Source: Bacilli bacterium (GTDB lineage Bacteria; Bacillota_I; Bacilli_A; RF39; UBA660). From it: a DNA stretch of 54,968 bases. The notes under the pieces are model-generated. The model saw nothing but the letters and a program-made list of their open reading frames with translations. It was not told the DNA's origin and ran no database searches. The translations under genes and the position numbers were made by a program. Below, piece by piece: positions 1 to 54,968 of this stretch (positions within the stretch are counted from its first letter, which is position 1; each line of letters starts with the position of its first letter). The stretch covers positions 1 to 54,968 of the forward strand of contig JAZSKU010000047.1 of the NCBI GenBank assembly GCA_045535005.1, read 5' to 3'.

Positions 1-4
1 TGCA

Positions 5-1615
5 TTGAAATTATTTAATATGTCTATATTTAGTTATGTAGCTATATTTACTGCATATACTTATATATATACTCATGAAAATCATTCTATGTATAAAACA
101 ATACAAGTAGGTTATTCAATATATTATTTTGTATGTTTGATATGTATGCTTGCACTACCAATAAAATTAAATGATGTTGCGTATATGCAATATTCTTATG
201 GTGTAAATAATAATTTCTTGTTTGCTAATATTTTTATTCTCGTAGCTTTGAATTTGGTTTTTCTTATTAAAAATTTTAATAAGTTATCTATTAAAAAGAA
301 AGTACCTATTATATTATTAATATCTTTACTTAGTATTAATGCTATTACTCAAGCATTTGTGCCTCATATTTTGCTTGCTAATTCAATTTTAAGTATAGTT
401 ACATTTATAATGTATTTTACAATTGAAAATCCAGATTTAAAAATGATTACTGCTTTAAATGAAGCAAAAGAAGCTGCTGATAAAGCTAATAATGCTAAGA
501 GTGATTTTTTAAGTAGTATGTCTCATGAAATACGTACTCCATTAAATGCTATAGTTGGGTTTAGTCATGGACTTTTAGAAAGTGATTTAAATGATAGTGC
601 TAAAGAAGACGTTAAAAATATTATTATGGCTAGTGATAGTTTACTTGAACTTGTTAATGGTATTTTAGATATATCTAAAATTGAAGCTAATAAGCTTGAA
701 ATTATAGATACTACATATAGTTTTTCTAAAATGTTTGATGAACTTGTTTTACTTACTAAAGCTAGAATGGGTGAGAAGCCATTAGATTTTAGATATAGTT
801 ATGATGAGAGTATTCCTAAATATTTATATGGTGATGGTTCTCGTGTTAAACAAGTTATATTAAATTTACTTACTAACTCTGTTAAATATACTAAAGAAGG
901 GTATGTTGATTTTAAAATAAACTCTGTAATTAAAGATGATGTCATTAGACTTATTATTTCTGTCGAAGACTCTGGTATTGGTATTAAGAAAGAGAGTATT
1001 GATAAATTATTTACTAAGTTTGAAAGACTTGGTGTTGAAAAGAATACTACTACTGAAGGAACTGGTCTTGGACTTGCGATTACTAAAAAGTTAGTTGAAA
1101 TGATGGGGGGTAATGTAGTAGTACATAGTGTCTTTGGAAAAGGAAGTAAGTTTACTGTATCTATTGATCAGAGATTTGCTAGTGAAGCAGAAATTAAGAG
1201 ATTAGAAGTTGAAAGTAAACCGGTTACTAATGAAGAAAAAATTGATGCTTCTGATAAAAAGGTACTTGTAGTTGATGATAATAAGCTTAATTTAAAGGTT
1301 GCTGAGAGACTTTTAAAACCATTTAATATAAATGTAGAAACAATTGATAATGGAACTGATTGTATTAATAAAATTACTTCTGGTAACCATTATGATTTAA
1401 TACTTCTTGATGATATGATGCCTAAGATGAGTGGTACTGAAACTATGAAGAAATTAAGAGAAATTAATGGATTTAATATACCAGTTGTTGTTCTTACTGC
1501 GAATGCTATTGCTGGTATGAAAGAAAAATATATTAGTGAAGGTTTTGATGATTATTTAAGTAAGCCAATTGAAAAGACTGAACTTAACAGAGTTATTAAA
1601 AAATATTTGAACTAA
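5..1615 (+). CDS. Hybrid sensor histidine kinase (multi-pass membrane N-terminus, HisKA, HATPase_c, C-terminal receiver). The frame is open to the window edge, so the 5' end may be truncated.
   Basis: H-box SHEIRTPLNAI. ATPase boxes LLTNSVKYT, DSGIGI, GTGLGLAI. Receiver VLVVDDNKLN...LLDDMMPKMSG...LSKPI. Hydrophobic helices fill the first ~140 aa. Confidence 0.85.
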   Translation: MKLFNMSIFSYVAIFTAYTYIYTHENHSMYKTIQVGYSIYYFVCLICMLALPIKLNDVAYMQYSYGVNNNFLFANIFILVALNLVFLIKNFNKLSIKKKVPIILLISLLSINAITQAFVPHILLANSILSIVTFIMYFTIENPDLKMITALNEAKEAADKANNAKSDFLSSMSHEIRTPLNAIVGFSHGLLESDLNDSAKEDVKNIIMASDSLLELVNGILDISKIEANKLEIIDTTYSFSKMFDELVLLTKARMGEKPLDFRYSYDESIPKYLYGDGSRVKQVILNLLTNSVKYTKEGYVDFKINSVIKDDVIRLIISVEDSGIGIKKESIDKLFTKFERLGVEKNTTTEGTGLGLAITKKLVEMMGGNVVVHSVFGKGSKFTVSIDQRFASEAEIKRLEVESKPVTNEEKIDASDKKVLVVDDNKLNLKVAERLLKPFNINVETIDNGTDCINKITSGNHYDLILLDDMMPKMSGTETMKKLREINGFNIPVVVLTANAIAGMKEKYISEGFDDYLSKPIEKTELNRVIKKYLN

Positions 1616-1656
1616 TAAGTATTTATGTTATAATTGATGTAAGGTAGAGTGATGAA

Positions 1657-2436
1657 ATGAAAGATGTTAATTTATTAATTAGTAATGGAGTTAATGTAGA
1701 AAAAAGTTTAGAATTATTTGGTGACATGGAGATGTATGATGCAACTTTAGGTGACTTTTTAGAAGCAGTTGATGAAAGACTTGCTAAATTAAAGAATTTT
1801 AGAGAAACTGGTGATATGCCAAATTATGCTATAGAAGTTCATGCTTTAAAGAGTGATGCTAGATATTTAGGTTTTGTTGCTCTTGCTGATTTAGCTTATC
1901 AATTTGAGTTAAAAAGTAAAGCAAATGATTTAATGTATGTATATGATAATTATAGAACTTTAAGAGAAGAAGCAATTAGAGTAACTAATTTAGCTAAAAA
2001 ATATTTAGGTATGGAAGTTAAAGAAAATGTTATAAATGATATGGCATTTAGTACTAAAAATGAAGCTATTTTAGTAGTTGATGACTCTAATTTAGTGGCT
2101 AACTTCATTAAAAAGATATTTGATGATAGATATGAAGTATTTATCGCTAATGATGGGGAAAAAGCCATACATATATTAACTGGTGAAAATAAAGATAAAA
2201 TTAAGTGTTGTTTACTTGATCTTAATATGCCAAATGTAAATGGATTTGAAGTACTTGAATACTTTAAGAAAAATAATTTATTTGTAAAGATTCCAGTATC
2301 TATTATTACTGGTAATGATACTAGAGATCAAGTTGAAAACGCATTTAATTATCCAATCATTGATTTACTTAGTAAACCTTTTAATGAAAGGGATATTAAG
2401 AGAATAATTGAGAAGACAATTAGCTTTAATAATTAG
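1657..2436 (+). CDS. Hpt domain plus receiver (REC) phosphorelay protein with no output domain
   Basis: N-terminal helical region with EVHALKSDARYLG (HxxKG-like phosphoacceptor His). C-terminal receiver ILVVDDSN...LLDLNMPNVNG...LSKPF. Starts 41 nt after the kinase stop. Confidence 0.7.
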   Translation: MKDVNLLISNGVNVEKSLELFGDMEMYDATLGDFLEAVDERLAKLKNFRETGDMPNYAIEVHALKSDARYLGFVALADLAYQFELKSKANDLMYVYDNYRTLREEAIRVTNLAKKYLGMEVKENVINDMAFSTKNEAILVVDDSNLVANFIKKIFDDRYEVFIANDGEKAIHILTGENKDKIKCCLLDLNMPNVNGFEVLEYFKKNNLFVKIPVSIITGNDTRDQVENAFNYPIIDLLSKPFNERDIKRIIEKTISFNN

Positions 2437-2441
2437 TATTT

Positions 2442-2468
2442 AAAAGCGAGTTTATACTCGCTTTTTTT
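2442..2468 (+). terminator. Rho-independent terminator after the two-component genes
   Basis: GCGAG/CTCGC stem (AAAAGCGAGTTTATACTCGC) followed by a 7-T run. Confidence 0.7.
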
Positions 2469-2506
2469 AATTGACACAAAATTTACATTTTATTTTCAAA
2501 TGGGTA

Positions 2507-2535
2507 TTTACAAAATGGTAAAAAAATAGTAATAT
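2507..2535 (+). promoter_or_regulatory. Sigma-A-type promoter of the mraZ (dcw) operon
   Basis: TTTACA, 17 nt, TAATAT. Confidence 0.55.
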
Positions 2536-2544
2536 AGTGGTAGG

Positions 2545-2569
2545 AAGTGAAACAAAGTGGTGGAAAGTG
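2545..2569 (+). promoter_or_regulatory. Putative MraZ operator: three AAGTG direct repeats with exact 10-nt spacing
   Basis: AAGTG at 2545, 2555 and 2565 (gAAGTGaaac aAAGTGgtgg aAAGTGgggt), between the -10 and the mraZ start. Confidence 0.6.
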
Positions 2570-2582
2570 GGGTGTTCCGATC

Positions 2583-3023
2583 ATGCTAATGGGTGAATTT
2601 CATCATAATATTGATGATAAAGGTAGACTTATCATTCCATCTAAATTCAGAAATGAGTTAGGTGAAAGATATGTTATCACTAAAGGGTTTGATAAATGCT
2701 TATTTGTTTATTCAGAGATTGAATGGAATAAAATAATGCAAAAGGTAAGCACACTACAATTTACTAAGAAAAATGTAAGAGCTTTTGAAAGATCTTTCAT
2801 TGGTGGAGCTTCTTTAAATGAATTCGATAAACAAGGTCGAATTAATATTACCTCACCGTTAGTTCATTACGCCAATATCCAAAAAGAATGTGTGATTATT
2901 GGCGTGAATGAACGACTAGAAATTTGGTCAAAAGATGAATTTGAAAAATATATGCTTGAGAATGAAGAATCTCTAGAAGAAATAGCTGAAAACTTATTTG
3001 ATGTAGGTGTATATGAAGCATAA
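2583..3023 (+). CDS. mraZ: Transcriptional regulator MraZ
   Basis: MLMGEFHHNIDDKGRLIIPSKFR matches the typical MraZ N-terminus, and a second DxxGR motif (FDKQGRINI) is present. I moved the start from the GTG at 2547 in the ORF track to the ATG at 2583. Confidence 0.9.
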   Translation: MLMGEFHHNIDDKGRLIIPSKFRNELGERYVITKGFDKCLFVYSEIEWNKIMQKVSTLQFTKKNVRAFERSFIGGASLNEFDKQGRINITSPLVHYANIQKECVIIGVNERLEIWSKDEFEKYMLENEESLEEIAENLFDVGVYEA

Positions 3024-3915
3024 AAGTGTTCTTTTAGAAGAGGTAATAAAATATTTAAATGTTAAACAAGATGGTAAATATATTGATGCTACTGTAGGTT
3101 ATGCAGGGCATAGTGGCGAAGTATTAAAGAAATTGAATAAAAAGGGGTTTCTATTCGCCTTTGATCAAGATGATGAAGCAATTAAGTTTTCAAACGAAAA
3201 GTTATCATCAATCTCTGATAATTTTAAAATTATTAAGAGCAACTTTGTAGATATGAAAAAACATATAGATACAACAGTAGATGGTATTATGTTTGACTTA
3301 GGAGTAAGTAGTCCTCAGTTAGATGAAGATGAAAGAGGATTTAGTTTTCATAAAGATGCTAGATTAGATATGAGGATGAATAAAGATAATTCATTAGATG
3401 CTTATAAAGTAGTAAATGAATATTCTTATGAAAAATTAGTTGATATATTTTATAAATTTGGAGAAGAGAAATATTCTAAATCAATTGCTAAAGCTATTGT
3501 AGAGAAAAGACCAATTGAAACTACATTAGAGTTAGCTGAGATTATTAAAGAATCTGTACCAATAAGTTATAGAAATAAATCACATCCAGCTAGAAAAGTA
3601 TTTCAAGCAATTAGAATTGAAGTTAATCATGAACTTGATATACTAGAAAGTTCTATAAGAGATGCATTTGATTTATTAAATATAGGAGGTAGACTTTCAA
3701 TAATAACATTTCACTCTTTAGAAGATAAAATAGTTTCTAAAGTATTTAAAGATTTATGTAGTGATGATGTTACTGCTAGAAAGTTACCAATTGTTCCAGA
3801 ACATCTTAAAGCAAGAGCCAAAAAGATTGTTAAGATGGTTCCAACAGAAGAAGAAATAGAAGAAAATAATAGAAGTAGAAGTTCAAAGTTAAGAGTAATA
3901 GAAAGGATAAGATAG
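3013..3915 (+). CDS. rsmH: 16S rRNA (cytosine1402-N4)-methyltransferase RsmH
   Basis: HKSVLLEEV N-terminus, DATVGYAGHS SAM-binding motif, DLGVSSPQLD, FHSLEDK. Conserved position after mraZ. Start set to the ATG at 3013. Confidence 0.9.
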   Translation: MKHKSVLLEEVIKYLNVKQDGKYIDATVGYAGHSGEVLKKLNKKGFLFAFDQDDEAIKFSNEKLSSISDNFKIIKSNFVDMKKHIDTTVDGIMFDLGVSSPQLDEDERGFSFHKDARLDMRMNKDNSLDAYKVVNEYSYEKLVDIFYKFGEEKYSKSIAKAIVEKRPIETTLELAEIIKESVPISYRNKSHPARKVFQAIRIEVNHELDILESSIRDAFDLLNIGGRLSIITFHSLEDKIVSKVFKDLCSDDVTARKLPIVPEHLKARAKKIVKMVPTEEEIEENNRSRSSKLRVIERIR

Positions 3916-3917
3916 AT

Positions 3918-4205
3918 ATGAAAAAGAAGAGAATAGTAAAAGTAAGGGGAGAAGGGTTATTATTTAGTTTATCAGTAATGTCTCTAGTCGCTGCTTTTGT
4001 GCTTAGTTTCTTCTTTAGTACATCTTTTCAATCTAATAATGCTGAACTTCAAAGATTAAAATCTAAAATTGAATCTCAAGAAAAAATAAATATGGGAATG
4101 CAAATGAAAATCAATGAACTAGCTTCACTTGATAATGCATTAGAAGTTGCAGATGCCTTCGATTTGGAGTATAATAATAATAATATTAGAGTAGTTACAG
4201 AATAG
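3918..4205 (+). CDS. ftsL: FtsL-like cell division protein (single TM helix plus coiled coil)
   Basis: 95 aa with an N-terminal TM helix followed by a heptad-like region. Sits in the conserved position between rsmH and the PBP gene. Confidence 0.65.
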   Translation: MKKKRIVKVRGEGLLFSLSVMSLVAAFVLSFFFSTSFQSNNAELQRLKSKIESQEKINMGMQMKINELASLDNALEVADAFDLEYNNNNIRVVTE

Positions 4206-4219
4206 AGGTGTCATTATTA

Positions 4220-6412
4220 ATGAAAAAAACAAGAATAGTTAAAATAAATTCTTTATTTATAATTATTGTTGTTTTTATTTTTTTGTGTCTAATTTTTAAA
4301 TTATGTTTTATTGGACTTGATGGAGTTAAAGTTACTAAAATTAATGATAAAGAAATAGATCCAATTAGTTTATCTGATTTTGCTAATAATAGAGATACAA
4401 GAAAAAGAACATTAACAGCACGTCGTGGAACTATTTATAGTGCAGGTGGAGAAGTACTTGCAAAAGACGTTAATAGTTATACTGTTATAGCATATTTAGA
4501 GCCTTCTAGAACAAAAGATGAGAATAATCCATATCATGTTGTAGATAAAGAGAAAACTGCTGAATTATTGTCTCCTTTGATTAATATGACGAAGGAAAAG
4601 ATACTCAGTCTTTTAAATACTAGAATTGAAACATGTAATGATGATGGAAGTGAGTGTATTCTTACGGTACCATATCAAGTTGAATTAGGTCCTGGTGGAC
4701 GTGGTATTACTGAACTTTTAAAGGATCAAATTGATGAACTTGGTCTTCCTGGAATAGATTTTATTTCAAGTACTAAGAGATATTATCCTAATGGAGATTT
4801 TTTAAGTTATACTCTTGGTTATGCTAAGATGAATGATGAACAAAATTATGTTGGTGAAATGGGGCTTGAACTTTATTATAATGAGGAATTAACTGGTACT
4901 AATGGTTATATTGAATATCAAGCTGATAGAGATGGGTATCAAATAACAAGTAATCCTTCTGTTGAGGTTGCTGCTACTCCTGGTAGTGATATTTATTTAA
5001 CTATTGATACTAATGTTCAAATGTTTACTGAACAAGCTCTTACTACTTTAGAAAAAGGTAAACCTGAATGGGCAACTGTTATTGTTGCTAATGCTAAGAC
5101 TGGTGAAATACTTGGTGTAGCATCAAGTCCTAGTTTTAATAATAATACTTTAGAAATTAAATCTTATTATGATCCTGCTGTTTCTTATGCATATGAACCT
5201 GGTAGTACTATGAAAATATTTAGTTTCTTAGCTGCTATGGAAAATGGTATATATGATGGAGATAAGAAATATAAAAGTGGTGTTTTAGAAGTTGATGATG
5301 CTAAGATTAAAGACTGGAATGGTAGAGGATGGGGAAAGATAACTTATGATGAAGGATTTATGGGTTCATCTAATGTTGCTGCTTCATTACTTGCTTTAGA
5401 TCTTGGTCGAGGTAAATTAAAAGATTTTTATGGTAATTTAGGTTTTGGTAAGGAAACAAATATACCTCTTCCTAATGAAGCAAATGGTGTTATTAATTTT
5501 AGATATAATACTGATTTAGCTGCTTCTAGTTATGGTCAAGGTATAACTGTTAATGCAATGCAGATGGTACAAGCTTTAACTGCTGTTGCTAATGATGGTG
5601 TTTTATTAGAGCCATTCTTAGTATCTAAAATAGTTAATAGTGATACTGGAGAAGTTGTTTTAGAAAACTCTAGAACTGAGATTCGCAGAGTTGCAAGCGA
5701 AGAAAATGTTAAAAAGATAATAAGTCTTATGAGAGGCGTAGTAGATGGAAGCAGTGATATTTCTACTGGTACTAGTTATTATATAAAAGGATATGATTTA
5801 ATTGGTAAAACTGGTACTGCTGAAATTGCTTCATCAAGTGGTGGATATTTAACTGGTTCTCGTAATTATGTTAGAAGTTTTGCTGGAATATTCCCTGGTA
5901 AAGATCCTGAAATAATAGTATATGCTGCTACTAGTAAAAGTAGTTCTTCTAACTATTTAAAAACTGCTATTAAAGCACTTGTTAAAGATGTTGGAACATA
6001 CTTAAATATTTATGGAACTAAAACTGATAAAGAAACAGGTCTTTATCCAGTAGATAGTTATATTAATAAAGATGCTTTTGCTGTAAGTGAAAACCTTAAT
6101 AATGCTGGTATGGAAGCTATTGTTATAGGTGAAGGAGATAGAATAATTAATCAGTATCCTAAAAATAATGTTTCATTAAATATTGGTAATAAAATATTCT
6201 TGTTAACTAATTCTAATGAATACAAGATGCTTGATATAAAAGGATGGAGTAGAAGTAGTATAAAGAATTATTGTTCTTTAGTTGGGATAGAGTGCTCATT
6301 TACTGGATATGGATATGCTACTGAATTTAATATACCAGTAGACTCTGTTATAGATAAAAATAAGATACTCGAAGTAAAATTAGTTGATAAATATAAAAAA
6401 GAGGATAGTTAA
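4220..6412 (+). CDS. Class B penicillin-binding protein (PBP2B/SpoVD/FtsI type) with two C-terminal PASTA-like domains
   Basis: Transpeptidase motifs STMK, SSN, KTGTA. TM anchor at the N-terminus. Lies in the dcw cluster. The ATG at 4220 sits 11 nt from AGAGG. Confidence 0.9.
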   Translation: MKKTRIVKINSLFIIIVVFIFLCLIFKLCFIGLDGVKVTKINDKEIDPISLSDFANNRDTRKRTLTARRGTIYSAGGEVLAKDVNSYTVIAYLEPSRTKDENNPYHVVDKEKTAELLSPLINMTKEKILSLLNTRIETCNDDGSECILTVPYQVELGPGGRGITELLKDQIDELGLPGIDFISSTKRYYPNGDFLSYTLGYAKMNDEQNYVGEMGLELYYNEELTGTNGYIEYQADRDGYQITSNPSVEVAATPGSDIYLTIDTNVQMFTEQALTTLEKGKPEWATVIVANAKTGEILGVASSPSFNNNTLEIKSYYDPAVSYAYEPGSTMKIFSFLAAMENGIYDGDKKYKSGVLEVDDAKIKDWNGRGWGKITYDEGFMGSSNVAASLLALDLGRGKLKDFYGNLGFGKETNIPLPNEANGVINFRYNTDLAASSYGQGITVNAMQMVQALTAVANDGVLLEPFLVSKIVNSDTGEVVLENSRTEIRRVASEENVKKIISLMRGVVDGSSDISTGTSYYIKGYDLIGKTGTAEIASSSGGYLTGSRNYVRSFAGIFPGKDPEIIVYAATSKSSSSNYLKTAIKALVKDVGTYLNIYGTKTDKETGLYPVDSYINKDAFAVSENLNNAGMEAIVIGEGDRIINQYPKNNVSLNIGNKIFLLTNSNEYKMLDIKGWSRSSIKNYCSLVGIECSFTGYGYATEFNIPVDSVIDKNKILEVKLVDKYKKEDS

Positions 6413-6423
6413 TCCTCTTTTAT
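6395..6423. terminator. Bidirectional terminator shared by the convergent PBP and tmcAL genes
   Basis: AAGAGGAT/ATCCTCTT stem flanked by A- and T-runs. Both stop codons lie inside it. Confidence 0.65.
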
Positions 6424-7542
6424 TATTGGTTTATTTTGTATTTCTTCTTTATTTATATCATCATATATTAAAGAATATACTTCTGTAACTCTTTTTTCTA
6501 TTTCTAGAGTTTTATATTTTTTAGTGTCATATTTATTTAATATATTTATATTTTCTTTTATTTTATTTAAGTGTTCTTTTCCTTTAGATGAAAAACCTAG
6601 TATTCTTATATATTCTATATCTTTAATACTTTGATTTTCTTCTTTAGTAAATGAACATAATATATGATTTAACATTCTTGATATTTTATTATAAGTATAT
6701 CTTTTTGTTTTTATATTTTGAATTAGTTCTTCTAATGAGTTAGATTCTCTTATAGCATTTTTAATTCTTGTGTTTAATCCTTCGTCTACATCTACATATT
6801 TTTCTAAGTTATCTTCTGTTATTATTTTATATTTTAAGTATTCAAAATATTTATTATTGAAATTTTTGTTTTTTAGTATTTCATAGACTTCTTTTGGAAC
6901 GTTGTTTTCTATTGTTTTGTTTTCAAATAGTTTATTTCTTATGTTAGATGCTGAGATGATATTTTCATCGCTTGATATATCATGGTAATCGTTTGTTCTT
7001 TTTATATAATCTATTTCTATATTATAATTATTTTTATATATTTCTTTTAAATAGCTTACTGCGAGTAAATCATTTGGTGTATTTATTTCTATATTTATTA
7101 AGTCTTTTAAAGCATTATTTAAAGCTGTAGGGTAGTTAATGCCATTATCTATGTGGTATTTTACTAATGAATCAAATTCTTTGTTATTTATTTGTGTTTT
7201 AGCACTTAGTTTTATATGATCAATGTTATCGCTTTCTGTTCCGAATATTAATGTATCTATATTTAATTTATTTAGTAATTTAATTGCATTTGATCCGAAT
7301 ATATCACTACTTTGAGTACTATAAATATATGGTAGTTCTATTACTATATCTACATTATTATTTAATGCTACGCGTGTTTTATCCCATTTATTTAATAGTG
7401 AATAGTATCCTCTTTGTGTAAATGAAGAAGAGGTTACTACTATAATAATAGAATCTTTATATTTCTTTTTAATTTCATTTATTTGATATAAATGTCCATT
7501 ATGAAATGGATTATATTCTACAACTATACCGATTACTTTCAT
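6409..7542 (-). CDS. tmcAL: tRNA(Met) cytidine acetate ligase (YlbM/TmcAL, UPF0348 nucleotidyltransferase)
   Basis: N-terminus GIVVEYNPFHNGHLYQI is the family signature (HxGH nucleotidyltransferase). 377 aa. Confidence 0.8.
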   Translation of the reverse strand: MKVIGIVVEYNPFHNGHLYQINEIKKKYKDSIIIVVTSSSFTQRGYYSLLNKWDKTRVALNNNVDIVIELPYIYSTQSSDIFGSNAIKLLNKLNIDTLIFGTESDNIDHIKLSAKTQINNKEFDSLVKYHIDNGINYPTALNNALKDLINIEINTPNDLLAVSYLKEIYKNNYNIEIDYIKRTNDYHDISSDENIISASNIRNKLFENKTIENNVPKEVYEILKNKNFNNKYFEYLKYKIITEDNLEKYVDVDEGLNTRIKNAIRESNSLEELIQNIKTKRYTYNKISRMLNHILCSFTKEENQSIKDIEYIRILGFSSKGKEHLNKIKENINILNKYDTKKYKTLEIEKRVTEVYSLIYDDINKEEIQNKPIIKED

Positions 7543-7544
7543 AA

Positions 7545-8237
7545 TTATTTCCTTTCTATAGTTCTTACTAATCTTTTAACTGATGTAGTAGTCATAAATC
7601 CTTTATTTAATAATATTGGATTTGATAATAGCATTTTATAACCATTATATTCAGTTAACATACCTATATCGTTAAATTCATCTCCTACAGTATATATTTT
7701 AGCTTTTTCTATTTTGTGTCTTTTAGATATTATTTCTATAGCATCTTTTTTATCTATTTTTTCTTTAAGAATTGTTATTGTTAAGAAAGATAGGCTATGT
7801 AAGAATGCTAATTCTTGTTTTATATATTTTAAATCTAATATATTTCTTATTCTTATTGTACATATTATTTCTGTAGTATCTTCATATCTTGTTGTGTCTT
7901 CTCCATACATATTTTTTAGTTCTATACTTTTAATGAATCCTAGAGAATCTAAATATTCTAAAGTACTTTTTAATATTCCTAATTTAATAGGGTTATAATA
8001 TATTAAATTATCTTCTTTATCAAATATTGAACTTCCATTACTACATATTAAGTAATCGTATGGAATATGATATTTATCTGTTTGTCTTTTTATCGAGATG
8101 TAACTTCTTCCTGTTGCGATAGAAAACATGTTTCCTGCGTCTTTAAATCTTCTTATAGCATCTACATTTTTTTCTATACTTCTAGCTTTATTATCAGGAT
8201 TAAATGTTCCATCGTAGTCACTTACTAGTAGTTTCAT
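7545..8237 (-). CDS. HAD-superfamily (Cof-type) phosphatase
   Basis: Motif I LLVSDYDGTF, motif IV GDEFNDIGML. Cap region between them. Confidence 0.75.
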   Translation of the reverse strand: MKLLVSDYDGTFNPDNKARSIEKNVDAIRRFKDAGNMFSIATGRSYISIKRQTDKYHIPYDYLICSNGSSIFDKEDNLIYYNPIKLGILKSTLEYLDSLGFIKSIELKNMYGEDTTRYEDTTEIICTIRIRNILDLKYIKQELAFLHSLSFLTITILKEKIDKKDAIEIISKRHKIEKAKIYTVGDEFNDIGMLTEYNGYKMLLSNPILLNKGFMTTTSVKRLVRTIERK

Positions 8238-8402
8238 AAAATTTTCCCTTCAAAGTAAAAATAATTATAACAAATTTATGCTATTTATTCAATTTTTATG
8301 ATAAAATGTTTAATAATGCTTGATATTTTTGCGTTTTTATGAGAAAATATCTTGGCAATGAGAAATAATAGATGTTATTCTTGATAAAAAGGAGGAATAA
8401 AA

Positions 8403-8618
8403 ATGAAATTAGATATTACTTTATTTGGTGCGTTACCTTTTAGAAGAATTAGTAAAACTGCTAAAAGATTAAGAAGAACTCATTTAAAGAAAGATGCTCC
8501 TACTGTTACAACTTGTAGTAATTGTGGTGCTGTACTTGCTCCTCATAGAGCTTGTACTAAATGTGGTTACTATAAAGGTAAAGAAGCAGTTAAAGTTAGT
8601 AAAGAAGAAACAAAGTAG
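8403..8618 (+). CDS. rpmF: 50S ribosomal protein L32 (zinc-ribbon form)
   Basis: PFRRISKTAKRLRRTH core and CSNCG...CTKCG zinc ribbon. Strong RBS AAAGGAGGAATAAAAATG. Carries ~8-10 extra N-terminal residues compared with typical L32. Confidence 0.85.
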   Translation: MKLDITLFGALPFRRISKTAKRLRRTHLKKDAPTVTTCSNCGAVLAPHRACTKCGYYKGKEAVKVSKEETK

Positions 8619-8642
8619 TCAATCGTTAGATTGGCTTTTTTG
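8617..8642 (+). terminator. Rho-independent terminator after rpmF
   Basis: AGTCAATC/GATTGGCT stem (one G-U pair) plus a T-run. Confidence 0.65.
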
Positions 8643-8686
8643 TTGCTTTTTATTTTTTATTTGTTACAATTAAATTGGTGATATAA

Positions 8687-9829
8687 ATGATACTTGGTAT
8701 ATGTGATAATCCTAGTGTACTTGAAGTAATGAATATTATTAGTAAGGTTATAATGATAATTAAGATAATTGTACCTATTATTTTAATAGTAATATGTATG
8801 GTTGATTTTATGAAGGCTATTAATGATAAAGATAATGATGGCTTAAAGAAAGCACAAAAGATTGCGATTAATAGAGCTATAGCTGCTGTACTTATATTTA
8901 TGATACCTACAATAGTTGGAGTACTTGTAAGAGTTAGTACTAATGGTACTGAATATGAAGCATGCTTTTCTGAAGATATGAGTGAAACTACTCGTAATGC
9001 GTATATAGCTAATGCAGAAGAAGCTGTTTCTAGAGCAGAAACGTCATTAAATTATAACGATTATAATAATGCATTAATTTCTGTTAATAATATAAAAGAT
9101 ATGGCAGATAGAACTCCTTTTTTACAAAGATTAGAAGTAGTAAAAGGTAAGATTGATCAAAGAATAGAAGAAACTGAGAATGAAGAGAATAATTCTGGAA
9201 ATAGTGGAAACTCAGGTTACTCTGGAAATAGTGGTAATAGTGGAAACTCAGGTAATTCTGGAAACAGTGGTAATGGAAACACTAATACTAATGGCGGTAA
9301 ATATATTTCCCCTTTAAAGATTACTCCTAGTTTTGGTAGTCAAAATAGTACATATTGTACTTATTCTAATAGTACTCAGTCTATTGTTCATGATGTAGGT
9401 GTTGTTACTGGAACTGAAGTATATGCTTCATTTGATGGAACTGCTACATTTAGTCAAAATTATTGTAATATTAATGGAACTAATTATTTATTTAGTTATG
9501 GAAATAAGATTACTATTAATGGTAATAATGGAGAAGGAATTGTTCTTGCTCACTTTAGTGCATTTTATATAGATGGTAAAAAGGTAACTGGTAGTGTTAC
9601 TTTAAGTGGAAACTCTAAATATAGTGATTGTAGTCCTGATGCTTGTACTAAATTAGGTGGTAGTATGGTTAGAACTACTGTTGCTACAAAAAGTGTTAAA
9701 GCAGGAGATTTAATCGGTTACTCTGGTAATACAGGAAACTCTACAGGGCCACACTTACATGTAGAACTTAAAAATCCTAATGGAAGTGGTTGTGCTGTTA
9801 ATCCTTGGAAGGATTATTTTGGATATTAA
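8687..9829 (+). CDS. Membrane-anchored M23 (LytM-type) peptidoglycan endopeptidase with a low-complexity GNS linker
   Basis: C-terminal GYSGNTGNSTGPHLHVELK (HxH zinc motif of M23). Two N-terminal TM helices. The central SGNSGN repeat acts as a linker. Confidence 0.8.
   Translation: MILGICDNPSVLEVMNIISKVIMIIKIIVPIILIVICMVDFMKAINDKDNDGLKKAQKIAINRAIAAVLIFMIPTIVGVLVRVSTNGTEYEACFSEDMSETTRNAYIANAEEAVSRAETSLNYNDYNNALISVNNIKDMADRTPFLQRLEVVKGKIDQRIEETENEENNSGNSGNSGYSGNSGNSGNSGNSGNSGNGNTNTNGGKYISPLKITPSFGSQNSTYCTYSNSTQSIVHDVGVVTGTEVYASFDGTATFSQNYCNINGTNYLFSYGNKITINGNNGEGIVLAHFSAFYIDGKKVTGSVTLSGNSKYSDCSPDACTKLGGSMVRTTVATKSVKAGDLIGYSGNTGNSTGPHLHVELKNPNGSGCAVNPWKDYFGY
9191..9275 (+). repeat. In-frame imperfect tandem repeat encoding (S/Y)GNSGN
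   Basis: AGTGGAAACTCAGGT occurs twice (9203, 9238), and TCTGGAAA(T/C)AGTGG units recur. Confidence 0.8.
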
Positions 9830-9856
9830 AAAGTGAAAATGTTTTCACTTTTTTAT
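9829..9856 (+). terminator. Rho-independent terminator
   Basis: AAAAGTGAAAATGTTTTCACTTTTTT. Confidence 0.7.
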
Positions 9857-9893
9857 TTTCTTTGCTATAATATTTTTGGAGGATAGGTGAAAT

Positions 9894-10376
9894 ATGAAAA
9901 ATGATGTTGTAGATGCTATAATTGAGATTCCTTATAGAAGTCAAAATAAATTCGAAATTAAAAATGGTAGAGTTAAATTAGATAGAGTTCTTTATAGTGC
10001 GATGGCATATCCAGCTGAATATGGTTATATTGAAAATACATATGCTGATGATGGAGATGCTTTAGATATATTAGTTATTGGAACTGAACCAACTTTCCCA
10101 GGATGTATTGTTCCTGCTAGAGTTATTGGTGTTCTTATGATTAAAGATAATGGGTTTGAAGATGCTAAGATTATATCTGTTACTGATGTAGATCCTAGAT
10201 ATAGTGAAGTACAAAAACTTGATGATTTAGAAACATTTATGTTAGATGAAATTAAGAATTTCTTTGAGAATTATAAAACACTACAAAAGATTGATGTTGA
10301 AGTAGGAGATTATTTACCTAAAGAAGAAGCTTTAGCATTAATAGAGAAAGCTAAAAAGAAGTTTGAAGAGATGTAA
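9894..10376 (+). CDS. ppa: Family I inorganic pyrophosphatase
   Basis: EIPYRSQNKFEI, YPAEYGYI and DGDALDILV motifs. 160 aa. Confidence 0.9.
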   Translation: MKNDVVDAIIEIPYRSQNKFEIKNGRVKLDRVLYSAMAYPAEYGYIENTYADDGDALDILVIGTEPTFPGCIVPARVIGVLMIKDNGFEDAKIISVTDVDPRYSEVQKLDDLETFMLDEIKNFFENYKTLQKIDVEVGDYLPKEEALALIEKAKKKFEEM

Positions 10377-10402
10377 AAAAGAGTTTTAAAAACTCTTTTT
10401 TT
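10375..10402 (+). terminator. Rho-independent terminator after ppa
   Basis: GAGTTT/AAACTC stem plus a 7-T run. Confidence 0.7.
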
Positions 10403-10419
10403 ATGGTAGAATATTTCGT

Positions 10420-12204
10420 ATGGAAAGAGATAAAATTAAAAATTTTTGTATTATTGCACATATAGATCATGGAAAGAGTACGCTAGCTGATAGAATACTT
10501 GATATTTGTGGTGCTGTAACTGAAAGAGAAAAGAAAGATCAAATACTAGATTCTATGGATTTAGAACGTGAACGTGGTATTACTATTAAATTAAATGCAG
10601 TTGAACTTAATTATAAAGGTTATACTCTTCATTTAATTGATACTCCAGGTCATGTAGACTTTAGTTATGAGGTTTCTCGTAGTTTAGCTGCTTGTGAAGG
10701 TGCTATATTAGTTGTAGATGCTACTCAAGGTATTGAAGCACAAACGTTAGCTAACCTTTATTTAGCACTTGATGCTGATTTAAAAATTATACCAGTTATT
10801 AATAAGATAGATTTACCTAATGCTGATCCAGAAAGAGTTAAAAATGAGCTTGTAAATACTATTGGATTTAATTATGATGAAATTATTTGTTGTAGTGGTA
10901 AGACTGGTGAAGGGGTTAATGATTTACTTGATGCTGTTATTGAAAAGGTACCTAGTCCAAAGAGTGATAGTAATAAGTTAAGAGCTCTTATATTTGATAG
11001 TTATTTTGATCCTTATAAAGGTGTTGTAATTCTATTTAGAGTTATGGATGGTACTATTAAAGTAGGAGATAAAATAAGATTTATAAATAGTGATGCTGTA
11101 TATGAAGTATTAGAGTTAGGTAAACATACACCAAAAGAAATTAAGAAGAATTCTTTATCAAGTGGTGAAGTTGGGTTCTTAAGTGCATCTATTAAGAGTA
11201 TTACTGAAGTTGAAGTAGGAGATACTATATGTATTGATGGACAAAATGTGGAAGCACTTCCTGGATATAAGCCTATGAAACCTATGGTATTTAGTGGTAT
11301 TTATCCAATTGATAGTTCTAAATATAATCAACTTAAAGAGGCTTTACTTAAACTTAAACTTAGTGATGCATCTTTAATATTTGAACCTGAAACAAGTATT
11401 GCTCTTGGGTTTGGATTTAGATGTGGTTTCTTAGGGTTATTACATATGGAAATAATTCAAGAAAGAATTGAAAGAGAATTTGGTATTGATATTATTGCTA
11501 CTTCTCCTTCTGTTGTTTATGAAGTTATTATGAGTGATGGCAGTGTTGTGATGATTGATTCACCAAGTAAAATGCCTGAACAAAATTATATATCTAAAGT
11601 ACTTGAACCATATGTTAGAGCAAATATTTATGTACCTAGTGAATATGTAGGTGCGATTATGGAATTATGCCAAGATAAGCGTGGTATATATAAGAATATG
11701 TCTTATATAGATGAAACTCGTGTAAATATTACATATGAGATGCCTTTAAGTGAAATTGTATATGATTTCTTTGATAAACTTAAGAGTTATACTAAAGGTT
11801 ATGCATCTTTTGATTATGAATTTATTGGTAATAATGAAAGTAAATTAGTTAAGATGGATATATTATTAAACGGAGATATTGTTGATGCTCTTAGTATAAT
11901 TGTACATAAAGATTATGCTTATAAAAGAGGTAGGGTAATTTGTGAGAACTTAAAGAAAATTATACCTAGACAAATGTTTCAAGTTCCTATTCAAGCTTGT
12001 ATTGGATCTAAAGTTATTGCTCGTGAAGATATAAGTGCGATGAAGAAAAATGTACTTGCTAAATGTTATGGTGGAGATGTTTCTCGTAAACGTAAACTTT
12101 TAGAAAAACAAAAAGAAGGTAAGAAGAGAATGAAACAAGTAGGTAGTGTATCTATACCTCAAGAAGCATTCTTAACTATTTTAAGTACAGATAGTCATGA
12201 ATAA
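10420..12204 (+). CDS. lepA: Elongation factor 4 (LepA)
   Basis: [26 protein letters not shown] GTPase motifs. Characteristic C-terminus [18 protein letters not shown]. Confidence 0.95.
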
Positions 12205-12542
12205 TTAATGAAAGAACGTTAAGTTATTATTTAACTTTGTTCTTTCTTTTATTTTGTCTTCTTTTGTAAATGTTTTCTCCTTTTTAATATATGGTGTTAT
12301 TTCCTTATAAATAGGGATTGATTTTTTTATTATATTAAGTGTTTTATTAGTTTTATTTAATAATTTTAATATTATATTTTTATTCATATAATATTATATG
12401 TTTTTTTTGATATTTGTGTTATACTTAAATAGTAAAATAGGATAGAGATAAAAAAATGTAAAAAATATTAATTTTATATATTCTTTTTATTAAAATATTA
12501 TGTTATAATTTTATATAGATAGAATAAGAAGGAAGATTTCGC

Positions 12543-14342
12543 ATGGCAAAAAAGGTTAAAGAAAAAGCTAAAACTAGTAAGAAAAAACAATCTCTAGATG
12601 TTGGATCTATAATTGGATTTGGACCTAAAGCTATTAAGTTTGTTTTTACTGAAGTAGGCGTTTTAATAAAAAGTGTTGGTCTGGGTGTTTTTGGAGTAAT
12701 AGATTTCATTATCACTTTTGTTGTGTCTATTTTTTCTTATATAGCATTTGGTATTAAATACGTTATTGATTTCTTCTGGAAGTATTTTTTTGAAGGAATT
12801 TATGGTGAATTAAAAGCACTATGTTTAGCGATTGCTGGTGGTGCTACATTTGTAGGAAGTTTTGTTTTCTATGATGTACCAATGTTTATATATAATAAAT
12901 GTAGTAAATATGTATATGATACTTATAATTACATTAAGTTAAAGAACGAAGCTATTAAAGAAAAATCTACTGAAAATGTAACTGTAACAAAATCTGTTAA
13001 GAAATATATTACTGAAAAATACGAAAATTTATCATTTGTTAAAGCTAAGAGAGAGAAATTCGAAGCTAGTCTTACTGTTTTAACTATTAATCCTAATGGA
13101 GACGATGCGATTAAAACAGAAGATAAACAAACATATAAATATATAGCTCGTAACAAAGATGGTAAAGTTGTAACTGGATACTTTGCTGCTTTATCTAAAT
13201 TAGATGTTTATTCTTATTTAATAGATGAAGGTTTTACAGTATATAATATTGAAACTAGTTGGGCTATTAATTTCTTCCATACAGAAGCTTCTAGTATTAA
13301 GAGAAAGATGTCTCTTAAAGATCTTGTATTCTGGTTAACTCAATTATCTACATATATTAAAGCTGGTATTCCTCTTGCTGAAGCAGTTAAGGTACTTGCT
13401 AAACAAGATAAGAAAAATAAATATAAAGCTGTATATGAATCAATTATATATGACTTAACAATGGGTAATACATTTAGTGATGCGTTAAAGAATCAAGGTA
13501 GCGTATTCCCTGCATTACTTATAAATATGATTAAATCATCTGAAATGATAGGTGATATCGAAGGTACTCTTGATGAGATGGCTGCATATTATCAAGAAAT
13601 GAATGATACTAAGAGAGAAATTGTTAGTGCTCTTGCATATCCATGTGTAATCATGCTTGTTGCTATTGGTGTTGTAGTATTCATGCTTACATATATCATT
13701 CCACAATTTGTTGATGTTTACGAATCAATGGATGCTGAAATTAATCCATTAACTCAAACAATGCTTAACATTTCTGCTTATTTAAGAACTGAATATATGA
13801 CAATTATTGCTGTTATAGTTGTATCTGTTACTGCATTTGTACTTTTATATAAGAAAGTTAAAGCATTTAAGACTATGATGCAATCATTATGTATGAAGTT
13901 ACCAACTGTAGGTGACATAATTATATCTAAAGAAATATCATTATTCTCTCGTACATTTGCTACACTAAATAAAAACAATGTACTTATCGGAGATAGTATT
14001 GATATTCTTGGTAAAATAACTAATAACGAAATTTATAAAGCGATAATGTATCACACAATTAATAACCTTCTTAAAGGTGAAAAGATGAGTGAATCATTTA
14101 AAGATCACTGGGCTGTACCAGAAATAGCATATTATATGATTGTTACTGGTGAAAGTACTGGTGAACTTGCTGCTATGCTTGATAAAGTAGCTGACTTCTA
14201 TCAAAAGAGACAAAGAAATATGATTGGTATGATTAAAACATTTATTGAACCTATTATGATTATGTTCTTAGCTGTAACTGTAGGTTTAATCGTTGTTTCT
14301 ATCTTAGTACCAATGTTCGGAATTTACGGAACAGTTGCTTAA
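12543..14342 (+). CDS. Type IV pilus/type II secretion platform protein (PilC/GspF family) with a ~190-aa N-terminal membrane extension
   Basis: The canonical PilC N-terminus (YKYIARNKDGKVVTGYFAA) begins only near residue 195. Two GspF repeats follow (STYIKAGIPLAEAV..., GESTGELAAMLDKVADFY). Residues 1-190 are Lys-rich and then contain several hydrophobic helices. Confidence 0.8.
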   Translation: MAKKVKEKAKTSKKKQSLDVGSIIGFGPKAIKFVFTEVGVLIKSVGLGVFGVIDFIITFVVSIFSYIAFGIKYVIDFFWKYFFEGIYGELKALCLAIAGGATFVGSFVFYDVPMFIYNKCSKYVYDTYNYIKLKNEAIKEKSTENVTVTKSVKKYITEKYENLSFVKAKREKFEASLTVLTINPNGDDAIKTEDKQTYKYIARNKDGKVVTGYFAALSKLDVYSYLIDEGFTVYNIETSWAINFFHTEASSIKRKMSLKDLVFWLTQLSTYIKAGIPLAEAVKVLAKQDKKNKYKAVYESIIYDLTMGNTFSDALKNQGSVFPALLINMIKSSEMIGDIEGTLDEMAAYYQEMNDTKREIVSALAYPCVIMLVAIGVVVFMLTYIIPQFVDVYESMDAEINPLTQTMLNISAYLRTEYMTIIAVIVVSVTAFVLLYKKVKAFKTMMQSLCMKLPTVGDIIISKEISLFSRTFATLNKNNVLIGDSIDILGKITNNEIYKAIMYHTINNLLKGEKMSESFKDHWAVPEIAYYMIVTGESTGELAAMLDKVADFYQKRQRNMIGMIKTFIEPIMIMFLAVTVGLIVVSILVPMFGIYGTVA

Positions 14343-14351
14343 GGGGGACTT

Positions 14352-15116
14352 ATGGAAAAAATATTCATTATGATTTTAATTACTGTACTTGGAGCGGTTT
14401 TAGGAAGTTTTTTAGGATGTATGGGATATAGAATACCAAACAAAATAAAAACTTCTTATCCAAGTAGTTTTTGCCCTCATTGTAAGAAATCATTAAAATG
14501 GTATATGAATATTCCAATTGTATCTTATATTGTTTTAAAAGGTAAATGTGCTTATTGTAAAAAACCAATTAGCTTTATTTACTTTTTTGTTGAAATAGCG
14601 TGTGCTTTATTATTCTTATGTAATTATTTAATGTTTGATTTTACATTTGAATTTTTTGTTTCTACAATTCTTACATGTGCGTTAATTGTAACTATAGTTA
14701 GTGATTTTCTATATTTTTATATATCGGATAGAGTACTTATTTTTTCTGGTATTGCGCTTATAATAACATTATTTTCTTTCTTAGAATTTAACGATGCGAT
14801 ATTTTATATTATAAGTGGAGCTGCTATGTTTTTAGTTATGCTTGGAATTAAGTTTGCTGGAAACATTATGTTTAAAAGAGAATCTTTAGGAGATGGGGAT
14901 ATTAAATTAATGGGAATAATTGGACTTTCTTCTGGAATTATATATTCTTTAGTTAGTTTATCTATAGCATCTTTTATTGGGCTTTTCTTTTCATTAATTG
15001 TATCTGCTAAAAATAAAGAGGGTATTATTCCTTTTGGACCGTTTCTACTTATGGGAGCATTAATTACTTTATATTTTAAAGATCTTATATCTCCTTTTAT
15101 AGATATGTTATATTAG
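14352..15116 (+). CDS. Prepilin peptidase (A24 family, PilD/ComC type)
   Basis: N-terminal CPHC...CAYC zinc motif. Polytopic membrane protein. GDGDIKLM catalytic Asp motif. Confidence 0.85.
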   Translation: MEKIFIMILITVLGAVLGSFLGCMGYRIPNKIKTSYPSSFCPHCKKSLKWYMNIPIVSYIVLKGKCAYCKKPISFIYFFVEIACALLFLCNYLMFDFTFEFFVSTILTCALIVTIVSDFLYFYISDRVLIFSGIALIITLFSFLEFNDAIFYIISGAAMFLVMLGIKFAGNIMFKRESLGDGDIKLMGIIGLSSGIIYSLVSLSIASFIGLFFSLIVSAKNKEGIIPFGPFLLMGALITLYFKDLISPFIDMLY

Positions 15117-15139
15117 ACTTAAAATTTAAGTCTTTTTTT
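15115..15139 (+). terminator. Rho-independent terminator after the prepilin peptidase gene
   Basis: AGACTT/AAGTCT stem plus a 7-T run. Confidence 0.7.
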
Positions 15140-15143
15140 ATAC

Positions 15144-15172
15144 TTTACATACAAATATTTGTGTGTTATAAT
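15144..15172 (+). promoter_or_regulatory. Sigma-A promoter of the ileS leader
   Basis: TTTACA, 17 nt, TATAAT. Confidence 0.65.
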
Positions 15173-15178
15173 CTTTTT

Positions 15179-15376
15179 ATTGAAATCAAATGAGGAAGAC
15201 GTTATATAATTAATGTTAAAGAGAGTTAGTGGCTGGTGTGAACTAATAACTAATATTATATATGAATCACTTCTGATGATGTCTATGGATAAGATAGACA
15301 CGCTTAATAGGCGTTATTTTAATTAAGTAAACAAAAGGATGGCACCGTCTTTATGACTCCTTGCGCCATCCTTTTT
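15179..15376 (+). promoter_or_regulatory. T-box riboswitch leader (Ile specifier AUC) controlling ileS
   Basis: AGAGAGTTAGTGGCTGGTG stem-I distal motifs. GAATCAC specifier candidate (AUC followed by A). T-box sequence AAAAGGATGGCACCG. Terminator AAGGATGGC...GCCATCCTT plus a T-run. Confidence 0.85.
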
Positions 15377-15396
15377 ATTTTGAGAGGAGAATATTT

Positions 15397-18300
15397 ATGG
15401 AAAAGTTTAAGGAACTAAGAAAAGGTGCAGTCAGTGAACTTGAAATGGCTCAAACTGATCATTGGAAGAAAATTGATATCTTAAATAAATCTATTGAAAA
15501 TAGAAAAGATAGTGAAGATTTTGTTTTCTATGATGGTCCAGCTTATGCTAATGGTTTTCCTGGTGTACACCATATGCTTGCTAAAATATTAAAAGATGCA
15601 GCATGTAAGTATAAAACTATGAAAGGGTATAAAGTTGAACGTAAGATTGGTTGGGATACTCATGGTCTTCCTACAGAAGTTAATGTAGAAAAGAAACTTG
15701 GATTTAAAGACAAGAAAGATATAGAAGATTATGGTGTTGAAAAATTCAATGAAGAATGTAAAAAGAACGTAAGACTTAATGAAGGTGAATTTGTTCGTCT
15801 TACTGATAGAATGGGTCAATTTATTGATACTGAGAATGCTTATATTACATTTAAAAATGAATTTATTGAATCTGAATGGTGGATTTTAAAAGAATTCTTT
15901 GATGCTGGACTTGTATATCATAGTCATAAGATTTTACCATATTGTCCTAGATGTGGAACTGAGCTTTCTACTCATGAAGTTGCTGATGGATATAAGGAAG
16001 TAGATGTTAATTCTGTAATTGTTCCATTTAAATTAAAAGATAAAGATGAATATTTCTTAGTATGGACAACTACACCTTGGACTTTAATGGCTAATGTTGC
16101 ACTTTGCGTTAATCCTGATGAAGAATATGTTAAGGTTGATAGTAAAGGATATAAGTTTATTCTTGCTAGTAGTTTAGCTGATAAGGTATTAGGTGAAGAC
16201 TATGAAGTTGTTGAAAAATATGTAGGAAAAGATTTAGAATATATTGAATATGATCAATTATTACCATTCTTAAGTGTAGATAAAAAAGCATTTTTTGTTA
16301 CATGCGATAATTATGTAACTATGGAAGATGGTACTGGTATAGTACATATTGCTCCTGCATTTGGTGCTGATGATAATTTAGTAGGTCAAAGATATGATTT
16401 ACCTATGTTACAACCAGTTGATTTAAGTGGTAAATATGTTGATGGTCCATGGAAAGATAGAGTGGTTACTGATCCTGAACTTGAAATTGAGATAATTAAA
16501 TACTTAAAAGAAAATGATAAGTTATTTAAGAAAATTAAATTAAGTCACAATTATCCTCATTGTTGGAGATGTAAGTCGCCATTAATTTATATGGCTAAAC
16601 CAGCTTGGTATATTAAAGTTACTGAGTTTAAAGATAAAATAATTGAAGCTAATAAACAAGTTAATTGGTTCCCTGATTATGTAGGTGAAAAGAGATTTGC
16701 TAACTGGCTTGAAAACTTACAAGATTGGGGTATTTCAAGAAGTCGTTATTGGGGATGTCCAATTCCACTTTGGACTTGTGAATGTGGTCATAAGGAAATG
16801 ATAGGTTCTATTGATGAACTTGTTTCTAAATCAATTGAAAAGATTGATAATACAATAGACTTACATAAACCATATGTAGATAATGTTCATATTAAGTGTC
16901 CACATTGTGGTAAAGAAATGACAAGAATTCCAGATGTTATTGATGTTTGGTTTGATAGTGGTGCTGTTCCATTTGCTCAATATCATTATCCATTTGAAAA
17001 TAAAGAATATTTTGAAAGTCATTTTCCAGCTGATTTTATTGCTGAAGGACTTGATCAAACTAGAGGTTGGTTCTATTCATTAATAGTTATTTCTGTATTC
17101 TTAACTGGTAAAAGTCCATACAAGAATGTACTTGTAAATGACTTATTACTTGATAAATTTGGTCAAAAGATGCATAAGAGTAGAGGAAATGCTGTTGAAC
17201 CATTTACTATTTTAGATAAATATGGTGCTGATGCTACTCGTTGGTATATGTTATATACTAGTCCAGTATGGACTCCGCTTAAGTTTGATGAAGATGGAAT
17301 TAAAGAAGTTAATTCTAAATTCTTCAATACTTTAAAAAATACATATGCATTCTTCCAAATGTATGCTAATACAGATAATATTGATCCAAGAGAATTTGAT
17401 GTTAAATATAAAGAGTTAGAAGATATAGATAAATGGTTAATTTCTAAATATAATAATTTAGTTAAGAATGTTACTCATGAAATGGATAATTATGACTTTA
17501 ATAAGACAGTTCATTTAATTCAAGATTTTGTGTGTGATGACTTATCTAACTGGTATATTAGAAGAAATAGACGTAGATTCTGGGGTAGTGAATTAGATAC
17601 TTCTAAAAAGGCTGTATACAAAACTACTTATGATGTTTTAGTTGGTGTGTGTAAGTTAATTAGTCCAATTGTTCCTTTTATTAGTGAAGAAATATATACT
17701 AATTTAACTGGAGAAGAAAGTGTTCATTTAAGTGATTATCCAACATATGATGAAAAACTTATTGATAATGAACTTGAAAGTAAGATGGATCTTGTAATTG
17801 AACTTATTAGTTATGCTAGAAATATTCGTGAAGAAGCTAAAATTAAAGTTCGTCAACCAATTAATGAAGTTATATTTGAAAGTAAATATAAAGATAAAAT
17901 CAGTGAATTTGAATCTTTATTTATGGAAGAATTAAATGTTAAGAATGTTACTTGGGCTGAATCACTTGATGAATATATTAGTGTTAATTATAAGCCAAAC
18001 TTTAAAGAAGTAGGTAAAGTATTTGGAAGTAATGTTGGTAAATTTGGTGAATACTTAAAAAATATAAGTGATGAAGATAAAGTGAAACTAGAAAGTGGTA
18101 ATTTAACAGTTGACCTTGATGGTACATCATATGATGTACTTAGTAGTTATGTTCTTCGTGATGTTGTATCTAAAGAAGGATATGTATCTGTTATGTTAAA
18201 TTATAAGACTGTAGTTATTGATACTCGTTTAAATCAAGATTTAATTAATGAAGGTCTTGCTCGTGAAGTTGTATCTAAGATACAAAATTTAAGAAAGACT

Positions 18301-18495
18301 AGTGGTTTTGATATAGCTGATAGAATCAATATGACATATTATAGTTCTAGTGAAGTTAAAGATGCTATTGATGAATTTAAGGATTATATTATGGATGAAG
18401 TTTTAGCTTTAGATATTAAGTTTGAAGAAAATGATGGTGAAGAAGTTAAAATTAATGATTATTCTATGAATGTGGTTGTTAAACAAGTTAAATAG
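15397..18495 (+). CDS. ileS: Isoleucyl-tRNA synthetase, long type 2 form (no C-terminal zinc-finger cysteines)
   Basis: HIGH-region PGVHHMLAKI, KMSKS-region KMHKSRGN, CP1 editing region. 1032 aa counted from the ATG at 15397 (RBS GAGAGGAGA). The ORF-track start at 15361 lies inside the T-box terminator. Confidence 0.95.
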   Translation: MEKFKELRKGAVSELEMAQTDHWKKIDILNKSIENRKDSEDFVFYDGPAYANGFPGVHHMLAKILKDAACKYKTMKGYKVERKIGWDTHGLPTEVNVEKKLGFKDKKDIEDYGVEKFNEECKKNVRLNEGEFVRLTDRMGQFIDTENAYITFKNEFIESEWWILKEFFDAGLVYHSHKILPYCPRCGTELSTHEVADGYKEVDVNSVIVPFKLKDKDEYFLVWTTTPWTLMANVALCVNPDEEYVKVDSKGYKFILASSLADKVLGEDYEVVEKYVGKDLEYIEYDQLLPFLSVDKKAFFVTCDNYVTMEDGTGIVHIAPAFGADDNLVGQRYDLPMLQPVDLSGKYVDGPWKDRVVTDPELEIEIIKYLKENDKLFKKIKLSHNYPHCWRCKSPLIYMAKPAWYIKVTEFKDKIIEANKQVNWFPDYVGEKRFANWLENLQDWGISRSRYWGCPIPLWTCECGHKEMIGSIDELVSKSIEKIDNTIDLHKPYVDNVHIKCPHCGKEMTRIPDVIDVWFDSGAVPFAQYHYPFENKEYFESHFPADFIAEGLDQTRGWFYSLIVISVFLTGKSPYKNVLVNDLLLDKFGQKMHKSRGNAVEPFTILDKYGADATRWYMLYTSPVWTPLKFDEDGIKEVNSKFFNTLKNTYAFFQMYANTDNIDPREFDVKYKELEDIDKWLISKYNNLVKNVTHEMDNYDFNKTVHLIQDFVCDDLSNWYIRRNRRRFWGSELDTSKKAVYKTTYDVLVGVCKLISPIVPFISEEIYTNLTGEESVHLSDYPTYDEKLIDNELESKMDLVIELISYARNIREEAKIKVRQPINEVIFESKYKDKISEFESLFMEELNVKNVTWAESLDEYISVNYKPNFKEVGKVFGSNVGKFGEYLKNISDEDKVKLESGNLTVDLDGTSYDVLSSYVLRDVVSKEGYVSVMLNYKTVVIDTRLNQDLINEGLAREVVSKIQNLRKTSGFDIADRINMTYYSSSEVKDAIDEFKDYIMDEVLALDIKFEENDGEEVKINDYSMNVVVKQVK

Positions 18496-18502
18496 ATAAT
18501 AT

Positions 18503-18537
18503 AAAAGATATATAATTGACTTTATATATCTTTTTTT
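18503..18537 (+). terminator. Rho-independent terminator after ileS
   Basis: GATATATA/TATATATC stem plus a 7-T run. Confidence 0.7.
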
Positions 18538-18574
18538 ATATAATTTATTTGCTGATGGAGGAGACATATATAGT

Positions 18575-19375
18575 GTGAAATTAATAAATAATAATTCTCT
18601 TTATTTAACTGGTGATGAGTTTTCTAAATATGAAGATAAATTACTAGGAGAAGGGAAAGATGCTAGGGTATATATTTACTCAAATGATTATTTGCTTAAA
18701 ATATATAAGGAATGTTCCTCTTTTATATCTTTTGAAAAATTTGATACTGCAAATGGTGTATTAAAGGCATATAGTCCTAATACTATTTTGGAAGCAATTA
18801 ATAGGCAAAGATTTGTTAAGAATACATCTCTTCCTAAGGCATTGGTGTATGTTGATGGAATATTTAGAGGTTCTTTGATTAAAAGACATAAGTCTTCAAT
18901 TGAACTTCATAAGATATGGGGTGTTTTGAGTAGGAAAAAGAGAGTTTTAATACTTAGAAGGCTTCTTGATAATATTTCTGAACTTATTAATAATAATATA
19001 TATCATTTTGATTTAACTAACTGTCCAGATAATTCTAGAAGTAATAATTTATCTCATAGTAATATATTAATATCGAGGGGTTTTAACGTTAATATTATTG
19101 ATTTAGATGGTAGGAGTACTATTTATACTACAAGTAATAATGATTGTTATTCTGCCTTAGTTTACAATGGTTTATTATCTTTAATTATTGAACTTATTTG
19201 TGATATTGAAGTTAGTGATGATATTATGGCTGAAGACATAAGATACTATAGGAGAATTTTATCTTCTTATGGTTTATCTGAAAATATAATTTTGTCTTTA
19301 GTTGAGGAAGAGGGAACGCGAGAAACTGTAAGTGAATTAATTGATTTATATGAAAAGAAACTAATATTAAAGTAA
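18575..19375 (+). CDS. Protein-kinase-like fold protein (atypical; CotS/bacterial spore kinase-like?)
   Basis: Gly-loop-like GEGKDARVY, LLKIYKE (VAIK-like Lys), HFDL...HSNILI catalytic-loop-like segment with an insertion, IIDLDG (DFG-like). Resembles the ORF at 51098. Confidence 0.5.
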   Translation: MKLINNNSLYLTGDEFSKYEDKLLGEGKDARVYIYSNDYLLKIYKECSSFISFEKFDTANGVLKAYSPNTILEAINRQRFVKNTSLPKALVYVDGIFRGSLIKRHKSSIELHKIWGVLSRKKRVLILRRLLDNISELINNNIYHFDLTNCPDNSRSNNLSHSNILISRGFNVNIIDLDGRSTIYTTSNNDCYSALVYNGLLSLIIELICDIEVSDDIMAEDIRYYRRILSSYGLSENIILSLVEEEGTRETVSELIDLYEKKLILK

Positions 19376-19384
19376 GGAAGGTAT

Positions 19385-19978
19385 ATGAAAACTAAAGTTA
19401 TAGTTGTTAAAACTATAGAAGATTTTGAGAAAATAAGATTAATTAGAGGGGATGCTAGAATAATTGTTATTCTTGCTAATGATATTGACTTTAAAAATAA
19501 TGAGTTTTTAACTCTTTTAAAGCCATATGCGAGTGTTATTATGTATGGAATGAATCATTCTATATCTAATGTTGTAATTAAAGGAAATGGGTCTAAAAAG
19601 GTAGGTTTTTTTGGTAATTTAAGAAATCTATATATAAGAGGAGTTAACTTTAATAATATTACTGTAGAAGGTTATAAAGAAGTAGGTAGTATTGCGGGAG
19701 ATGTTAGTGAAAACGTTAACTTAAAAGATGCTAATGTTAAATCTAATGTCACAGGATATGATTTTGTAGGTGGAGTAGTAGGTAGTTGTGATCATTTTAA
19801 AATTGTTGATTCTAAAGTTGATACTACTGTTCATGCACAAGATTTATATGGTAGTGTAGTTGGATTTAGTTCTTCTTATGATGATGAGAATTTAGAGTTA
19901 ACTTCTAATGACTTATTTGATAAGTGTGGATTTACTATTAAAAATTATGCACTTAGAAGACAAATGAAAAGAGATTAA
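19385..19978 (+). CDS. Hypothetical protein with GLUG-like beta-helix repeats
   Basis: Repeated V/I-x-G-x-x-x-VGG/IAG units (VGSIAGDV, FVGGVVGS, LYGSVVGF). RBS AAGGAAGG. Confidence 0.45.
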   Translation: MKTKVIVVKTIEDFEKIRLIRGDARIIVILANDIDFKNNEFLTLLKPYASVIMYGMNHSISNVVIKGNGSKKVGFFGNLRNLYIRGVNFNNITVEGYKEVGSIAGDVSENVNLKDANVKSNVTGYDFVGGVVGSCDHFKIVDSKVDTTVHAQDLYGSVVGFSSSYDDENLELTSNDLFDKCGFTIKNYALRRQMKRD

Positions 19979-20667
19979 TAATTATTATTTTGAATAAATT
20001 TACGGAGCATTTTAATTAATGCTCTTTTTTCTATTCTTGAAACATAACTTCTTGATATATTTAGATGTTTTGCTATTTCTTTTTGAGTTAATTCTTTTGT
20101 GTTAAATAGTCCGTATCTCATTTTTATTATTTCTAATTCTCTTTTATTAAGACATTTTAAATATTTATTTAAGTTTTTAATATTATCTTCTGTTTCTATT
20201 ATGTTTTCAAAATCTATTGTTTCGCTTTTTAATACATCTATTAATGAAATAGGGTATCCTTCTTTATCATGAGCTATTGTTTCGTTTAGACTTATATTGT
20301 TTTGATATTTTTTATTACTTCTAAAATGCATTAATATCTCATTTTCAGCGCATTTAGCGGCATAAGTAGTTAGTTTAACACCTTTACTAGGTTTATATGA
20401 ATCTATTCCTTTAATAAGTCCTATAGTGCCTATACTTATTAGATCATCTTGTGAAGTAATATTGTTTTCATACTTTTTTACTATGTGTGCGACTAGTCTT
20501 AAATTATGTTTAATTAATTTGTTTCTTGCTTCTTTATCTCCTTTTAAATATTTATCTATTGTTTCATTTTCTTCTTTTTCAGACAGTGGGTTATCAAAAA
20601 TATTTATAGAGTAGCTTGTTGTTAAAACTTTTAGTTTTTTTAAGTATTCAATTAATTTTTTTATCAT
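19975..20667 (-). CDS. sigK: Sporulation sigma factor, SigK-like (sigma-70 family, E/K group)
   Basis: LIKHNLRLVAHIVKKY, DLISIGTIGLIKGIDSY, AAKCAENEILMHFR, ISLIDVLKSE, ISRSYVSRIEKRALIKM. These are closer to the B. subtilis SigK strings I recall than to SigE. The gene is uninterrupted. Confidence 0.7.
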   Translation of the reverse strand: MIKKLIEYLKKLKVLTTSYSINIFDNPLSEKEENETIDKYLKGDKEARNKLIKHNLRLVAHIVKKYENNITSQDDLISIGTIGLIKGIDSYKPSKGVKLTTYAAKCAENEILMHFRSNKKYQNNISLNETIAHDKEGYPISLIDVLKSETIDFENIIETEDNIKNLNKYLKCLNKRELEIIKMRYGLFNTKELTQKEIAKHLNISRSYVSRIEKRALIKMLRKFIQNNNY

Positions 20668-20870
20668 ATTTTATTCTATGTAAAGCGAACAAATAATATG
20701 AAAATTAAGTTTTTCTTTTAAATAGAGGGGTTAAATGTTTTTTTTAATAAAAAATATAAAATTTAAAATTGTAAAGTTTTTAAAAAAGTAAAAAAATAAT
20801 AAAAAAAACATTTACTTTTATTTTGATGTTTGTTAAGATTAGTTTAGTTAATAGAGAGGTAATATTAATT

Positions 20871-22826
20871 ATGAAGAAGGACTTATTTGATGAACTTGTT
20901 GTCGTCAAAAGAAGTGGTCAAAGGGTAGGGTTTAATGCGCATAAAATAGCGGTTGCGATTAAGAATGCTTTTGATAACTTAAACGGCAAATATGGTGAAA
21001 AACATATTAATAAAATATACGAAGAAGTTCTTCTTTGTATTGAGACTTTATATATAGATAGAAAGACTATTAATGTTGAAGATATTCAAGATATAATAGA
21101 GAATATTCTAAAGGAAAAGAAATATTTTGATGTATATAATGCATTTCATCAATACAGAACTAAAAGGGCTAATTCAAGACAAGTTTTTGGTAGTAAGAAC
21201 CAACATAAATTTGTTAAGGCCATTGAAAAGATACTTAAGAGTGATGCTTTAAGAAATGATAATGATTTACTTCCTAAAGAAATTATTATTAATTATGGAA
21301 AGATAATCACTAATGAGTTTACTAAATCATATATTATAGATAATAAATATTTAAGAAGTCATGAAGAAGGATACATTTATATTCATGATATGGAATGTTT
21401 CCCACTTGGGATGGTATCTCATACTCATTTAATGATGGATGACTTTATTAGTAGAACTAATTCTATAGATGAAACTCTTAATTTTATATTAGATACTAAG
21501 GAAGAAGTGAGTGGTGAACTTAGTATTCCTTCTATAGATTATTTATTTGAAAAATATGTTTTTTGTAAATTTAAACATTATTATAAAGAATATTTATTTA
21601 ATTATTTAAATATAGTTGGTGTATCTGAATATATTAATCTTAGAAGACTTAATGAATTAATTGATAAAGAAACTAAGTTACCGTTTGAGATTAATAATTA
21701 TGATCAATTTATATTAAATGATAGTATTAAAAGAGTATTTGATAATGCTTATATAGATGCTTTAAATAAGGTTAAGAGGCTTATTGATAGAAAGATACAT
21801 AAAATACTTAATAAGCTTCAAAATGATAAGAATAAAGGTAAATATAGCATTAGTTTTGGTACTAATGATAGTTATATAGGTGAAATAATAAGTAATGCTT
21901 TAATAGATAATATTCGTGAATATGAATATTTAAGTAAGGTACCTATTATATATAAGGTAAGAAGTAGTGATGATAAACTTCTATGTAGGGTTATAGAATT
22001 AATAAACTTAAATAAGAATATTTTATTATCATTTATGAATACTAGTTATAATAAGAATGAAGAAGATGTTGAATATTTTAGTAATGGTATGAGAGTATTT
22101 GAAAATACTAATGATATTAATACTTCTAATGGAAGAATGGTAGTAGCGACAACATCTATTAATATGGCAAGACTTGGTCTTGAATATGAAAATGCTAATA
22201 AAAATGAATTTTATAAAGCGCTTGATGAAGAACTTGAACTTGTTAAAAATGAATTATTACTTACATTTGAGATGATTGGTAATAAGAGTAAAAATAATTA
22301 TAATAATTTATTTGATAATAATATATTTAGTTGTGAGAAGTTAGAGTCTGGTGGAAAGATAAGAAAAGTTATTAAAAACGGTGACTTATTTATCGGACTT
22401 GTTGGTTTATCTGAATGTGTTAGTTTATTATCTAAGGATGAAACTAAAAAAGATAAATTATTAAAAGAAATAATTAAATATATTAATGATAAATGTAATT
22501 CTTTTATAGTTAAAACTAAGCTTAATTTCTATATATGTGAACCATATAATAAAAAGGTAAGAAGAGAATTTGTATCTTTTGATAAAGCTATATATGGTAT
22601 TAGAAAAGGTATTACTGATAAGAATGAATATGATCTTATTTGTGACACGCTTAATACATATAGTGGTGTAGGTACTATTCAGAAGTTAATTCCTGGTGGT
22701 GCGTTTAAAAATATCAAAATAAATAAGAATTCTTCTTGTGATAAGATTAAGAAGATTATAAATGAATTGATTGATAATGATGTGGGTATAGTTAGATTTG
22801 TTGGAGGTGATAATTTATGCGAATAA
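20871..22826 (+). CDS. Degenerate NrdD-like protein (ATP-cone plus class III RNR barrel homolog lacking the catalytic Cys motif and the glycyl-radical/Zn domain)
   Basis: ATP-cone VVKRSGQRVGFNAHKIAVAIKNAF. Collinear with the NrdD at 23516: GYIYIHDME vs DIHLHDLS, TSINMARLG vs VTINMPRIA, IGLVGLSEC vs IGLVGMNEAC. NGMRVFEN replaces SMCCRLRLD, and the protein ends before the Zn-ribbon/RxxGY region. Start set to the ATG at 20871. Confidence 0.7.
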   Translation: MKKDLFDELVVVKRSGQRVGFNAHKIAVAIKNAFDNLNGKYGEKHINKIYEEVLLCIETLYIDRKTINVEDIQDIIENILKEKKYFDVYNAFHQYRTKRANSRQVFGSKNQHKFVKAIEKILKSDALRNDNDLLPKEIIINYGKIITNEFTKSYIIDNKYLRSHEEGYIYIHDMECFPLGMVSHTHLMMDDFISRTNSIDETLNFILDTKEEVSGELSIPSIDYLFEKYVFCKFKHYYKEYLFNYLNIVGVSEYINLRRLNELIDKETKLPFEINNYDQFILNDSIKRVFDNAYIDALNKVKRLIDRKIHKILNKLQNDKNKGKYSISFGTNDSYIGEIISNALIDNIREYEYLSKVPIIYKVRSSDDKLLCRVIELINLNKNILLSFMNTSYNKNEEDVEYFSNGMRVFENTNDINTSNGRMVVATTSINMARLGLEYENANKNEFYKALDEELELVKNELLLTFEMIGNKSKNNYNNLFDNNIFSCEKLESGGKIRKVIKNGDLFIGLVGLSECVSLLSKDETKKDKLLKEIIKYINDKCNSFIVKTKLNFYICEPYNKKVRREFVSFDKAIYGIRKGITDKNEYDLICDTLNTYSGVGTIQKLIPGGAFKNIKINKNSSCDKIKKIINELIDNDVGIVRFVGGDNLCE

Positions 22827-23488
22827 GTGGTCACTTAAAACTTTCGTTAACTGACTATCCTGGACATTTATCTACGATTGTATTTACTCAAGGATGTAAC
22901 TTTAAATGTCCATTTTGTCAAAATAGTATCTTTATTAATAGTGAAGATGGAATTATACCTGAAAATGATATCTTTGAATACTTAAATAAGAGAAAAGGTG
23001 TTTTAGAAGGTGTAGTAGTAAGTGGGGGAGAACCAACATTACAAAAAGACTTAAAACTTTTTATGAGAAAAGTTAAAGATTTAGGGCTTAAAATTAAATT
23101 AGATACTAATGGTAGTAATTATTTAGTTTTAAAAGAACTTATTGATGAAGAGTTAGTTGATTATGTAGCGATGGATGTTAAAAATGTTTATGATGAATAT
23201 TCTACTATATGTGGAGTTAAGGTTATAGTTGATAATATTAAGAAGAGTATTAAACTCTTAAGAGAAAGTAATATTGATTATGAATTTAGAACTACTATAG
23301 TTAAAGAGTTTCATGATATAGATAAGATACTTAAATTATGTGAAGAGTTTAAAGATGACAAGTATTTCTTACAGAATTTTCAAAATAGTGAAAATGTTAT
23401 TGATAAGTCATTACATAGTTTTAGTAAAGATGAATTAGAAAAAATAAGAATGAAAATTAAACATTATCCAAATGTAAATATTCGTTAA
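22817..23488 (+). CDS. nrdG: Anaerobic ribonucleoside-triphosphate reductase activating protein (radical SAM)
   Basis: GCNFKCPFCQN (CxxxCxxC) and VVVSGGEPT. Overlaps the upstream stop by 10 nt. Confidence 0.9.
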   Translation: MRISGHLKLSLTDYPGHLSTIVFTQGCNFKCPFCQNSIFINSEDGIIPENDIFEYLNKRKGVLEGVVVSGGEPTLQKDLKLFMRKVKDLGLKIKLDTNGSNYLVLKELIDEELVDYVAMDVKNVYDEYSTICGVKVIVDNIKKSIKLLRESNIDYEFRTTIVKEFHDIDKILKLCEEFKDDKYFLQNFQNSENVIDKSLHSFSKDELEKIRMKIKHYPNVNIR

Positions 23489-23515
23489 TTATACAATTTA
23501 AGGAGGTAATATATT

Positions 23516-25846
23516 ATGTATAAGGTAAGAAAAAGAGATGGAAAAATAGTTAATTTTGATATTAATAAGATAGGGGATGCAATCACTAAAGCTTTTGAAG
23601 CTGAAAATAAGAATTATGACTCTAATGTTATTGACTTTTTAGCACTTAAAGTTACTGCTGACTTTGAAGAAAAAATAGTTGATAATATTGTAAATGTTGA
23701 AGATATTCAAGATAGTGCTGAACATGTACTTTCTCAAGCTGGATATACTGATGTTGCTAAAGCATATATTTTATATCGTAAGTTACATGAAAGACAAAGA
23801 GCTATGGAAAGCACTATATTAGACTATAAAGAAGTAGTTAATAGTTATGTTAATGTAACTGACTGGAGAGTTAAAGAAAACTCAACTGTTACTTATTCAG
23901 TAGGTGGTTTAATTTTAAGTAACTCTGGTGCTATTACTGCTAATTATTGGTTAAGTGAAGTATATGATAAAGAAGTAGCTGATGCTCATAGAAATTGTGA
24001 TATTCACTTACATGATTTATCTATGTTAACTGGTTATTGTGCTGGATGGAGTTTAAAACAATTAATTCAAGAAGGATTAGGTGGAGTTCCAGGTAAAATT
24101 ACATCTTCTCCTGCAAAACATTTAAGTACTTTATGTAATCAAATGGTTAATTTCTTAGGTATTATGCAAAATGAATGGGCTGGTGCTCAAGCATTTAGTT
24201 CTTTTGATACTTATTTAGCTCCATTTGTTAAAGTAGATAAATTAACTCAAAAAGAAGTTAAACAATGTATTCAATCATTTATTTATGGTGTTAATACTCC
24301 TAGTAGATGGGGAACACAAGCGCCATTTACAAATATTACTTTAGACTGGGTAGTACCAAATGATTTAGCTGAATTAAATTGTATTATCGGTGGAAAAGAA
24401 GTAGATTTTAAATATAAAGATTGTCAAAAAGAAATGAATATGATCAATAAAGCATTTATTGAAATTATGATTGAAGGAGATGCTAATGGACGTGGATTCC
24501 AATATCCAATCCCAACATATTCAATTACTAAAGATTTTGACTGGAGTGAAACTGAAAATAATAAATTATTATTTGAAATGACTGCTAAATACGGAACTCC
24601 ATATTTTTCAAATTATATTAATAGTGATATGGAACCTTCTGATGTTAGAAGTATGTGTTGTAGACTTAGACTTGACTTAAGAGAACTTAGAAAGAAATCA
24701 GGTGGATTCTTCGGTAGTGGTGAATCAACTGGATCTATCGGTGTTGTTACAATTAATATGCCAAGAATAGCTTATTTAGCTAAAGATGAAAAAGATTTCT
24801 ATGATAGACTTTTAAAACTTATGGATATTGCTGCTAGAAGTTTAAAGGTTAAGAGAAACGTTATTACTAAATTATTAGATGAAGGTCTTTATCCTTATAC
24901 TAAGAGATATTTAGGTTCATTTAGTAATCACTTCTCTACAATTGGTCTTGTAGGTATGAATGAAGCTTGTTTAAATGCTAAATGGTTAGGTGAAGATTTA
25001 ACTAATGAAAAAGCTCAAAAGTTTACTAAAGATGTATTAAATTACATGAGAGAAAAACTTTCTGATTATCAAGAAGAATATGGGGACCTTTATAACTTAG
25101 AAGCTACTCCAGCTGAAAGTACTACATATAGATTTGCTAAGAAAGATAAATCATTATATCCAGATATTATTACTGCTAGTGATGATGAAACTCCATATTA
25201 TACTAATAGTAGTCACTTACCAGTAGGATTTACTGAAGATATATTTGAAGCTTTAGATATTCAAGATGAACTTCAAACTCTATATACTTCTGGTACTGTA
25301 TTCCATGCATTCTTAGGTGAAAGATTACCAGATTGGAAGAGTGCTGCTAAGTTAGTTAAAACTATCGCAGATAATTATAAATTACCATACTATACAATAA
25401 GTCCAACTTATTCAGTATGTAAAAATCATGGATACTTTGATGGTGAAGTTAGTAAGTGTCCTAAGTGTGGAGAAGACACTGAAATATATAGTCGTATAAC
25501 TGGATATTATCGTCCTGTTAAAAACTGGAATGATGGTAAGAGTAAAGAATATAAGATGAGATGTACTTATAATCTTGAAGGTTCTAAAGAACCACATAGT
25601 CATGAAAGTAAAGATGGAATTTATCTATTCGGAACTAAGACTTGCCCAAACTGTAAGATTGCTAAAAAATTATTAGATGAAGCTAAAATTAAATATGAAT
25701 ATGTAGATGCTGAAAAAGAAGCAGATACTACTAAATATTATGGTGTTAAACAAGCTCCAACATTAGTTGTTGTTAAAGATAATGATCATGAAGTTATTGC
25801 TAATTTATCTAATATTAAGAAATTTATTGGAGAAATGACTAAATAA
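23516..25846 (+). CDS. nrdD: Anaerobic (class III) ribonucleoside-triphosphate reductase NrdD with a C-terminal thioredoxin/glutaredoxin-fold domain
   Basis: ATP-cone, SMCCRLRLD finger-loop motif, Zn ribbon CKNHGY...CPKCG, glycyl-radical motif SRITGYYRPV. An extra ~77 aa follows (GIYLFGTKTCPNCK...APTLVV) with a CPNC redox motif. Confidence 0.9.
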   Translation: MYKVRKRDGKIVNFDINKIGDAITKAFEAENKNYDSNVIDFLALKVTADFEEKIVDNIVNVEDIQDSAEHVLSQAGYTDVAKAYILYRKLHERQRAMESTILDYKEVVNSYVNVTDWRVKENSTVTYSVGGLILSNSGAITANYWLSEVYDKEVADAHRNCDIHLHDLSMLTGYCAGWSLKQLIQEGLGGVPGKITSSPAKHLSTLCNQMVNFLGIMQNEWAGAQAFSSFDTYLAPFVKVDKLTQKEVKQCIQSFIYGVNTPSRWGTQAPFTNITLDWVVPNDLAELNCIIGGKEVDFKYKDCQKEMNMINKAFIEIMIEGDANGRGFQYPIPTYSITKDFDWSETENNKLLFEMTAKYGTPYFSNYINSDMEPSDVRSMCCRLRLDLRELRKKSGGFFGSGESTGSIGVVTINMPRIAYLAKDEKDFYDRLLKLMDIAARSLKVKRNVITKLLDEGLYPYTKRYLGSFSNHFSTIGLVGMNEACLNAKWLGEDLTNEKAQKFTKDVLNYMREKLSDYQEEYGDLYNLEATPAESTTYRFAKKDKSLYPDIITASDDETPYYTNSSHLPVGFTEDIFEALDIQDELQTLYTSGTVFHAFLGERLPDWKSAAKLVKTIADNYKLPYYTISPTYSVCKNHGYFDGEVSKCPKCGEDTEIYSRITGYYRPVKNWNDGKSKEYKMRCTYNLEGSKEPHSHESKDGIYLFGTKTCPNCKIAKKLLDEAKIKYEYVDAEKEADTTKYYGVKQAPTLVVVKDNDHEVIANLSNIKKFIGEMTK

Positions 25847-26742
25847 TGTATGATGTTATTATAGTAGGTGGAGGACCAGCTGGACTTACAGCTGGTATTT
25901 ACCTAGCTAGAGCAGGATATAAATGTGCTATATTTGAAAAAGAGACTATTGGTGGTCAAATAGCTTCTAGTCCTTTAGTGGAAAATTATCCTGGATTTAA
26001 GAAGATTAGTGGTAGTGAACTTGCTGATAATTTATATGAACAAGTTGATGAACTTGGAGTGGAAATATTAATTGAAACTGTTACTAAAGTTTATGAAAAT
26101 AAAGTAGTTACTGAAGAAGGAGAATATACTGCTAAAGCTATTATTCTTGCTACTGGTGCTAAATATAGAACTTTAGGTCTTCCAAATGAAGTTGATTTAA
26201 TTGGAAGTGGTGTTCATTTTTGTGTATCATGCGATGGAGCATTTTATAAGAATAAAGACGTAGCTGTAATAGGTGGATCTAATAGTGCTTGTGGTAATGC
26301 TATATATTTAGCTAATATGTGTTCTAAAGTATATTTAATTTATAGAGGTAATAAACTTAAATGTGATAAATTACTTTATGATAAGATTATGAATACTTCT
26401 AATATTGAAGTTATATATGATACTAATTTAGTTAAATATAATGGAGAAGACTCATTAGAATCTATTGATATTGATACTAAAGGTAATGTTAAAACGCTTG
26501 ATGTTTCTGCTGTATTTTTAGCAATTGGACTTGATGCTGCAACTTCTTTTGCAAGTGATATATTAGATTTAGATGAAAGTAATTATTTTATTGGAAATAA
26601 TACTAAAACTAAATATGAGAATATTTTTGTAGCGGGAGATTGTGTAAGTAAAAATGTTCGTCAGTTAACTACTGCAGTTAATGATGGAACTGTTGCTGCT
26701 TATAGTGTTATGTCTTATTTAAGAAGTTTAGATGATAAATAA
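25846..26742 (+). CDS. trxB: Thioredoxin-reductase-like flavoprotein with a degenerate NADPH-binding motif
   Basis: FAD motif VIIVGGGPAGLTAG and redox-active CVSCDG. Where canonical TrxR has HRRxxxR, this has YRGNKLK. The ATG overlaps the nrdD stop (TAATG). Confidence 0.8.
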   Translation: MYDVIIVGGGPAGLTAGIYLARAGYKCAIFEKETIGGQIASSPLVENYPGFKKISGSELADNLYEQVDELGVEILIETVTKVYENKVVTEEGEYTAKAIILATGAKYRTLGLPNEVDLIGSGVHFCVSCDGAFYKNKDVAVIGGSNSACGNAIYLANMCSKVYLIYRGNKLKCDKLLYDKIMNTSNIEVIYDTNLVKYNGEDSLESIDIDTKGNVKTLDVSAVFLAIGLDAATSFASDILDLDESNYFIGNNTKTKYENIFVAGDCVSKNVRQLTTAVNDGTVAAYSVMSYLRSLDDK

Positions 26743-26820
26743 AAAAGACCTAATTTTAATTGGGTTTTTTAATTGAATAATTATTATAATTATGATAGAC
26801 TAAATATAAGGAGAATAGAT

Positions 26821-28278
26821 ATGAGAACACGTAAATCATTTGTTTTAGTTATTATGTTTGTTTTAATAAGTTCTGTAATATCTTCTTATGCATATTTTAC
26901 TCTTACTATTACAGGTAATGAAAATGCTAAAGATATTGTTGTTACTATGGGAACATTAGAACTTACTTTTATAGATGGGGATGAGGTAGTTGCTACTAAT
27001 ATTTATCCAGGAGATGCAATTAATAAAACTTTATATGTTAAGAATACTGGTACTTTAGATACTAAATATTCATTAATATTAAATGAATATACTAATGAAT
27101 TTCTAAATGAAGAAATTGTACTTAGTGCGACATGTGTTGTTAGAGATAATGCAAGTTCTGAAGTAATTGGTGAATGTGATGGTATAGAGTTACTTTCATT
27201 AAATGAAAATTCTCATTATTTAACTGATGGAGTTGGTATTATTAGTGGACAAACTCATGAATATAATATTAATATTAAGTTTATAGATACTAATAAAGAT
27301 CAAAATTATAATCAAAATAAATCTTTTAGTACTAAGATTAATGTTGTAGAGTACACTTATAAAATGTTTGATAAATGTAATAATGAATCTAAGGATTTAG
27401 CTTGTGTTATGTTAAGAGATAATAAAGTTATAAATGATAAAGATGTAGATTATATTACTGGTGGTGGTGAAGGTTTATACTTCACAAATGAAATAAATTA
27501 TATTGATGAAAATAATGATGGTAATATAAATCCTATATATTTTTATAGAGGTAATGTACTTAATAATTATGTTAAATTAAATAATATGTTATTTAGAATT
27601 ATTAGAACTACTGATTCAGGTGATATTAAGCTTATGTACACTAATGGTATAGATAGTGAATTTAATTCTATGTATAGTGATAATGCTGGTATAGGATATA
27701 TGTATGGTAGTGTTAACTCTAATGATTACTCACTTGTTCATTTAAATACTAATGATAGTGTTGCTAAAAAGAATTTAGAGGGTTTCTTTAAAAATAATTT
27801 AAGTTCTTTAATTAGTAGTGATAATTATGGAAATGATAGTATTTATTGTAATGATAGAAGTATTTATGAAGGTAAAGGTTTTGCAGATGAAGTTACTTAT
27901 TATGAAGGGTATAATAAAGTAAATAATAAGTTACATCCAACTTTAGAATGTAAAAACGTTACTGATAGATTTAGTAAGAGTGAAAATATTAATTATCCAG
28001 TTGGATTATTAAGTCTTGATGAAATTATATATTCTGGTGTTACTTATGAAGGAAAAGGTGAATCTTTCTTAAATAATTATGGTAAACTTGGATTAATGAC
28101 ACCTTCATACTATAGTGGTAGTAAAGTATACTTGTATGGACTTAATGAAGGTATTACTTTATATAGTCATGGTGATGGATTTAAGTTATATCCAGTAATA
28201 TCTATAAGTAATGATAATACTGTTATTACTGGTGGAAACGGATTAATTGATAGTCCATATATATTAAGTTTTAAATAG
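26821..28278 (+). CDS. Secreted protein with a SipW-type (TasA/camelysin-like) signal peptide and N-terminal domain, plus a large C-terminal domain of unknown function
   Basis: RTRKSFVLVIMFVLISSVISSYAYFT resembles the SipW-cognate signal class (xYAYFTD). Start set to the ATG at 26821 after AAGGAG. Confidence 0.6.
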   Translation: MRTRKSFVLVIMFVLISSVISSYAYFTLTITGNENAKDIVVTMGTLELTFIDGDEVVATNIYPGDAINKTLYVKNTGTLDTKYSLILNEYTNEFLNEEIVLSATCVVRDNASSEVIGECDGIELLSLNENSHYLTDGVGIISGQTHEYNINIKFIDTNKDQNYNQNKSFSTKINVVEYTYKMFDKCNNESKDLACVMLRDNKVINDKDVDYITGGGEGLYFTNEINYIDENNDGNINPIYFYRGNVLNNYVKLNNMLFRIIRTTDSGDIKLMYTNGIDSEFNSMYSDNAGIGYMYGSVNSNDYSLVHLNTNDSVAKKNLEGFFKNNLSSLISSDNYGNDSIYCNDRSIYEGKGFADEVTYYEGYNKVNNKLHPTLECKNVTDRFSKSENINYPVGLLSLDEIIYSGVTYEGKGESFLNNYGKLGLMTPSYYSGSKVYLYGLNEGITLYSHGDGFKLYPVISISNDNTVITGGNGLIDSPYILSFK

Positions 28279-28304
28279 ACACTTATTAATTTAAGTGTTT
28301 TTTT
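28279..28304 (+). terminator. Rho-independent terminator
   Basis: ACACTTA/TAAGTGT stem plus a T-run. Confidence 0.7.
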
Positions 28305-28357
28305 ATAGATTTATATTAATATTTATGTTATAATTACCACGAAATGAGGGGATAACT

Positions 28358-29638
28358 ATGTTTATAGATGAAGTTAATTTAAAACTTATCGCTGGTAAAG
28401 GTGGAGATGGATGTACTTCTTTTTTACGTGAAAAGTTTGTTGCTTTAGGTGGACCTGATGGTGGTAATGGGGGCCGTGGTGGAAGTATCATTTTTAAAGC
28501 TGATAAAGGTCTTCGTACTTTAGTAGATTTAAGATATAAAAAAGTTTTAAAAGGAAATCCTGGTAGTCCAGGAAGAGGTAGAAATCAAACTGGTGCTAGT
28601 GCTTTAGATACTGTTATTGTTGTACCTATTGGAACTACTATTAAAGATACTGATACTAATTTAATTATTTGTGATTTAGTTAGTGATGGACAAGAATGTG
28701 TAGTTTGTAAAGGTGGACGTGGTGGTAAAGGTAATGCTGCTTTTATGTCTAATAAGAATAAAGCTCCATATACTAGTGAATATGGTGAACCTGGTGAAGA
28801 GAGAAATGTTTTATGTGAACTTAAACTTTTAGCAGATGTTGGATTAATTGGTTTTCCAAGTGTAGGTAAGAGTTCATTAATAAGTGTTATTTCTGCATCT
28901 AAACCTAAAATAGCTGATTATCATTTTACTACTTTAGTACCAAATTTAGGTGTAGTTAAAGCTGGAGACTATAGTTATGTTGTTGCTGACTTACCTGGTA
29001 TGATTGAAGGAGCTAGTGATGGTATTGGTTTAGGAGATAAATTCTTAAAACATGCTAGTCGTTGTAAGATTGTTGCTCATGTACTTGATATGGGTGAGGT
29101 TGATGGTAGAGATGTAGTAAGTGATTATGAAATTATTCGTAATGAACTTAAAAATTATGATGAAAAGTTATTTAATAAAAAAGAAATTATAATTGCTAAT
29201 AAAATGGATTTAGAAGTATCTAAAGATAATTTAGAGAAATTTAAAAAAGCATATCCAGATTCTACAATTATTGAAGTATCTGCTGCTACATTAGATGGTA
29301 CTAAAGAACTTATATTTAAATTAAGTGAAATACTTCAGGATACTAGTGATGAAGATGTATATGGTAAAGAAGAATTTGAAGATTATGTATTATATGAATT
29401 TAGAAATGAAAAACCATATAGAATTCTTCATGAAGGTAATAAATGGATTATTACTGGACCTGAACTTGAAAAGTTACTTAAGATGACTAAATTTAATAGT
29501 GATGAAGCTGCTTTAAGATTTGCATCTAAACTTAAACATTTAGGTGTTGATGATGAACTTAAAGAGTTAGGTGCTAAACATGGTGATACAGTATGTATTT
29601 TAGATCAAGAATTTGAATATGAGGAGAGACTTTATTAA
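28358..29638 (+). CDS. obg: GTPase Obg/CgtA
   Basis: MFIDEVNLKLIAGKGGDG Obg-fold N-terminus. G motifs GFPSVGKSS, DLPG, NKMD. C-terminal OCT-like domain. Confidence 0.95.
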   Translation: MFIDEVNLKLIAGKGGDGCTSFLREKFVALGGPDGGNGGRGGSIIFKADKGLRTLVDLRYKKVLKGNPGSPGRGRNQTGASALDTVIVVPIGTTIKDTDTNLIICDLVSDGQECVVCKGGRGGKGNAAFMSNKNKAPYTSEYGEPGEERNVLCELKLLADVGLIGFPSVGKSSLISVISASKPKIADYHFTTLVPNLGVVKAGDYSYVVADLPGMIEGASDGIGLGDKFLKHASRCKIVAHVLDMGEVDGRDVVSDYEIIRNELKNYDEKLFNKKEIIIANKMDLEVSKDNLEKFKKAYPDSTIIEVSAATLDGTKELIFKLSEILQDTSDEDVYGKEEFEDYVLYEFRNEKPYRILHEGNKWIITGPELEKLLKMTKFNSDEAALRFASKLKHLGVDDELKELGAKHGDTVCILDQEFEYEERLY

Positions 29639-29829
29639 TGAAGAAATTAATTCTTAAAATAGTTAGTGTTATTGTTATAGTAGTTGTATTATTTGCTGCT
29701 ATTCTTATAATTGATACTATTAGACATAAGGATGATTGTTGTTCTCCTTGTGATGGAGAAGAAATATGTATGACAGTATGTGCTAGATGTAAGTGTCCTC
29801 TTGACTTTATACATAACTTATTAGATTAA
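29638..29829 (+). CDS. Small membrane protein with a cysteine-rich tail (63 aa), translationally coupled to obg
   Basis: The ATG overlaps the obg stop (TAATG). One TM helix, then 7 Cys in CCSPCDGEEICMTVCARCKC. A terminator follows. Confidence 0.5.
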   Translation: MKKLILKIVSVIVIVVVLFAAILIIDTIRHKDDCCSPCDGEEICMTVCARCKCPLDFIHNLLD

Positions 29830-29853
29830 TCTTAAAAGATTAATCTTTTTTTT
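29823..29853 (+). terminator. Rho-independent terminator
   Basis: The palindromic AGATTAATCT occurs twice, forming a 10-bp stem, followed by an 8-T run. Confidence 0.7.
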
Positions 29854-29896
29854 ATTATAAAAAACTGATATAATTTAATGTGAGGATGTGTGAAAA

Positions 29897-30421
29897 ATGG
29901 TTGAAAAGTTTATGCCTGATGTTTATCAAAAGAGCATATATTATATAAATTATGATAAGTTATTTAAAAAAGGTATTAGATGCTTACTTTTTGATTTAGA
30001 TAATACTATAACTCCTAGTCATGTTTCTAAGCCTACTAAGAGAGTTAAAAAGTTATTTGAAGAATTAAAAGATAAAGGATTTAAGATAATTATATTATCT
30101 AATGCTCCTAAATATAGAGTAGAAGCATTTAAGAATTATTTAAATGTAGATGCTTGTGCTTTTGCATTAAAGCCAAGAAAAGATAAATACGAAAAAATAT
30201 TAGAGAGATTTAAGTATAAACATACTGAAGTAGCTGCGATAGGAGATCAATTACTTACTGATGTATGGGGAGCTAATAAGATGGATATTGTTAGTGTACT
30301 TGTTAATCCACTTAGTAAGGATGATTATAGTGTTACTTTTTTTGCTAGAATAGTAGAAAAGTATATATATGGTTCTTTAGAAAAGAAAGATGTGTTTAAA
30401 AGAGGAAGTTATTATGATTAA
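29897..30421 (+). CDS. yqeG: YqeG-family HAD phosphatase (subfamily IIIA)
   Basis: LLFDLDNTI motif I, SNAP, GDQLLTDV. Conserved pairing with yqeH. Confidence 0.85.
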   Translation: MVEKFMPDVYQKSIYYINYDKLFKKGIRCLLFDLDNTITPSHVSKPTKRVKKLFEELKDKGFKIIILSNAPKYRVEAFKNYLNVDACAFALKPRKDKYEKILERFKYKHTEVAAIGDQLLTDVWGANKMDIVSVLVNPLSKDDYSVTFFARIVEKYIYGSLEKKDVFKRGSYYD

Positions 30422-31415
30422 AAAGTGTATAGGATGTGGTAGTGTTCTTCAAACTGAGAGAATCAATGATGAAGGTTTTGTTAGATTAAATGTATATGAT
30501 AAGAGTGAATATTGTGAAAGATGTTTTAAAATTATACATTATGGAGAATACAGTGTTTTAGATAAAAAGATTGATACAGATGGAATTATTAGAAATATTA
30601 ATAGTGATAAAATGGCATCTGTTGCTTTTTTGGTGGATCCTATAAACATTAATGATAATATAAAGAAATATATAAAGAAATTTAAAAATAATAAATATAT
30701 AATTGTTACTAAAAGAGATATATTACCTAAGAGTTTAAAAGATAGAAAACTTATAGAATATATTAAAAATAATATATTAGATACTGATAATATTATGTGT
30801 GTATCTTCTGTTAAAAAATATAATATTGATTCATTTATGAAAAGAATGGAAGAAGATAACGTTAGAAGACTATACATAGTTGGTTTTACTAATGCTGGTA
30901 AGAGTACATTCATTAATCAAATATTATCTAGTTTATCTTTAAAACCTGTTATTACTACTAGTAGTGTACCTAATACTACTGCTAGTTATATAACTATGAA
31001 AGTTAGTAAGAAACTTACTATTGTAGATACTCCTGGGTTTATTGATAATAGTGCTATATATAATTATATTGATTATAAGAAAATTGTTAAGTGTTATCCA
31101 AAGAAGGAAATTAGAGTTAAGACTTTTCAAACTAGAAAAGGATATTCTATAGTAGTTAATGATTTTCTTAGAATAGATAATAATGGGCCTAAAATGAATA
31201 GTTTTAGTTTCTATATGAGTGATAAGTTAAGATATGAGAAAGTTAAGGAAAAGAACTCTAAATTAACTGATTTACCTAGTATTAGTTATGATGTTTTTGA
31301 AAGTGTAGATATTGTAATTAATGGTCTTGGATTTATTAGAGTTACTAAACCTGGTAATATTCGTATTTATACTTTAGATACTAAACTTGTTACTTTAAGA
31401 AAGAGTATGATTTAA
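30414..31415 (+). CDS. yqeH: Ribosome biogenesis GTPase YqeH (circularly permuted)
   Basis: N-terminal zinc finger CIGCG...CERC. Permuted G motifs TKRD, then GFTNAGKST, DTPG. Start set to the ATG at 30414. Confidence 0.85.
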   Translation: MIKKCIGCGSVLQTERINDEGFVRLNVYDKSEYCERCFKIIHYGEYSVLDKKIDTDGIIRNINSDKMASVAFLVDPININDNIKKYIKKFKNNKYIIVTKRDILPKSLKDRKLIEYIKNNILDTDNIMCVSSVKKYNIDSFMKRMEEDNVRRLYIVGFTNAGKSTFINQILSSLSLKPVITTSSVPNTTASYITMKVSKKLTIVDTPGFIDNSAIYNYIDYKKIVKCYPKKEIRVKTFQTRKGYSIVVNDFLRIDNNGPKMNSFSFYMSDKLRYEKVKEKNSKLTDLPSISYDVFESVDIVINGLGFIRVTKPGNIRIYTLDTKLVTLRKSMI

Positions 31416-31416
31416 T

Positions 31417-33123
31417 ATGGGTAAGATTAATGTAATGAGTGAAAACTTAGCAAATAAGATTGCTGCTGGTGAAGTAGTTGAAAGAATTGCTAATGTTGTT
31501 AAAGAACTTGTAGAAAATAGTATTGATGCAGGTAGTAAGAATATTAAAATAGAACTTATTGAAGCAGGATGTACATCTATTAAGATAGTTGATGATGGAT
31601 GTGGAATGAGTAGAGAAGATGCTATTATATGTTTTAGTCGTCATGCTACATCTAAAATTAAAACTGAGAATGATTTATATTTTATAAATACTTTAGGGTT
31701 TCGTGGTGAAGCTCTTGCTGCGATAAGTAGTGTTAGTGATATAGTACTTGATACTTATGATGGAAATGAATCTACGCTTGTTAAAATTAATGGTGGTAAA
31801 TTAATTGAAACATCAGTAGGAAGTATGAGAGTGGGTACTATTATTGAAGTTAAAAAGTTATTTTATAATACTCCAGCTAGACTTAAGTTTATGAAGAGTG
31901 TTACATCTGAACTTAACTTAACTTGTAATTTTATTGAAAAGATTGCTTTATCTCATCCTGATATTAGTTTTACTTTAATAAACGATGATAAAACTTTAAT
32001 TAAGACTAGCGGTAGTGATGATTTATTTAAAACTATTCATGAGATTTTTGGATATAATACATCTAAGAATATGGTTCATATAAGTGCTGAAAATTATGAT
32101 TATATGATAGATGGTTATGTAAGTAATATTAATGTATCTAAATCTAATCGTAATAGTATGATTATTTTAGTTAATGGAAGAGTAGTTAATAATATAAATG
32201 TAAATAGATGTATTAAAGATGCTTATCATACAGTACTTGCTGATAATAAGTATCCTGTTGTTGTTATAAATATAATAACTGATCCAACGCTTGTGGACGT
32301 TAATATTCATCCTACTAAACAAGATATTAAATTTTCTAAGTTTGAGAGTTTAGAAGATTTACTTTTTTCTACTATAAGAAGTGCTATTATTAAAACAGAT
32401 AATGTATTTAAAGCATATACTGAAAAGAAAGAAGAAGAGGTAGTAGAAACTCCTGTTAAAGTTATTGAAAATATTAGACTTAACTTTGATGTTAAAGAGG
32501 AAGAATCTACTTATAATGAAAGTGAATTTGATAAAGAAAGTGTTCTTATTAAACCTGTTGGTCTTGCTCTTGGAACTTATTTAATAGCTCAAGATGAAGA
32601 TATTATGTATATGATAGATATTCATGCTGCTAATGAAAGAATTAATTATGAGAAATATATGAATGCTTTAAAAGATAAAGATGTTTATACTACTTCTATG
32701 TTATTTCCACTTACTTTTGAATATACTGAAAGTGAAGCTATGTCTATTAATGAAAATATAGATGAAATAAGAAATTTAGGATTTGAAATAGAAGAATTTG
32801 GTATTAATACTTTTAGAGTTACTAGTCATCCATCTTGGTTAAAAGAAGGATACGAAGAAGAAAGTATTAGAAGAATACTTGAATTATTTATTGAATTAAA
32901 AGGTAAATTTGATAGAGTTAAGTTTTGTGAAAGTGCTGCTATTATGTTATCTTGTAAGATGAGTGTTAAAGCTAATACTAATATTTCTTATAGTGAGCAA
33001 GAAGTGTTATTAAATAGATTATTTAAGTGTGAATTTCCATATACTTGTCCTCATGGTAGACCTACTATTATTAAGTATCCTATATATGAACTTGAAAAGT
33101 TATTTAAGAGAGTTAATTCATGA
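31417..33123 (+). CDS. mutL: DNA mismatch repair endonuclease MutL
   Basis: GHKL ATPase N-terminus LANKIAAGEVVERIANVVKELVENSIDAG, GFRGEAL. C-terminal DIHAANERINYE endonuclease motif and CPHGRP. Confidence 0.95.
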   Translation: MGKINVMSENLANKIAAGEVVERIANVVKELVENSIDAGSKNIKIELIEAGCTSIKIVDDGCGMSREDAIICFSRHATSKIKTENDLYFINTLGFRGEALAAISSVSDIVLDTYDGNESTLVKINGGKLIETSVGSMRVGTIIEVKKLFYNTPARLKFMKSVTSELNLTCNFIEKIALSHPDISFTLINDDKTLIKTSGSDDLFKTIHEIFGYNTSKNMVHISAENYDYMIDGYVSNINVSKSNRNSMIILVNGRVVNNINVNRCIKDAYHTVLADNKYPVVVINIITDPTLVDVNIHPTKQDIKFSKFESLEDLLFSTIRSAIIKTDNVFKAYTEKKEEEVVETPVKVIENIRLNFDVKEEESTYNESEFDKESVLIKPVGLALGTYLIAQDEDIMYMIDIHAANERINYEKYMNALKDKDVYTTSMLFPLTFEYTESEAMSINENIDEIRNLGFEIEEFGINTFRVTSHPSWLKEGYEEESIRRILELFIELKGKFDRVKFCESAAIMLSCKMSVKANTNISYSEQEVLLNRLFKCEFPYTCPHGRPTIIKYPIYELEKLFKRVNS

Positions 33124-33272
33124 TAGATAAATATAAGGAAATAAGAGATAGTATTAAAGAGTTTATGGATTTATTAGATTCTCTAGGCTATGAATTAAAT
33201 GAAGATGGGGATATAGTATATAAGGATACTAAAAAGTTAGTTATGGATTTTAGGGGTGAAGATAATGAGTAA
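33120..33272 (+). CDS. Possible 50-aa acidic protein overlapping the mutL stop and the miaA start
   Basis: ATGA overlap with the mutL stop. Its TAA overlaps the miaA ATG region. AAGAGAG lies 7 nt upstream. Not in the ORF track (under 60 aa). Translation: MIDKYKEIRDSIKEFMDLLDSLGYELNEDGDIVYKDTKKLVMDFRGEDNE. Confidence 0.35.
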   Translation: MIDKYKEIRDSIKEFMDLLDSLGYELNEDGDIVYKDTKKLVMDFRGEDNE

Positions 33273-34143
33273 AATTATTGTTATAGTTGGAGCTACTGCT
33301 ACTGGTAAGACTAAAGCATCTATTAGTTTAGCTCGTGAATTAAATGCTGAAATTATTAATGCTGACTCAACTGCGTTATATAAAGAAGCATCTATTGCGA
33401 CAGCTAAAGTTACAGAAGAAGAGAAGTGTGGTATTGTTCATCATATGATGGATTTAATTACTTTAGATGAACAATATTCTATATATGATTATCAAAAGAA
33501 TGGTAGACTTATATTAGATAAATTAATAAGTGAAGATAAAAATGTTATTATAGTAGGTGGTAGTGGTTTATATATAAAAGCATTACTTTATAATTATGAA
33601 TTATCTGATGAAGAAAAAGAAAGTTATGACTATAGTAATTATACTAATTCTGAACTTAAATCTATGGCAGATGAAATTGGTGAAAATGATATTCATGTTA
33701 ATAATAGAAAGAGACTTGAAAGATTTATAACTTATTATAAAAATACAGGTAATGTTATGAAAAGTAGTACATCTACTATGGAAAGAATGTATGACTTTGC
33801 TACTATAGGTCTTGATGCTCCTAGGGAAGAGATGTATAACTATATTAATAAGAGAACTGATAAAATGTTTGATGATGGAGTACTTGATGAAGCTAAATGG
33901 TTATATTCTAAAAATTATAAATTCTTTTCTAATATAATTGGTTATAAAGAGTTAGAGTTATATTTTAAAAATAAAATATCTTTAGATGAAGCTAAAGACT
34001 TAATTAAACAAAATACTAGACATTATGCTAAAAGACAATTAACTTGGTTTAAGAATCAAATGGATGATGTTAAATGGTTTAATGTTAATTATGAAAACTT
34101 TGATGAAACAATTAATGAAATAAAAAAGTATCTTAATATTTAA
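33265..34143 (+). CDS. miaA: tRNA dimethylallyltransferase MiaA
   Basis: P-loop VIVGATATGKT, HHMMDL, RHYAKRQLTWF. Confidence 0.9.
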   Translation: MSKIIVIVGATATGKTKASISLARELNAEIINADSTALYKEASIATAKVTEEEKCGIVHHMMDLITLDEQYSIYDYQKNGRLILDKLISEDKNVIIVGGSGLYIKALLYNYELSDEEKESYDYSNYTNSELKSMADEIGENDIHVNNRKRLERFITYYKNTGNVMKSSTSTMERMYDFATIGLDAPREEMYNYINKRTDKMFDDGVLDEAKWLYSKNYKFFSNIIGYKELELYFKNKISLDEAKDLIKQNTRHYAKRQLTWFKNQMDDVKWFNVNYENFDETINEIKKYLNI

Positions 34144-34150
34144 GATACTT

Positions 34151-35062
34151 TTATTTTAATTCTAAATAATAATCTATATTGAAATTATGTTCTTCTACAT
34201 CTTTTTGTAGTAATTCTTCTGTACTTAACATGAAGAAGTTATATGTATTATTTTGATTTACTTCATCATCATCCCATGTTACATCTATATGATGCCACTT
34301 GTTTTCAAAATATACTACATTCCATACATGATCTTCACTTGATACTTTAAAGTTTGGAATATTTAATCTATCTATTATTATTGCATATAGATCTGTGTAA
34401 CCACTACATATTGCTTTTCCGTTTTTAATTGCTCCATAAGCTTTAGATGGGGCAGAGAACATATTTTCTTCTGTATAACTTTCATCATATGATACTTTTT
34501 TTATTATGGTATTATGTACGAATTTTAATTTGTTTAAATTTATTATATTATTTGTAATATAGTTTTCATATAAGTAATCTACATATTCTTCAATATAAGC
34601 TATTTCTTCTTCTGAATATAGTTTTTCTATTGATAAATAAATTGTTTTGTTACCTGTAATTGTTGTATTGTATTTTAAGTATGTATTGTATGGATGAACA
34701 TAGTTATTTAAGATTGCTAATTCTTTATTATTATCAGCAAGTAATTTTACATCATCTATACATGTTTCGTATTCACTAGGGCAGTAGAATGTAAATTCAT
34801 TCCATCCATTATTAAGCACTGTATAATATATATTTTTTAAATCTTCTATATTTTTTGGTTCGAATGAAGTAACATTTTTAACTGTTTTAAATTCATAACT
34901 TTTATTGTTTGATTTATATTCTGGTATTATTACTTCGTAACCTTTAGCTTTTTCTATTATATTTGTACCGTAATCTTTTATTTCATCGTATTTAACTATT
35001 GTTATATAGCTTATTATAGCTAGTATTAATAATATATTTATTGTAATTAATATCTTTCTCAA
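34151..35062 (-). CDS. Membrane-anchored transglutaminase-like (Cys-His-Asp) domain protein
   Basis: KAICSGYTDLY (Cys), HVWNVV (His), HIDVTWDD (Asp). N-terminal TM helix. Confidence 0.7.
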   Translation of the reverse strand: MRKILITINILLILAIISYITIVKYDEIKDYGTNIIEKAKGYEVIIPEYKSNNKSYEFKTVKNVTSFEPKNIEDLKNIYYTVLNNGWNEFTFYCPSEYETCIDDVKLLADNNKELAILNNYVHPYNTYLKYNTTITGNKTIYLSIEKLYSEEEIAYIEEYVDYLYENYITNNIINLNKLKFVHNTIIKKVSYDESYTEENMFSAPSKAYGAIKNGKAICSGYTDLYAIIIDRLNIPNFKVSSEDHVWNVVYFENKWHHIDVTWDDDEVNQNNTYNFFMLSTEELLQKDVEEHNFNIDYYLELK

Positions 35063-35086
35063 TTTTATTCACCAAAATAATTATAA

Positions 35087-35111
35087 CAAAAAAAGTAGAT
35101 AATATCTACTT
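35087..35111 (-). terminator. Rho-independent terminator of rpsT
   Basis: On the minus strand: AGTAGAT/ATCTACT stem followed by a 7-T run. Confidence 0.7.
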
Positions 35112-35113
35112 AA

Positions 35114-35365
35114 TTATTTTTCGTTTACTACTTTATTTAATCTTGTTTTATATCTGTCTCTAGTATTAGCTTTAATAACTCCTTTAGAAGCAGCTACATC
35201 GATTCTTTTAATAGCTTCTGGTAACTTAGCTTGTGCTTCTTCTTTAGTGTGAGCTTTTTCAACTTTTTTAATAGCAGTTTTCATACTAGCTTTAACATCG
35301 TTATTTAGTACTGTTTCTTTCTTTGTGATTAATACTCTTTTTTTAGCACTTTTAATATTAGGCAT
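35114..35365 (-). CDS. rpsT: 30S ribosomal protein S20
   Basis: MPNIKSAKKRV N-terminus. Basic 83-aa helical protein. RBS GGGAGGTGG. Confidence 0.95.
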   Translation of the reverse strand: MPNIKSAKKRVLITKKETVLNNDVKASMKTAIKKVEKAHTKEEAQAKLPEAIKRIDVAASKGVIKANTRDRYKTRLNKVVNEK

Positions 35366-35490
35366 TATTCCACCTCCCTTAAGACTTCTTTAATAATAAC
35401 AAATAAAATATAAAAAATCAATCTTTTCTAGGTTTTTTCGACATATTTTTAATATTTAAGATTATATATTTTATTTATGGAGAAGATTTT

Positions 35491-36261
35491 ATGGATAAAA
35501 AAGTTATAATTTTTAGAGTATTTATTTTTATTATTGTTGTTCTTTATATTTATTATTATATTTCAAATGAGTTTTTTATTGAGAGTATTGTAAGTGATAT
35601 AGTGGGTGATGCTAAAAAGAAGGTAAGTTATCATATTAATACTTCTAGTAGTAATAATTATAATCCTTTGGTTTATATTTATAATACTCATCAAGATGAA
35701 GCTTATTTTCTTCCTTTTACTAATGATTATAGTGTTATTCCTACTGTTAAAACAGCATCTTTGATATTTAAAGATCATTTAAATGATGTGGGTATTTCTT
35801 CTTATATTGAATCTAGAAGTATTAAGAGTTATTTAAATAAGAATAATCTTGGTTATAGTGGGTGTTATGAAGCAAGTAGGAGTTATTTAAAAGAAGCTAG
35901 GAAGAAATATAATTTTGAATATTATATAGATATCCATAGAGATTCTATTAAAAGGAAGGCTTCTTTATATACTAAAAATGGTGTTAATTATGCAAGAATA
36001 TTATTTGTTGTATCTATTAAACATAAGAATTATAAATCTAATTTAGAGTTTGTTAATTCTATAAATAATATTATTGAAAGAGATTATAAAGGTCTTAGTC
36101 GTGGGCTTTATAAAAGAAGTGATGTTATATTTAATCAGGATATTAGTCCTCATGCTGTGTTGATTGAAATAGGTGGAGTGGATAATACTATTGATGAAAT
36201 AAATAATACTTTAAAGGTTATAGCTATTTCTTTAAAAGAATATATGGAGAAATATGGATAA
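35491..36261 (+). CDS. spoIIP: Stage II sporulation protein P (SpoIIP) family amidase
   Basis: IYNTHQDEAY, DIHRD and VLIEIGGVDNTIDE match SpoIIP signature strings. N-terminal TM anchor. Confidence 0.75.
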   Translation: MDKKVIIFRVFIFIIVVLYIYYYISNEFFIESIVSDIVGDAKKKVSYHINTSSSNNYNPLVYIYNTHQDEAYFLPFTNDYSVIPTVKTASLIFKDHLNDVGISSYIESRSIKSYLNKNNLGYSGCYEASRSYLKEARKKYNFEYYIDIHRDSIKRKASLYTKNGVNYARILFVVSIKHKNYKSNLEFVNSINNIIERDYKGLSRGLYKRSDVIFNQDISPHAVLIEIGGVDNTIDEINNTLKVIAISLKEYMEKYG

Positions 36262-36577
36262 TAAGAGAAACTATTTTAATTATGTTGTTCTTATATTATT
36301 TTGTTTGTTTGTTATGAGTTATGTAAGTAGTACTAAAAATTATTATTTATATAAAACATATCAAAAGAATAATATTACTCATGAAAATATTATTAAGTTT
36401 GAAAGTGATATTGAAGAAGGGAAAGATGTTACATTAAATGATTATATAGAGGAAGAGAAAGACTACACTAATACCTTTAATAAGCTTGGTACTTCAGTTG
36501 GTATTTTTGTTGAAAGTATGATGAAGGATGGCATAAAAAAATCACTAGAAGTTTTTTTAAGATTATTCTTTAACTAA
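36254..36577 (+). CDS. Hypothetical membrane-anchored protein (107 aa)
   Basis: Overlaps the spoIIP stop. One N-terminal TM helix. GGAGA RBS. Confidence 0.45.
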   Translation: MDNKRNYFNYVVLILFCLFVMSYVSSTKNYYLYKTYQKNNITHENIIKFESDIEEGKDVTLNDYIEEEKDYTNTFNKLGTSVGIFVESMMKDGIKKSLEVFLRLFFN

Positions 36578-36910
36578 TAGTGATACTGCTTTTGTATAAG
36601 TTCTTGTAAGAGGTCCACTTCCTAAAAGAGTTCCTCCAAAATATCTTATTACTACAAAAAGTGTGTTATTTAAATTCTTTAATTTTATAATATCTAAAAG
36701 ACCTCTAGTAGTACCTGTTGGTTCTTTATCAGAATGACTTTTTTCTTTAGAATCTATTTTGTAGGCATATACTATATGTCTACATTTTTTATGTTCTATT
36801 TTTAAATCATTTATTATTTTATCTACTTCTTCTTCAGATGTAACTTCATACATAAGACCGATAAATTTTGATTTTTTAACTTCAATATAACTTTCATTTA
36901 ACTTTTTCAT
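36563..36910 (-). CDS. IMPACT/YigZ family protein (UPF0029 N-terminal domain only)
   Basis: KKSKFIGL..., RHIVYAY, SDKEPTGTTRG, VVIRYFGGTLLGSGPLTRTY. At 115 aa it lacks the usual C-terminal domain. Confidence 0.7.
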   Translation of the reverse strand: MKKLNESYIEVKKSKFIGLMYEVTSEEEVDKIINDLKIEHKKCRHIVYAYKIDSKEKSHSDKEPTGTTRGLLDIIKLKNLNNTLFVVIRYFGGTLLGSGPLTRTYTKAVSLLVKE

Positions 36911-36983
36911 ATTTTGATTATATAATATTTTATATTTTTTTGAAAGTTTTATTTTGATATAATATGTTTGTGAGGTGAAGTTT

Positions 36984-38753
36984 ATGTTTAGTAAAGAATT
37001 ATCTAATGTACCTAAATTAAGTGGTTGTTACTTAATGTATAATAAAGATAATATTGTTATTTATGTAGGTAAAGCTAAGAATTTATATAATAGACTTCAT
37101 AGTTATTTTAATAGAGAACACACTGGTAAAACTAAAAAGTTAGTTAGTGAGATTAATCGTTTTGAATATATTGTTACGAATAGTGAAACAGAAGCTTTTA
37201 TTTTAGAAATTAATTTAATTAAAAAGTATGATCCTAAATATAATATATTACTTCGTGATGACAAGAGTTATCCATATATTGAACTTACTAATGATAAGTA
37301 TCCAGTTTTAAGAGTAAAACGTGAAATTAATATTAATAAGAAACATAGTAATTTATTTGGACCTTATCCTAATGTATATGCAGCTAGAAGACTTGTTAAT
37401 TTAATTAATAGATTATATCCATTAAAGAAATGTGATGTTATGCCTAAAAAAGTATGTTTATATTATCATATTGGTGAATGTATGGGATACTGTGAACATA
37501 AGGATGCTGATACATCATTTAAAGAGGATATTCTAAGTATATTAAATGGTAATGATAAATTATTAATTGATAAAATTAATGAGAAAATTGAAGCTAATTC
37601 TAAGGTATTAAATTATGAAGTATGTAAAGAATTAGTTGATGAACTTGGTTATATTAAAACTATATTTGATAGTCAAAATATTGTAGAGTTATCTGATAAT
37701 AAGAATAGAGATATTATTAATTATCATTATGAAAATTCTTATTTAAGTATTGTTATATTTTTTATACGTAATGGTAAACTTGTAGGTAATCATTATAAAA
37801 TGATACCTGTTATTAATGATATAAATGAAACTTTAGAATATTTTATAGTTAATTTTTATAGTAAGAAGAATATTGCTCCTAAAGAGGTAATTGTTCCAAC
37901 TGACTTAAATATTGAATTATTAAGTGAAGTTATTAATACTAGTGTTATTAGTGTGTTTAGAGGAGAGAAAAAGAAACTATTTGATATGGCTTATAACAAT
38001 GCTAAGACTCAATATGAAAAAGAAATTAAGTTAATATATTCTAATGAAGAACTTACTTTTGAAGCTAATGAAGAATTAAGAAAGTTATTAAATTTAGATA
38101 AATTAAGTATTATTGAAGCTTTTGATAATTCTAATTTATTTGGTACTTATAGTGTATCTGGTATGGTATCTTTTATAGATGGTGTTCCATCATATAAGAA
38201 TTATCGTAAGTTTAAATTATCTTTTGAAAAGAATGATGATGTTCTTAGTATGAAGGAAGTTATATATAGACGTTATTTTAGGGTTTTACACGATAATTTA
38301 GTTAAACCTGATTTAATTATAGTAGATGGTGGGATTAATCAAATTAATGCATGTAAAAGTGTGTTAAATGACTTATATTTAGATATAAAAGTTATTGGTG
38401 TTAAGAAAGATAATCATCATAGTCCTACTGCTATAGTAGATGGAGATACTTTTAATGAAATATCTATTGATAAAAAGTCTAATGTGTTTAGATTATTATC
38501 TAGAATAGATGAAGAAGTACATAGATTTACTATTAATTATCACAAAGAAATTAGAAGTAAAGGATCTATTCAAAGTATCTTAGATAATATTGAAGGAATA
38601 GGTAGTGTAAGACGTAAAAAATTAATTAAGAAATATGGTAGTGTCTCTAAAATGAGTAATGCTTCTATTGAAGAATTAAGTGAGGTATTACCGGAAAAAA
38701 TAGCAATTGAATTAAAAAATTATTTAGAAGCTTTTTTAGAAGATAAAAAATAA
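36984..38753 (+). CDS. uvrC: Excinuclease ABC subunit C
   Basis: GIY-YIG start GCYLMYNKDNIVIYVGKAKNLYNRLHSYF, UvrBC-interaction region, C-terminal HhH (GIGSVRRKKLIKKYGS). Start set to the ATG at 36984. Confidence 0.95.
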   Translation: MFSKELSNVPKLSGCYLMYNKDNIVIYVGKAKNLYNRLHSYFNREHTGKTKKLVSEINRFEYIVTNSETEAFILEINLIKKYDPKYNILLRDDKSYPYIELTNDKYPVLRVKREININKKHSNLFGPYPNVYAARRLVNLINRLYPLKKCDVMPKKVCLYYHIGECMGYCEHKDADTSFKEDILSILNGNDKLLIDKINEKIEANSKVLNYEVCKELVDELGYIKTIFDSQNIVELSDNKNRDIINYHYENSYLSIVIFFIRNGKLVGNHYKMIPVINDINETLEYFIVNFYSKKNIAPKEVIVPTDLNIELLSEVINTSVISVFRGEKKKLFDMAYNNAKTQYEKEIKLIYSNEELTFEANEELRKLLNLDKLSIIEAFDNSNLFGTYSVSGMVSFIDGVPSYKNYRKFKLSFEKNDDVLSMKEVIYRRYFRVLHDNLVKPDLIIVDGGINQINACKSVLNDLYLDIKVIGVKKDNHHSPTAIVDGDTFNEISIDKKSNVFRLLSRIDEEVHRFTINYHKEIRSKGSIQSILDNIEGIGSVRRKKLIKKYGSVSKMSNASIEELSEVLPEKIAIELKNYLEAFLEDKK

Positions 38754-38810
38754 TTGTTTTATTAATAAAACTATGTAATAATAAAAAGTAATATTTAAAA
38801 GGAGAAATTT

Positions 38811-39545
38811 ATGAGTGAATATGAAAGACTTCTTAATGAAGTATATGATTATTTAAGTTATCCTAATGTTATATATAATGAAGATATTATTAGTGTATAT
38901 GACTACTGTAGAATACTTAATAATGCGCTTCTAAATGTAAGATGCGCTAAATCATTAGATAGTCTAAAAAGAAAATTAAATCGTTTATATCCTCTTATGT
39001 TAAGACGTGATAATAAAAGAAGTGTAGGTACTGATATAGTAACAGAAGTTACTTTAATTAGGGGAGTAAACGCTAGTAAGATTAAAATAGTTAGAAATAT
39101 ATCTGGTGAAGGAGAATATGTTTCTTATATATGTAGAGATAATGATAGTGATGAACTTTATTTAGAAGGGGATTATCTAGAAGAAGAGATTTTTAATAAA
39201 TATAGAAAAGAATTTAGTCTTGAGATGGATAGACTTGAAGATATAAATGTTGAAAGTATAACATTTCCTGAAGAAACATTTACTGATGGAGTAGTTACTA
39301 TTAAAGTAACATTTGATGAATTTAGTGGAGTTAGTACTTTAGTTACATTAAATAGTGATAAAAATAGTACTGTAGATAAAGAATACTTATCTAAAGATAG
39401 TATTAGAAGTATATTAGATAGTCATAATGAATCTATCTTAAAGAAGATGAGAGTAGTTGTTAAAGATTTAAATCCTGATGCTTATAGTTATGTTGATAAA
39501 GCTTTAGGTAAAAAGGAAGTTTTAAGACTTATTAGAAGTTATTAG
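38811..39545 (+). CDS. Hypothetical protein (244 aa)
   Basis: Strong RBS AAAGGAGAAATTTATG. I recognised no motif. Confidence 0.55.
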   Translation: MSEYERLLNEVYDYLSYPNVIYNEDIISVYDYCRILNNALLNVRCAKSLDSLKRKLNRLYPLMLRRDNKRSVGTDIVTEVTLIRGVNASKIKIVRNISGEGEYVSYICRDNDSDELYLEGDYLEEEIFNKYRKEFSLEMDRLEDINVESITFPEETFTDGVVTIKVTFDEFSGVSTLVTLNSDKNSTVDKEYLSKDSIRSILDSHNESILKKMRVVVKDLNPDAYSYVDKALGKKEVLRLIRSY

Positions 39546-39597
39546 TGTTTAAATTAATTTAATTTTAAAGTATAATATTTATAAAGGAGAATTAAGT

Positions 39598-40884
39598 ATG
39601 AAGAGAATATCACTTTTTCCTGCTGATATATATCAAGTAATAGATAAAAGTTTATTTAGTGAACAAGATAAATTAGTACTAAATATGCTTTATATGCCTA
39701 TTATTGGTTCTATCGCAGTTAGTTTATATATGAAACTTCAAACTGAAGTTAATAGTGGATATGTATCACATGAACTTTCTCATCATCACTTAATGACTAG
39801 TTTGGGTACTTCTTTAGATAATATTAAAGAAGCTAGAATTAGACTTGAAGGTATTGGACTTTTAAAAACATATTATTTAGAAGGGGATGTTAATTCATAT
39901 GTATATGAATTATATAGTCCAGTTAGTGCTTCTGAATTTTTTAGTCATCCAATATTTAATGTTGTTTTATATAATAATGTAGGTAAAAGTGAATATAATA
40001 GACTTTATGATACTTTTAAGTTACCTAGTATATCTTTAAGAGATTATGAAGATATAACAACTCCTTTTGATAAAGTTTATAAAAGTAGAAATTATACTGA
40101 ACTTGAAGTTAATGAGGGAGAAGTTATTTCTAAAAATAAACTTATGCTTAAGTATGAACTTGATTTTGACTTTGATTTACTTATTAATTCTATACCTAAA
40201 GAGATGTTTAATACTAAGTGTTTAAATAAATCTATGAGAGAACTTATTACTCATTTATCATTTTTATATGAAGTTGATCCAGTTACGATGGCTGATTTAA
40301 TTCGTGCTTCATTAAATGAAAAAGGTAATATTGACAAAGAAGAATTAAGAAAGAATGTTAGAAAGTTCTATCAAATTAATAATGATAATAGACTTCCTAG
40401 TTTATTATTTAAAAGTCAACCTGAATATTTAAGAAATGCTCAAGGTGATAATACTAAGAAGGGTAGAATTATTAAAGTATTTGAAAGTTATAGCCCATAT
40501 GAATTTTTAAAAGCTAAATATAAAGGTACTAAACCTACTGATAGAGATATGAAGATTTTAGAAATGTTACTTATAGATCTTAAACTTAATCCTGCGGTAG
40601 TTAATGTACTTATTGATTACGCACTTAGAACAAATAATAATAAATTAGTTAAAGGTTATGTTGAAACTATAGCTGGTCAATGGAAGAGAAGTGGAATAGA
40701 AACTGCTAGTGAAGCTATGGGCATAGCTGAAAAAGAACATAAAAAGAGAAATAAAGAGAAAACAAGTAAAAAGTCAGCTGTTGTGCCATCTTGGTTTAAT
40801 GAGAAAATTGAATCAAATGATAATAATGAAGATGAAATGATAGAATTTAAGAGTTTTATAGAGGAGTTAAGAAATGATAAATAG
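39598..40884 (+). CDS. dnaB: Replication initiation and membrane attachment protein (Firmicute DnaB, DnaD-like domains)
   Basis: The position directly upstream of dnaI matches the Bacillus dnaB-dnaI-thrS order. C-terminal DnaD-like region LIDYALRTNNNKLVKGYVETIAGQWKRSGI. Confidence 0.7.
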   Translation: MKRISLFPADIYQVIDKSLFSEQDKLVLNMLYMPIIGSIAVSLYMKLQTEVNSGYVSHELSHHHLMTSLGTSLDNIKEARIRLEGIGLLKTYYLEGDVNSYVYELYSPVSASEFFSHPIFNVVLYNNVGKSEYNRLYDTFKLPSISLRDYEDITTPFDKVYKSRNYTELEVNEGEVISKNKLMLKYELDFDFDLLINSIPKEMFNTKCLNKSMRELITHLSFLYEVDPVTMADLIRASLNEKGNIDKEELRKNVRKFYQINNDNRLPSLLFKSQPEYLRNAQGDNTKKGRIIKVFESYSPYEFLKAKYKGTKPTDRDMKILEMLLIDLKLNPAVVNVLIDYALRTNNNKLVKGYVETIAGQWKRSGIETASEAMGIAEKEHKKRNKEKTSKKSAVVPSWFNEKIESNDNNEDEMIEFKSFIEELRNDK

Positions 40885-41779
40885 TAGTACAAGTGTTAAA
40901 AAAGGTAGAAAAGCTATTAAAGATGACTTAAGAAGAGAATATATTCTTGCTTCTTCTGATGAAACTTTCTCTAAAGTATGTTCTAGACTTAAATTAGATG
41001 ATGAAATATTAATGAAATATACATCTAAATTAGAAGTTACTGCATGCGAGTTAAAAAATTGTTCTAAATGTAAAGGTCTTGATAAATGTAAAAATGAAAT
41101 AGAAGGTCATGTATATTATCCAGTAAATAATAATACTTTTATTGATTTTATATATAAACCTTGTAAATATTTTAAAACTGAAACAGAAAAGAAAAATAAT
41201 ACTACATTCTTTGAAACACCTAAGATATTAATGAATGCATCTTTGAGTGACGTAATCTTAGAAAAAGAAAGAAATAAGATATTAAAATATATAAAAGAAT
41301 TCTTAAAGAAGAAACTTAATAATGAAAGTGTTAAAGGTATGTATTTAAGTGGTTCTTTTGGAAGTGGTAAAAGTTATATAGTCAGTGCTTTATTAAATGA
41401 ACTATCTAATAAAGGATTTAGAACTGTTAATGTGTATTATCCATCTTTATTAAAGAGATTAAAAGCTAGTTTTAATGATTATAATTATGATGAAGTACTT
41501 GATGAAATAATGACATGTGATGTGTTATTAATAGATGATATAGGTGCTGAAAATAACAGTAGTTGGGCAAGAGATGAAGTTCTTGGAACTATACTTCAAC
41601 ATAGAATGGATAATGACTTAACTACATTCTTTACATCTAATTTTTCTATTGAAGAGTTAGAAAATGTTCTTGCTGAAACTTCTAAAGGAAGTGATATTAT
41701 TAAAGCAAGAAGAATTATTGAAAGAATTAAGTATTTAACTGTTGAAGAAGCACTTATAAGTAGTAATAAAAGAAAGTAA
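40874..41779 (+). CDS. dnaI: Primosomal helicase loader DnaI
   Basis: N-terminal Cys cluster CSKCKGLDKC, Walker A GSFGSGKSY, Walker B LLIDDIGAE. Confidence 0.9.
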   Translation: MINSSTSVKKGRKAIKDDLRREYILASSDETFSKVCSRLKLDDEILMKYTSKLEVTACELKNCSKCKGLDKCKNEIEGHVYYPVNNNTFIDFIYKPCKYFKTETEKKNNTTFFETPKILMNASLSDVILEKERNKILKYIKEFLKKKLNNESVKGMYLSGSFGSGKSYIVSALLNELSNKGFRTVNVYYPSLLKRLKASFNDYNYDEVLDEIMTCDVLLIDDIGAENNSSWARDEVLGTILQHRMDNDLTTFFTSNFSIEELENVLAETSKGSDIIKARRIIERIKYLTVEEALISSNKRK

Positions 41780-41781
41780 TT

Positions 41782-41810
41782 TTGACAATAGTTTTATATT
41801 ATGCTATAAT
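41782..41810 (+). promoter_or_regulatory. Consensus sigma-A promoter (upstream copy of a duplicated promoter/5' end)
   Basis: TTGACA, 17 nt (ending TGC), TATAAT. Confidence 0.65.
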
Positions 41811-41838
41811 ATGCGAGGTTTTCAAGGGGGAAAATTTC

Positions 41839-41907
41839 ATGCTAACGATAGCATATATATTATATAATTTAATTAAAAATGGTAAAAAAACGAAAGTAAT
41901 TTCGTAA
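41839..41907 (+). other. 22-codon mini-ORF (MLTIAYILYNLIKNGKKTKVIS) that duplicates the 5' end of the downstream gene. Leader peptide or relic.
   Basis: RBS AAGGGGGA. Starts MLT like the ORF at 41980. Followed by an ACGAAA/TTTCGT hairpin. Confidence 0.35.
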
Positions 41908-41923
41908 TTTTCAAGGCTAAAGT

Positions 41924-41952
41924 TTGACAATTTGGTCTTTTTTTGTTATAAT
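41924..41952 (+). promoter_or_regulatory. Consensus sigma-A promoter (downstream copy)
   Basis: TTGACA, 17 nt, TATAAT. Confidence 0.65.
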
Positions 41953-41979
41953 ATGTGCATTATTAAGGGGGAGTAGGAT

Positions 41980-42651
41980 ATGTTAACGAATATTATTTTA
42001 GTTTATATAATTACTCAATTAATATCTACTGCATATGGTCTTGCTGTTATAGGAAGCGTTAAACCTTTAGTTGAAGAAAGATTAAGAGATAAAGGTTACG
42101 TTTTAAAAAACAGAAATAGTCTATATAAGTTTAATGAAGGTCTTGCTGATTTCTTTAGAGCATTCATTCCTTTTTACTATGCTATAAAAGCCACTATGCT
42201 AGTAAGAGGTAAGAATCCTATTCAAAGAGCTGTTGATGAAGAAATTATAAATGGTGAATATATAACTCGTGATGAACAACTTGCTTTATTTGAAGCTGAA
42301 GAAGCTAAGAAATCTAGTGTTACTATGAATTTAGAACCAGAGATAATATTTGAGAAACCTGAAAAGTATACTGCTAGACGTAATGATTATACTTTATATG
42401 ATGCTTATGAAACACCAATTGAATATATTACACGTGAAGCATCAGTAGAAAATGAACTTGAGATTACACCTTATGCTAAAGCACCTGAAGTTAAACCTCA
42501 AGTAGTTAAAGAAAGTGTTACTAATAGTGATATTGCTAAAGCTATTTCAGAACTTGCACCTGATCAATTAGAAGCTTTAGAAACTAAGGTAAGAACTTTA
42601 GCATTATTAAAGAGAAGAAACACTTCAATGTATCAAAAGGATGTTGCATAA
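41980..42651 (+). CDS. Hypothetical membrane-anchored protein (223 aa)
   Basis: RBS AAGGGGGAG. N-terminal TM helix. Acidic/Lys-rich C-terminal region. Confidence 0.55.
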   Translation: MLTNIILVYIITQLISTAYGLAVIGSVKPLVEERLRDKGYVLKNRNSLYKFNEGLADFFRAFIPFYYAIKATMLVRGKNPIQRAVDEEIINGEYITRDEQLALFEAEEAKKSSVTMNLEPEIIFEKPEKYTARRNDYTLYDAYETPIEYITREASVENELEITPYAKAPEVKPQVVKESVTNSDIAKAISELAPDQLEALETKVRTLALLKRRNTSMYQKDVA

Positions 42652-42678
42652 TATAAATTTATATGTTAACATTTAATT

Positions 42679-42878
42679 ATTGAAATTAATTAATTGGACG
42701 AGATTATTAAATTATTTAGCAAAGAGAGTTAGTGGTTGGTGAGAACTAATGTAAATGTTTAATAGTTACTACCAGTTTTATGAGGTTAATAGCCTACGAG
42801 TTGTTTTCGTTACAAAACATATAAGTTAAATATAAGGATGGTACCGTCATTTATGACTCCTAAGTACTATCCTTTTTT
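42679..42878 (+). promoter_or_regulatory. T-box riboswitch leader (Thr specifier ACU/ACC)
   Basis: AAAGAGAGTTAGTGGTTGGTG stem-I motifs, GTTACTACCAG specifier candidates, T-box AAGGATGGTACCG. 11-bp terminator AAGGATGGTAC/GTACTATCCTT plus a 6-T run. Possible promoter TTGCAT, 17 nt, TAACAT at 42644-42672. Confidence 0.85.
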
Positions 42879-42900
42879 GTTTTATTTAGGGAGGTATTTT

Positions 42901-43356
42901 ATGAAAAACGCAATTAGCTTATCAAAATTTTTAGCAAGATTTGTAAATCTTGATGGTGTGGATTTATCTAAAGTCACGCATGAACAAGTAAAGGAATTAT
43001 TTCCATACTTAAAAAGAAGTTCATTTGATTATGTAGATAAACATCCGGAAGATGTATGTACTGGAAAAATTGTTATGGTAAGAGATCAATATCATACGAT
43101 ACCTTATTATGTACCTGAATATGATATGAGTATAGAAGAACCAATGGCTTTTGAAATGGAGTTTGAAGAAGCACCAGAAAGACCAGAAGAATATGATTAT
43201 GCTTCTATGACAGTATATGAATTAAAACAGTTATTAAATACGAAATTTAATACATATAAACAAAGTAGAGAAGCAAGACGTGAACTAGAAAGAAGAGGAG
43301 TAGTTCTTACAAGAAAATATAATAGAAGTAAAGATAATAAAATAATGGAGGGATAA
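42901..43356 (+). CDS. Hypothetical 152-aa protein encoded between the Thr T-box and thrS
   Basis: The ATG at 42901 lies 6 nt after AGGGAGG. The ORF-track start at 42838 lies inside the T-box terminator. Acidic middle and basic C-terminal helix. Confidence 0.6.
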   Translation: MKNAISLSKFLARFVNLDGVDLSKVTHEQVKELFPYLKRSSFDYVDKHPEDVCTGKIVMVRDQYHTIPYYVPEYDMSIEEPMAFEMEFEEAPERPEEYDYASMTVYELKQLLNTKFNTYKQSREARRELERRGVVLTRKYNRSKDNKIMEG

Positions 43357-43358
43357 AA

Positions 43359-45095
43359 ATGAAAGATATAAAAAATGATGAAAAATTAAATATGCTTAAT
43401 CATAGTTGTGCGCATTTACTTGCTCATGCTATTAAGCATTTATATCCAGAAGCAAAGTTCTGGGTAGGGCCTGTAGTAGAAGAAGGATTCTATTACGATA
43501 TAGATTTAGGTGATAAATCTTTAAATGAAGAAGATTTACCTAAAATTGAAAAAGAAATGAAAAAGATTTCTAAAGATAATAAATTAATTAAGAGAATGGA
43601 ATTATCTAAAGAAGAAGCATTAGAGATGTTTAAGGATGATGAATATAAATTAGACTTAATATCTAGAATGGATGAAAATGAAACAGTAATTAGTGCATAT
43701 AAACAAGAAGATTTTGTTGATTTATGTAGAGGACCTCATGTAAATTCTACTAAGGAACTTAAAAACTTTAAGTTATTAAAAGTTAGTGGAGCTTACTGGA
43801 AGGGGGATGCTAATAATAAGATGCTTCAAAGAATTTATGGTGTATGTTTTGAATCTCCTGAAGATTTAGAAAGTCATTTAGAATTCTTAGAAGAAGCTAA
43901 AAAGAGAGATCATAAAAAGTTAGGAAAAGAACTTGGGCTTTTCATGATGAGTGAGTTTGGACCAGGATTCCCATTCTTCTTAAATAACGGTATGATTTTA
44001 AGAAATGAACTTGAAAATTTCTGGTATGATGAACATAGAAAAGAAGGTTATGAGTTTATTAAGACTCCTATTATGTTAAATAGAGACCTTTGGGAGTTAT
44101 CAGGACACTGGAATAACTATAGAGAAAATATGTATGTTTCTGAAATAGATGAAAAAACATTTGCTATTAAACCAATGAACTGTCCAGGTGGTATGTTAGT
44201 TTATAAAAATGGACTTTATTCATATAAGAATTTACCACTTAGAGTTGGTGAACTTGGACAAGTACATAGACATGAAGCTAGTGGTGCTTTAAATGGTTTA
44301 TTTAGAGTTCGTACATTTACTCAAGATGATGCTCATATATTTATGACTCAAGAACAAATTGAAAGTGAAGTAGTTAGATTAATTAACTTTATAGATAGAG
44401 TATATTCTATATTTGGACTTTCTTATTCTATAGAATTATCTACTAGACCAGAAGAAAAATATATTGGAGATATTGAAATTTGGAATAAGAGTGAAGAAGC
44501 ACTTGAAAAAGCTTGTCATGCTGCAGGACATGAATGTAAGATTAATCCTGGAGATGGAGCTTTCTATGGACCTAAGTTAGACTTCCATATTAAAGATAGT
44601 TTAGGTCGTGTATGGCAATGTGGAACTATTCAACTTGATATGAATTTACCAGAAAGATTTGATCTTCATTATATAGATAGTGATGGTAGTAAAAAAAGAC
44701 CAGTTATGTTACATAGAGTAATATTTGGTTCTATCGAAAGATTCATTGGTATTTTAATTGAACATTATGCTGGAGCATTCCCATTATGGATTAATCCAAG
44801 ACAAGTAAATATTATTCCAGTTAATAATGAATATCACCTTGAATATGCAAATAAGATTAAAGAAGAATTAGATAAAAATAATATTAGAGTATCTTTAGAT
44901 GATAGAGAAGAAAAACTAGGTTATAAGATGAGAGAAAGTGTAATGAATAAAGTTAATTATACTTTAGTAATCGGAGATAAAGAAAGAGATAATAACTTAG
45001 TAAGTTATAGAGTTCGTGGTAGTGAAGAAACTAAGAGTGTATCACTTGATGAATTTATAGCTCTATTAAAAGAAGAAATTATGTTAAAGAAATAA
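43359..45095 (+). CDS. thrS: Threonyl-tRNA synthetase lacking the N-terminal TGS domain
   Basis: Begins at the N2/editing-domain motif HSCAHLLAHAIK. Class II motifs FRVRTFTQDDAHIF, GTIQLD. 578 aa. Confidence 0.95.
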   Translation: MKDIKNDEKLNMLNHSCAHLLAHAIKHLYPEAKFWVGPVVEEGFYYDIDLGDKSLNEEDLPKIEKEMKKISKDNKLIKRMELSKEEALEMFKDDEYKLDLISRMDENETVISAYKQEDFVDLCRGPHVNSTKELKNFKLLKVSGAYWKGDANNKMLQRIYGVCFESPEDLESHLEFLEEAKKRDHKKLGKELGLFMMSEFGPGFPFFLNNGMILRNELENFWYDEHRKEGYEFIKTPIMLNRDLWELSGHWNNYRENMYVSEIDEKTFAIKPMNCPGGMLVYKNGLYSYKNLPLRVGELGQVHRHEASGALNGLFRVRTFTQDDAHIFMTQEQIESEVVRLINFIDRVYSIFGLSYSIELSTRPEEKYIGDIEIWNKSEEALEKACHAAGHECKINPGDGAFYGPKLDFHIKDSLGRVWQCGTIQLDMNLPERFDLHYIDSDGSKKRPVMLHRVIFGSIERFIGILIEHYAGAFPLWINPRQVNIIPVNNEYHLEYANKIKEELDKNNIRVSLDDREEKLGYKMRESVMNKVNYTLVIGDKERDNNLVSYRVRGSEETKSVSLDEFIALLKEEIMLKK

Positions 45096-45118
45096 GTGTT
45101 TTATACACTTATTTTTTT
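45094..45118 (+). terminator. Rho-independent terminator after thrS
   Basis: AAGTGT/ACACTT stem plus a 7-T run. Confidence 0.7.
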
Positions 45119-45142
45119 GTTATAATTTAACTAGGTGATATT

Positions 45143-45538
45143 ATGATAATAATTTATAAAAATGAAAATGATTTTAAAAAGTGCGAAAGAGGAATTAAAA
45201 AATTTAGTATGATTTCATATAAAGCTTTAATGTTTGATATATATCCTAAATTAAGAAAGGGTGAGTTTGTAGGTGAAATTGTATCTAAAAATAATAATAG
45301 TGTTTCTTATAGTTTAAATTTACCTACTGATGACGTATTTTTTAAAGTTTATGGAGAAGTTAAATTAAATTATACTGTTGATTATGATGATGAAGTAGTT
45401 TGTTTAGATATGTTGGAACCATACGATGCATTACTTGATGGGCATATGCCTAAAATGCCTTATAGAGGAGTGATGGCTTCAAAAGGAGAAAATAATTCTC
45501 TCTTTAAAATTAATTTAATGGATAGATTAAATAAGTAA
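45143..45538 (+). CDS. Uncharacterised protein, paralog family member 1 (131 aa)
   Basis: Shares FKKCERxxKK...YPKLRxGEFVGE...KVYGEVKLNYTV...LEPxDxLLDGH with the ORFs at 47615 and 48098. Own TGTTATAAT extended -10 and AGGTGA RBS. Confidence 0.65.
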   Translation: MIIIYKNENDFKKCERGIKKFSMISYKALMFDIYPKLRKGEFVGEIVSKNNNSVSYSLNLPTDDVFFKVYGEVKLNYTVDYDDEVVCLDMLEPYDALLDGHMPKMPYRGVMASKGENNSLFKINLMDRLNK

Positions 45539-45599
45539 ATTTGACTTTAAAATAAAATGTGATATAATATAGCACGATTTATAGGGGGAATAATCAATA

Positions 45600-45839
45600 A
45601 TGGAAGAAGAATGTAATGGAATAATAGAGTTACTTCAATGTAGTGATACTTATAGGGAAACGTTTAATAATTTAAGTGATGAAGATAAAAGATTTTATAA
45701 AAATAGATATAAAACAAATATAACTATGTTAAGAAGTTTTATAGTAGATCATATTAAGAAAGAAGAAAGTATACCTATAGTAGATACAGGTATGTTATTA
45801 GTTAGAACACCAATTACTAATTGTACTTATTATTCTTAG
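45600..45839 (+). CDS. Hypothetical protein (79 aa)
   Basis: Promoter TTGACT...TATAAT at 45540-45570 and RBS AGGGGGA. Confidence 0.5.
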   Translation: MEEECNGIIELLQCSDTYRETFNNLSDEDKRFYKNRYKTNITMLRSFIVDHIKKEESIPIVDTGMLLVRTPITNCTYYS

Positions 45840-45891
45840 TTTATTGTAAAAGTAAATTAAAAATGTTATTCTTTTATTAGGAGGATAACTT

Positions 45892-46299
45892 ATGAATAAT
45901 AATTATGGTCCAGGGGATCCTAATTACAATCCAAGTATTTATAATAATAATCATTCTGGTAGTGGTTTTTTATGGATAGTTATTGGTTTTGCTTTTCCTT
46001 TTATAGGTTTAATATTATTTATAGTATGGAAAAATACTGATCCATTTAAATCTAAAAAAGTAGGTATTGGTGCTTTAGCAGGATTTATATTTGAAATGTT
46101 ATTGCCATTTATTGTATTTGCTTTATTTTATATATTTGGATGGAATCAAATACAAGAATCTGTGGTTGATCAAACTTGTAAAACTTATGGAAGTGAATAT
46201 AAGGCAGAATTAATAGATGAACATTGGTATTGTATTAATGAAACTACTGGTGAAAAAATAGATGCTGAAGGTAATATAGAAGAAGATGAATTAAAATAA
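45892..46299 (+). CDS. Hypothetical membrane protein (Asn/Pro-rich N-terminus, two or three TM helices, small C-terminal domain)
   Basis: RBS AGGAGGA. A terminator lies at the 3' end. Confidence 0.6.
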   Translation: MNNNYGPGDPNYNPSIYNNNHSGSGFLWIVIGFAFPFIGLILFIVWKNTDPFKSKKVGIGALAGFIFEMLLPFIVFALFYIFGWNQIQESVVDQTCKTYGSEYKAELIDEHWYCINETTGEKIDAEGNIEEDELK

Positions 46300-46312
46300 T
46301 TCATCTTTTTTT
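46284..46312 (+). terminator. Rho-independent terminator
   Basis: AGATGAATT/AATTCATCT stem plus a 7-T run. Confidence 0.7.
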
Positions 46313-46342
46313 ATTGGTGTTTTTATAATATAATAATTAACT

Positions 46343-47464
46343 ATGAAAGAAAGAATTGAATTTAAAGAATTAATAGAGTTATTTGTATTATTTTGTGTAC
46401 CTGATATTAAATGTGAAAATGAGATACCTAATTTTAATATTGTATTTGATAAAGATGGATTTGATTTAATAGATAGTGTTAGAAAAAGTCCTTTTAAAAA
46501 AGAGGGGAGTTGGACTCCATCTATATCAGAAAGTGATATGGATATACTTAATATTGAAAATAATTCTAATAGTAAACTTTATACTTTATATATAAATGAT
46601 TCATTTAAATTCTTTTCACTTCTTAATACTTTAGTAAATGCTTATATAGATAAATGTTATATATTTAATCATCCAGTGACATCTAGAAATATATGTATGC
46701 AGTTATTAAAAAGAATATGGCTTAGAATGAGTAGTGATGATTTTAATGATCCATATACTTTTTTAGAAAGAGAAATTTCGTTTTTAAAAGATAATACATT
46801 TAATGATATGAAGGAAGATACTCTTATAAATAATTATATGGGTATTAATGTATATGGTAGAAAAGAAATAAATCATACTTGGGATGAAACTACTTATAGT
46901 ATGTATTTTAATATGAAGGATGGGAATAGTATTCATGAACTTAGTCATGTTTTATACGGAATAGATGGTGACACTTGTTATATATATGGAGTACAAAATC
47001 AAATAGATAGTAAAAGAGATAAAAGTATAGAAAGAAAACTATATAAATTAGAGTATTTATATAGAGATTATGGAGTGCATCCTAATCAGTTATATACTTT
47101 AATATCATTTATATGTTTGATTAAAAATAGAGGTATTAAATACATTAAGGTACCTAAAGAACAAGTGCTTAATTATAGATATCATCAGTTACTTAGTATA
47201 AGAGAAAAAGAAAGATTCTTAAGTAAATGGAATAGTGAATTAATTAAACAAATATATAGTGACAATAGTAGAGAAAATATAAGACTAAGAGAAGAATATG
47301 AATATGAACATAAATGGTATATAAATACGGTAGATAAGGAAGATTTAATTAAAGAACTTAAGACTACTAAATTATTTAATTTAATTAGCTGTGTAATTGA
47401 AGGAATGAATATTGAAATAATAGATGAAGATAAAGAATATATATCTTTAAGATTAATTATGTAA
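46343..47464 (+). CDS. Hypothetical protein (373 aa)
   Basis: Long ORF with no recognisable SD. TATAAT ends 13 nt upstream of the ATG, so the mRNA may have a very short leader. Confidence 0.5.
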   Translation: MKERIEFKELIELFVLFCVPDIKCENEIPNFNIVFDKDGFDLIDSVRKSPFKKEGSWTPSISESDMDILNIENNSNSKLYTLYINDSFKFFSLLNTLVNAYIDKCYIFNHPVTSRNICMQLLKRIWLRMSSDDFNDPYTFLEREISFLKDNTFNDMKEDTLINNYMGINVYGRKEINHTWDETTYSMYFNMKDGNSIHELSHVLYGIDGDTCYIYGVQNQIDSKRDKSIERKLYKLEYLYRDYGVHPNQLYTLISFICLIKNRGIKYIKVPKEQVLNYRYHQLLSIREKERFLSKWNSELIKQIYSDNSRENIRLREEYEYEHKWYINTVDKEDLIKELKTTKLFNLISCVIEGMNIEIIDEDKEYISLRLIM

Positions 47465-47614
47465 TTAAAAGTGCTTTTTAAGTCATTTTAGACATAAAAA
47501 AATATAATTAGTTTAATTATATTAAATAGATAAAACTCTTTAATTTGAGGATTTATTTGACTTTTTTAAGAAAATATGCTATAATCTATGTACAAATCAT
47601 TAAGGGGGGTTTTG

Positions 47615-48046
47615 ATGATTATGAAAGGTAGATTTATTTTAGATTATTTAGATGAAAATAACTTTAAGAAACTTGAAAGAAGTTTAAAGAAGTATAACAT
47701 GGTTGCTTATAAGAAATTAATGTTTGATTTTTATCCTAAATTAAGAAGCGGTGAATTTGTTGGTGAATTAGTTTCTATTAATAAACATGAACAAACAGAA
47801 ACTTATAGTTTAAGACTTCCAACAGATCAATTATTCGTTAAAGTATATGGTGAAGTTAAATTAAATTATACTGTATATAAAAACAATAATATTGTTATGT
47901 TAAATAATTTAGAACCAAAAGATATATTACTTGATGGTCATAAATCTGAGTTAACTGCTTATAAAGGTATAATGATTTCTAAAGCAAATGCTCAAAAAGA
48001 AATGTTTAAAATTGATTTATTATGTAGATTAGAAGGAAGAGAGTAG
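47615..48046 (+). CDS. Uncharacterised protein, paralog family member 2 (143 aa)
   Basis: Promoter TTGACT, 17 nt, TATAAT at 47557-47585. RBS AAGGGGGG. The ORF-track ATG at 47588 sits only 2 nt after the -10 and is unlikely to be the start. Confidence 0.65.
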   Translation: MIMKGRFILDYLDENNFKKLERSLKKYNMVAYKKLMFDFYPKLRSGEFVGELVSINKHEQTETYSLRLPTDQLFVKVYGEVKLNYTVYKNNNIVMLNNLEPKDILLDGHKSELTAYKGIMISKANAQKEMFKIDLLCRLEGRE

Positions 48047-48058
48047 TCTTCCTTTTTT
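48034..48058 (+). terminator. Rho-independent terminator
   Basis: AGGAAGA/TCTTCCT stem plus a 6-T run. Confidence 0.7.
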
Positions 48059-48097
48059 CGTGCTATTTATGCTATAATTTATCTAGGTGAATTATAT

Positions 48098-48499
48098 ATG
48101 AATTTTGAATATTTAGATGAAAATGAATTTAAAAAATGTGAAAGAAGTTTAAAAAAGTATAACATGGTTGCTTATAAGAAATTAGTCTTTGATTTTTATC
48201 CTAAATTAAGAAGTGGTGAGTTTGTTGGAAAAATAATTTCATGTGACAAAGAAGGTAATGCAAATTATGAAGCTGTTCTTCCAACAGACCAATTATTTGT
48301 TAAGGTTTATGGTGAAGTTAAATTAAATTATACTTTTTATGAAAAAAATGTTGTTATAATTTTTACTTCAATTGAACCAAAAGATATTTTACTTGATGGT
48401 TATAAATCTGAATTAACTTCTTATAAAGGTATAATGATTTCTAAAACTAATGTTAAAGATAAGTTTAAAATTGATTTATTAGATTTACTTGATAAATAA
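48098..48499 (+). CDS. Uncharacterised protein, paralog family member 3 (133 aa)
   Basis: TGCTATAAT extended -10 and AGGTGA RBS. Long stretches of DNA are near-identical to member 2. Confidence 0.65.
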   Translation: MNFEYLDENEFKKCERSLKKYNMVAYKKLVFDFYPKLRSGEFVGKIISCDKEGNANYEAVLPTDQLFVKVYGEVKLNYTFYEKNVVIIFTSIEPKDILLDGYKSELTSYKGIMISKTNVKDKFKIDLLDLLDK

Positions 48500-48531
48500 A
48501 AAAGAGTTAACTATTTTGTTAACTCTTTATA
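48498..48531. terminator. Bidirectional terminator between paralog 3 and murC
   Basis: AAAGAGTTAAC/GTTAACTCTTT 11-bp stem. Overlaps the murC 3' end. Confidence 0.7.
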
Positions 48532-49806
48532 TTTGTTTGCTAAAACATATATATCTTTACTACTCATGAATAGAAGTACTGCGTTTTCATATTGTAATAG
48601 TTTTTCTGGTTCATCCATACCAATGTGTTCTCCATTAGTTAGATGATTTATAATCCATGATGCATCTACATCTTCATAACCAACTTCAATTCTATCTTCA
48701 CCGATATCTAATACATAAGCTTTATCTGCTAAGTTTAGAGCATCAGCAAATTCTTTATAGAAGTATTTAACTCTTGATTTAGTATGTGCTTTAAATAAAG
48801 CAATTACTTTTCTATCAGGATATTTCTTTTTAGCAGCTTCAATTGTTACTTTTACTTCTGTTGGGTGATGAGCATAGTCATCAATTAGAATATTTGTTTT
48901 GAATTTTTCTTCGATGAATCTTCTTTTTGCATGTTCTATTTTAGTTATTTGAGTTTTTAATTCTTCTTTATCAATTCCTTCTAAGTAGCATACTGTAATA
49001 ACTGCTAAAACATTTAATAATAAGTGATCTCCTACAAAAGGGAATGTATAAGTATCATAATATTCTCCTTTGATATATACATCTGCGATTGTTTCTTCAC
49101 CATTTAACTTAACATTTTTAATAACTACATCATTATTATCATTAAATCCATAATACATTAATTCTTTATCAGTAGTTATTTTTCTACAGTTTTCATCATC
49201 ACCACACATAATAACTGCTTTTCTAGTTCTATTTACGTAATCTTGATAAGCATCCATTATATCATCTAAATCTTTATAATAGTCAGTGTGATCTAATTCT
49301 ATATTAGTTACTACTGCATAATATGGACTGTATGCTAAGAAGTGACGTTTAAATTCGCATGCTTCTAAGGCGAAATAATCATTTCCTTTTTTAGCGTATC
49401 CAGTTCCATCTCCGATAAGATAATTAACTCCGATATTTTGTAAAACTTTACTCATCATAGTTGTAGTAGTAGTTTTACCATGACAACCTGAAATTCCAAT
49501 TAATTTTGTTTCATTTGTTATTTCAGCTATCATTTCTTGATAAGTATATATTTTAAGTCCAAGTTCTTTAGCTCTTTTAACTTCTTCGTGTTCATCATTA
49601 AATGCATTTCCTTGAACTACGATCATACCTTCTTTAATGTTATCTTTATTAAATGTTGTAAATTCTATTCCTTTTTCTACTAATCCTATTTCAGTAAAGA
49701 AGTGGTCTGGTTTATCACTACCAGTTACTTTATATCCTAAATCATGCATAATTTGAGCTAGTGAACTCATACCGCTTCCTTTAATTCCTATAAAATAATA
49801 AATCAT
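48511..49806 (-). CDS. murC: UDP-N-acetylmuramate--L-alanine ligase
   Basis: IYYFIGIKGSGMSSLAQIM, GISGCHGKTTTTTM P-loop, DDYAHHPTE. Confidence 0.95.
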   Translation of the reverse strand: MIYYFIGIKGSGMSSLAQIMHDLGYKVTGSDKPDHFFTEIGLVEKGIEFTTFNKDNIKEGMIVVQGNAFNDEHEEVKRAKELGLKIYTYQEMIAEITNETKLIGISGCHGKTTTTTMMSKVLQNIGVNYLIGDGTGYAKKGNDYFALEACEFKRHFLAYSPYYAVVTNIELDHTDYYKDLDDIMDAYQDYVNRTRKAVIMCGDDENCRKITTDKELMYYGFNDNNDVVIKNVKLNGEETIADVYIKGEYYDTYTFPFVGDHLLLNVLAVITVCYLEGIDKEELKTQITKIEHAKRRFIEEKFKTNILIDDYAHHPTEVKVTIEAAKKKYPDRKVIALFKAHTKSRVKYFYKEFADALNLADKAYVLDIGEDRIEVGYEDVDASWIINHLTNGEHIGMDEPEKLLQYENAVLLFMSSKDIYVLANKYKELTK

Positions 49807-49927
49807 TTAAATCACCTGGTATTAATTATACTATAGTTTTTCCTTAAATAGTAGGGAAGTTTACATATTTTACATAGTTTATTTTTAATAAAAATGTGAT
49901 ATAATAACGCACTGAGAGGGTGATAAT

Positions 49928-50323
49928 GTGAAAAGTGATAGTATATTTGTTGCTGATATTAAAAAATGTACTTCTTATGATACAACTAATTTATTTTGTT
50001 GTGAGGAATATATAAATGGTGAGTTAGTTGGTAGAAGTGGTTTTGGATATATTACTCATGAAGGTGAAGTAATTAAGAAAGATGCTATATTAATTAATTT
50101 AAAGAATGGCGGTTATGTAGATATTGATTCTTTAAATGGAGTTGTTGATGTTGTTAAAACATTAAAAGATATGAGAAGACGTGGATTTGTTACTGGTGGT
50201 AAGATTATGAGTACTTCTCCATCTAGAGTAGGTAGTGTATATGTATGTACTGATTCATTAAGACCATATAATTCTAAAGAAAAAGAAGTATCTATATTAC
50301 AACTTAAAAGAGATAGAAAGTAA
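49928..50323 (+). CDS. Hypothetical protein (131 aa)
   Basis: TGATATAAT extended -10. GAGAGGGTGA RBS before a GTG start. A terminator follows. Confidence 0.5.
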   Translation: MKSDSIFVADIKKCTSYDTTNLFCCEEYINGELVGRSGFGYITHEGEVIKKDAILINLKNGGYVDIDSLNGVVDVVKTLKDMRRRGFVTGGKIMSTSPSRVGSVYVCTDSLRPYNSKEKEVSILQLKRDRK

Positions 50324-50350
50324 AAAGACTAATCTTCATTAGTCTTTTTT
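50322..50350. terminator. Bidirectional terminator
   Basis: AGACTAAT/ATTAGTCT stem flanked by A- and T-runs. Confidence 0.7.
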
Positions 50351-50985
50351 CTTAGGCTTAAAATACTATTTTGTTTAGCATAGTTAGATATAGCAGTGAA
50401 GTTTTCATCATATCCATATCTATTTTGACCAAATTGTAACCACATACCACTCCAAGTTCCTTCAGTTTGTAGTAATTTTTGTACTTTCGAATCCATGAAT
50501 GTAGTATTTCCATCTTGTTTATTTAAATCAACACAATGTTCTTCATCATATATTTTACTTTGTAAGTCACATTCTAATTTATCACAGTAGAATGCAAATT
50601 TAGCTTCCATTGTTTCTTTAGCATCAAATTCTAATATAAGAGCTTTTATTTCTTCTTTAGAAAGTAGTCCTGATAATACTTCTTCTATAGCTTCGTGTCC
50701 CATTCTTTCTTTAGTTTCTTTATCTATTTGGAATAGAGTTAAGTCTCCGATTAGTATTTCTTCTAATTCATGTACTGCAAGCATAAATAATACTTTTCTA
50801 GTATCTATTTCATATTTATATTCACTTTGCATTGCAATTGCTAGCATTTGAACTCCAAATATATGTTCTGCAACACTTTCTAATCTCTCTCTTTGAACTC
50901 TCCAGTCTTTCCAACCAGTTCTAATAACATCTTTTAATTTATTACATAATACATAATATCTAATTACATTTTCTTCTCTTGACAT
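50329..50985 (-). CDS. HD-domain phosphohydrolase (YfbR-like 5'-nucleotidase type)
   Basis: ESVAEHIFGV and AVHELEEILIGDL (H...HD...D pattern). Confidence 0.7.
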   Translation of the reverse strand: MSREENVIRYYVLCNKLKDVIRTGWKDWRVQRERLESVAEHIFGVQMLAIAMQSEYKYEIDTRKVLFMLAVHELEEILIGDLTLFQIDKETKERMGHEAIEEVLSGLLSKEEIKALILEFDAKETMEAKFAFYCDKLECDLQSKIYDEEHCVDLNKQDGNTTFMDSKVQKLLQTEGTWSGMWLQFGQNRYGYDENFTAISNYAKQNSILSLRKKTNED

Positions 50986-51097
50986 AATATCTCCTTAAAT
51001 TTAGTTTTTATTATAACATATAATTATATGATTTAAAGTATTAATTGATTAATTTAATGTTTTATGGTATAATATGCACGAATTTAAGGGGTGTAAT

Positions 51098-51907
51098 ATG
51101 AGTAATATAAGGAAGAGTGATATAGATTTTAGTAGACTTACTTTATTAAGTAATGAGGGTTCTAATGGTACTATATATACTGATGGAGTAACTTGTTATA
51201 AATTACTTGATAAAATGTATCCAGATGAAGTAACTGACTTATATTATAAGTTATGTGAAATGGAAGGTATTAATATAGATGGTGTTATATTACCAGAAGA
51301 CTTTATTATTGCTGATAATAGATTTGTTGGATACTCAATGCCTTTTTTTAAGAATTCTATGTCTATAAGTGATAAATATTTTACTAGATATTTAGATACT
51401 GGTAGTTTATTTAGTGATTTAAATAAAGCATCTTCAATACTTAGAAAGATTCATGAAAGTGGTATTGTATGCCAAGATATTAGTTTTGAAAATATATTAG
51501 TTGATGTTAATGGAAATGTTATGTTTTGTGATATGGATGCTTGTAAATATGATCATCATAATAGTCAATATATTTCATATATGTTAAAAAGATTTATGTG
51601 TGACTATAGAAGACAAGCGTTTATTCCAAACTCTAATACTGATAGAATATCTATGATGATATCAATGTATTATTTAATATTTGCTCTTGAAATACAAAAA
51701 GTTTCTAGAAAAAGCTTCTTATCTATGTCTGATAAATTAGATACTATATATGATTCAGTAGGTATTGCTAATAGATTAATTGATAGAAATAATAAAATGG
51801 GTTATATACCTTATTTAGATGAAATTATATCTTTAAATGATGATGTTATTATAGATAGATGTGAAGAAAAACAAAAAGAATTTAGAAGAAGATTAATATT
51901 AAAATAA
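51098..51907 (+). CDS. Protein-kinase-like fold protein (atypical), paralog of the ORF at 18575
   Basis: NEGSNGTIY Gly-loop-like, CYKLLDK, GIVCQDISFENILV catalytic-loop-like, FCDMD (DFG-like). Start set to the ATG at 51098 after AAGGGG. Confidence 0.5.
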   Translation: MSNIRKSDIDFSRLTLLSNEGSNGTIYTDGVTCYKLLDKMYPDEVTDLYYKLCEMEGINIDGVILPEDFIIADNRFVGYSMPFFKNSMSISDKYFTRYLDTGSLFSDLNKASSILRKIHESGIVCQDISFENILVDVNGNVMFCDMDACKYDHHNSQYISYMLKRFMCDYRRQAFIPNSNTDRISMMISMYYLIFALEIQKVSRKSFLSMSDKLDTIYDSVGIANRLIDRNNKMGYIPYLDEIISLNDDVIIDRCEEKQKEFRRRLILK

Positions 51908-51933
51908 AAAAGAGTTTAATAAACTCTTTTTTT
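51906..51933 (+). terminator. Rho-independent terminator
   Basis: AGAGTTT/AAACTCT stem plus a 7-T run. Confidence 0.7.
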
Positions 51934-51966
51934 ATGTTATATTTTATATGATAGGGAAGTGTGAAT

Positions 51967-52941
51967 ATGAAATTGGAAGATAGAATATTAGAAGAAAATA
52001 ATGGAGATGTATTTTTTACTAAAGCAATATATGATTATTTTGTAAGAGACTTAAATATGAGTGAAAGTGATGCTTTACCTTTATTTGATAAAGTATCTAG
52101 TGATAAATTAATATATAATGATTTTAGTAAATATGTTATTCAAAATACATTTGATTTTGATACTACTTTAAGTATTAACGGAGTAACTGCTAAAATGATT
52201 CATGAAGAGAATCCTGATTTATGTGCTCTTGATGTATATTTAAAATTGATTGATATGAATGATAAAGCAAATGATAGTATTGATTTAGATGCTGTTATTA
52301 ATGATGTGTTTGAAAAAATACTTAATATGGAAGAAGAAGAAACTACTTGTATTAGTGATGAAGTAGGTACTAATCTAAGTGATAAAGAATTATTTTATGT
52401 TTATAATGGAGTAGTAAATAAGCTTAAAAAAGAGCAAGTGTTTTTAGATTTTATTGATAAAGGTGTTGCTGGTCTTCCATTTAATATTCATTTTAAAAGA
52501 GGGACTTTTTTAACTATTAAATTAAGTGAAAAAAGATATAATGGTAAATATGGTAAAGGAAGTATATTTTCTAATATAATTGACTTTAATTTATGTGGTA
52601 ATAATGCATGTGTATCTTCATTTATGGAAGTATGTGTTGATCCTACTATTAAAGAAAGAGGTAAACTTGGTATTTCTATTCCTTTTGTTATGACAGAAGA
52701 TGAGTTAAAGAATTTAAATGATTGTTTAGCTAAAGTATCTACAATAAATAATATAGCTGAAGAAGAATATATTAAGTTATCTATTCCTGAAAAATTAAGA
52801 TATGTTGACTTATATATTAATTCTAAACATTTTTATATTAATTCTTTAGATAGTATTTTATTTGAAATAGCTACATGTATTAAATCTGATATAGTTACTA
52901 AAACTAATACAGAAGCTTATAAAGATTTATTTATGAAATAG
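51967..52941 (+). CDS. Hypothetical protein (324 aa)
   Basis: AGGGAAG RBS. No motif recognised. Confidence 0.5.
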   Translation: MKLEDRILEENNGDVFFTKAIYDYFVRDLNMSESDALPLFDKVSSDKLIYNDFSKYVIQNTFDFDTTLSINGVTAKMIHEENPDLCALDVYLKLIDMNDKANDSIDLDAVINDVFEKILNMEEEETTCISDEVGTNLSDKELFYVYNGVVNKLKKEQVFLDFIDKGVAGLPFNIHFKRGTFLTIKLSEKRYNGKYGKGSIFSNIIDFNLCGNNACVSSFMEVCVDPTIKERGKLGISIPFVMTEDELKNLNDCLAKVSTINNIAEEEYIKLSIPEKLRYVDLYINSKHFYINSLDSILFEIATCIKSDIVTKTNTEAYKDLFMK

Positions 52942-52963
52942 ATTATGTTATTTAGGTGAACCT

Positions 52964-53488
52964 ATGGCTACATATGAATATAATGATTTATTTTTAAAGT
53001 GTCAGAATACTGGTAAATATCACGTGTTTACTTTTGATATTGTTGGATCTAGAAATATGGATAAAAGGACTAGGTTAGATGCGCATTATAAATCTATTAA
53101 GATGATCACTATGATTTATGATGAGATAAGAAGAATAGAGGATATTACTTCTAAAAAGATACTTGTATTTGAAGATGATTTTGTTCATATGGATGAAAAA
53201 TATGAAGGCTTTGGATTTAAAAAAGAACCATTTATATTTGGTGATATGGTTGGGTTTACCGTATATAGAGATTCGATTGATAATGATACTGTTATTTCTA
53301 TATATAATGAAGTAAAAAGATTATTAAATATTAATTTTGATTTTCATGTTAATGATGGATATTATGAAACTAATAATTATGAAGAGGGTGGCACTTTATA
53401 TTTTAGAGGTTATGCTATAGATTTAATATCTAACTTACATAAGGAAGCAAATAAGTCACTTAGGATGCAATTAAAAAAACAATCATGA
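52964..53488 (+). CDS. Hypothetical protein with a nucleotidyl-cyclase/SatD-like motif pattern (174 aa)
   Basis: VFTFDIVGSRNM and FIFGDMVGFTVY resemble the two metal-Asp strands of the class III cyclase / SatD fold. AGGTGA RBS. A terminator follows. Confidence 0.45.
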   Translation: MATYEYNDLFLKCQNTGKYHVFTFDIVGSRNMDKRTRLDAHYKSIKMITMIYDEIRRIEDITSKKILVFEDDFVHMDEKYEGFGFKKEPFIFGDMVGFTVYRDSIDNDTVISIYNEVKRLLNINFDFHVNDGYYETNNYEEGGTLYFRGYAIDLISNLHKEANKSLRMQLKKQS

Positions 53489-53502
53489 ATTTGATTGTTT
53501 TT
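53474..53502 (+). terminator. Rho-independent terminator
   Basis: ACAATCA/TGATTGT stem plus a T-run. Confidence 0.7.
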
Positions 53503-53612
53503 ATGTGTTTTCAAATTTTACATATATTTTTGTTGTTAGAAATAAAATTATTCTTATAGGAATATTTTTATTTTGGTTGATAAATTTTATCTGATTATTG
53601 AATTATGGTAAT

Positions 53613-53641
53613 TTGTATTTATTTTTGTGTTTAATTATAAT
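53613..53641 (+). promoter_or_regulatory. Sigma-A promoter of mini-ORF 1
   Basis: TTGTAT, 17 nt, TATAAT. Confidence 0.6.
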
Positions 53642-53706
53642 TCTTTTGGAACGTTTATAAGTGTCTACCTATATTTCTTTTATAAAAAAAGAAAGGAGGT
53701 AATTTT

Positions 53707-53814
53707 ATGAATAATAAAGTATTTATTATCTTTCTTTTCAGGTATACTTTATTCATTCTAATAACATTTACTTTACTAGTAACTGAAATAAAAAAAGACA
53801 CTTACCATAGGTAA
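53707..53814 (+). CDS. 35-aa hydrophobic peptide, type I toxin-like (MNNKVFIIFLFRYTLFILITFTLLVTEIKKDTYHR)
   Basis: Strong RBS GAAAGGAGGTAATTTTATG. Single predicted TM helix with a charged C-terminal tail. Convergent antisense promoter and terminator. Confidence 0.55.
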   Translation: MNNKVFIIFLFRYTLFILITFTLLVTEIKKDTYHR

Positions 53815-53865
53815 ATGTCACCATAGATATAGGTGGACATTTACTTTCGAATAAACGTTCCACTT
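53790..53865 (-). ncRNA. Predicted cis-antisense sRNA 1 (candidate antitoxin), ~76 nt
   Basis: Minus-strand promoter TTGAAA (53900-53895), 17 nt, TGT-TATTAT (53877-53872). Hairpin GACATTTACC/GGTAAGTGTC followed by 7 U. Overlaps the last codons and 3' UTR of mini-ORF 1. Confidence 0.45.
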
Positions 53866-54024
53866 AAATAAATAATAACATAAATATTATTAAGTTTCAA
53901 TATTTTATAATTTTAAGTATTTTTAAATTTTACTTATGTTTATGTTTTTTAAAATATAAATTTTTCTATAGGAATAATTTCGTTTTGGTTGATAAATTTT
54001 ATCTGATTATTGAATTATGGTAAT

Positions 54025-54053
54025 TTGTATTTATTTTTGTATTTATTTATAAT
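54025..54053 (+). promoter_or_regulatory. Sigma-A promoter of mini-ORF 2
   Basis: TTGTAT, 17 nt, TATAAT. Confidence 0.6.
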
Positions 54054-54117
54054 TCTTTTGGAACGTTTATAAGTGTCTACCTATGTTTCTTTTATAAAAA
54101 AGAAAGGAGGTAATTTT

Positions 54118-54225
54118 ATGAATAATAAAGTATTTATTCTATGTATACTAAGATATACTTTATATATTCTTGTAACAACATCTATTCTTATTATAGAAAT
54201 TAAAAAAGACACTTACCGTAGGTAA
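54118..54225 (+). CDS. 35-aa hydrophobic peptide, type I toxin-like (MNNKVFILCILRYTLYILVTTSILIIEIKKDTYRR)
   Basis: Same RBS and architecture as mini-ORF 1. 23 of 35 residues are identical, and the differences cluster in the hydrophobic core. Confidence 0.55.
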   Translation: MNNKVFILCILRYTLYILVTTSILIIEIKKDTYRR

Positions 54226-54277
54226 ATGTCCAAACCAAATATAGGTGGACATTTACTTTCGAATAAACGTTCCACTT
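54202..54277 (-). ncRNA. Predicted cis-antisense sRNA 2 (candidate antitoxin), ~76 nt
   Basis: Minus-strand promoter TTGATA (54312-54307), 17 nt, TGT-TATTAT (54289-54284). Hairpin GACATTTACC/GGTAAGTGTC plus 6 U. Confidence 0.45.
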
Positions 54278-54312
54278 AAATAAATAATAACATAAATATT
54301 AGTTTATATCAA

Positions 54313-54343
54313 TAAAAAAAGAACCATAGGTTCTTATTTTTTT
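54313..54343. terminator. Bidirectional terminator (3' of tRNA-Leu on the minus strand, and 3' of repeat unit 2 on the plus strand)
   Basis: AGAACC/GGTTCT stem flanked by a 7-A run and a T-run. Confidence 0.7.
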
Positions 54344-54345
54344 AG

Positions 54346-54430
54346 TGGTGCAGGTGAAGGGACTTGAACCCCCAAGGATTGCTCCGCTAGATCCTAAGTC
54401 TAGTGCGTTTGCCAATTTCGCCACACCTGC
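54346..54430 (-). tRNA. tRNA-Leu (anticodon TAG)
   Basis: 85-nt cloverleaf. Acceptor GCAGGTG/CACCTGC. Anticodon stem CTAGA/TCTAG with loop CTTAGGA. Long variable arm. T-loop TTCAAGT. Encoded CCA. Confidence 0.85.
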
Positions 54431-54441
54431 ATTTTATTAAG

Positions 54442-54518
54442 TGGTGGACCTTGTAGGACTCGAACCTACAACCGCCCGGTTATGAGCCGGATGCTCTAAC
54501 CAATTGAGCTAAAGGTCC
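54442..54518 (-). tRNA. tRNA with a CAT anticodon (elongator Met or lysidine-dependent Ile2; not the initiator)
   Basis: 77-nt cloverleaf. Acceptor GGACCTT/AAGGTCC with a paired 1:72 position. D-arm GCTC/GAGC. Anticodon loop CTCATAA. T-arm GTAGG-TTCGAGT-CCTAC. Encoded CCA. The GGACCTTTAGCTCA start resembles Firmicute tRNA-Ile2 as I recall it. Confidence 0.85.
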
Positions 54519-54529
54519 ACTGCCTTTTA

Positions 54530-54558
54530 ATAATAACATAAAAAAAATGGCTTTTCAA
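54530..54558 (-). promoter_or_regulatory. Sigma-A promoter of the tRNA pair
   Basis: Minus strand: TTGAAA, 17 nt, (TGT)TATTAT. Confidence 0.6.
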
Positions 54559-54637
54559 TAATTTTTTTTAAAAATTGTTTAATTTATCTAAAAATGTGAT
54601 ATATTATATATATAAATAAAATAGGACAGGTGAAAAA

Positions 54638-54968
54638 ATGACAATATTTCAATATAAGAAACAAGTATTAGAGTTTATTTTATGTATTGTAGCGTTATTT
54701 GTTATTTTATTTTTGGTTAAAACTTTTGTTACTTTTGGTCGTACTAATGACTATAGAGTTATAAGTACTTCTAATATAACTTTTGAGGATGAAAAGACAA
54801 ATATTAATTTTGCTTATCCTAGATTTAAGAGTGATAAAATTAATAAAATAGTAACAGATTATGTATATGAATATGTATTAGAATTTAAAGAATTTGATAC
54901 TTTATCTAAGGTTCTTGATGCTTCTTATGAATTATATTATTTTGAAGGGTATGTTAATATTGTATTTA
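54638..54968 (+). CDS. Membrane-anchored protein, 3'-truncated by the window end (possibly a DUF4163/RsiV-PdaC-like N-terminal region)
   Basis: ATG at 54638 after AGGACAGGTGA. TM helix FILCIVALFVILFLV. Open frame to the window end. Confidence 0.5.
   Translation, partial: MTIFQYKKQVLEFILCIVALFVILFLVKTFVTFGRTNDYRVISTSNITFEDEKTNINFAYPRFKSDKINKIVTDYVYEYVLEFKEFDTLSKVLDASYELYYFEGYVNIVF

Follow-up and report, generated by a model that had tools for sequence, protein, structure and literature searches.

Tandem candidate type I toxin-antitoxin modules beside a tRNA-Leu gene in an uncultured gut lineage of Bacilli

Introduction

In the window analyzed here, a stretch of 54,968 nt of Bacilli DNA, no open reading frame (ORF) of at least 60 aa was found from position 53488 to the tRNA genes, as had been described for this region in an earlier note made from the sequence alone. 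The region is instead occupied by two units of ~412 bp each (53499-53902 and 53911-54314), both with a promoter, a strong ribosome binding site (RBS), and a 35-codon hydrophobic ORF, which raises the question of what these units encode. The earlier note had considered them similar to type I toxin-antitoxin modules, and this interpretation was supported by the present analysis, which added a predicted antisense RNA gene to each unit. The reading that we favor, with a probability of roughly two in three, is that the units are type I toxin-antitoxin modules, paralogous to each other and arranged in tandem, of a family not described before from uncultured low-GC gut Bacilli. Transcription of both the sense and the antisense RNAs, the toxicity of the peptides, and the mode of antisense action are what we infer for this locus from its sequence.

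Results

Organization of the tandem units

The tandem duplication was recovered as families of direct repeats at a spacing of 411-412 nt, in line with the unit previously proposed. These included 53499-53689 and 53911-54101 (90%), 53685-53819 and 54096-54230 (81%), and 53827-53902 and 54239-54314 (93%). The 11-mer GGAACGTTTAT had four occurrences in the window, all of them inside the modules (0.76 expected). The units are joined by a unique spacer (53903-53980) that is ~30% diverged from the spacer 5' of copy 1.

The tRNA genes adjoin the modules as had been noted, and both are encoded on the minus strand (Table 1). A hairpin predicted as a terminator on both strands lies between module 2 and tRNA-Leu, where transcription of mRNA 2 and of the tRNAs probably ends. 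The neighboring genes include those for a threonyl-tRNA synthetase (ThrRS), a Mur ligase, and an HD hydrolase, and a prophage or plasmid setting was rejected on this basis. A 277-aa neighbor had a weak, short match to kinase-type models in the PADLOC and PHROGs searches.

Two further candidate features were rejected. An A+T-rich palindrome 5' of copy 1 was not retained as a conserved terminator, with z scores of -2.9 in copy 1 and 0 in copy 2. Similarly, minus-strand ORFs in or opposite the modules (31, 20, 48, and 43 aa) were without a Shine-Dalgarno (SD) sequence and differed in length between the copies.

Table 1. Coordinates of the features of the tandem units and their surroundings. Promoters, transcripts, terminators, and helices are predictions.
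Feature	Positions	Strand	Remarks
Block just 5' of the module 1 -35	53573-53612	+	identical between copies; copy alignment
Sense (toxin-candidate) mRNA 1 promoter, TTGTAT, 17 nt, TATAAT	53613-53641	+	hexamers 53613-53618 and 53636-53641; predicted start G53648
5' strand of 5'-3' helix, mRNA 1, GGAACGUUUAUAAGUGUCUACCUAUAU	53646-53677	+	30 bp; dG -37.3 kcal/mol; z -9.9 vs shuffles
Anti-SD hairpin	53676-53699	+	UCUUUU 53676-53681 pairs with SD AGGAGG 53694-53699; RNAalifold consensus of 8 modules
ORF 1, 35 aa, MNNKVFIIFLFRYTLFILITFTLLVTEIKKDTYHR	53707-53814	+	candidate membrane toxin
Predicted antisense RNA 1, ~77 nt	53790-53865	-	terminator prediction; fold -24.1 kcal/mol, z -5.0
3' strand of 5'-3' helix, mRNA 1	53823-53862	+	main antisense RNA target; predicted fold
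Antisense RNA 1 promoter, TTGAAA, 17 nt, TGT-TATTAT (extended -10)	53872-53900	-	10/12 consensus positions, TG present
Sense mRNA 2 promoter, TTGTAT, 17 nt, TATAAT	54025-54053	+	hexamers 54025-54030 and 54048-54053; predicted start G54060
5' strand of 5'-3' helix, mRNA 2	54058-54089	+	dG -37.3 kcal/mol; z -9.7
ORF 2, 35 aa, MNNKVFILCILRYTLYILVTTSILIIEIKKDTYRR	54118-54225	+	allele of single-copy loci in other samples
Predicted antisense RNA 2, ~78 nt	54200-54277	-	terminator hairpin 54231-54207; fold -25.0 kcal/mol, z -4.3
3' strand of 5'-3' helix, mRNA 2	54235-54274	+	antisense RNA target; predicted helix
Antisense RNA 2 promoter, TTGATA, 17 nt, TGT-TATTAT	54284-54312	-	promoter scan
Bidirectional terminator hairpin, between module 2 and tRNA-Leu	54319-54335		predicted on both strands
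tRNA-Leu(tag) and tRNA-Met	54346-54518	-	54346-54430 and 54442-54518; convergent with modules

Sense and antisense transcription units

On the plus strand, the TTGTAT-17 nt-TATAAT promoter claimed by the earlier note was found in both copies. A consensus promoter scan did not pick it up, because TTGTAT fits just three of the six consensus positions of the -35 element. Promoters occur at the equivalent position in homologues from related genomes: TTGTAT-N14-TGGTATAAT in L083, TTGTAA-17-TATAAT in L038, and an extended -10 element in L041. The sense mRNA is predicted to begin with GGAACG and to extend over at least about 215 nt. The near-perfect RBS (GAAAGGAGGTAATTTTATG) was likewise present in both copies, and the two 35-aa peptides are encoded exactly as had been quoted. 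They share 23 of their 35 residues, and the 12 differences comprise 11 in the hydrophobic core and H34R. The best hydrophobic windows on the Kyte-Doolittle scale reached 2.3-2.55 in both peptides, and the tail, EIKKDTY(H/R)R, is charged and aromatic. By the criteria for type I toxins in PMC2887945 and PMC6563280 (a length below about 60-70 aa, a hydrophobic, membrane-spanning body, and a C-terminus that is polar, charged, or aromatic), each peptide is hence a toxin candidate.

On the minus strand of each unit, an extended -10 promoter and an intrinsic terminator were predicted, neither of which had been part of the earlier account. Terminator-like sites were found four times, compared to 0.4 expected. 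The predicted antisense RNA 1 starts with a 5' stem-loop (53863-53833), which a single-stranded linker connects to a terminator hairpin (53819-53797) and its U-run. Its 5' stem-loop includes G-U pairs and is stable on the minus strand only (-24 kcal/mol, versus -8.7 kcal/mol for the plus complement). The antisense RNA covers the last seven codons of the ORF (the last 25 nt, stop included) and the 3' UTR with full complementarity. At the level of prediction, each unit thus contains a cis-encoded antisense gene that has its own promoter and terminator and is complementary to the candidate toxin mRNA, and the same arrangement was predicted in L041, L083, and L038.

Structure of the sense mRNA

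The sense mRNA was predicted to close end to end by a long 5'-3' helix, whose 5' strand in mRNA 1 is nearly identical in sequence to the antisense RNA 5' end. Helices of 28-32 bp, with z scores of -6.6 to -10, were found in eight modules of five lineages. Folds of whole mRNAs were similarly strong, with z scores of -7.1 for mRNA 1 of the window and of -7.5 and -8.6. The fold energies of the modules (-42 to -46 kcal/mol) were extreme outliers relative to 209 small hydrophobic ORFs bearing an SD sequence, where the median was -17 kcal/mol.

A second element, the anti-SD hairpin, had 87.5% of its cells paired in the alignment of eight modules. Together with the consensus inner helix, it was 90% paired, versus 42-58% with slid partners. 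Covariation was observed across five diverged lineages only, among which six pairs were changed on both sides and the observed values were reached by 0-1 of 500 shuffles. Translation of the mRNA is thus predicted to be self-blocked through SD sequestration, 5'-3' long-distance pairing, or both. The accessibility of the SD sequence under constrained folding was 0.24-0.38, with no clear change between the free and the antisense-bound mRNA.

Occurrence in related genomes

The same architecture was found in metagenome-assembled genomes (MAGs) of related uncultured gut Bacilli, in modules of the L041, L083, L038, and L047 types that differ in sequence and include compensatory changes. At the nucleotide level, the window was weakly similar to the other lineages, and only the link through L083, which carries a homologous module at the same tRNA-Leu gene, was significant (z 4.6). 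The locus of the window is also present in the Logan runs SRR32918208, SRR32918218, SRR32918222, SRR32918232, SRR24653818, and SRR31764242. A near-consensus SD sequence at an optimal distance from the ATG was kept in every lineage. Across the family, tandem copies, a copy number that varies among strains, remnants, and a variable islet beside a tRNA gene were observed.

The coding part of the module varied more widely. In L083, the ORF has an in-frame stop (TAA at codon 7); the contigs L234 and L235 from other samples end before the module. The ORF is lost in L039, where the antisense gene alone remains, and a deletion was found in the modules of L251-253. In the L038 type, the strong SD sequence and ATG open a frame other than the hydrophobic one, which encodes 22 aa and shows conservative variation only; an upstream ORF also overlaps in these relatives, recalling mok of the hok/sok system.

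The relatives are all metagenome bins, so the contig of the window may be one too, and two alleles of a mixed population could have been joined in tandem by the assembly, or the repeat could be a functionless, decaying A+T-rich intergenic sequence. Contigs from other samples either carried a single copy with mosaic flanks or broke inside the repeat, as might be expected of an artefact. Promoter-like hexamers are also common in this DNA of 77% A+T, and they were found at the background frequency (14 versus 12.5 expected). We nevertheless consider this explanation very improbable, since the units are joined by the unique, diverged spacer, the related module was independently found as a tandem pair in six other contigs, and the terminators, folds, and 5'-3' helices lie far beyond the shuffle distributions.

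Conservation of the RNA and of the peptide

The two copies of the window are conserved unevenly. From the -35 element to the ATG, they differ by three substitutions and one 1-nt indel, which is the count given before, while the identical block in the 3' region, previously reported as 61 nt, measures 63 nt (53827-53889 and 54239-54301). Hardly any change separates the copies in their 5' and 3' UTRs, first seven codons, and last codons, and these parts coincide with the antisense gene, the hairpin that pairs with the SD sequence, and the helix predicted between the mRNA ends. In the core of the ORFs, synonymous sites are near saturation (pS 0.69) while the RNA flanks hardly vary, which bears out the claim that the RNA is more constrained than the peptide.

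The ORFs themselves also show signs of constraint. Their cores have ~40% nucleotide divergence, yet they remain hydrophobic. A comparison of ORF 1 with ORF 2 gave a pN of 0.17 and a pS of 0.50 with hydrophobicity retained, and only 0.8% of simulated mutants were both open and equally hydrophobic. T-rich coding strands, on the other hand, encode hydrophobic residues almost by default. Two motifs, M-x-x-K/R-V-F-I-I at the N-terminus and V-x-E-I-K-K at the C-terminus, are common to the window and L041 and are encoded with synonymous differences.

The better conservation of the RNA parts relative to the ORF core would also be expected if the locus were purely an RNA element, that is, a pair of convergent sense and antisense small RNAs whose structure is their function, with an embedded ORF that is not, or no longer, translated. 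The strong structure z scores and some covariation are consistent with this possibility. Additionally, the helices and the antisense gene were kept despite the stop codon in L083, the loss of the ORF in L039, and the partial deletion in L251-253. Such disruption of the ORF between maintained flanks had been named by the earlier note as an observation that would point to an RNA element; it was found in these relatives but not in the window, L041, or the L038 type, which have intact hydrophobic ORFs with signs of coding constraint, and we read the broken ORFs as probable decay of a toxin gene. A purely RNA function appears quite improbable to us for several reasons. The near-consensus SD sequence at its optimal spacing, present in every lineage, is the target of the conserved anti-SD hairpin, an arrangement that makes sense only if translation must be restrained. 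Moreover, pN is lower than pS, hydrophobicity survived the divergence of the core, and the window and L041 have kept common peptide motifs across synonymous changes.

Searches of databases and literature

The earlier note had seen no resemblance of the peptides to Fst, BsrG, or TxpA, and no matching family was found in Pfam, NCBIfam, or Rfam. Searches of all peptides against Pfam and NCBIfam at an E-value of up to 10 gave no match, including to any Fst model therein. In Rfam, the whole window at gathering thresholds and the region at an E-value of up to 10 returned only tRNAs and sub-threshold noise, the best of the latter being unrelated families such as mir-4887 and MicF; L041 had no match in Rfam either. 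The peptides matched no defence system of PADLOC and no phage family of PHROGs. Against phage and plasmid records, tblastn with the window peptides found nothing at an E-value of up to 10, and blastn found spurious A+T-rich matches only.

By exact look-up, the peptides were absent from 15 billion predicted proteins and from 153 billion gene positions, and the family is therefore invisible to protein-based surveys; it was detected only via its RNA architecture. A HMMER search with a profile of the two peptides against 1.84 billion representative proteins returned only two repetitive, unrelated proteins. Pattern searches had a similar outcome: a transition-tolerant pattern of the antisense stem-loop had no match in the genome collection, peptide and architecture or motif patterns gave none or random matches in the viral collection, and a pattern of promoter, 5' end, SD sequence, and 3' end gave 27 random matches and no module in the metagenome collection. 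A literature search found no paper that connects type I systems with RF39.

Discussion

Comparison with known type I systems

The modules resemble several known systems in architecture. In their search for such loci, Fozo et al. 2010 (PMC2887945) looked for tandem repeats between genes and for peptides with a polar or aromatic C-terminus. In Gram-positive families, an antisense RNA encoded on the 3' side extends over the end of the ORF, and the convergent units of the window share this arrangement, including the overlap with the 3' UTR, with bsrG/SR4, txpA/RatA, bsrE/SR5, and yonT/SR6 of Bacillus subtilis and SprG/SprF of Staphylococcus aureus (PMC8594479). The small hydrophobic peptide with a charged C-terminus is a further likeness to the bsrG, txpA, and SprG group. 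The modules differ from this group by having no peptide or RNA sequence similarity to it (Pfam, NCBIfam, and Rfam), a much shorter antisense RNA (~77 nt), an uncultured gut lineage as the host, and a locus outside a prophage.

In Fst/RNAII, which is the par locus of pAD1, and in SprA1/SprA1as, intramolecular 5' structures govern translation and stability. Like the modules of the window, these systems are Gram-positive, are transcribed convergently, encode a peptide of ~30 aa, and often occur on the chromosome in tandem (PMC2887945). In contrast, the antisense RNAs of Fst and SprA1 do not overlap the ORF, and the interaction takes place outside the overlap, at dispersed repeats (PMC8594479), whereas the predicted antisense RNAs of the window overlap the last seven codons and would pair with the mRNA within this overlap.

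Type I toxin mRNAs generally show SD sequestration and pairing between their distant 5' and 3' ends, and closure of the mRNA by a 5'-3' helix combined with SD sequestration is known from hok/sok of plasmid R1 and aapA1/IsoA1 of Helicobacter pylori (PMC8594479). In these proteobacterial systems, the mRNA overlaps the antisense RNA over its full length, and pairing takes place at the 5' part of the mRNA (PMC8594479). In hok/sok, this pairing involves the 5' leader and mok region, and a leader ORF is coupled to the toxin ORF. The predicted antisense RNA of the window lies at the 3' end, and the modules of the window have no leader ORF and no sequence similarity to either system. In the Clostridioides difficile modules (CD2517.1/RCd8, CD0956.2/RCd10, and those with short toxins of 34-35 aa), the genes are convergent and overlapping, and the toxins were previously unannotated proteins of 30-56 aa with a hydrophobic N-terminal part, a Lys-rich tail, and no similarity to other families (PMC6563280). 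The window modules share these features with them, but the C. difficile modules are linked to prophages or CRISPR arrays, while those of the window are chromosomal and lie beside tRNA genes.

The same anatomy would be expected of an ordinary small membrane protein, for example a transporter regulator or a stress peptide, whose mRNA is tuned by a cis-antisense RNA and which has no part in toxicity, addiction, or defence. Some such candidates were indeed not toxic on overproduction (Fozo et al., PMC2887945). This alternative seems unlikely. Presence and copy number vary among close strains, decay is frequent, and the islet is variable, which is unusual for a housekeeping protein, and a multilayer block of translation by an anti-SD hairpin, a 5'-3' helix, and an antisense RNA is typical of toxic products (PMC8594479).

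Proposed mechanism and implications

For a type I module, the following sequence of events can be proposed. In the nascent transcript, the 5' segment and the anti-SD hairpin would cover the SD sequence and start codon, so that translation would not start during transcription. In the finished mRNA, the 5' segment would pair with the 3' element in the 30-bp helix. The antisense RNA, with a 5' sequence nearly that of the mRNA, would compete for this 3' element, and the resulting duplex of ~77 bp would probably be a substrate of RNase III; binding may also release the 5' segment to cover the start site again. The peptide would therefore be made only once the short antisense RNA is depleted. The closest precedent is SR4, which binds at the 3' end of its target, promotes decay, and tightens the helix that sequesters the SD sequence (PMC3834814).

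In the modules of the window, the 3' target is also predicted to pair with the 5' end of the same mRNA, which would make this 5' end and the antisense RNA near-identical competitors. Such competition is not known from bsrG or txpA. A more far-reaching reading, which we regard as tentative and rather unlikely, is that of a lineage-restricted type I family that works by mimicry of the 5' end. Both the antisense RNA and the mRNA 5' end, beginning with GGAACGUUUAU, would then be rivals for one 3' element, and antitoxin binding would throw a switch between three RNA states (closed while nascent, folded end to end, and closed again with the antisense RNA bound) and not act through decay alone. The two paralogues would have a single antitoxin specificity, because the first 40 nt are identical between the two predicted antisense RNAs, and the 40% nucleotide divergence of their membrane cores would suggest that the toxin has diversified while the antidote stayed common to both. 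The modules could then possibly be part of a strain-variable islet at tRNA-Leu that stabilizes itself or aborts phage infection.

The type I modules, as read here, would leave the general understanding of such systems unchanged. They would provide a model that can be searched for across related genomes. With an antisense RNA of 77 nt, a peptide of 35 aa, and an mRNA whose two ends pair, they would also be a compact, well-defined case for studying the control of translation by antitoxins that bind at the 3' end.

A further element may take part in the regulation of the sense promoters. The block just upstream of the -35 element (Table 1) is also invariant in the Logan contigs L001-L006 and holds a 6-1-6 palindrome, GATAAATTTTATC, at 53579-53591, and it may be a candidate operator or UP element.

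Organization of the locus

Two direct repeats of approximately 412 bp were found by repeat search and alignment between the last long ORF and tRNA-Leu(tag), and their sequences and modeled RNA folds suggest, with a probability of roughly 0.65, that they are type I toxin-antitoxin modules. As the earlier note had described, each unit contains a sense promoter, a ribosome-binding site, and a 35-codon ORF for the candidate toxin, and the alignment reproduced the reported differences between the copies: three substitutions and one indel from the -35 to the ATG, and 12 of the 35 residues, all but one within the hydrophobic core. The identical block on the 3' side, given as 61 nt, measured 63 nt.

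The contig (G+C approximately 26%) is chromosomal, as indicated by the upstream neighbors ThrRS, Mur ligase, and HD hydrolase. From tRNA-Leu(tag) to the Mur ligase gene, the window holds 4.5 kb (49806-54346) with uncharacterized genes of 131, 277, 326, and 174 aa, the HD hydrolase, and the two modules. The same gap ranged from 0.6 to 7.4 kb in the nearest species (loci L007-L024 and L083), which makes this stretch, modules included, a variable islet. The 277-aa protein (51074-51907) had a short weak PADLOC match at residues ~120-168 to the kinase-type defence models mad6 and PD-T4-6 (E 5e-5 to 4e-3). The 326-aa and 174-aa neighbors had no match in PADLOC or PHROGs, and their Logan homologues had no Pfam hit on record.

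A 40-nt block 5' of each -35 (53573-53612 and 53985-54024) was identical between the copies and across all Logan contigs. Within it lies a 6-1-6 palindrome (GATAAATTTTATC, 53579-53591); possible roles of the block are operator, UP element, or second promoter (TTGATA, 18 nt, AATTAT). The 174-aa gene is followed by an A+T-rich palindrome of 17+17 nt with a trailing U-run (53539-53574; -9.4 kcal/mol, z -2.9), possibly a weak terminator; its counterpart upstream of copy 2 folded no better than shuffles.

Coordinates of the features in the window and in related loci
Feature	Position	Strand	Basis
Last long ORF, 174 aa	ends 53488
tRNA-Leu(tag)	54346-54430
Sense promoter, copy 1 (TTGTAT, 17 nt, TATAAT)	53613-53641		read from sequence
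Sense promoter, copy 2 (TTGTAT, 17 nt, TATAAT)	54025-54053		read from sequence
Ribosome-binding site GAAAGGAGG	7 nt upstream of ATG, both units
35-codon ORFs, copies 1 and 2	53707-53814, 54118-54225
Antisense promoter 1 (TTGAAA, 17 nt, TGT-TATTAT; extended -10)	53900-53872	minus	consensus scan
Antisense promoter 2 (TTGATA, 17 nt, TGT-TATTAT; extended -10)	54312-54284	minus	consensus scan
Antisense intrinsic terminators	53819-53797, 54231-54207	minus	consensus scan
Predicted antisense RNAs	~53865 to 53790, ~54277 to 54200	minus
L038-type overlapping ORFs	L038 12226-12328, L047 11563-11662, L239, L244, L246, L249
35-45-aa membrane protein sites	L008 5361, L009 3806, L010 5415, L011 2749, L012 1316, L013 2055, L014 2683, L017 5526, L020 248, L022 266, L024 5038

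Predicted antisense genes and mRNA folding

The minus-strand promoter and terminator in each unit define a predicted antisense RNA of ~77 nt that can base-pair with the 3' UTR and with the final 25 nt of the ORF. The terminator stem lies over the last ORF codons, with its U-run extending into the ORF; terminator-like sites numbered four in 1.4 kb, against 0.4 expected in the consensus scan. The invariant 63-nt block corresponds to the 5' half of the antisense gene and its -10 region. In the predicted fold, a single-stranded linker separates a 5' stem-loop from the terminator hairpin; the folding energies are -24.1 and -25.0 kcal/mol for copies 1 and 2 (z -5.0 and -4.3). Since the 5' stem-loop contains G-U pairs and the complementary plus strand reaches just -8.7 kcal/mol, the modeled folds suggest that the antisense transcript is what selection acts on.

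The sense mRNA, from its predicted start at G53648, folded at -60.2 kcal/mol (z -7.1) with a long-range helix joining its 5' and 3' ends. This helix pairs GGAACGUUUAUAAGUGUCUACCUAUAU with AUAUAGGUGGACAUUUAC...AUAAACGUUCC over 30 bp (-37 kcal/mol, z approximately -10 against shuffled partners), and an upstream UCUUUU pairs with the Shine-Dalgarno (SD) sequence AGGAGG in a predicted anti-SD hairpin. The predicted antisense RNA would bind the 3' strand of this same helix. Because its first nucleotides are near-identical to those of the mRNA (GGAACGUUUAU...), the two would have to compete for the shared 3' element. Predictions with that element blocked, or not yet transcribed, pair the 5' segment with AGGUA of the SD and with the start codon; computed SD accessibility was nearly equal between the states (0.24-0.38). 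The antisense RNA would act on decay, on translation, or on both.

Close strains were traced through Logan contigs carrying the neighboring 174-aa gene. A single module with the copy-2 peptide was found at the same locus in other samples (L002, L003, and L006), while contigs L001, L004, and L005 break inside the repeat. In L002 and L003, a G-to-A change in the 3' element (equivalent of 53855 and 54267) converts one C-G pair in the antisense stem-loop to U-G, so that pairing there is preserved, and leaves a C-A mismatch in the mRNA 5'-3' helix (-31.5 versus -37.3 kcal/mol).

Constraint on the peptide and the RNA

Of the 105 nt compared between the ORFs, 25 differ, with pS 0.50 and pN 0.17 overall and pS 0.69 and pN 0.30 in the hydrophobic core. 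Only 0.8% of simulated sequences given an equal number of random changes stayed open and equally hydrophobic. Judged from these comparisons, the peptide is under purifying selection. The divergence of the core implies that the copies are old, or that a diverged paralogue supplied the core. A membrane peptide of non-toxic function is an unlikely alternative to a toxin.

The UTRs and the first seven and last nine codons were near-invariant, synonymous sites included. RNA constraints acting on both strands explain this, and gene conversion may have contributed; the flanks of single-copy alleles from other samples were mosaic. These constraints account for the conservation pattern that the earlier note had rightly called inverted relative to an ordinary protein gene.

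Comparison with known systems

Published type I criteria (PMC8594479, PMC2887945, PMC6563280) were applied to the modules. They share the Gram-positive layout of a convergent 3'-side antisense RNA, here predicted, overlapping the ORF end, as well as predicted SD sequestration and 5'-3' pairing, a small hydrophobic peptide whose tail is charged and aromatic, and tandem intergenic copies. The proposal of a type I-like system is thus supported and extended by the predicted antisense gene, SD sequestration, and end pairing. The closest working precedent is bsrG/SR4, in which binding at the 3' end has two effects, promotion of decay and extension of the helix that sequesters the SD (PMC3834814). 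The layout of Fst differs from that of the modules.

The peptides and RNAs had no match in Pfam, NCBIfam, PADLOC, PHROGs, or Rfam, nor the modules in phage and plasmid records, in agreement with the proposed lack of likeness to known type I toxins. The modules are outside all catalogued toxin or antitoxin RNA families, and the sequences indicate that they probably form a new family within an established class of system; a literature search found no type I system described in this lineage. They offer a neat, testable RNA architecture and no new principle, and the family is invisible to protein annotation: the window peptides are absent from predicted proteomes.

Homologous modules in related genomes

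Eighty loci were fetched through the neighboring Mur ligase, all from uncultured gut Bacilli or "Tenericutes" bins, such as Acholeplasma sp. CAG:878 and Ca. Faecisoma; protein identity to the window ligase was 77-78% for the nearest. Architecture scans and nhmmer identified distant modules, joined by local alignment (window-L083, z 4.6; L083-L041, z 10.5; L083-L038, z 5.3). The 5'-3' helix spans 28-32 bp in all five lineages, and its 3' strand carries an internal loop of 7-9 nt. In the joint alignment, the inner helix and anti-SD hairpin were 90% paired, against 42-58% with slid partners, and in six pairs both partners had changed; the observed values were matched by 0-1 of 500 shuffles.

The L041 module has an extended -10 promoter, the 5' end UUUGGAAUAC, SD GGGAGG, a 30-aa ORF (MKKRVFIIKILNNIILILFLLLLLVVEIKK) with the antisense terminator at its stop codon, and a 5'-3' helix of z -7.5. 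The L083 module (14738-15031, minus strand; -35 TTGTAT, 5' end UUUUAGGAACAUUU) adjoins tRNA-Leu(tag) convergently, as in the window. Its ORF has an in-frame TAA at codon 7 (MSKKDF*ILFLIIIILLLIALLFVILK*), which could reflect recent pseudogene formation, variation within the population, or a bin consensus error; contigs of this locus from other samples end short of the module. Orphaned and shortened copies also occur: L039 (7451-7678) retains only the antisense gene with the last toxin codons, modules of L251-L253 (1567-1852) have lost the SD and ORF-start region, and an antisense promoter remnant lies upstream of the full module in L038 (11942-12079).

Relatives with a disrupted ORF and kept flanks had been named in the earlier note as a sign of a purely RNA element. 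The L083 stop, the ORF loss in L039, and the L251-L253 deletions fit that description in part and favor an RNA-only function, against which stands the apparent purifying selection on the window ORFs; this explanation is considered quite improbable, and the broken ORFs are read as the decay that toxin genes on chromosomes usually undergo.

In L038 (whole-mRNA z -8.6) and L047, an ORF with a strong SD precedes and overlaps a 22-aa hydrophobic frame. The SD and ATG of this type open a Cys-rich ORF of 28-29 aa (e.g., MFARNIERINSFGINCCICNDCVLHYHCS), which may be a mok-like leader or a fixed frameshift; the conserved hydrophobic ORF lies in a different frame and starts with TTG. Changes in the hydrophobic frame were limited to I/V, M/I, I/L, K/R, N/D, and synonymous ones, and the overlapping frame had C/Y, C/S, and H/L changes. 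In other samples, the L038-type locus held two full tandem modules, one with a remnant, one alone, or a partly deleted one.

The nearest species also encode a conserved small membrane protein of 35-45 aa, unrelated to the modules, in which ...W[VLIA]MLxAMxxSxFT... comes after a Lys-rich N-terminus, at a variable distance from the Mur ligase gene.

Follow-up and report, generated by a model that had tools for sequence, protein, structure and literature searches.

Tandem modules resembling type I toxin–antitoxin systems, with predicted 3′-overlapping antisense RNAs, in uncultured gut Bacilli

Introduction

The mRNAs of type I toxins share several regulatory determinants, namely Shine–Dalgarno (SD)/anti-SD elements, terminators, and 5′–3′ interactions, as described in the T1TAdb paper (PMC8594479). 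The architecture has been worked out in detail for bsrG/SR4. Structure probing of the bsrG mRNA indicated that nt 1–35 pair with nt 232–262 in a helix termed P1 and that a 4-bp helix contains the SD; SR4 overlaps bsrG at its 3′ end, where it contacts the 3′ arm of P1, and in the bsrG:SR4 complex nt 1–33 are single-stranded and the SD helix is extended from 4 to 8 bp (PMC3834814). In txpA/RatA, bsrE/SR5, yonT/SR6, and sprG/SprF, the antisense RNA also overlaps the 3′ end of the toxin gene and the SD is double-stranded; antitoxins of the txpA/RatA type are thought to trigger decay by RNase III, and binding of RatA leaves the SD helix of txpA unaltered (PMC3834814). In the par system, direct repeats make the two RNAs complementary at their 5′ ends, and a bidirectional terminator is shared (PMC3834814, PMC8594479). 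In hok/sok and aapA1/IsoA1, base pairing between the two ends of the full-length toxin mRNA locks the molecule, which also has SD/anti-SD elements (PMC8594479).

Here, we describe two tandem units in a stretch of 54,968 nucleotides (hereafter the window, meaning the whole stretch that was analysed). Each unit is probably a type I toxin–antitoxin-like module built like bsrG/SR4. As in bsrG/SR4, a small hydrophobic putative toxin, a 5′–3′ helix P1, an SD in a short helix, and a convergent, 3′-overlapping antisense RNA that reaches the 3′ arm of P1 are predicted, in this case from the sequence. The initial annotation had likened the arrangement to TxpA/RatA and BsrG/SR4, which was apt for the layout, since P1 of bsrG is opened by SR4 (PMC3834814). 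The resemblance to both systems appears to be architectural and not a matter of homology. The peptides and RNAs have no sequence similarity to those of bsrG/SR4; SR4 has ~180 nt and four stem-loops, whereas the antisense RNA predicted here has ~76 nt and two stem-loops; in bsrG, P1 is followed by a distinct terminator, SL4, whereas unit 1 has none there; and bsrG resides in the SPbeta prophage of Bacillus subtilis, whereas the present units are chromosomal and belong to uncultured gut Bacilli/Mycoplasmatota.

With systems of the txpA/RatA type, the units share a convergent antisense RNA over the toxin 3′ end and an SD in a double-stranded region, but they have no Rfam, Pfam, or NCBIfam match and their peptides are much shorter than TxpA, which has 59 aa. 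Convergent RNAs, a sequestered SD, and a hydrophobic toxin of ~30 aa are also found in par (fst RNA I/RNA II of Enterococcus faecalis pAD1); the present units differ from it in that they have no match to the Fst family of Pfam, their repeats are inverted, and the antisense terminator works one way only. Because the repeats are inverted, the 5′ part of the antisense RNA resembles the 5′ end of the mRNA instead of complementing it. A comparison with hok-type mRNAs had also been drawn in the initial annotation. The idea of a 5′–3′ lock was upheld, but the comparison did not extend to the antisense RNA: in hok/sok and aapA1/IsoA1 it targets the 5′ region and the mRNA must be processed at its 3′ end to become active, whereas the antisense RNA predicted here covers the 3′ arm of P1 itself.

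Results

Two tandem units at the right end of the window

The DNA of the window was chromosomal, with 26% GC, a GC skew that was positive throughout, and nearly all genes on the plus strand. The best relatives of its Mur-ligase gene (48511–49806) showed 77–78% amino acid identity and came from MAGs titled uncultured Bacilli, Tenericutes, or Mycoplasmatota; remoter relatives included Acholeplasma sp. CAG:878 and Candidatus Faecisoma. Titles of this kind denote the RF39-like gut lineage. The locus was situated at the right end of the window, between a 174-aa ORF and a minus-strand tRNA-Met/tRNA-Leu(tag) pair, and consisted of two units of ~411 bp in tandem, each with the same set of parts. The upstream 174-aa protein gave no lead; its homologues form a widespread family in housekeeping contexts without a link to the module. 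The features of the sense transcripts were as follows.

53613–53641, plus strand: sense promoter of unit 1, TTGTAT-17-TATAAT, read from the sequence; its −10 aligns with the TATAAT of relatives
53648–53866, plus strand: predicted toxin mRNA of unit 1, based on its fold, with the 5′ end placed 7 nt past the −10 and a tentative 3′ end
53692–53699, plus strand: Shine–Dalgarno sequence AAAGGAGG of unit 1, 7 nt upstream of the ATG
53707–53814, plus strand: ORF of unit 1, 35-aa hydrophobic peptide MNNKVFIIFLFRYTLFILITFTLLVTEIKKDTYHR, with no Pfam or NCBIfam match
54025–54053, plus strand: sense promoter of unit 2, TTGTAT-17-TATAAT
54060–54278, plus strand: predicted toxin mRNA of unit 2, which may extend to the terminator at 54319–54335
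54118–54225, plus strand: ORF of unit 2, 35-aa peptide MNNKVFILCILRYTLYILVTTSILIIEIKKDTYRR, with its SD at 54103–54110
54319–54335, both strands: bidirectional terminator between unit 2 and tRNA-Leu, from the terminator scan

The sense promoter of unit 1 was not called by the promoter scan because its −35 matched at only 3 of 6 positions; in relatives, the scan called sense promoters aligned at that TATAAT. Both 35-aa ORFs had their own SD and encoded small hydrophobic peptides of the membrane type, the best 15-aa hydropathy windows being 2.3–2.6. The initial annotation had placed the same architecture in unit 2 (54059–54312), and the ORF, antisense promoter, terminator, and P1 arm were all located there. 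Between the two units, the ORF core diverged much faster than the UTRs: the UTRs were ~98–100% identical, whereas identity fell to 58% over codons 8–26, where 12 codon changes were non-synonymous and 4 synonymous, and all amino acid replacements stayed membrane-compatible.

The ends of the unit 1 mRNA are predicted to pair in a long helix

Unit 1 contained two stretches of inverted complementarity: a perfect 12-nt pair (53647–58/53851–62) and a 17-nt pair with 88% complementarity (53658–74/53827–43). The 5′ end of the mRNA was set by the perfect TATAAT at 53636–41. In the RNAfold prediction, nt 1–28 of this mRNA were paired with nt 179–214, and the minimum free energy (MFE) structure contained 28 long-range pairs. 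The fold had an energy of −59.6 kcal/mol (z = −7.8), with 0/200 shuffles as stable, and the duplex of the two P1 arms had −36.7 kcal/mol (z = −8.3). A helix P1 of 29 bp was predicted in each unit. In unit 1 it comprised 10 bp in the outer part and 19 bp with 3 G-U pairs in the inner part, with an 8-nt bulge CUUUCGAA on the 3′ side between them.

53648–53676, plus strand: 5′ arm of P1, unit 1, from the fold, repeat search, and duplex energy
53825–53861, plus strand: 3′ arm of P1, unit 1, made up of the inner part (53825–43), the bulge (53844–51), and the outer part (53852–61)
54237–54273, plus strand: 3′ arm of P1, unit 2

The long 5′–3′ helix proposed in the initial annotation was thus confirmed as such, but its register differed slightly, being 10 + 19 bp with a bulge and not 11 + 4 + 10 bp. 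Whereas the MFE structure of unit 1 used the long helix P1, that of unit 2 used AAGUGUCU:AGACACUU plus GUAAAUGUCC:GGACAUUUAC. The two units therefore differed in MFE structures built from the same elements, in agreement with the mutually exclusive hairpins suggested earlier. On the plus strand of unit 1, the scan called no terminator beyond the 3′ arm of P1 (past 53861).

A convergent antisense RNA gene is predicted in each unit

Promoter-like sites with an upstream TG were identified on the minus strand at 53900–53872 (TTGAAA-17-TATTAT) and 54312–54284 (TTGATA-17-TATTAT). Within 53400–54968, matches of 10/12 were confined to these two sites and the tRNA promoter at 54558–54530, which has an identical TGtTATTAT block. 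Minus-strand terminators were found at 53819–53797 and 54231–54207, each consisting of a hairpin followed by 6–7 U; terminator-like sites numbered 4, against 0.2 expected from shuffles. On the assumption that transcription starts ~7 nt past the −10, the predicted antisense RNAs of ~76 nt run from 53865 to 53790 (unit 1) and from 54277 to 54200 (unit 2). The predicted RNA is fully complementary to codons 29–35 and to the 3′ UTR, with the entire 3′ arm of P1 within this footprint. Its fold (−24.1 kcal/mol) consists of SL1, a stem-loop at the 5′ end, followed by a single-stranded linker and the terminator.

53872–53900, minus strand: antisense promoter of unit 1, TTGAAA-17-TGtTATTAT, 10/12 matches plus TG
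53790–53865, minus strand: predicted ~76-nt antisense (antitoxin) RNA of unit 1, from the promoter and terminator scans; fold z = −4.2
53790–53819, minus strand: antisense terminator of unit 1, hairpin 53819–53797 plus U7, from the scan
53833–53863, minus strand: antisense 5′ stem-loop SL1 of unit 1, with a loop complementary to the P1 bulge
54200–54277, minus strand: predicted antisense RNA of unit 2, with its terminator hairpin at 54231–54207
54284–54312, minus strand: antisense promoter of unit 2, TTGATA-17-TGtTATTAT, from the scan

In unit 1, the antisense terminator hairpin was more stable on the minus strand than on the plus strand (−11.0 vs −7.1 kcal/mol), and the post-stop hairpin had a U-run on the minus strand only. 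All sequence features described in the initial annotation were found where it had placed them and went beyond chance expectation: the scan called both proposed promoters, TTGAAA/TTGATA-17-TGT-TATTAT, at 10/12 plus TG, the extended −10 block was indeed shared with the tRNA promoter, the hairpin and 6–7 U proposed ~75 nt downstream were recovered in both units, and an antisense RNA of ~76 nt over the last codons and the 3′ UTR was again predicted.

Relatives occur in uncultured gut Bacilli/Mycoplasmatota

The 80 Mur-ligase loci were searched for relatives by tblastn with the peptide, which yielded one weak match, L035; on inspection, L035 had the same layout as the window units. A custom scan of the fetched loci for small hydrophobic ORFs with an SD and strongly pairing 5′ and 3′ flanks ranked the window units and L035 at the top and added L032, L041, and L050. 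Iteration with nhmmer added the full locus L077 and two partial loci, L033 7471–7656 and L032 11964–12081. A profile search with the peptides of the relatives led to annotated ORFs in public assemblies, which gene callers had extended N-terminally through the 5′ UTR; the contigs gave L112/L113, L114–L117, L118, and L120, as well as a truncated locus, L119. L035, L077, L032/L041, and L050 came from genome contigs and L112/L113, L114–L117, L118, and L120 from metagenome assemblies, the source being uncultured gut Bacilli/Mycoplasmatota. In total, nine further full loci of about six distinct sequence types and two antisense-only remnants were obtained.

Other searches returned no members. Exact and degenerate patterns of the window DNA found nothing in viral contigs except one chance phage match present five times, a terminator pattern had no match in genome contigs, and a scan of metagenomes with SD…EIKK codons…GTTCCACTT gave 13 matches, all by chance. 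Searches of protein sets of 5.8 billion and 1.84 billion sequences with the window peptides gave nothing relevant, exact look-ups of these peptides and of the upstream 174-aa protein gave no match, and neither did blastn against plasmid and phage collections; module members were not found in viral, plasmid, or phage collections. The peptides matched no family in Pfam or NCBIfam at E ≤ 10, and the RNAs of the window and four relatives matched no Rfam family above chance.

Layout and pairing are conserved, with a bias to the minus strand

The same layout was kept in all lineages. From 5′ to 3′, it consists of the sense TATAAT, the 5′ arm, an anti-SD hairpin with the SD, a hydrophobic ORF of 22–35 aa, an A-run and the post-stop hairpin, a linker often containing AAACCAA, the 3′ arm with a 7–9-nt bulge, and the convergent −10/−35. 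In every full locus long enough to reach it, the convergent promoter occupied the same position. This extended the earlier remark that the antisense −35 is kept in otherwise unconserved sequence, as the −35/−10 position was held in all lineages while the surroundings changed. The scan called convergent promoters in L032 and its remnant (TTGACA-17-TACAAT, 11/12), L112 (9/12), and L114 and L118 (each 10/12 plus TG), and antisense-strand terminators in L035, L077, and L114. In relatives, the predicted antisense RNA had 105–126 nt and three stem-loops. The sense RNAs formed 17–32 long-range 5′–3′ pairs in 10/11 loci, and 14 in L120, the outer P1 helix of which was degraded; the fold z of the eleven sense RNAs ranged from −4.6 to −10.

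The arms differed in sequence between relatives yet stayed complementary to their own partners. As the arms of all lineages were too divergent for MAFFT, the energies of cognate and non-cognate duplexes were compared. In a six-locus matrix, cognate arm duplexes had −31 to −38 kcal/mol and clearly different arms −10 to −19 kcal/mol; good cross-pairing was seen only in the related pairs L077/L035 (−27 to −29 kcal/mol) and L032/L041. Across all eleven loci, cognate duplexes ranged from −25.3 (L120) to −38.3 kcal/mol. Six relatives were also aligned by MAFFT, blind to structure, and RNAalifold recovered outer P1, inner P1, the anti-SD:SD hairpin, and the post-stop hairpin from this alignment. Of its cells, 91% were paired, against 87% in shuffles and 35–45% when the partners were slid. 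Seven pairs had changed at both positions, against 2.2 ± 1.3 in shuffles (0/500). Since only a few sequences were compared and the alignment used for counting had also yielded the structure, these counts give support but not proof. The covariation score was 0.193 against 0.115 in shuffles (0/500) and at most 0.089 with partners slid, and one P1 position ran through the series U-A, U-G, and C-G across relatives. The initial annotation had named conservation and covariation of the helices in homologous loci as a check, and the arms did co-vary with cognate pairing kept.

The hairpins differed in stability between the two strands. In 6/6 lineages, the antisense version of SL1 (−8.4 to −13.9 kcal/mol) was more stable than its sense counterpart (−1.8 to −10.4 kcal/mol) and contained 2–3 G-U pairs that corresponded to C-A on the sense strand. 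The terminator hairpin was stronger on the antisense strand in five of seven cases. This strand bias argues that a minus-strand RNA exists and is under selection.

The SD is predicted to be paired in all modelled loci

In the base-pair probabilities of unit 1, the following anti-SD element had two alternative partners.

53666–53681, plus strand: anti-SD UACCU…UUUCUUUU of unit 1, which pairs with the 3′ arm of P1 or with the SD

The probability of pairing between ACCU (53667–70) and the SD was 0.38 in the free unit 1 mRNA, 0.95–0.98 when the antisense footprint was blocked, and 0.93 in unit 2, consistent with the earlier suggestion that an upstream TACCT…TTTCTTT can occlude the SD. GGU(A), the innermost stretch of the P1 3′ arm, is another possible partner of the anti-SD, so that a three-way competition is expected. 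The ACCU motif was conserved in relatives (alignment helix, columns 32–38/54–60). The models paired the SD in every locus considered: in the window and the L077 group with an ACCU-type anti-SD located upstream, and in L035 with the coding region. Probabilities of SD occlusion were 0.8–0.98 in unit 2, L077, L035, and unit 1 with the antisense footprint blocked. A marked gain on blocking the footprint was predicted for unit 1 only; in unit 2, L077, and L035 the SD was already closed without the antisense RNA. We therefore rejected the antisense RNA as a general open-to-closed switch of the SD, as this holds for unit 1 only.

Some lineages have damaged ORFs or antisense-only remnants

In the remnants L033 7471–7656 and L032 11964–12081, the toxin promoter and ORF were gone and only the antisense gene was left; each kept an 11/12 promoter, a small 5′ hairpin, an A-rich spacer, SL1, and the terminator. 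The peptides of relatives were intact, hydrophobic, and 27–35 aa long (MSKKDFLIFSLIIIILLLIALLFVILK), apart from two cases. In L077, an in-frame TAA took the place of the Leu codon found at position 7 of its relatives. The hydrophobic frame of L032/L041 was open only from a TTG start, and three substitutions between L032 and L041 were conservative or silent in this frame and not in the overlapping ATG frame; the locus may have a leader ORF or be a frameshifted pseudogene. The disrupted ORFs of L077 and L032/L041, together with the antisense-only remnants, are the only indirect hints that the peptide might be toxic and neutralized by the antisense RNA.

Discussion

Here, we propose a model of the module by analogy with bsrG/SR4. 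A sigma-70-type promoter would drive an mRNA of ~220 nt for the 35-aa membrane peptide, the first ~29 nt of which would pair with the 3′ UTR in P1 and close the mRNA into a compact, presumably stable, and poorly translated form. The anti-SD ACCU…UUUCUUUU, just 3′ of the P1 5′ arm, would have two alternative partners, the SD and the innermost part of the P1 3′ arm. The convergent promoter would give the ~76-nt antisense RNA with SL1, a single-stranded linker, and the terminator. Complementary sites are single-stranded in the predicted folds of both RNAs, namely the P1 bulge and the SL1 loop (unit 1, L077, L035, and L032) and parts of the linker. The P1 bulge:SL1 loop and linker:linker contacts are likely nucleation sites in these folds, and pairing would begin there. 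The antisense RNA would then invade the 3′ arm of P1 and push out the 5′ arm of the mRNA, the anti-SD released in this way would close on the SD, and the long sense–antisense duplex would be a substrate for a double-strand RNase and lead to degradation. The peptide would be toxic to the cell.

How the toxin mRNA ends is a separate question. A U-run directly follows the 3′ arm of P1 in 5/5 relatives examined, and because of this abutment transcription of the toxin mRNA might be ended in this module family by P1 itself, acting as an intrinsic terminator, although we regard this as unlikely on balance. Termination at the local 3′ hairpin was rejected, as the sense strand forms only a weak version of it (−1.8 to −4.9 kcal/mol in 5/6 lineages). 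If P1 terminates transcription, the toxin mRNA would be released and locked in a single step that needs a free 5′ end; the antisense RNA, the 5′ domain of which copies the 5′ end of the mRNA, would compete for the same partner; and the antisense-only remnants would act in trans.

Instead, the locus might encode an ordinary small membrane protein that is not toxic and the level of which is tuned by an antisense RNA in cis. This fits peptides that match no toxin family and the core chromosomal contexts of the loci: the module is convergent with a tRNA gene in the window, L077, and L118, L077 adjoins the same tRNA-Met/tRNA-Leu(tag) pair as the window, and the L112 module lies between gyrA and gyrB. 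However, tandem duplication, constitutive occlusion of the SD, and a locked mRNA are typical of type I toxin loci, as are disrupted ORFs in some lineages and antisense-only remnants, and the layout closely matches bsrG/SR4; we thus consider a non-toxic gene of this kind clearly unlikely. It is more improbable still that no antisense RNA is made, the minus-strand promoters being chance sites in AT-rich DNA and the hairpins serving stability or termination of the sense transcript. Promoter-like sites were indeed not enriched overall (15 found vs 12.9 expected in the region, for DNA of 26% GC), and the U-run abutting the P1 3′ arm in relatives could terminate the sense RNA. Against this, the −35/−10 position is kept in all lineages though the surrounding sequence changes, the U-run of the post-stop hairpin is confined to the minus strand, the asymmetry of G-U and C-A pairs favours that strand, and what the remnants have retained is precisely the antisense unit. 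A miniature inverted-repeat mobile element (MITE) with the perfect 12-bp inverted repeat TGGAACGTTTAT/ATAAACGTTCCA as its termini, which occurs twice with its arms 192 nt apart, is extremely improbable and was rejected, as there are only two tandem copies and no dispersed near-identical ones elsewhere in the 55 kb, the ~411-bp repeat unit extends past the inverted repeats, the arms of relatives diverge between lineages while their complementarity and their position relative to the −10, SD, and ORF are kept, and plasmid and phage collections gave no match.

The type I toxin–antitoxin-like module thus remains the preferred reading, and the predicted RNAs and candidate toxin make up a credible new family of a known kind. 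Among the papers listed by a full-text literature search, none combined type I toxin–antitoxin systems with RF39, Mollicutes, Acholeplasma, or Erysipelotrichaceae. The present loci would add an uncatalogued type I toxin–antitoxin-like family in uncultured small-genome gut Bacilli/Mycoplasmatota, in which the design of P1, anti-SD, and 3′ antisense RNA known from bsrG/SR4 recurs in unrelated sequences. The 11 full loci, the two remnants, the conserved motifs, and the searchable patterns suffice for a covariance model and for a test of strand displacement. Such loci also break assemblies, as in L099, which ends inside the repeat, and escape gene callers.

Relatives with an altered or missing predicted toxin ORF

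Several related loci differed from the two tandem modules of the window in their predicted toxin ORF, and the following features were identified in them.

L077, 14727-15059, minus strand: module adjoining tRNA-Met and tRNA-Leu(tag), the positional counterpart of the window locus
L033, 7471-7656: antisense-only remnant; promoter, SL1 (the antisense 5' stem-loop) and terminator kept
L032, 11964-12081: antisense-only remnant; promoter (11/12), SL1 and terminator kept
L032, 12226-12330, and L041, 11560-11665: two overlapping frames

In L077, the predicted toxin ORF carried an in-frame TAA at codon 7, a position occupied by Leu in intact relatives. The remnants in L033 and L032 lacked both the toxin promoter and the toxin ORF; that of L032 was located immediately upstream of a complete module. 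As for the overlapping frames in L032 and L041, the ATG frame was preceded by a strong SD and encoded a Cys-rich product of 28-29 aa, and the hydrophobic frame (ELI[VI]AFAMIVFYTIIVLKNKN) was open from TTG only. The pattern of substitutions between the two loci favoured the hydrophobic frame. The two frames represent either a frameshifted pseudogene or a leader-ORF arrangement.

Promoter and linker motifs

Two short motifs were located in or near the modules of the window.

Window 54530-54558, minus strand: promoter of tRNA-Met/tRNA-Leu, TTGAAA-17-TGtTATTAT (promoter scan)
Window 54232-54238: AAACCAA motif (UUGGUUU in the antisense RNA) in a single-stranded linker

The linker lies between the antisense terminator and the 3' arm of P1, the helix joining the mRNA 5' end to the 3' UTR. 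AAACCAA recurred at this single-stranded position across lineages (window 54232-54238, L035, L050, L120 and, approximately, L077) and was missing from unit 1 of the window. The extended -10 block of the tRNA promoter was common to both predicted antisense promoters of the window.

Genomic placement and annotation of relatives

One family member was found next to gyrase genes.

L112/L113, 2012-2334: family member occupying a short spacer flanked by gyrA and gyrB (convergent-facing)

This copy was seen in two JGI metagenome contigs, and the spacer is an unusual site for an accessory module. Using a profile of the relatives' peptides, we also found annotated ORFs in public assemblies (P0123-P0127), in which automatic gene calling had moved the N-terminus of the predicted toxin ORFs upstream across the 5' UTR (e.g. 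...GTFNKLGATF...MSKKDF...). Therefore, the deposited 51-76 aa "proteins" are artefacts around a 27-aa peptide.

Genomic context of the modules

GC skew was strongly positive (0.20-0.36) in all 5-kb bins of window 1-50000, and the plus strand held nearly all long ORFs there, which is consistent with a leading-strand segment.

Window 49928-53488: four ORFs (131, 277, 326 and 174 aa) separating the HD-domain gene from the modules

No Pfam domain was detected in these four ORFs, and tblastn against loci syntenic with the Mur-ligase gene in 80 related genomes found none of them (0/4). The region looks like a variable island adjoining tRNA genes. A public contig, L099 (Logan SRR24653818), was 98.9% identical to window 51683-53600 and stopped at position 53600, within the duplicated segment; this sample probably contains the species of the window, repeat included, and the repeat breaks the assembly. 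The 174-aa protein belongs to a widespread uncharacterised family, with 218 matches at E <= 0.001 and identities mostly of 52-63% among the 120 matches listed.
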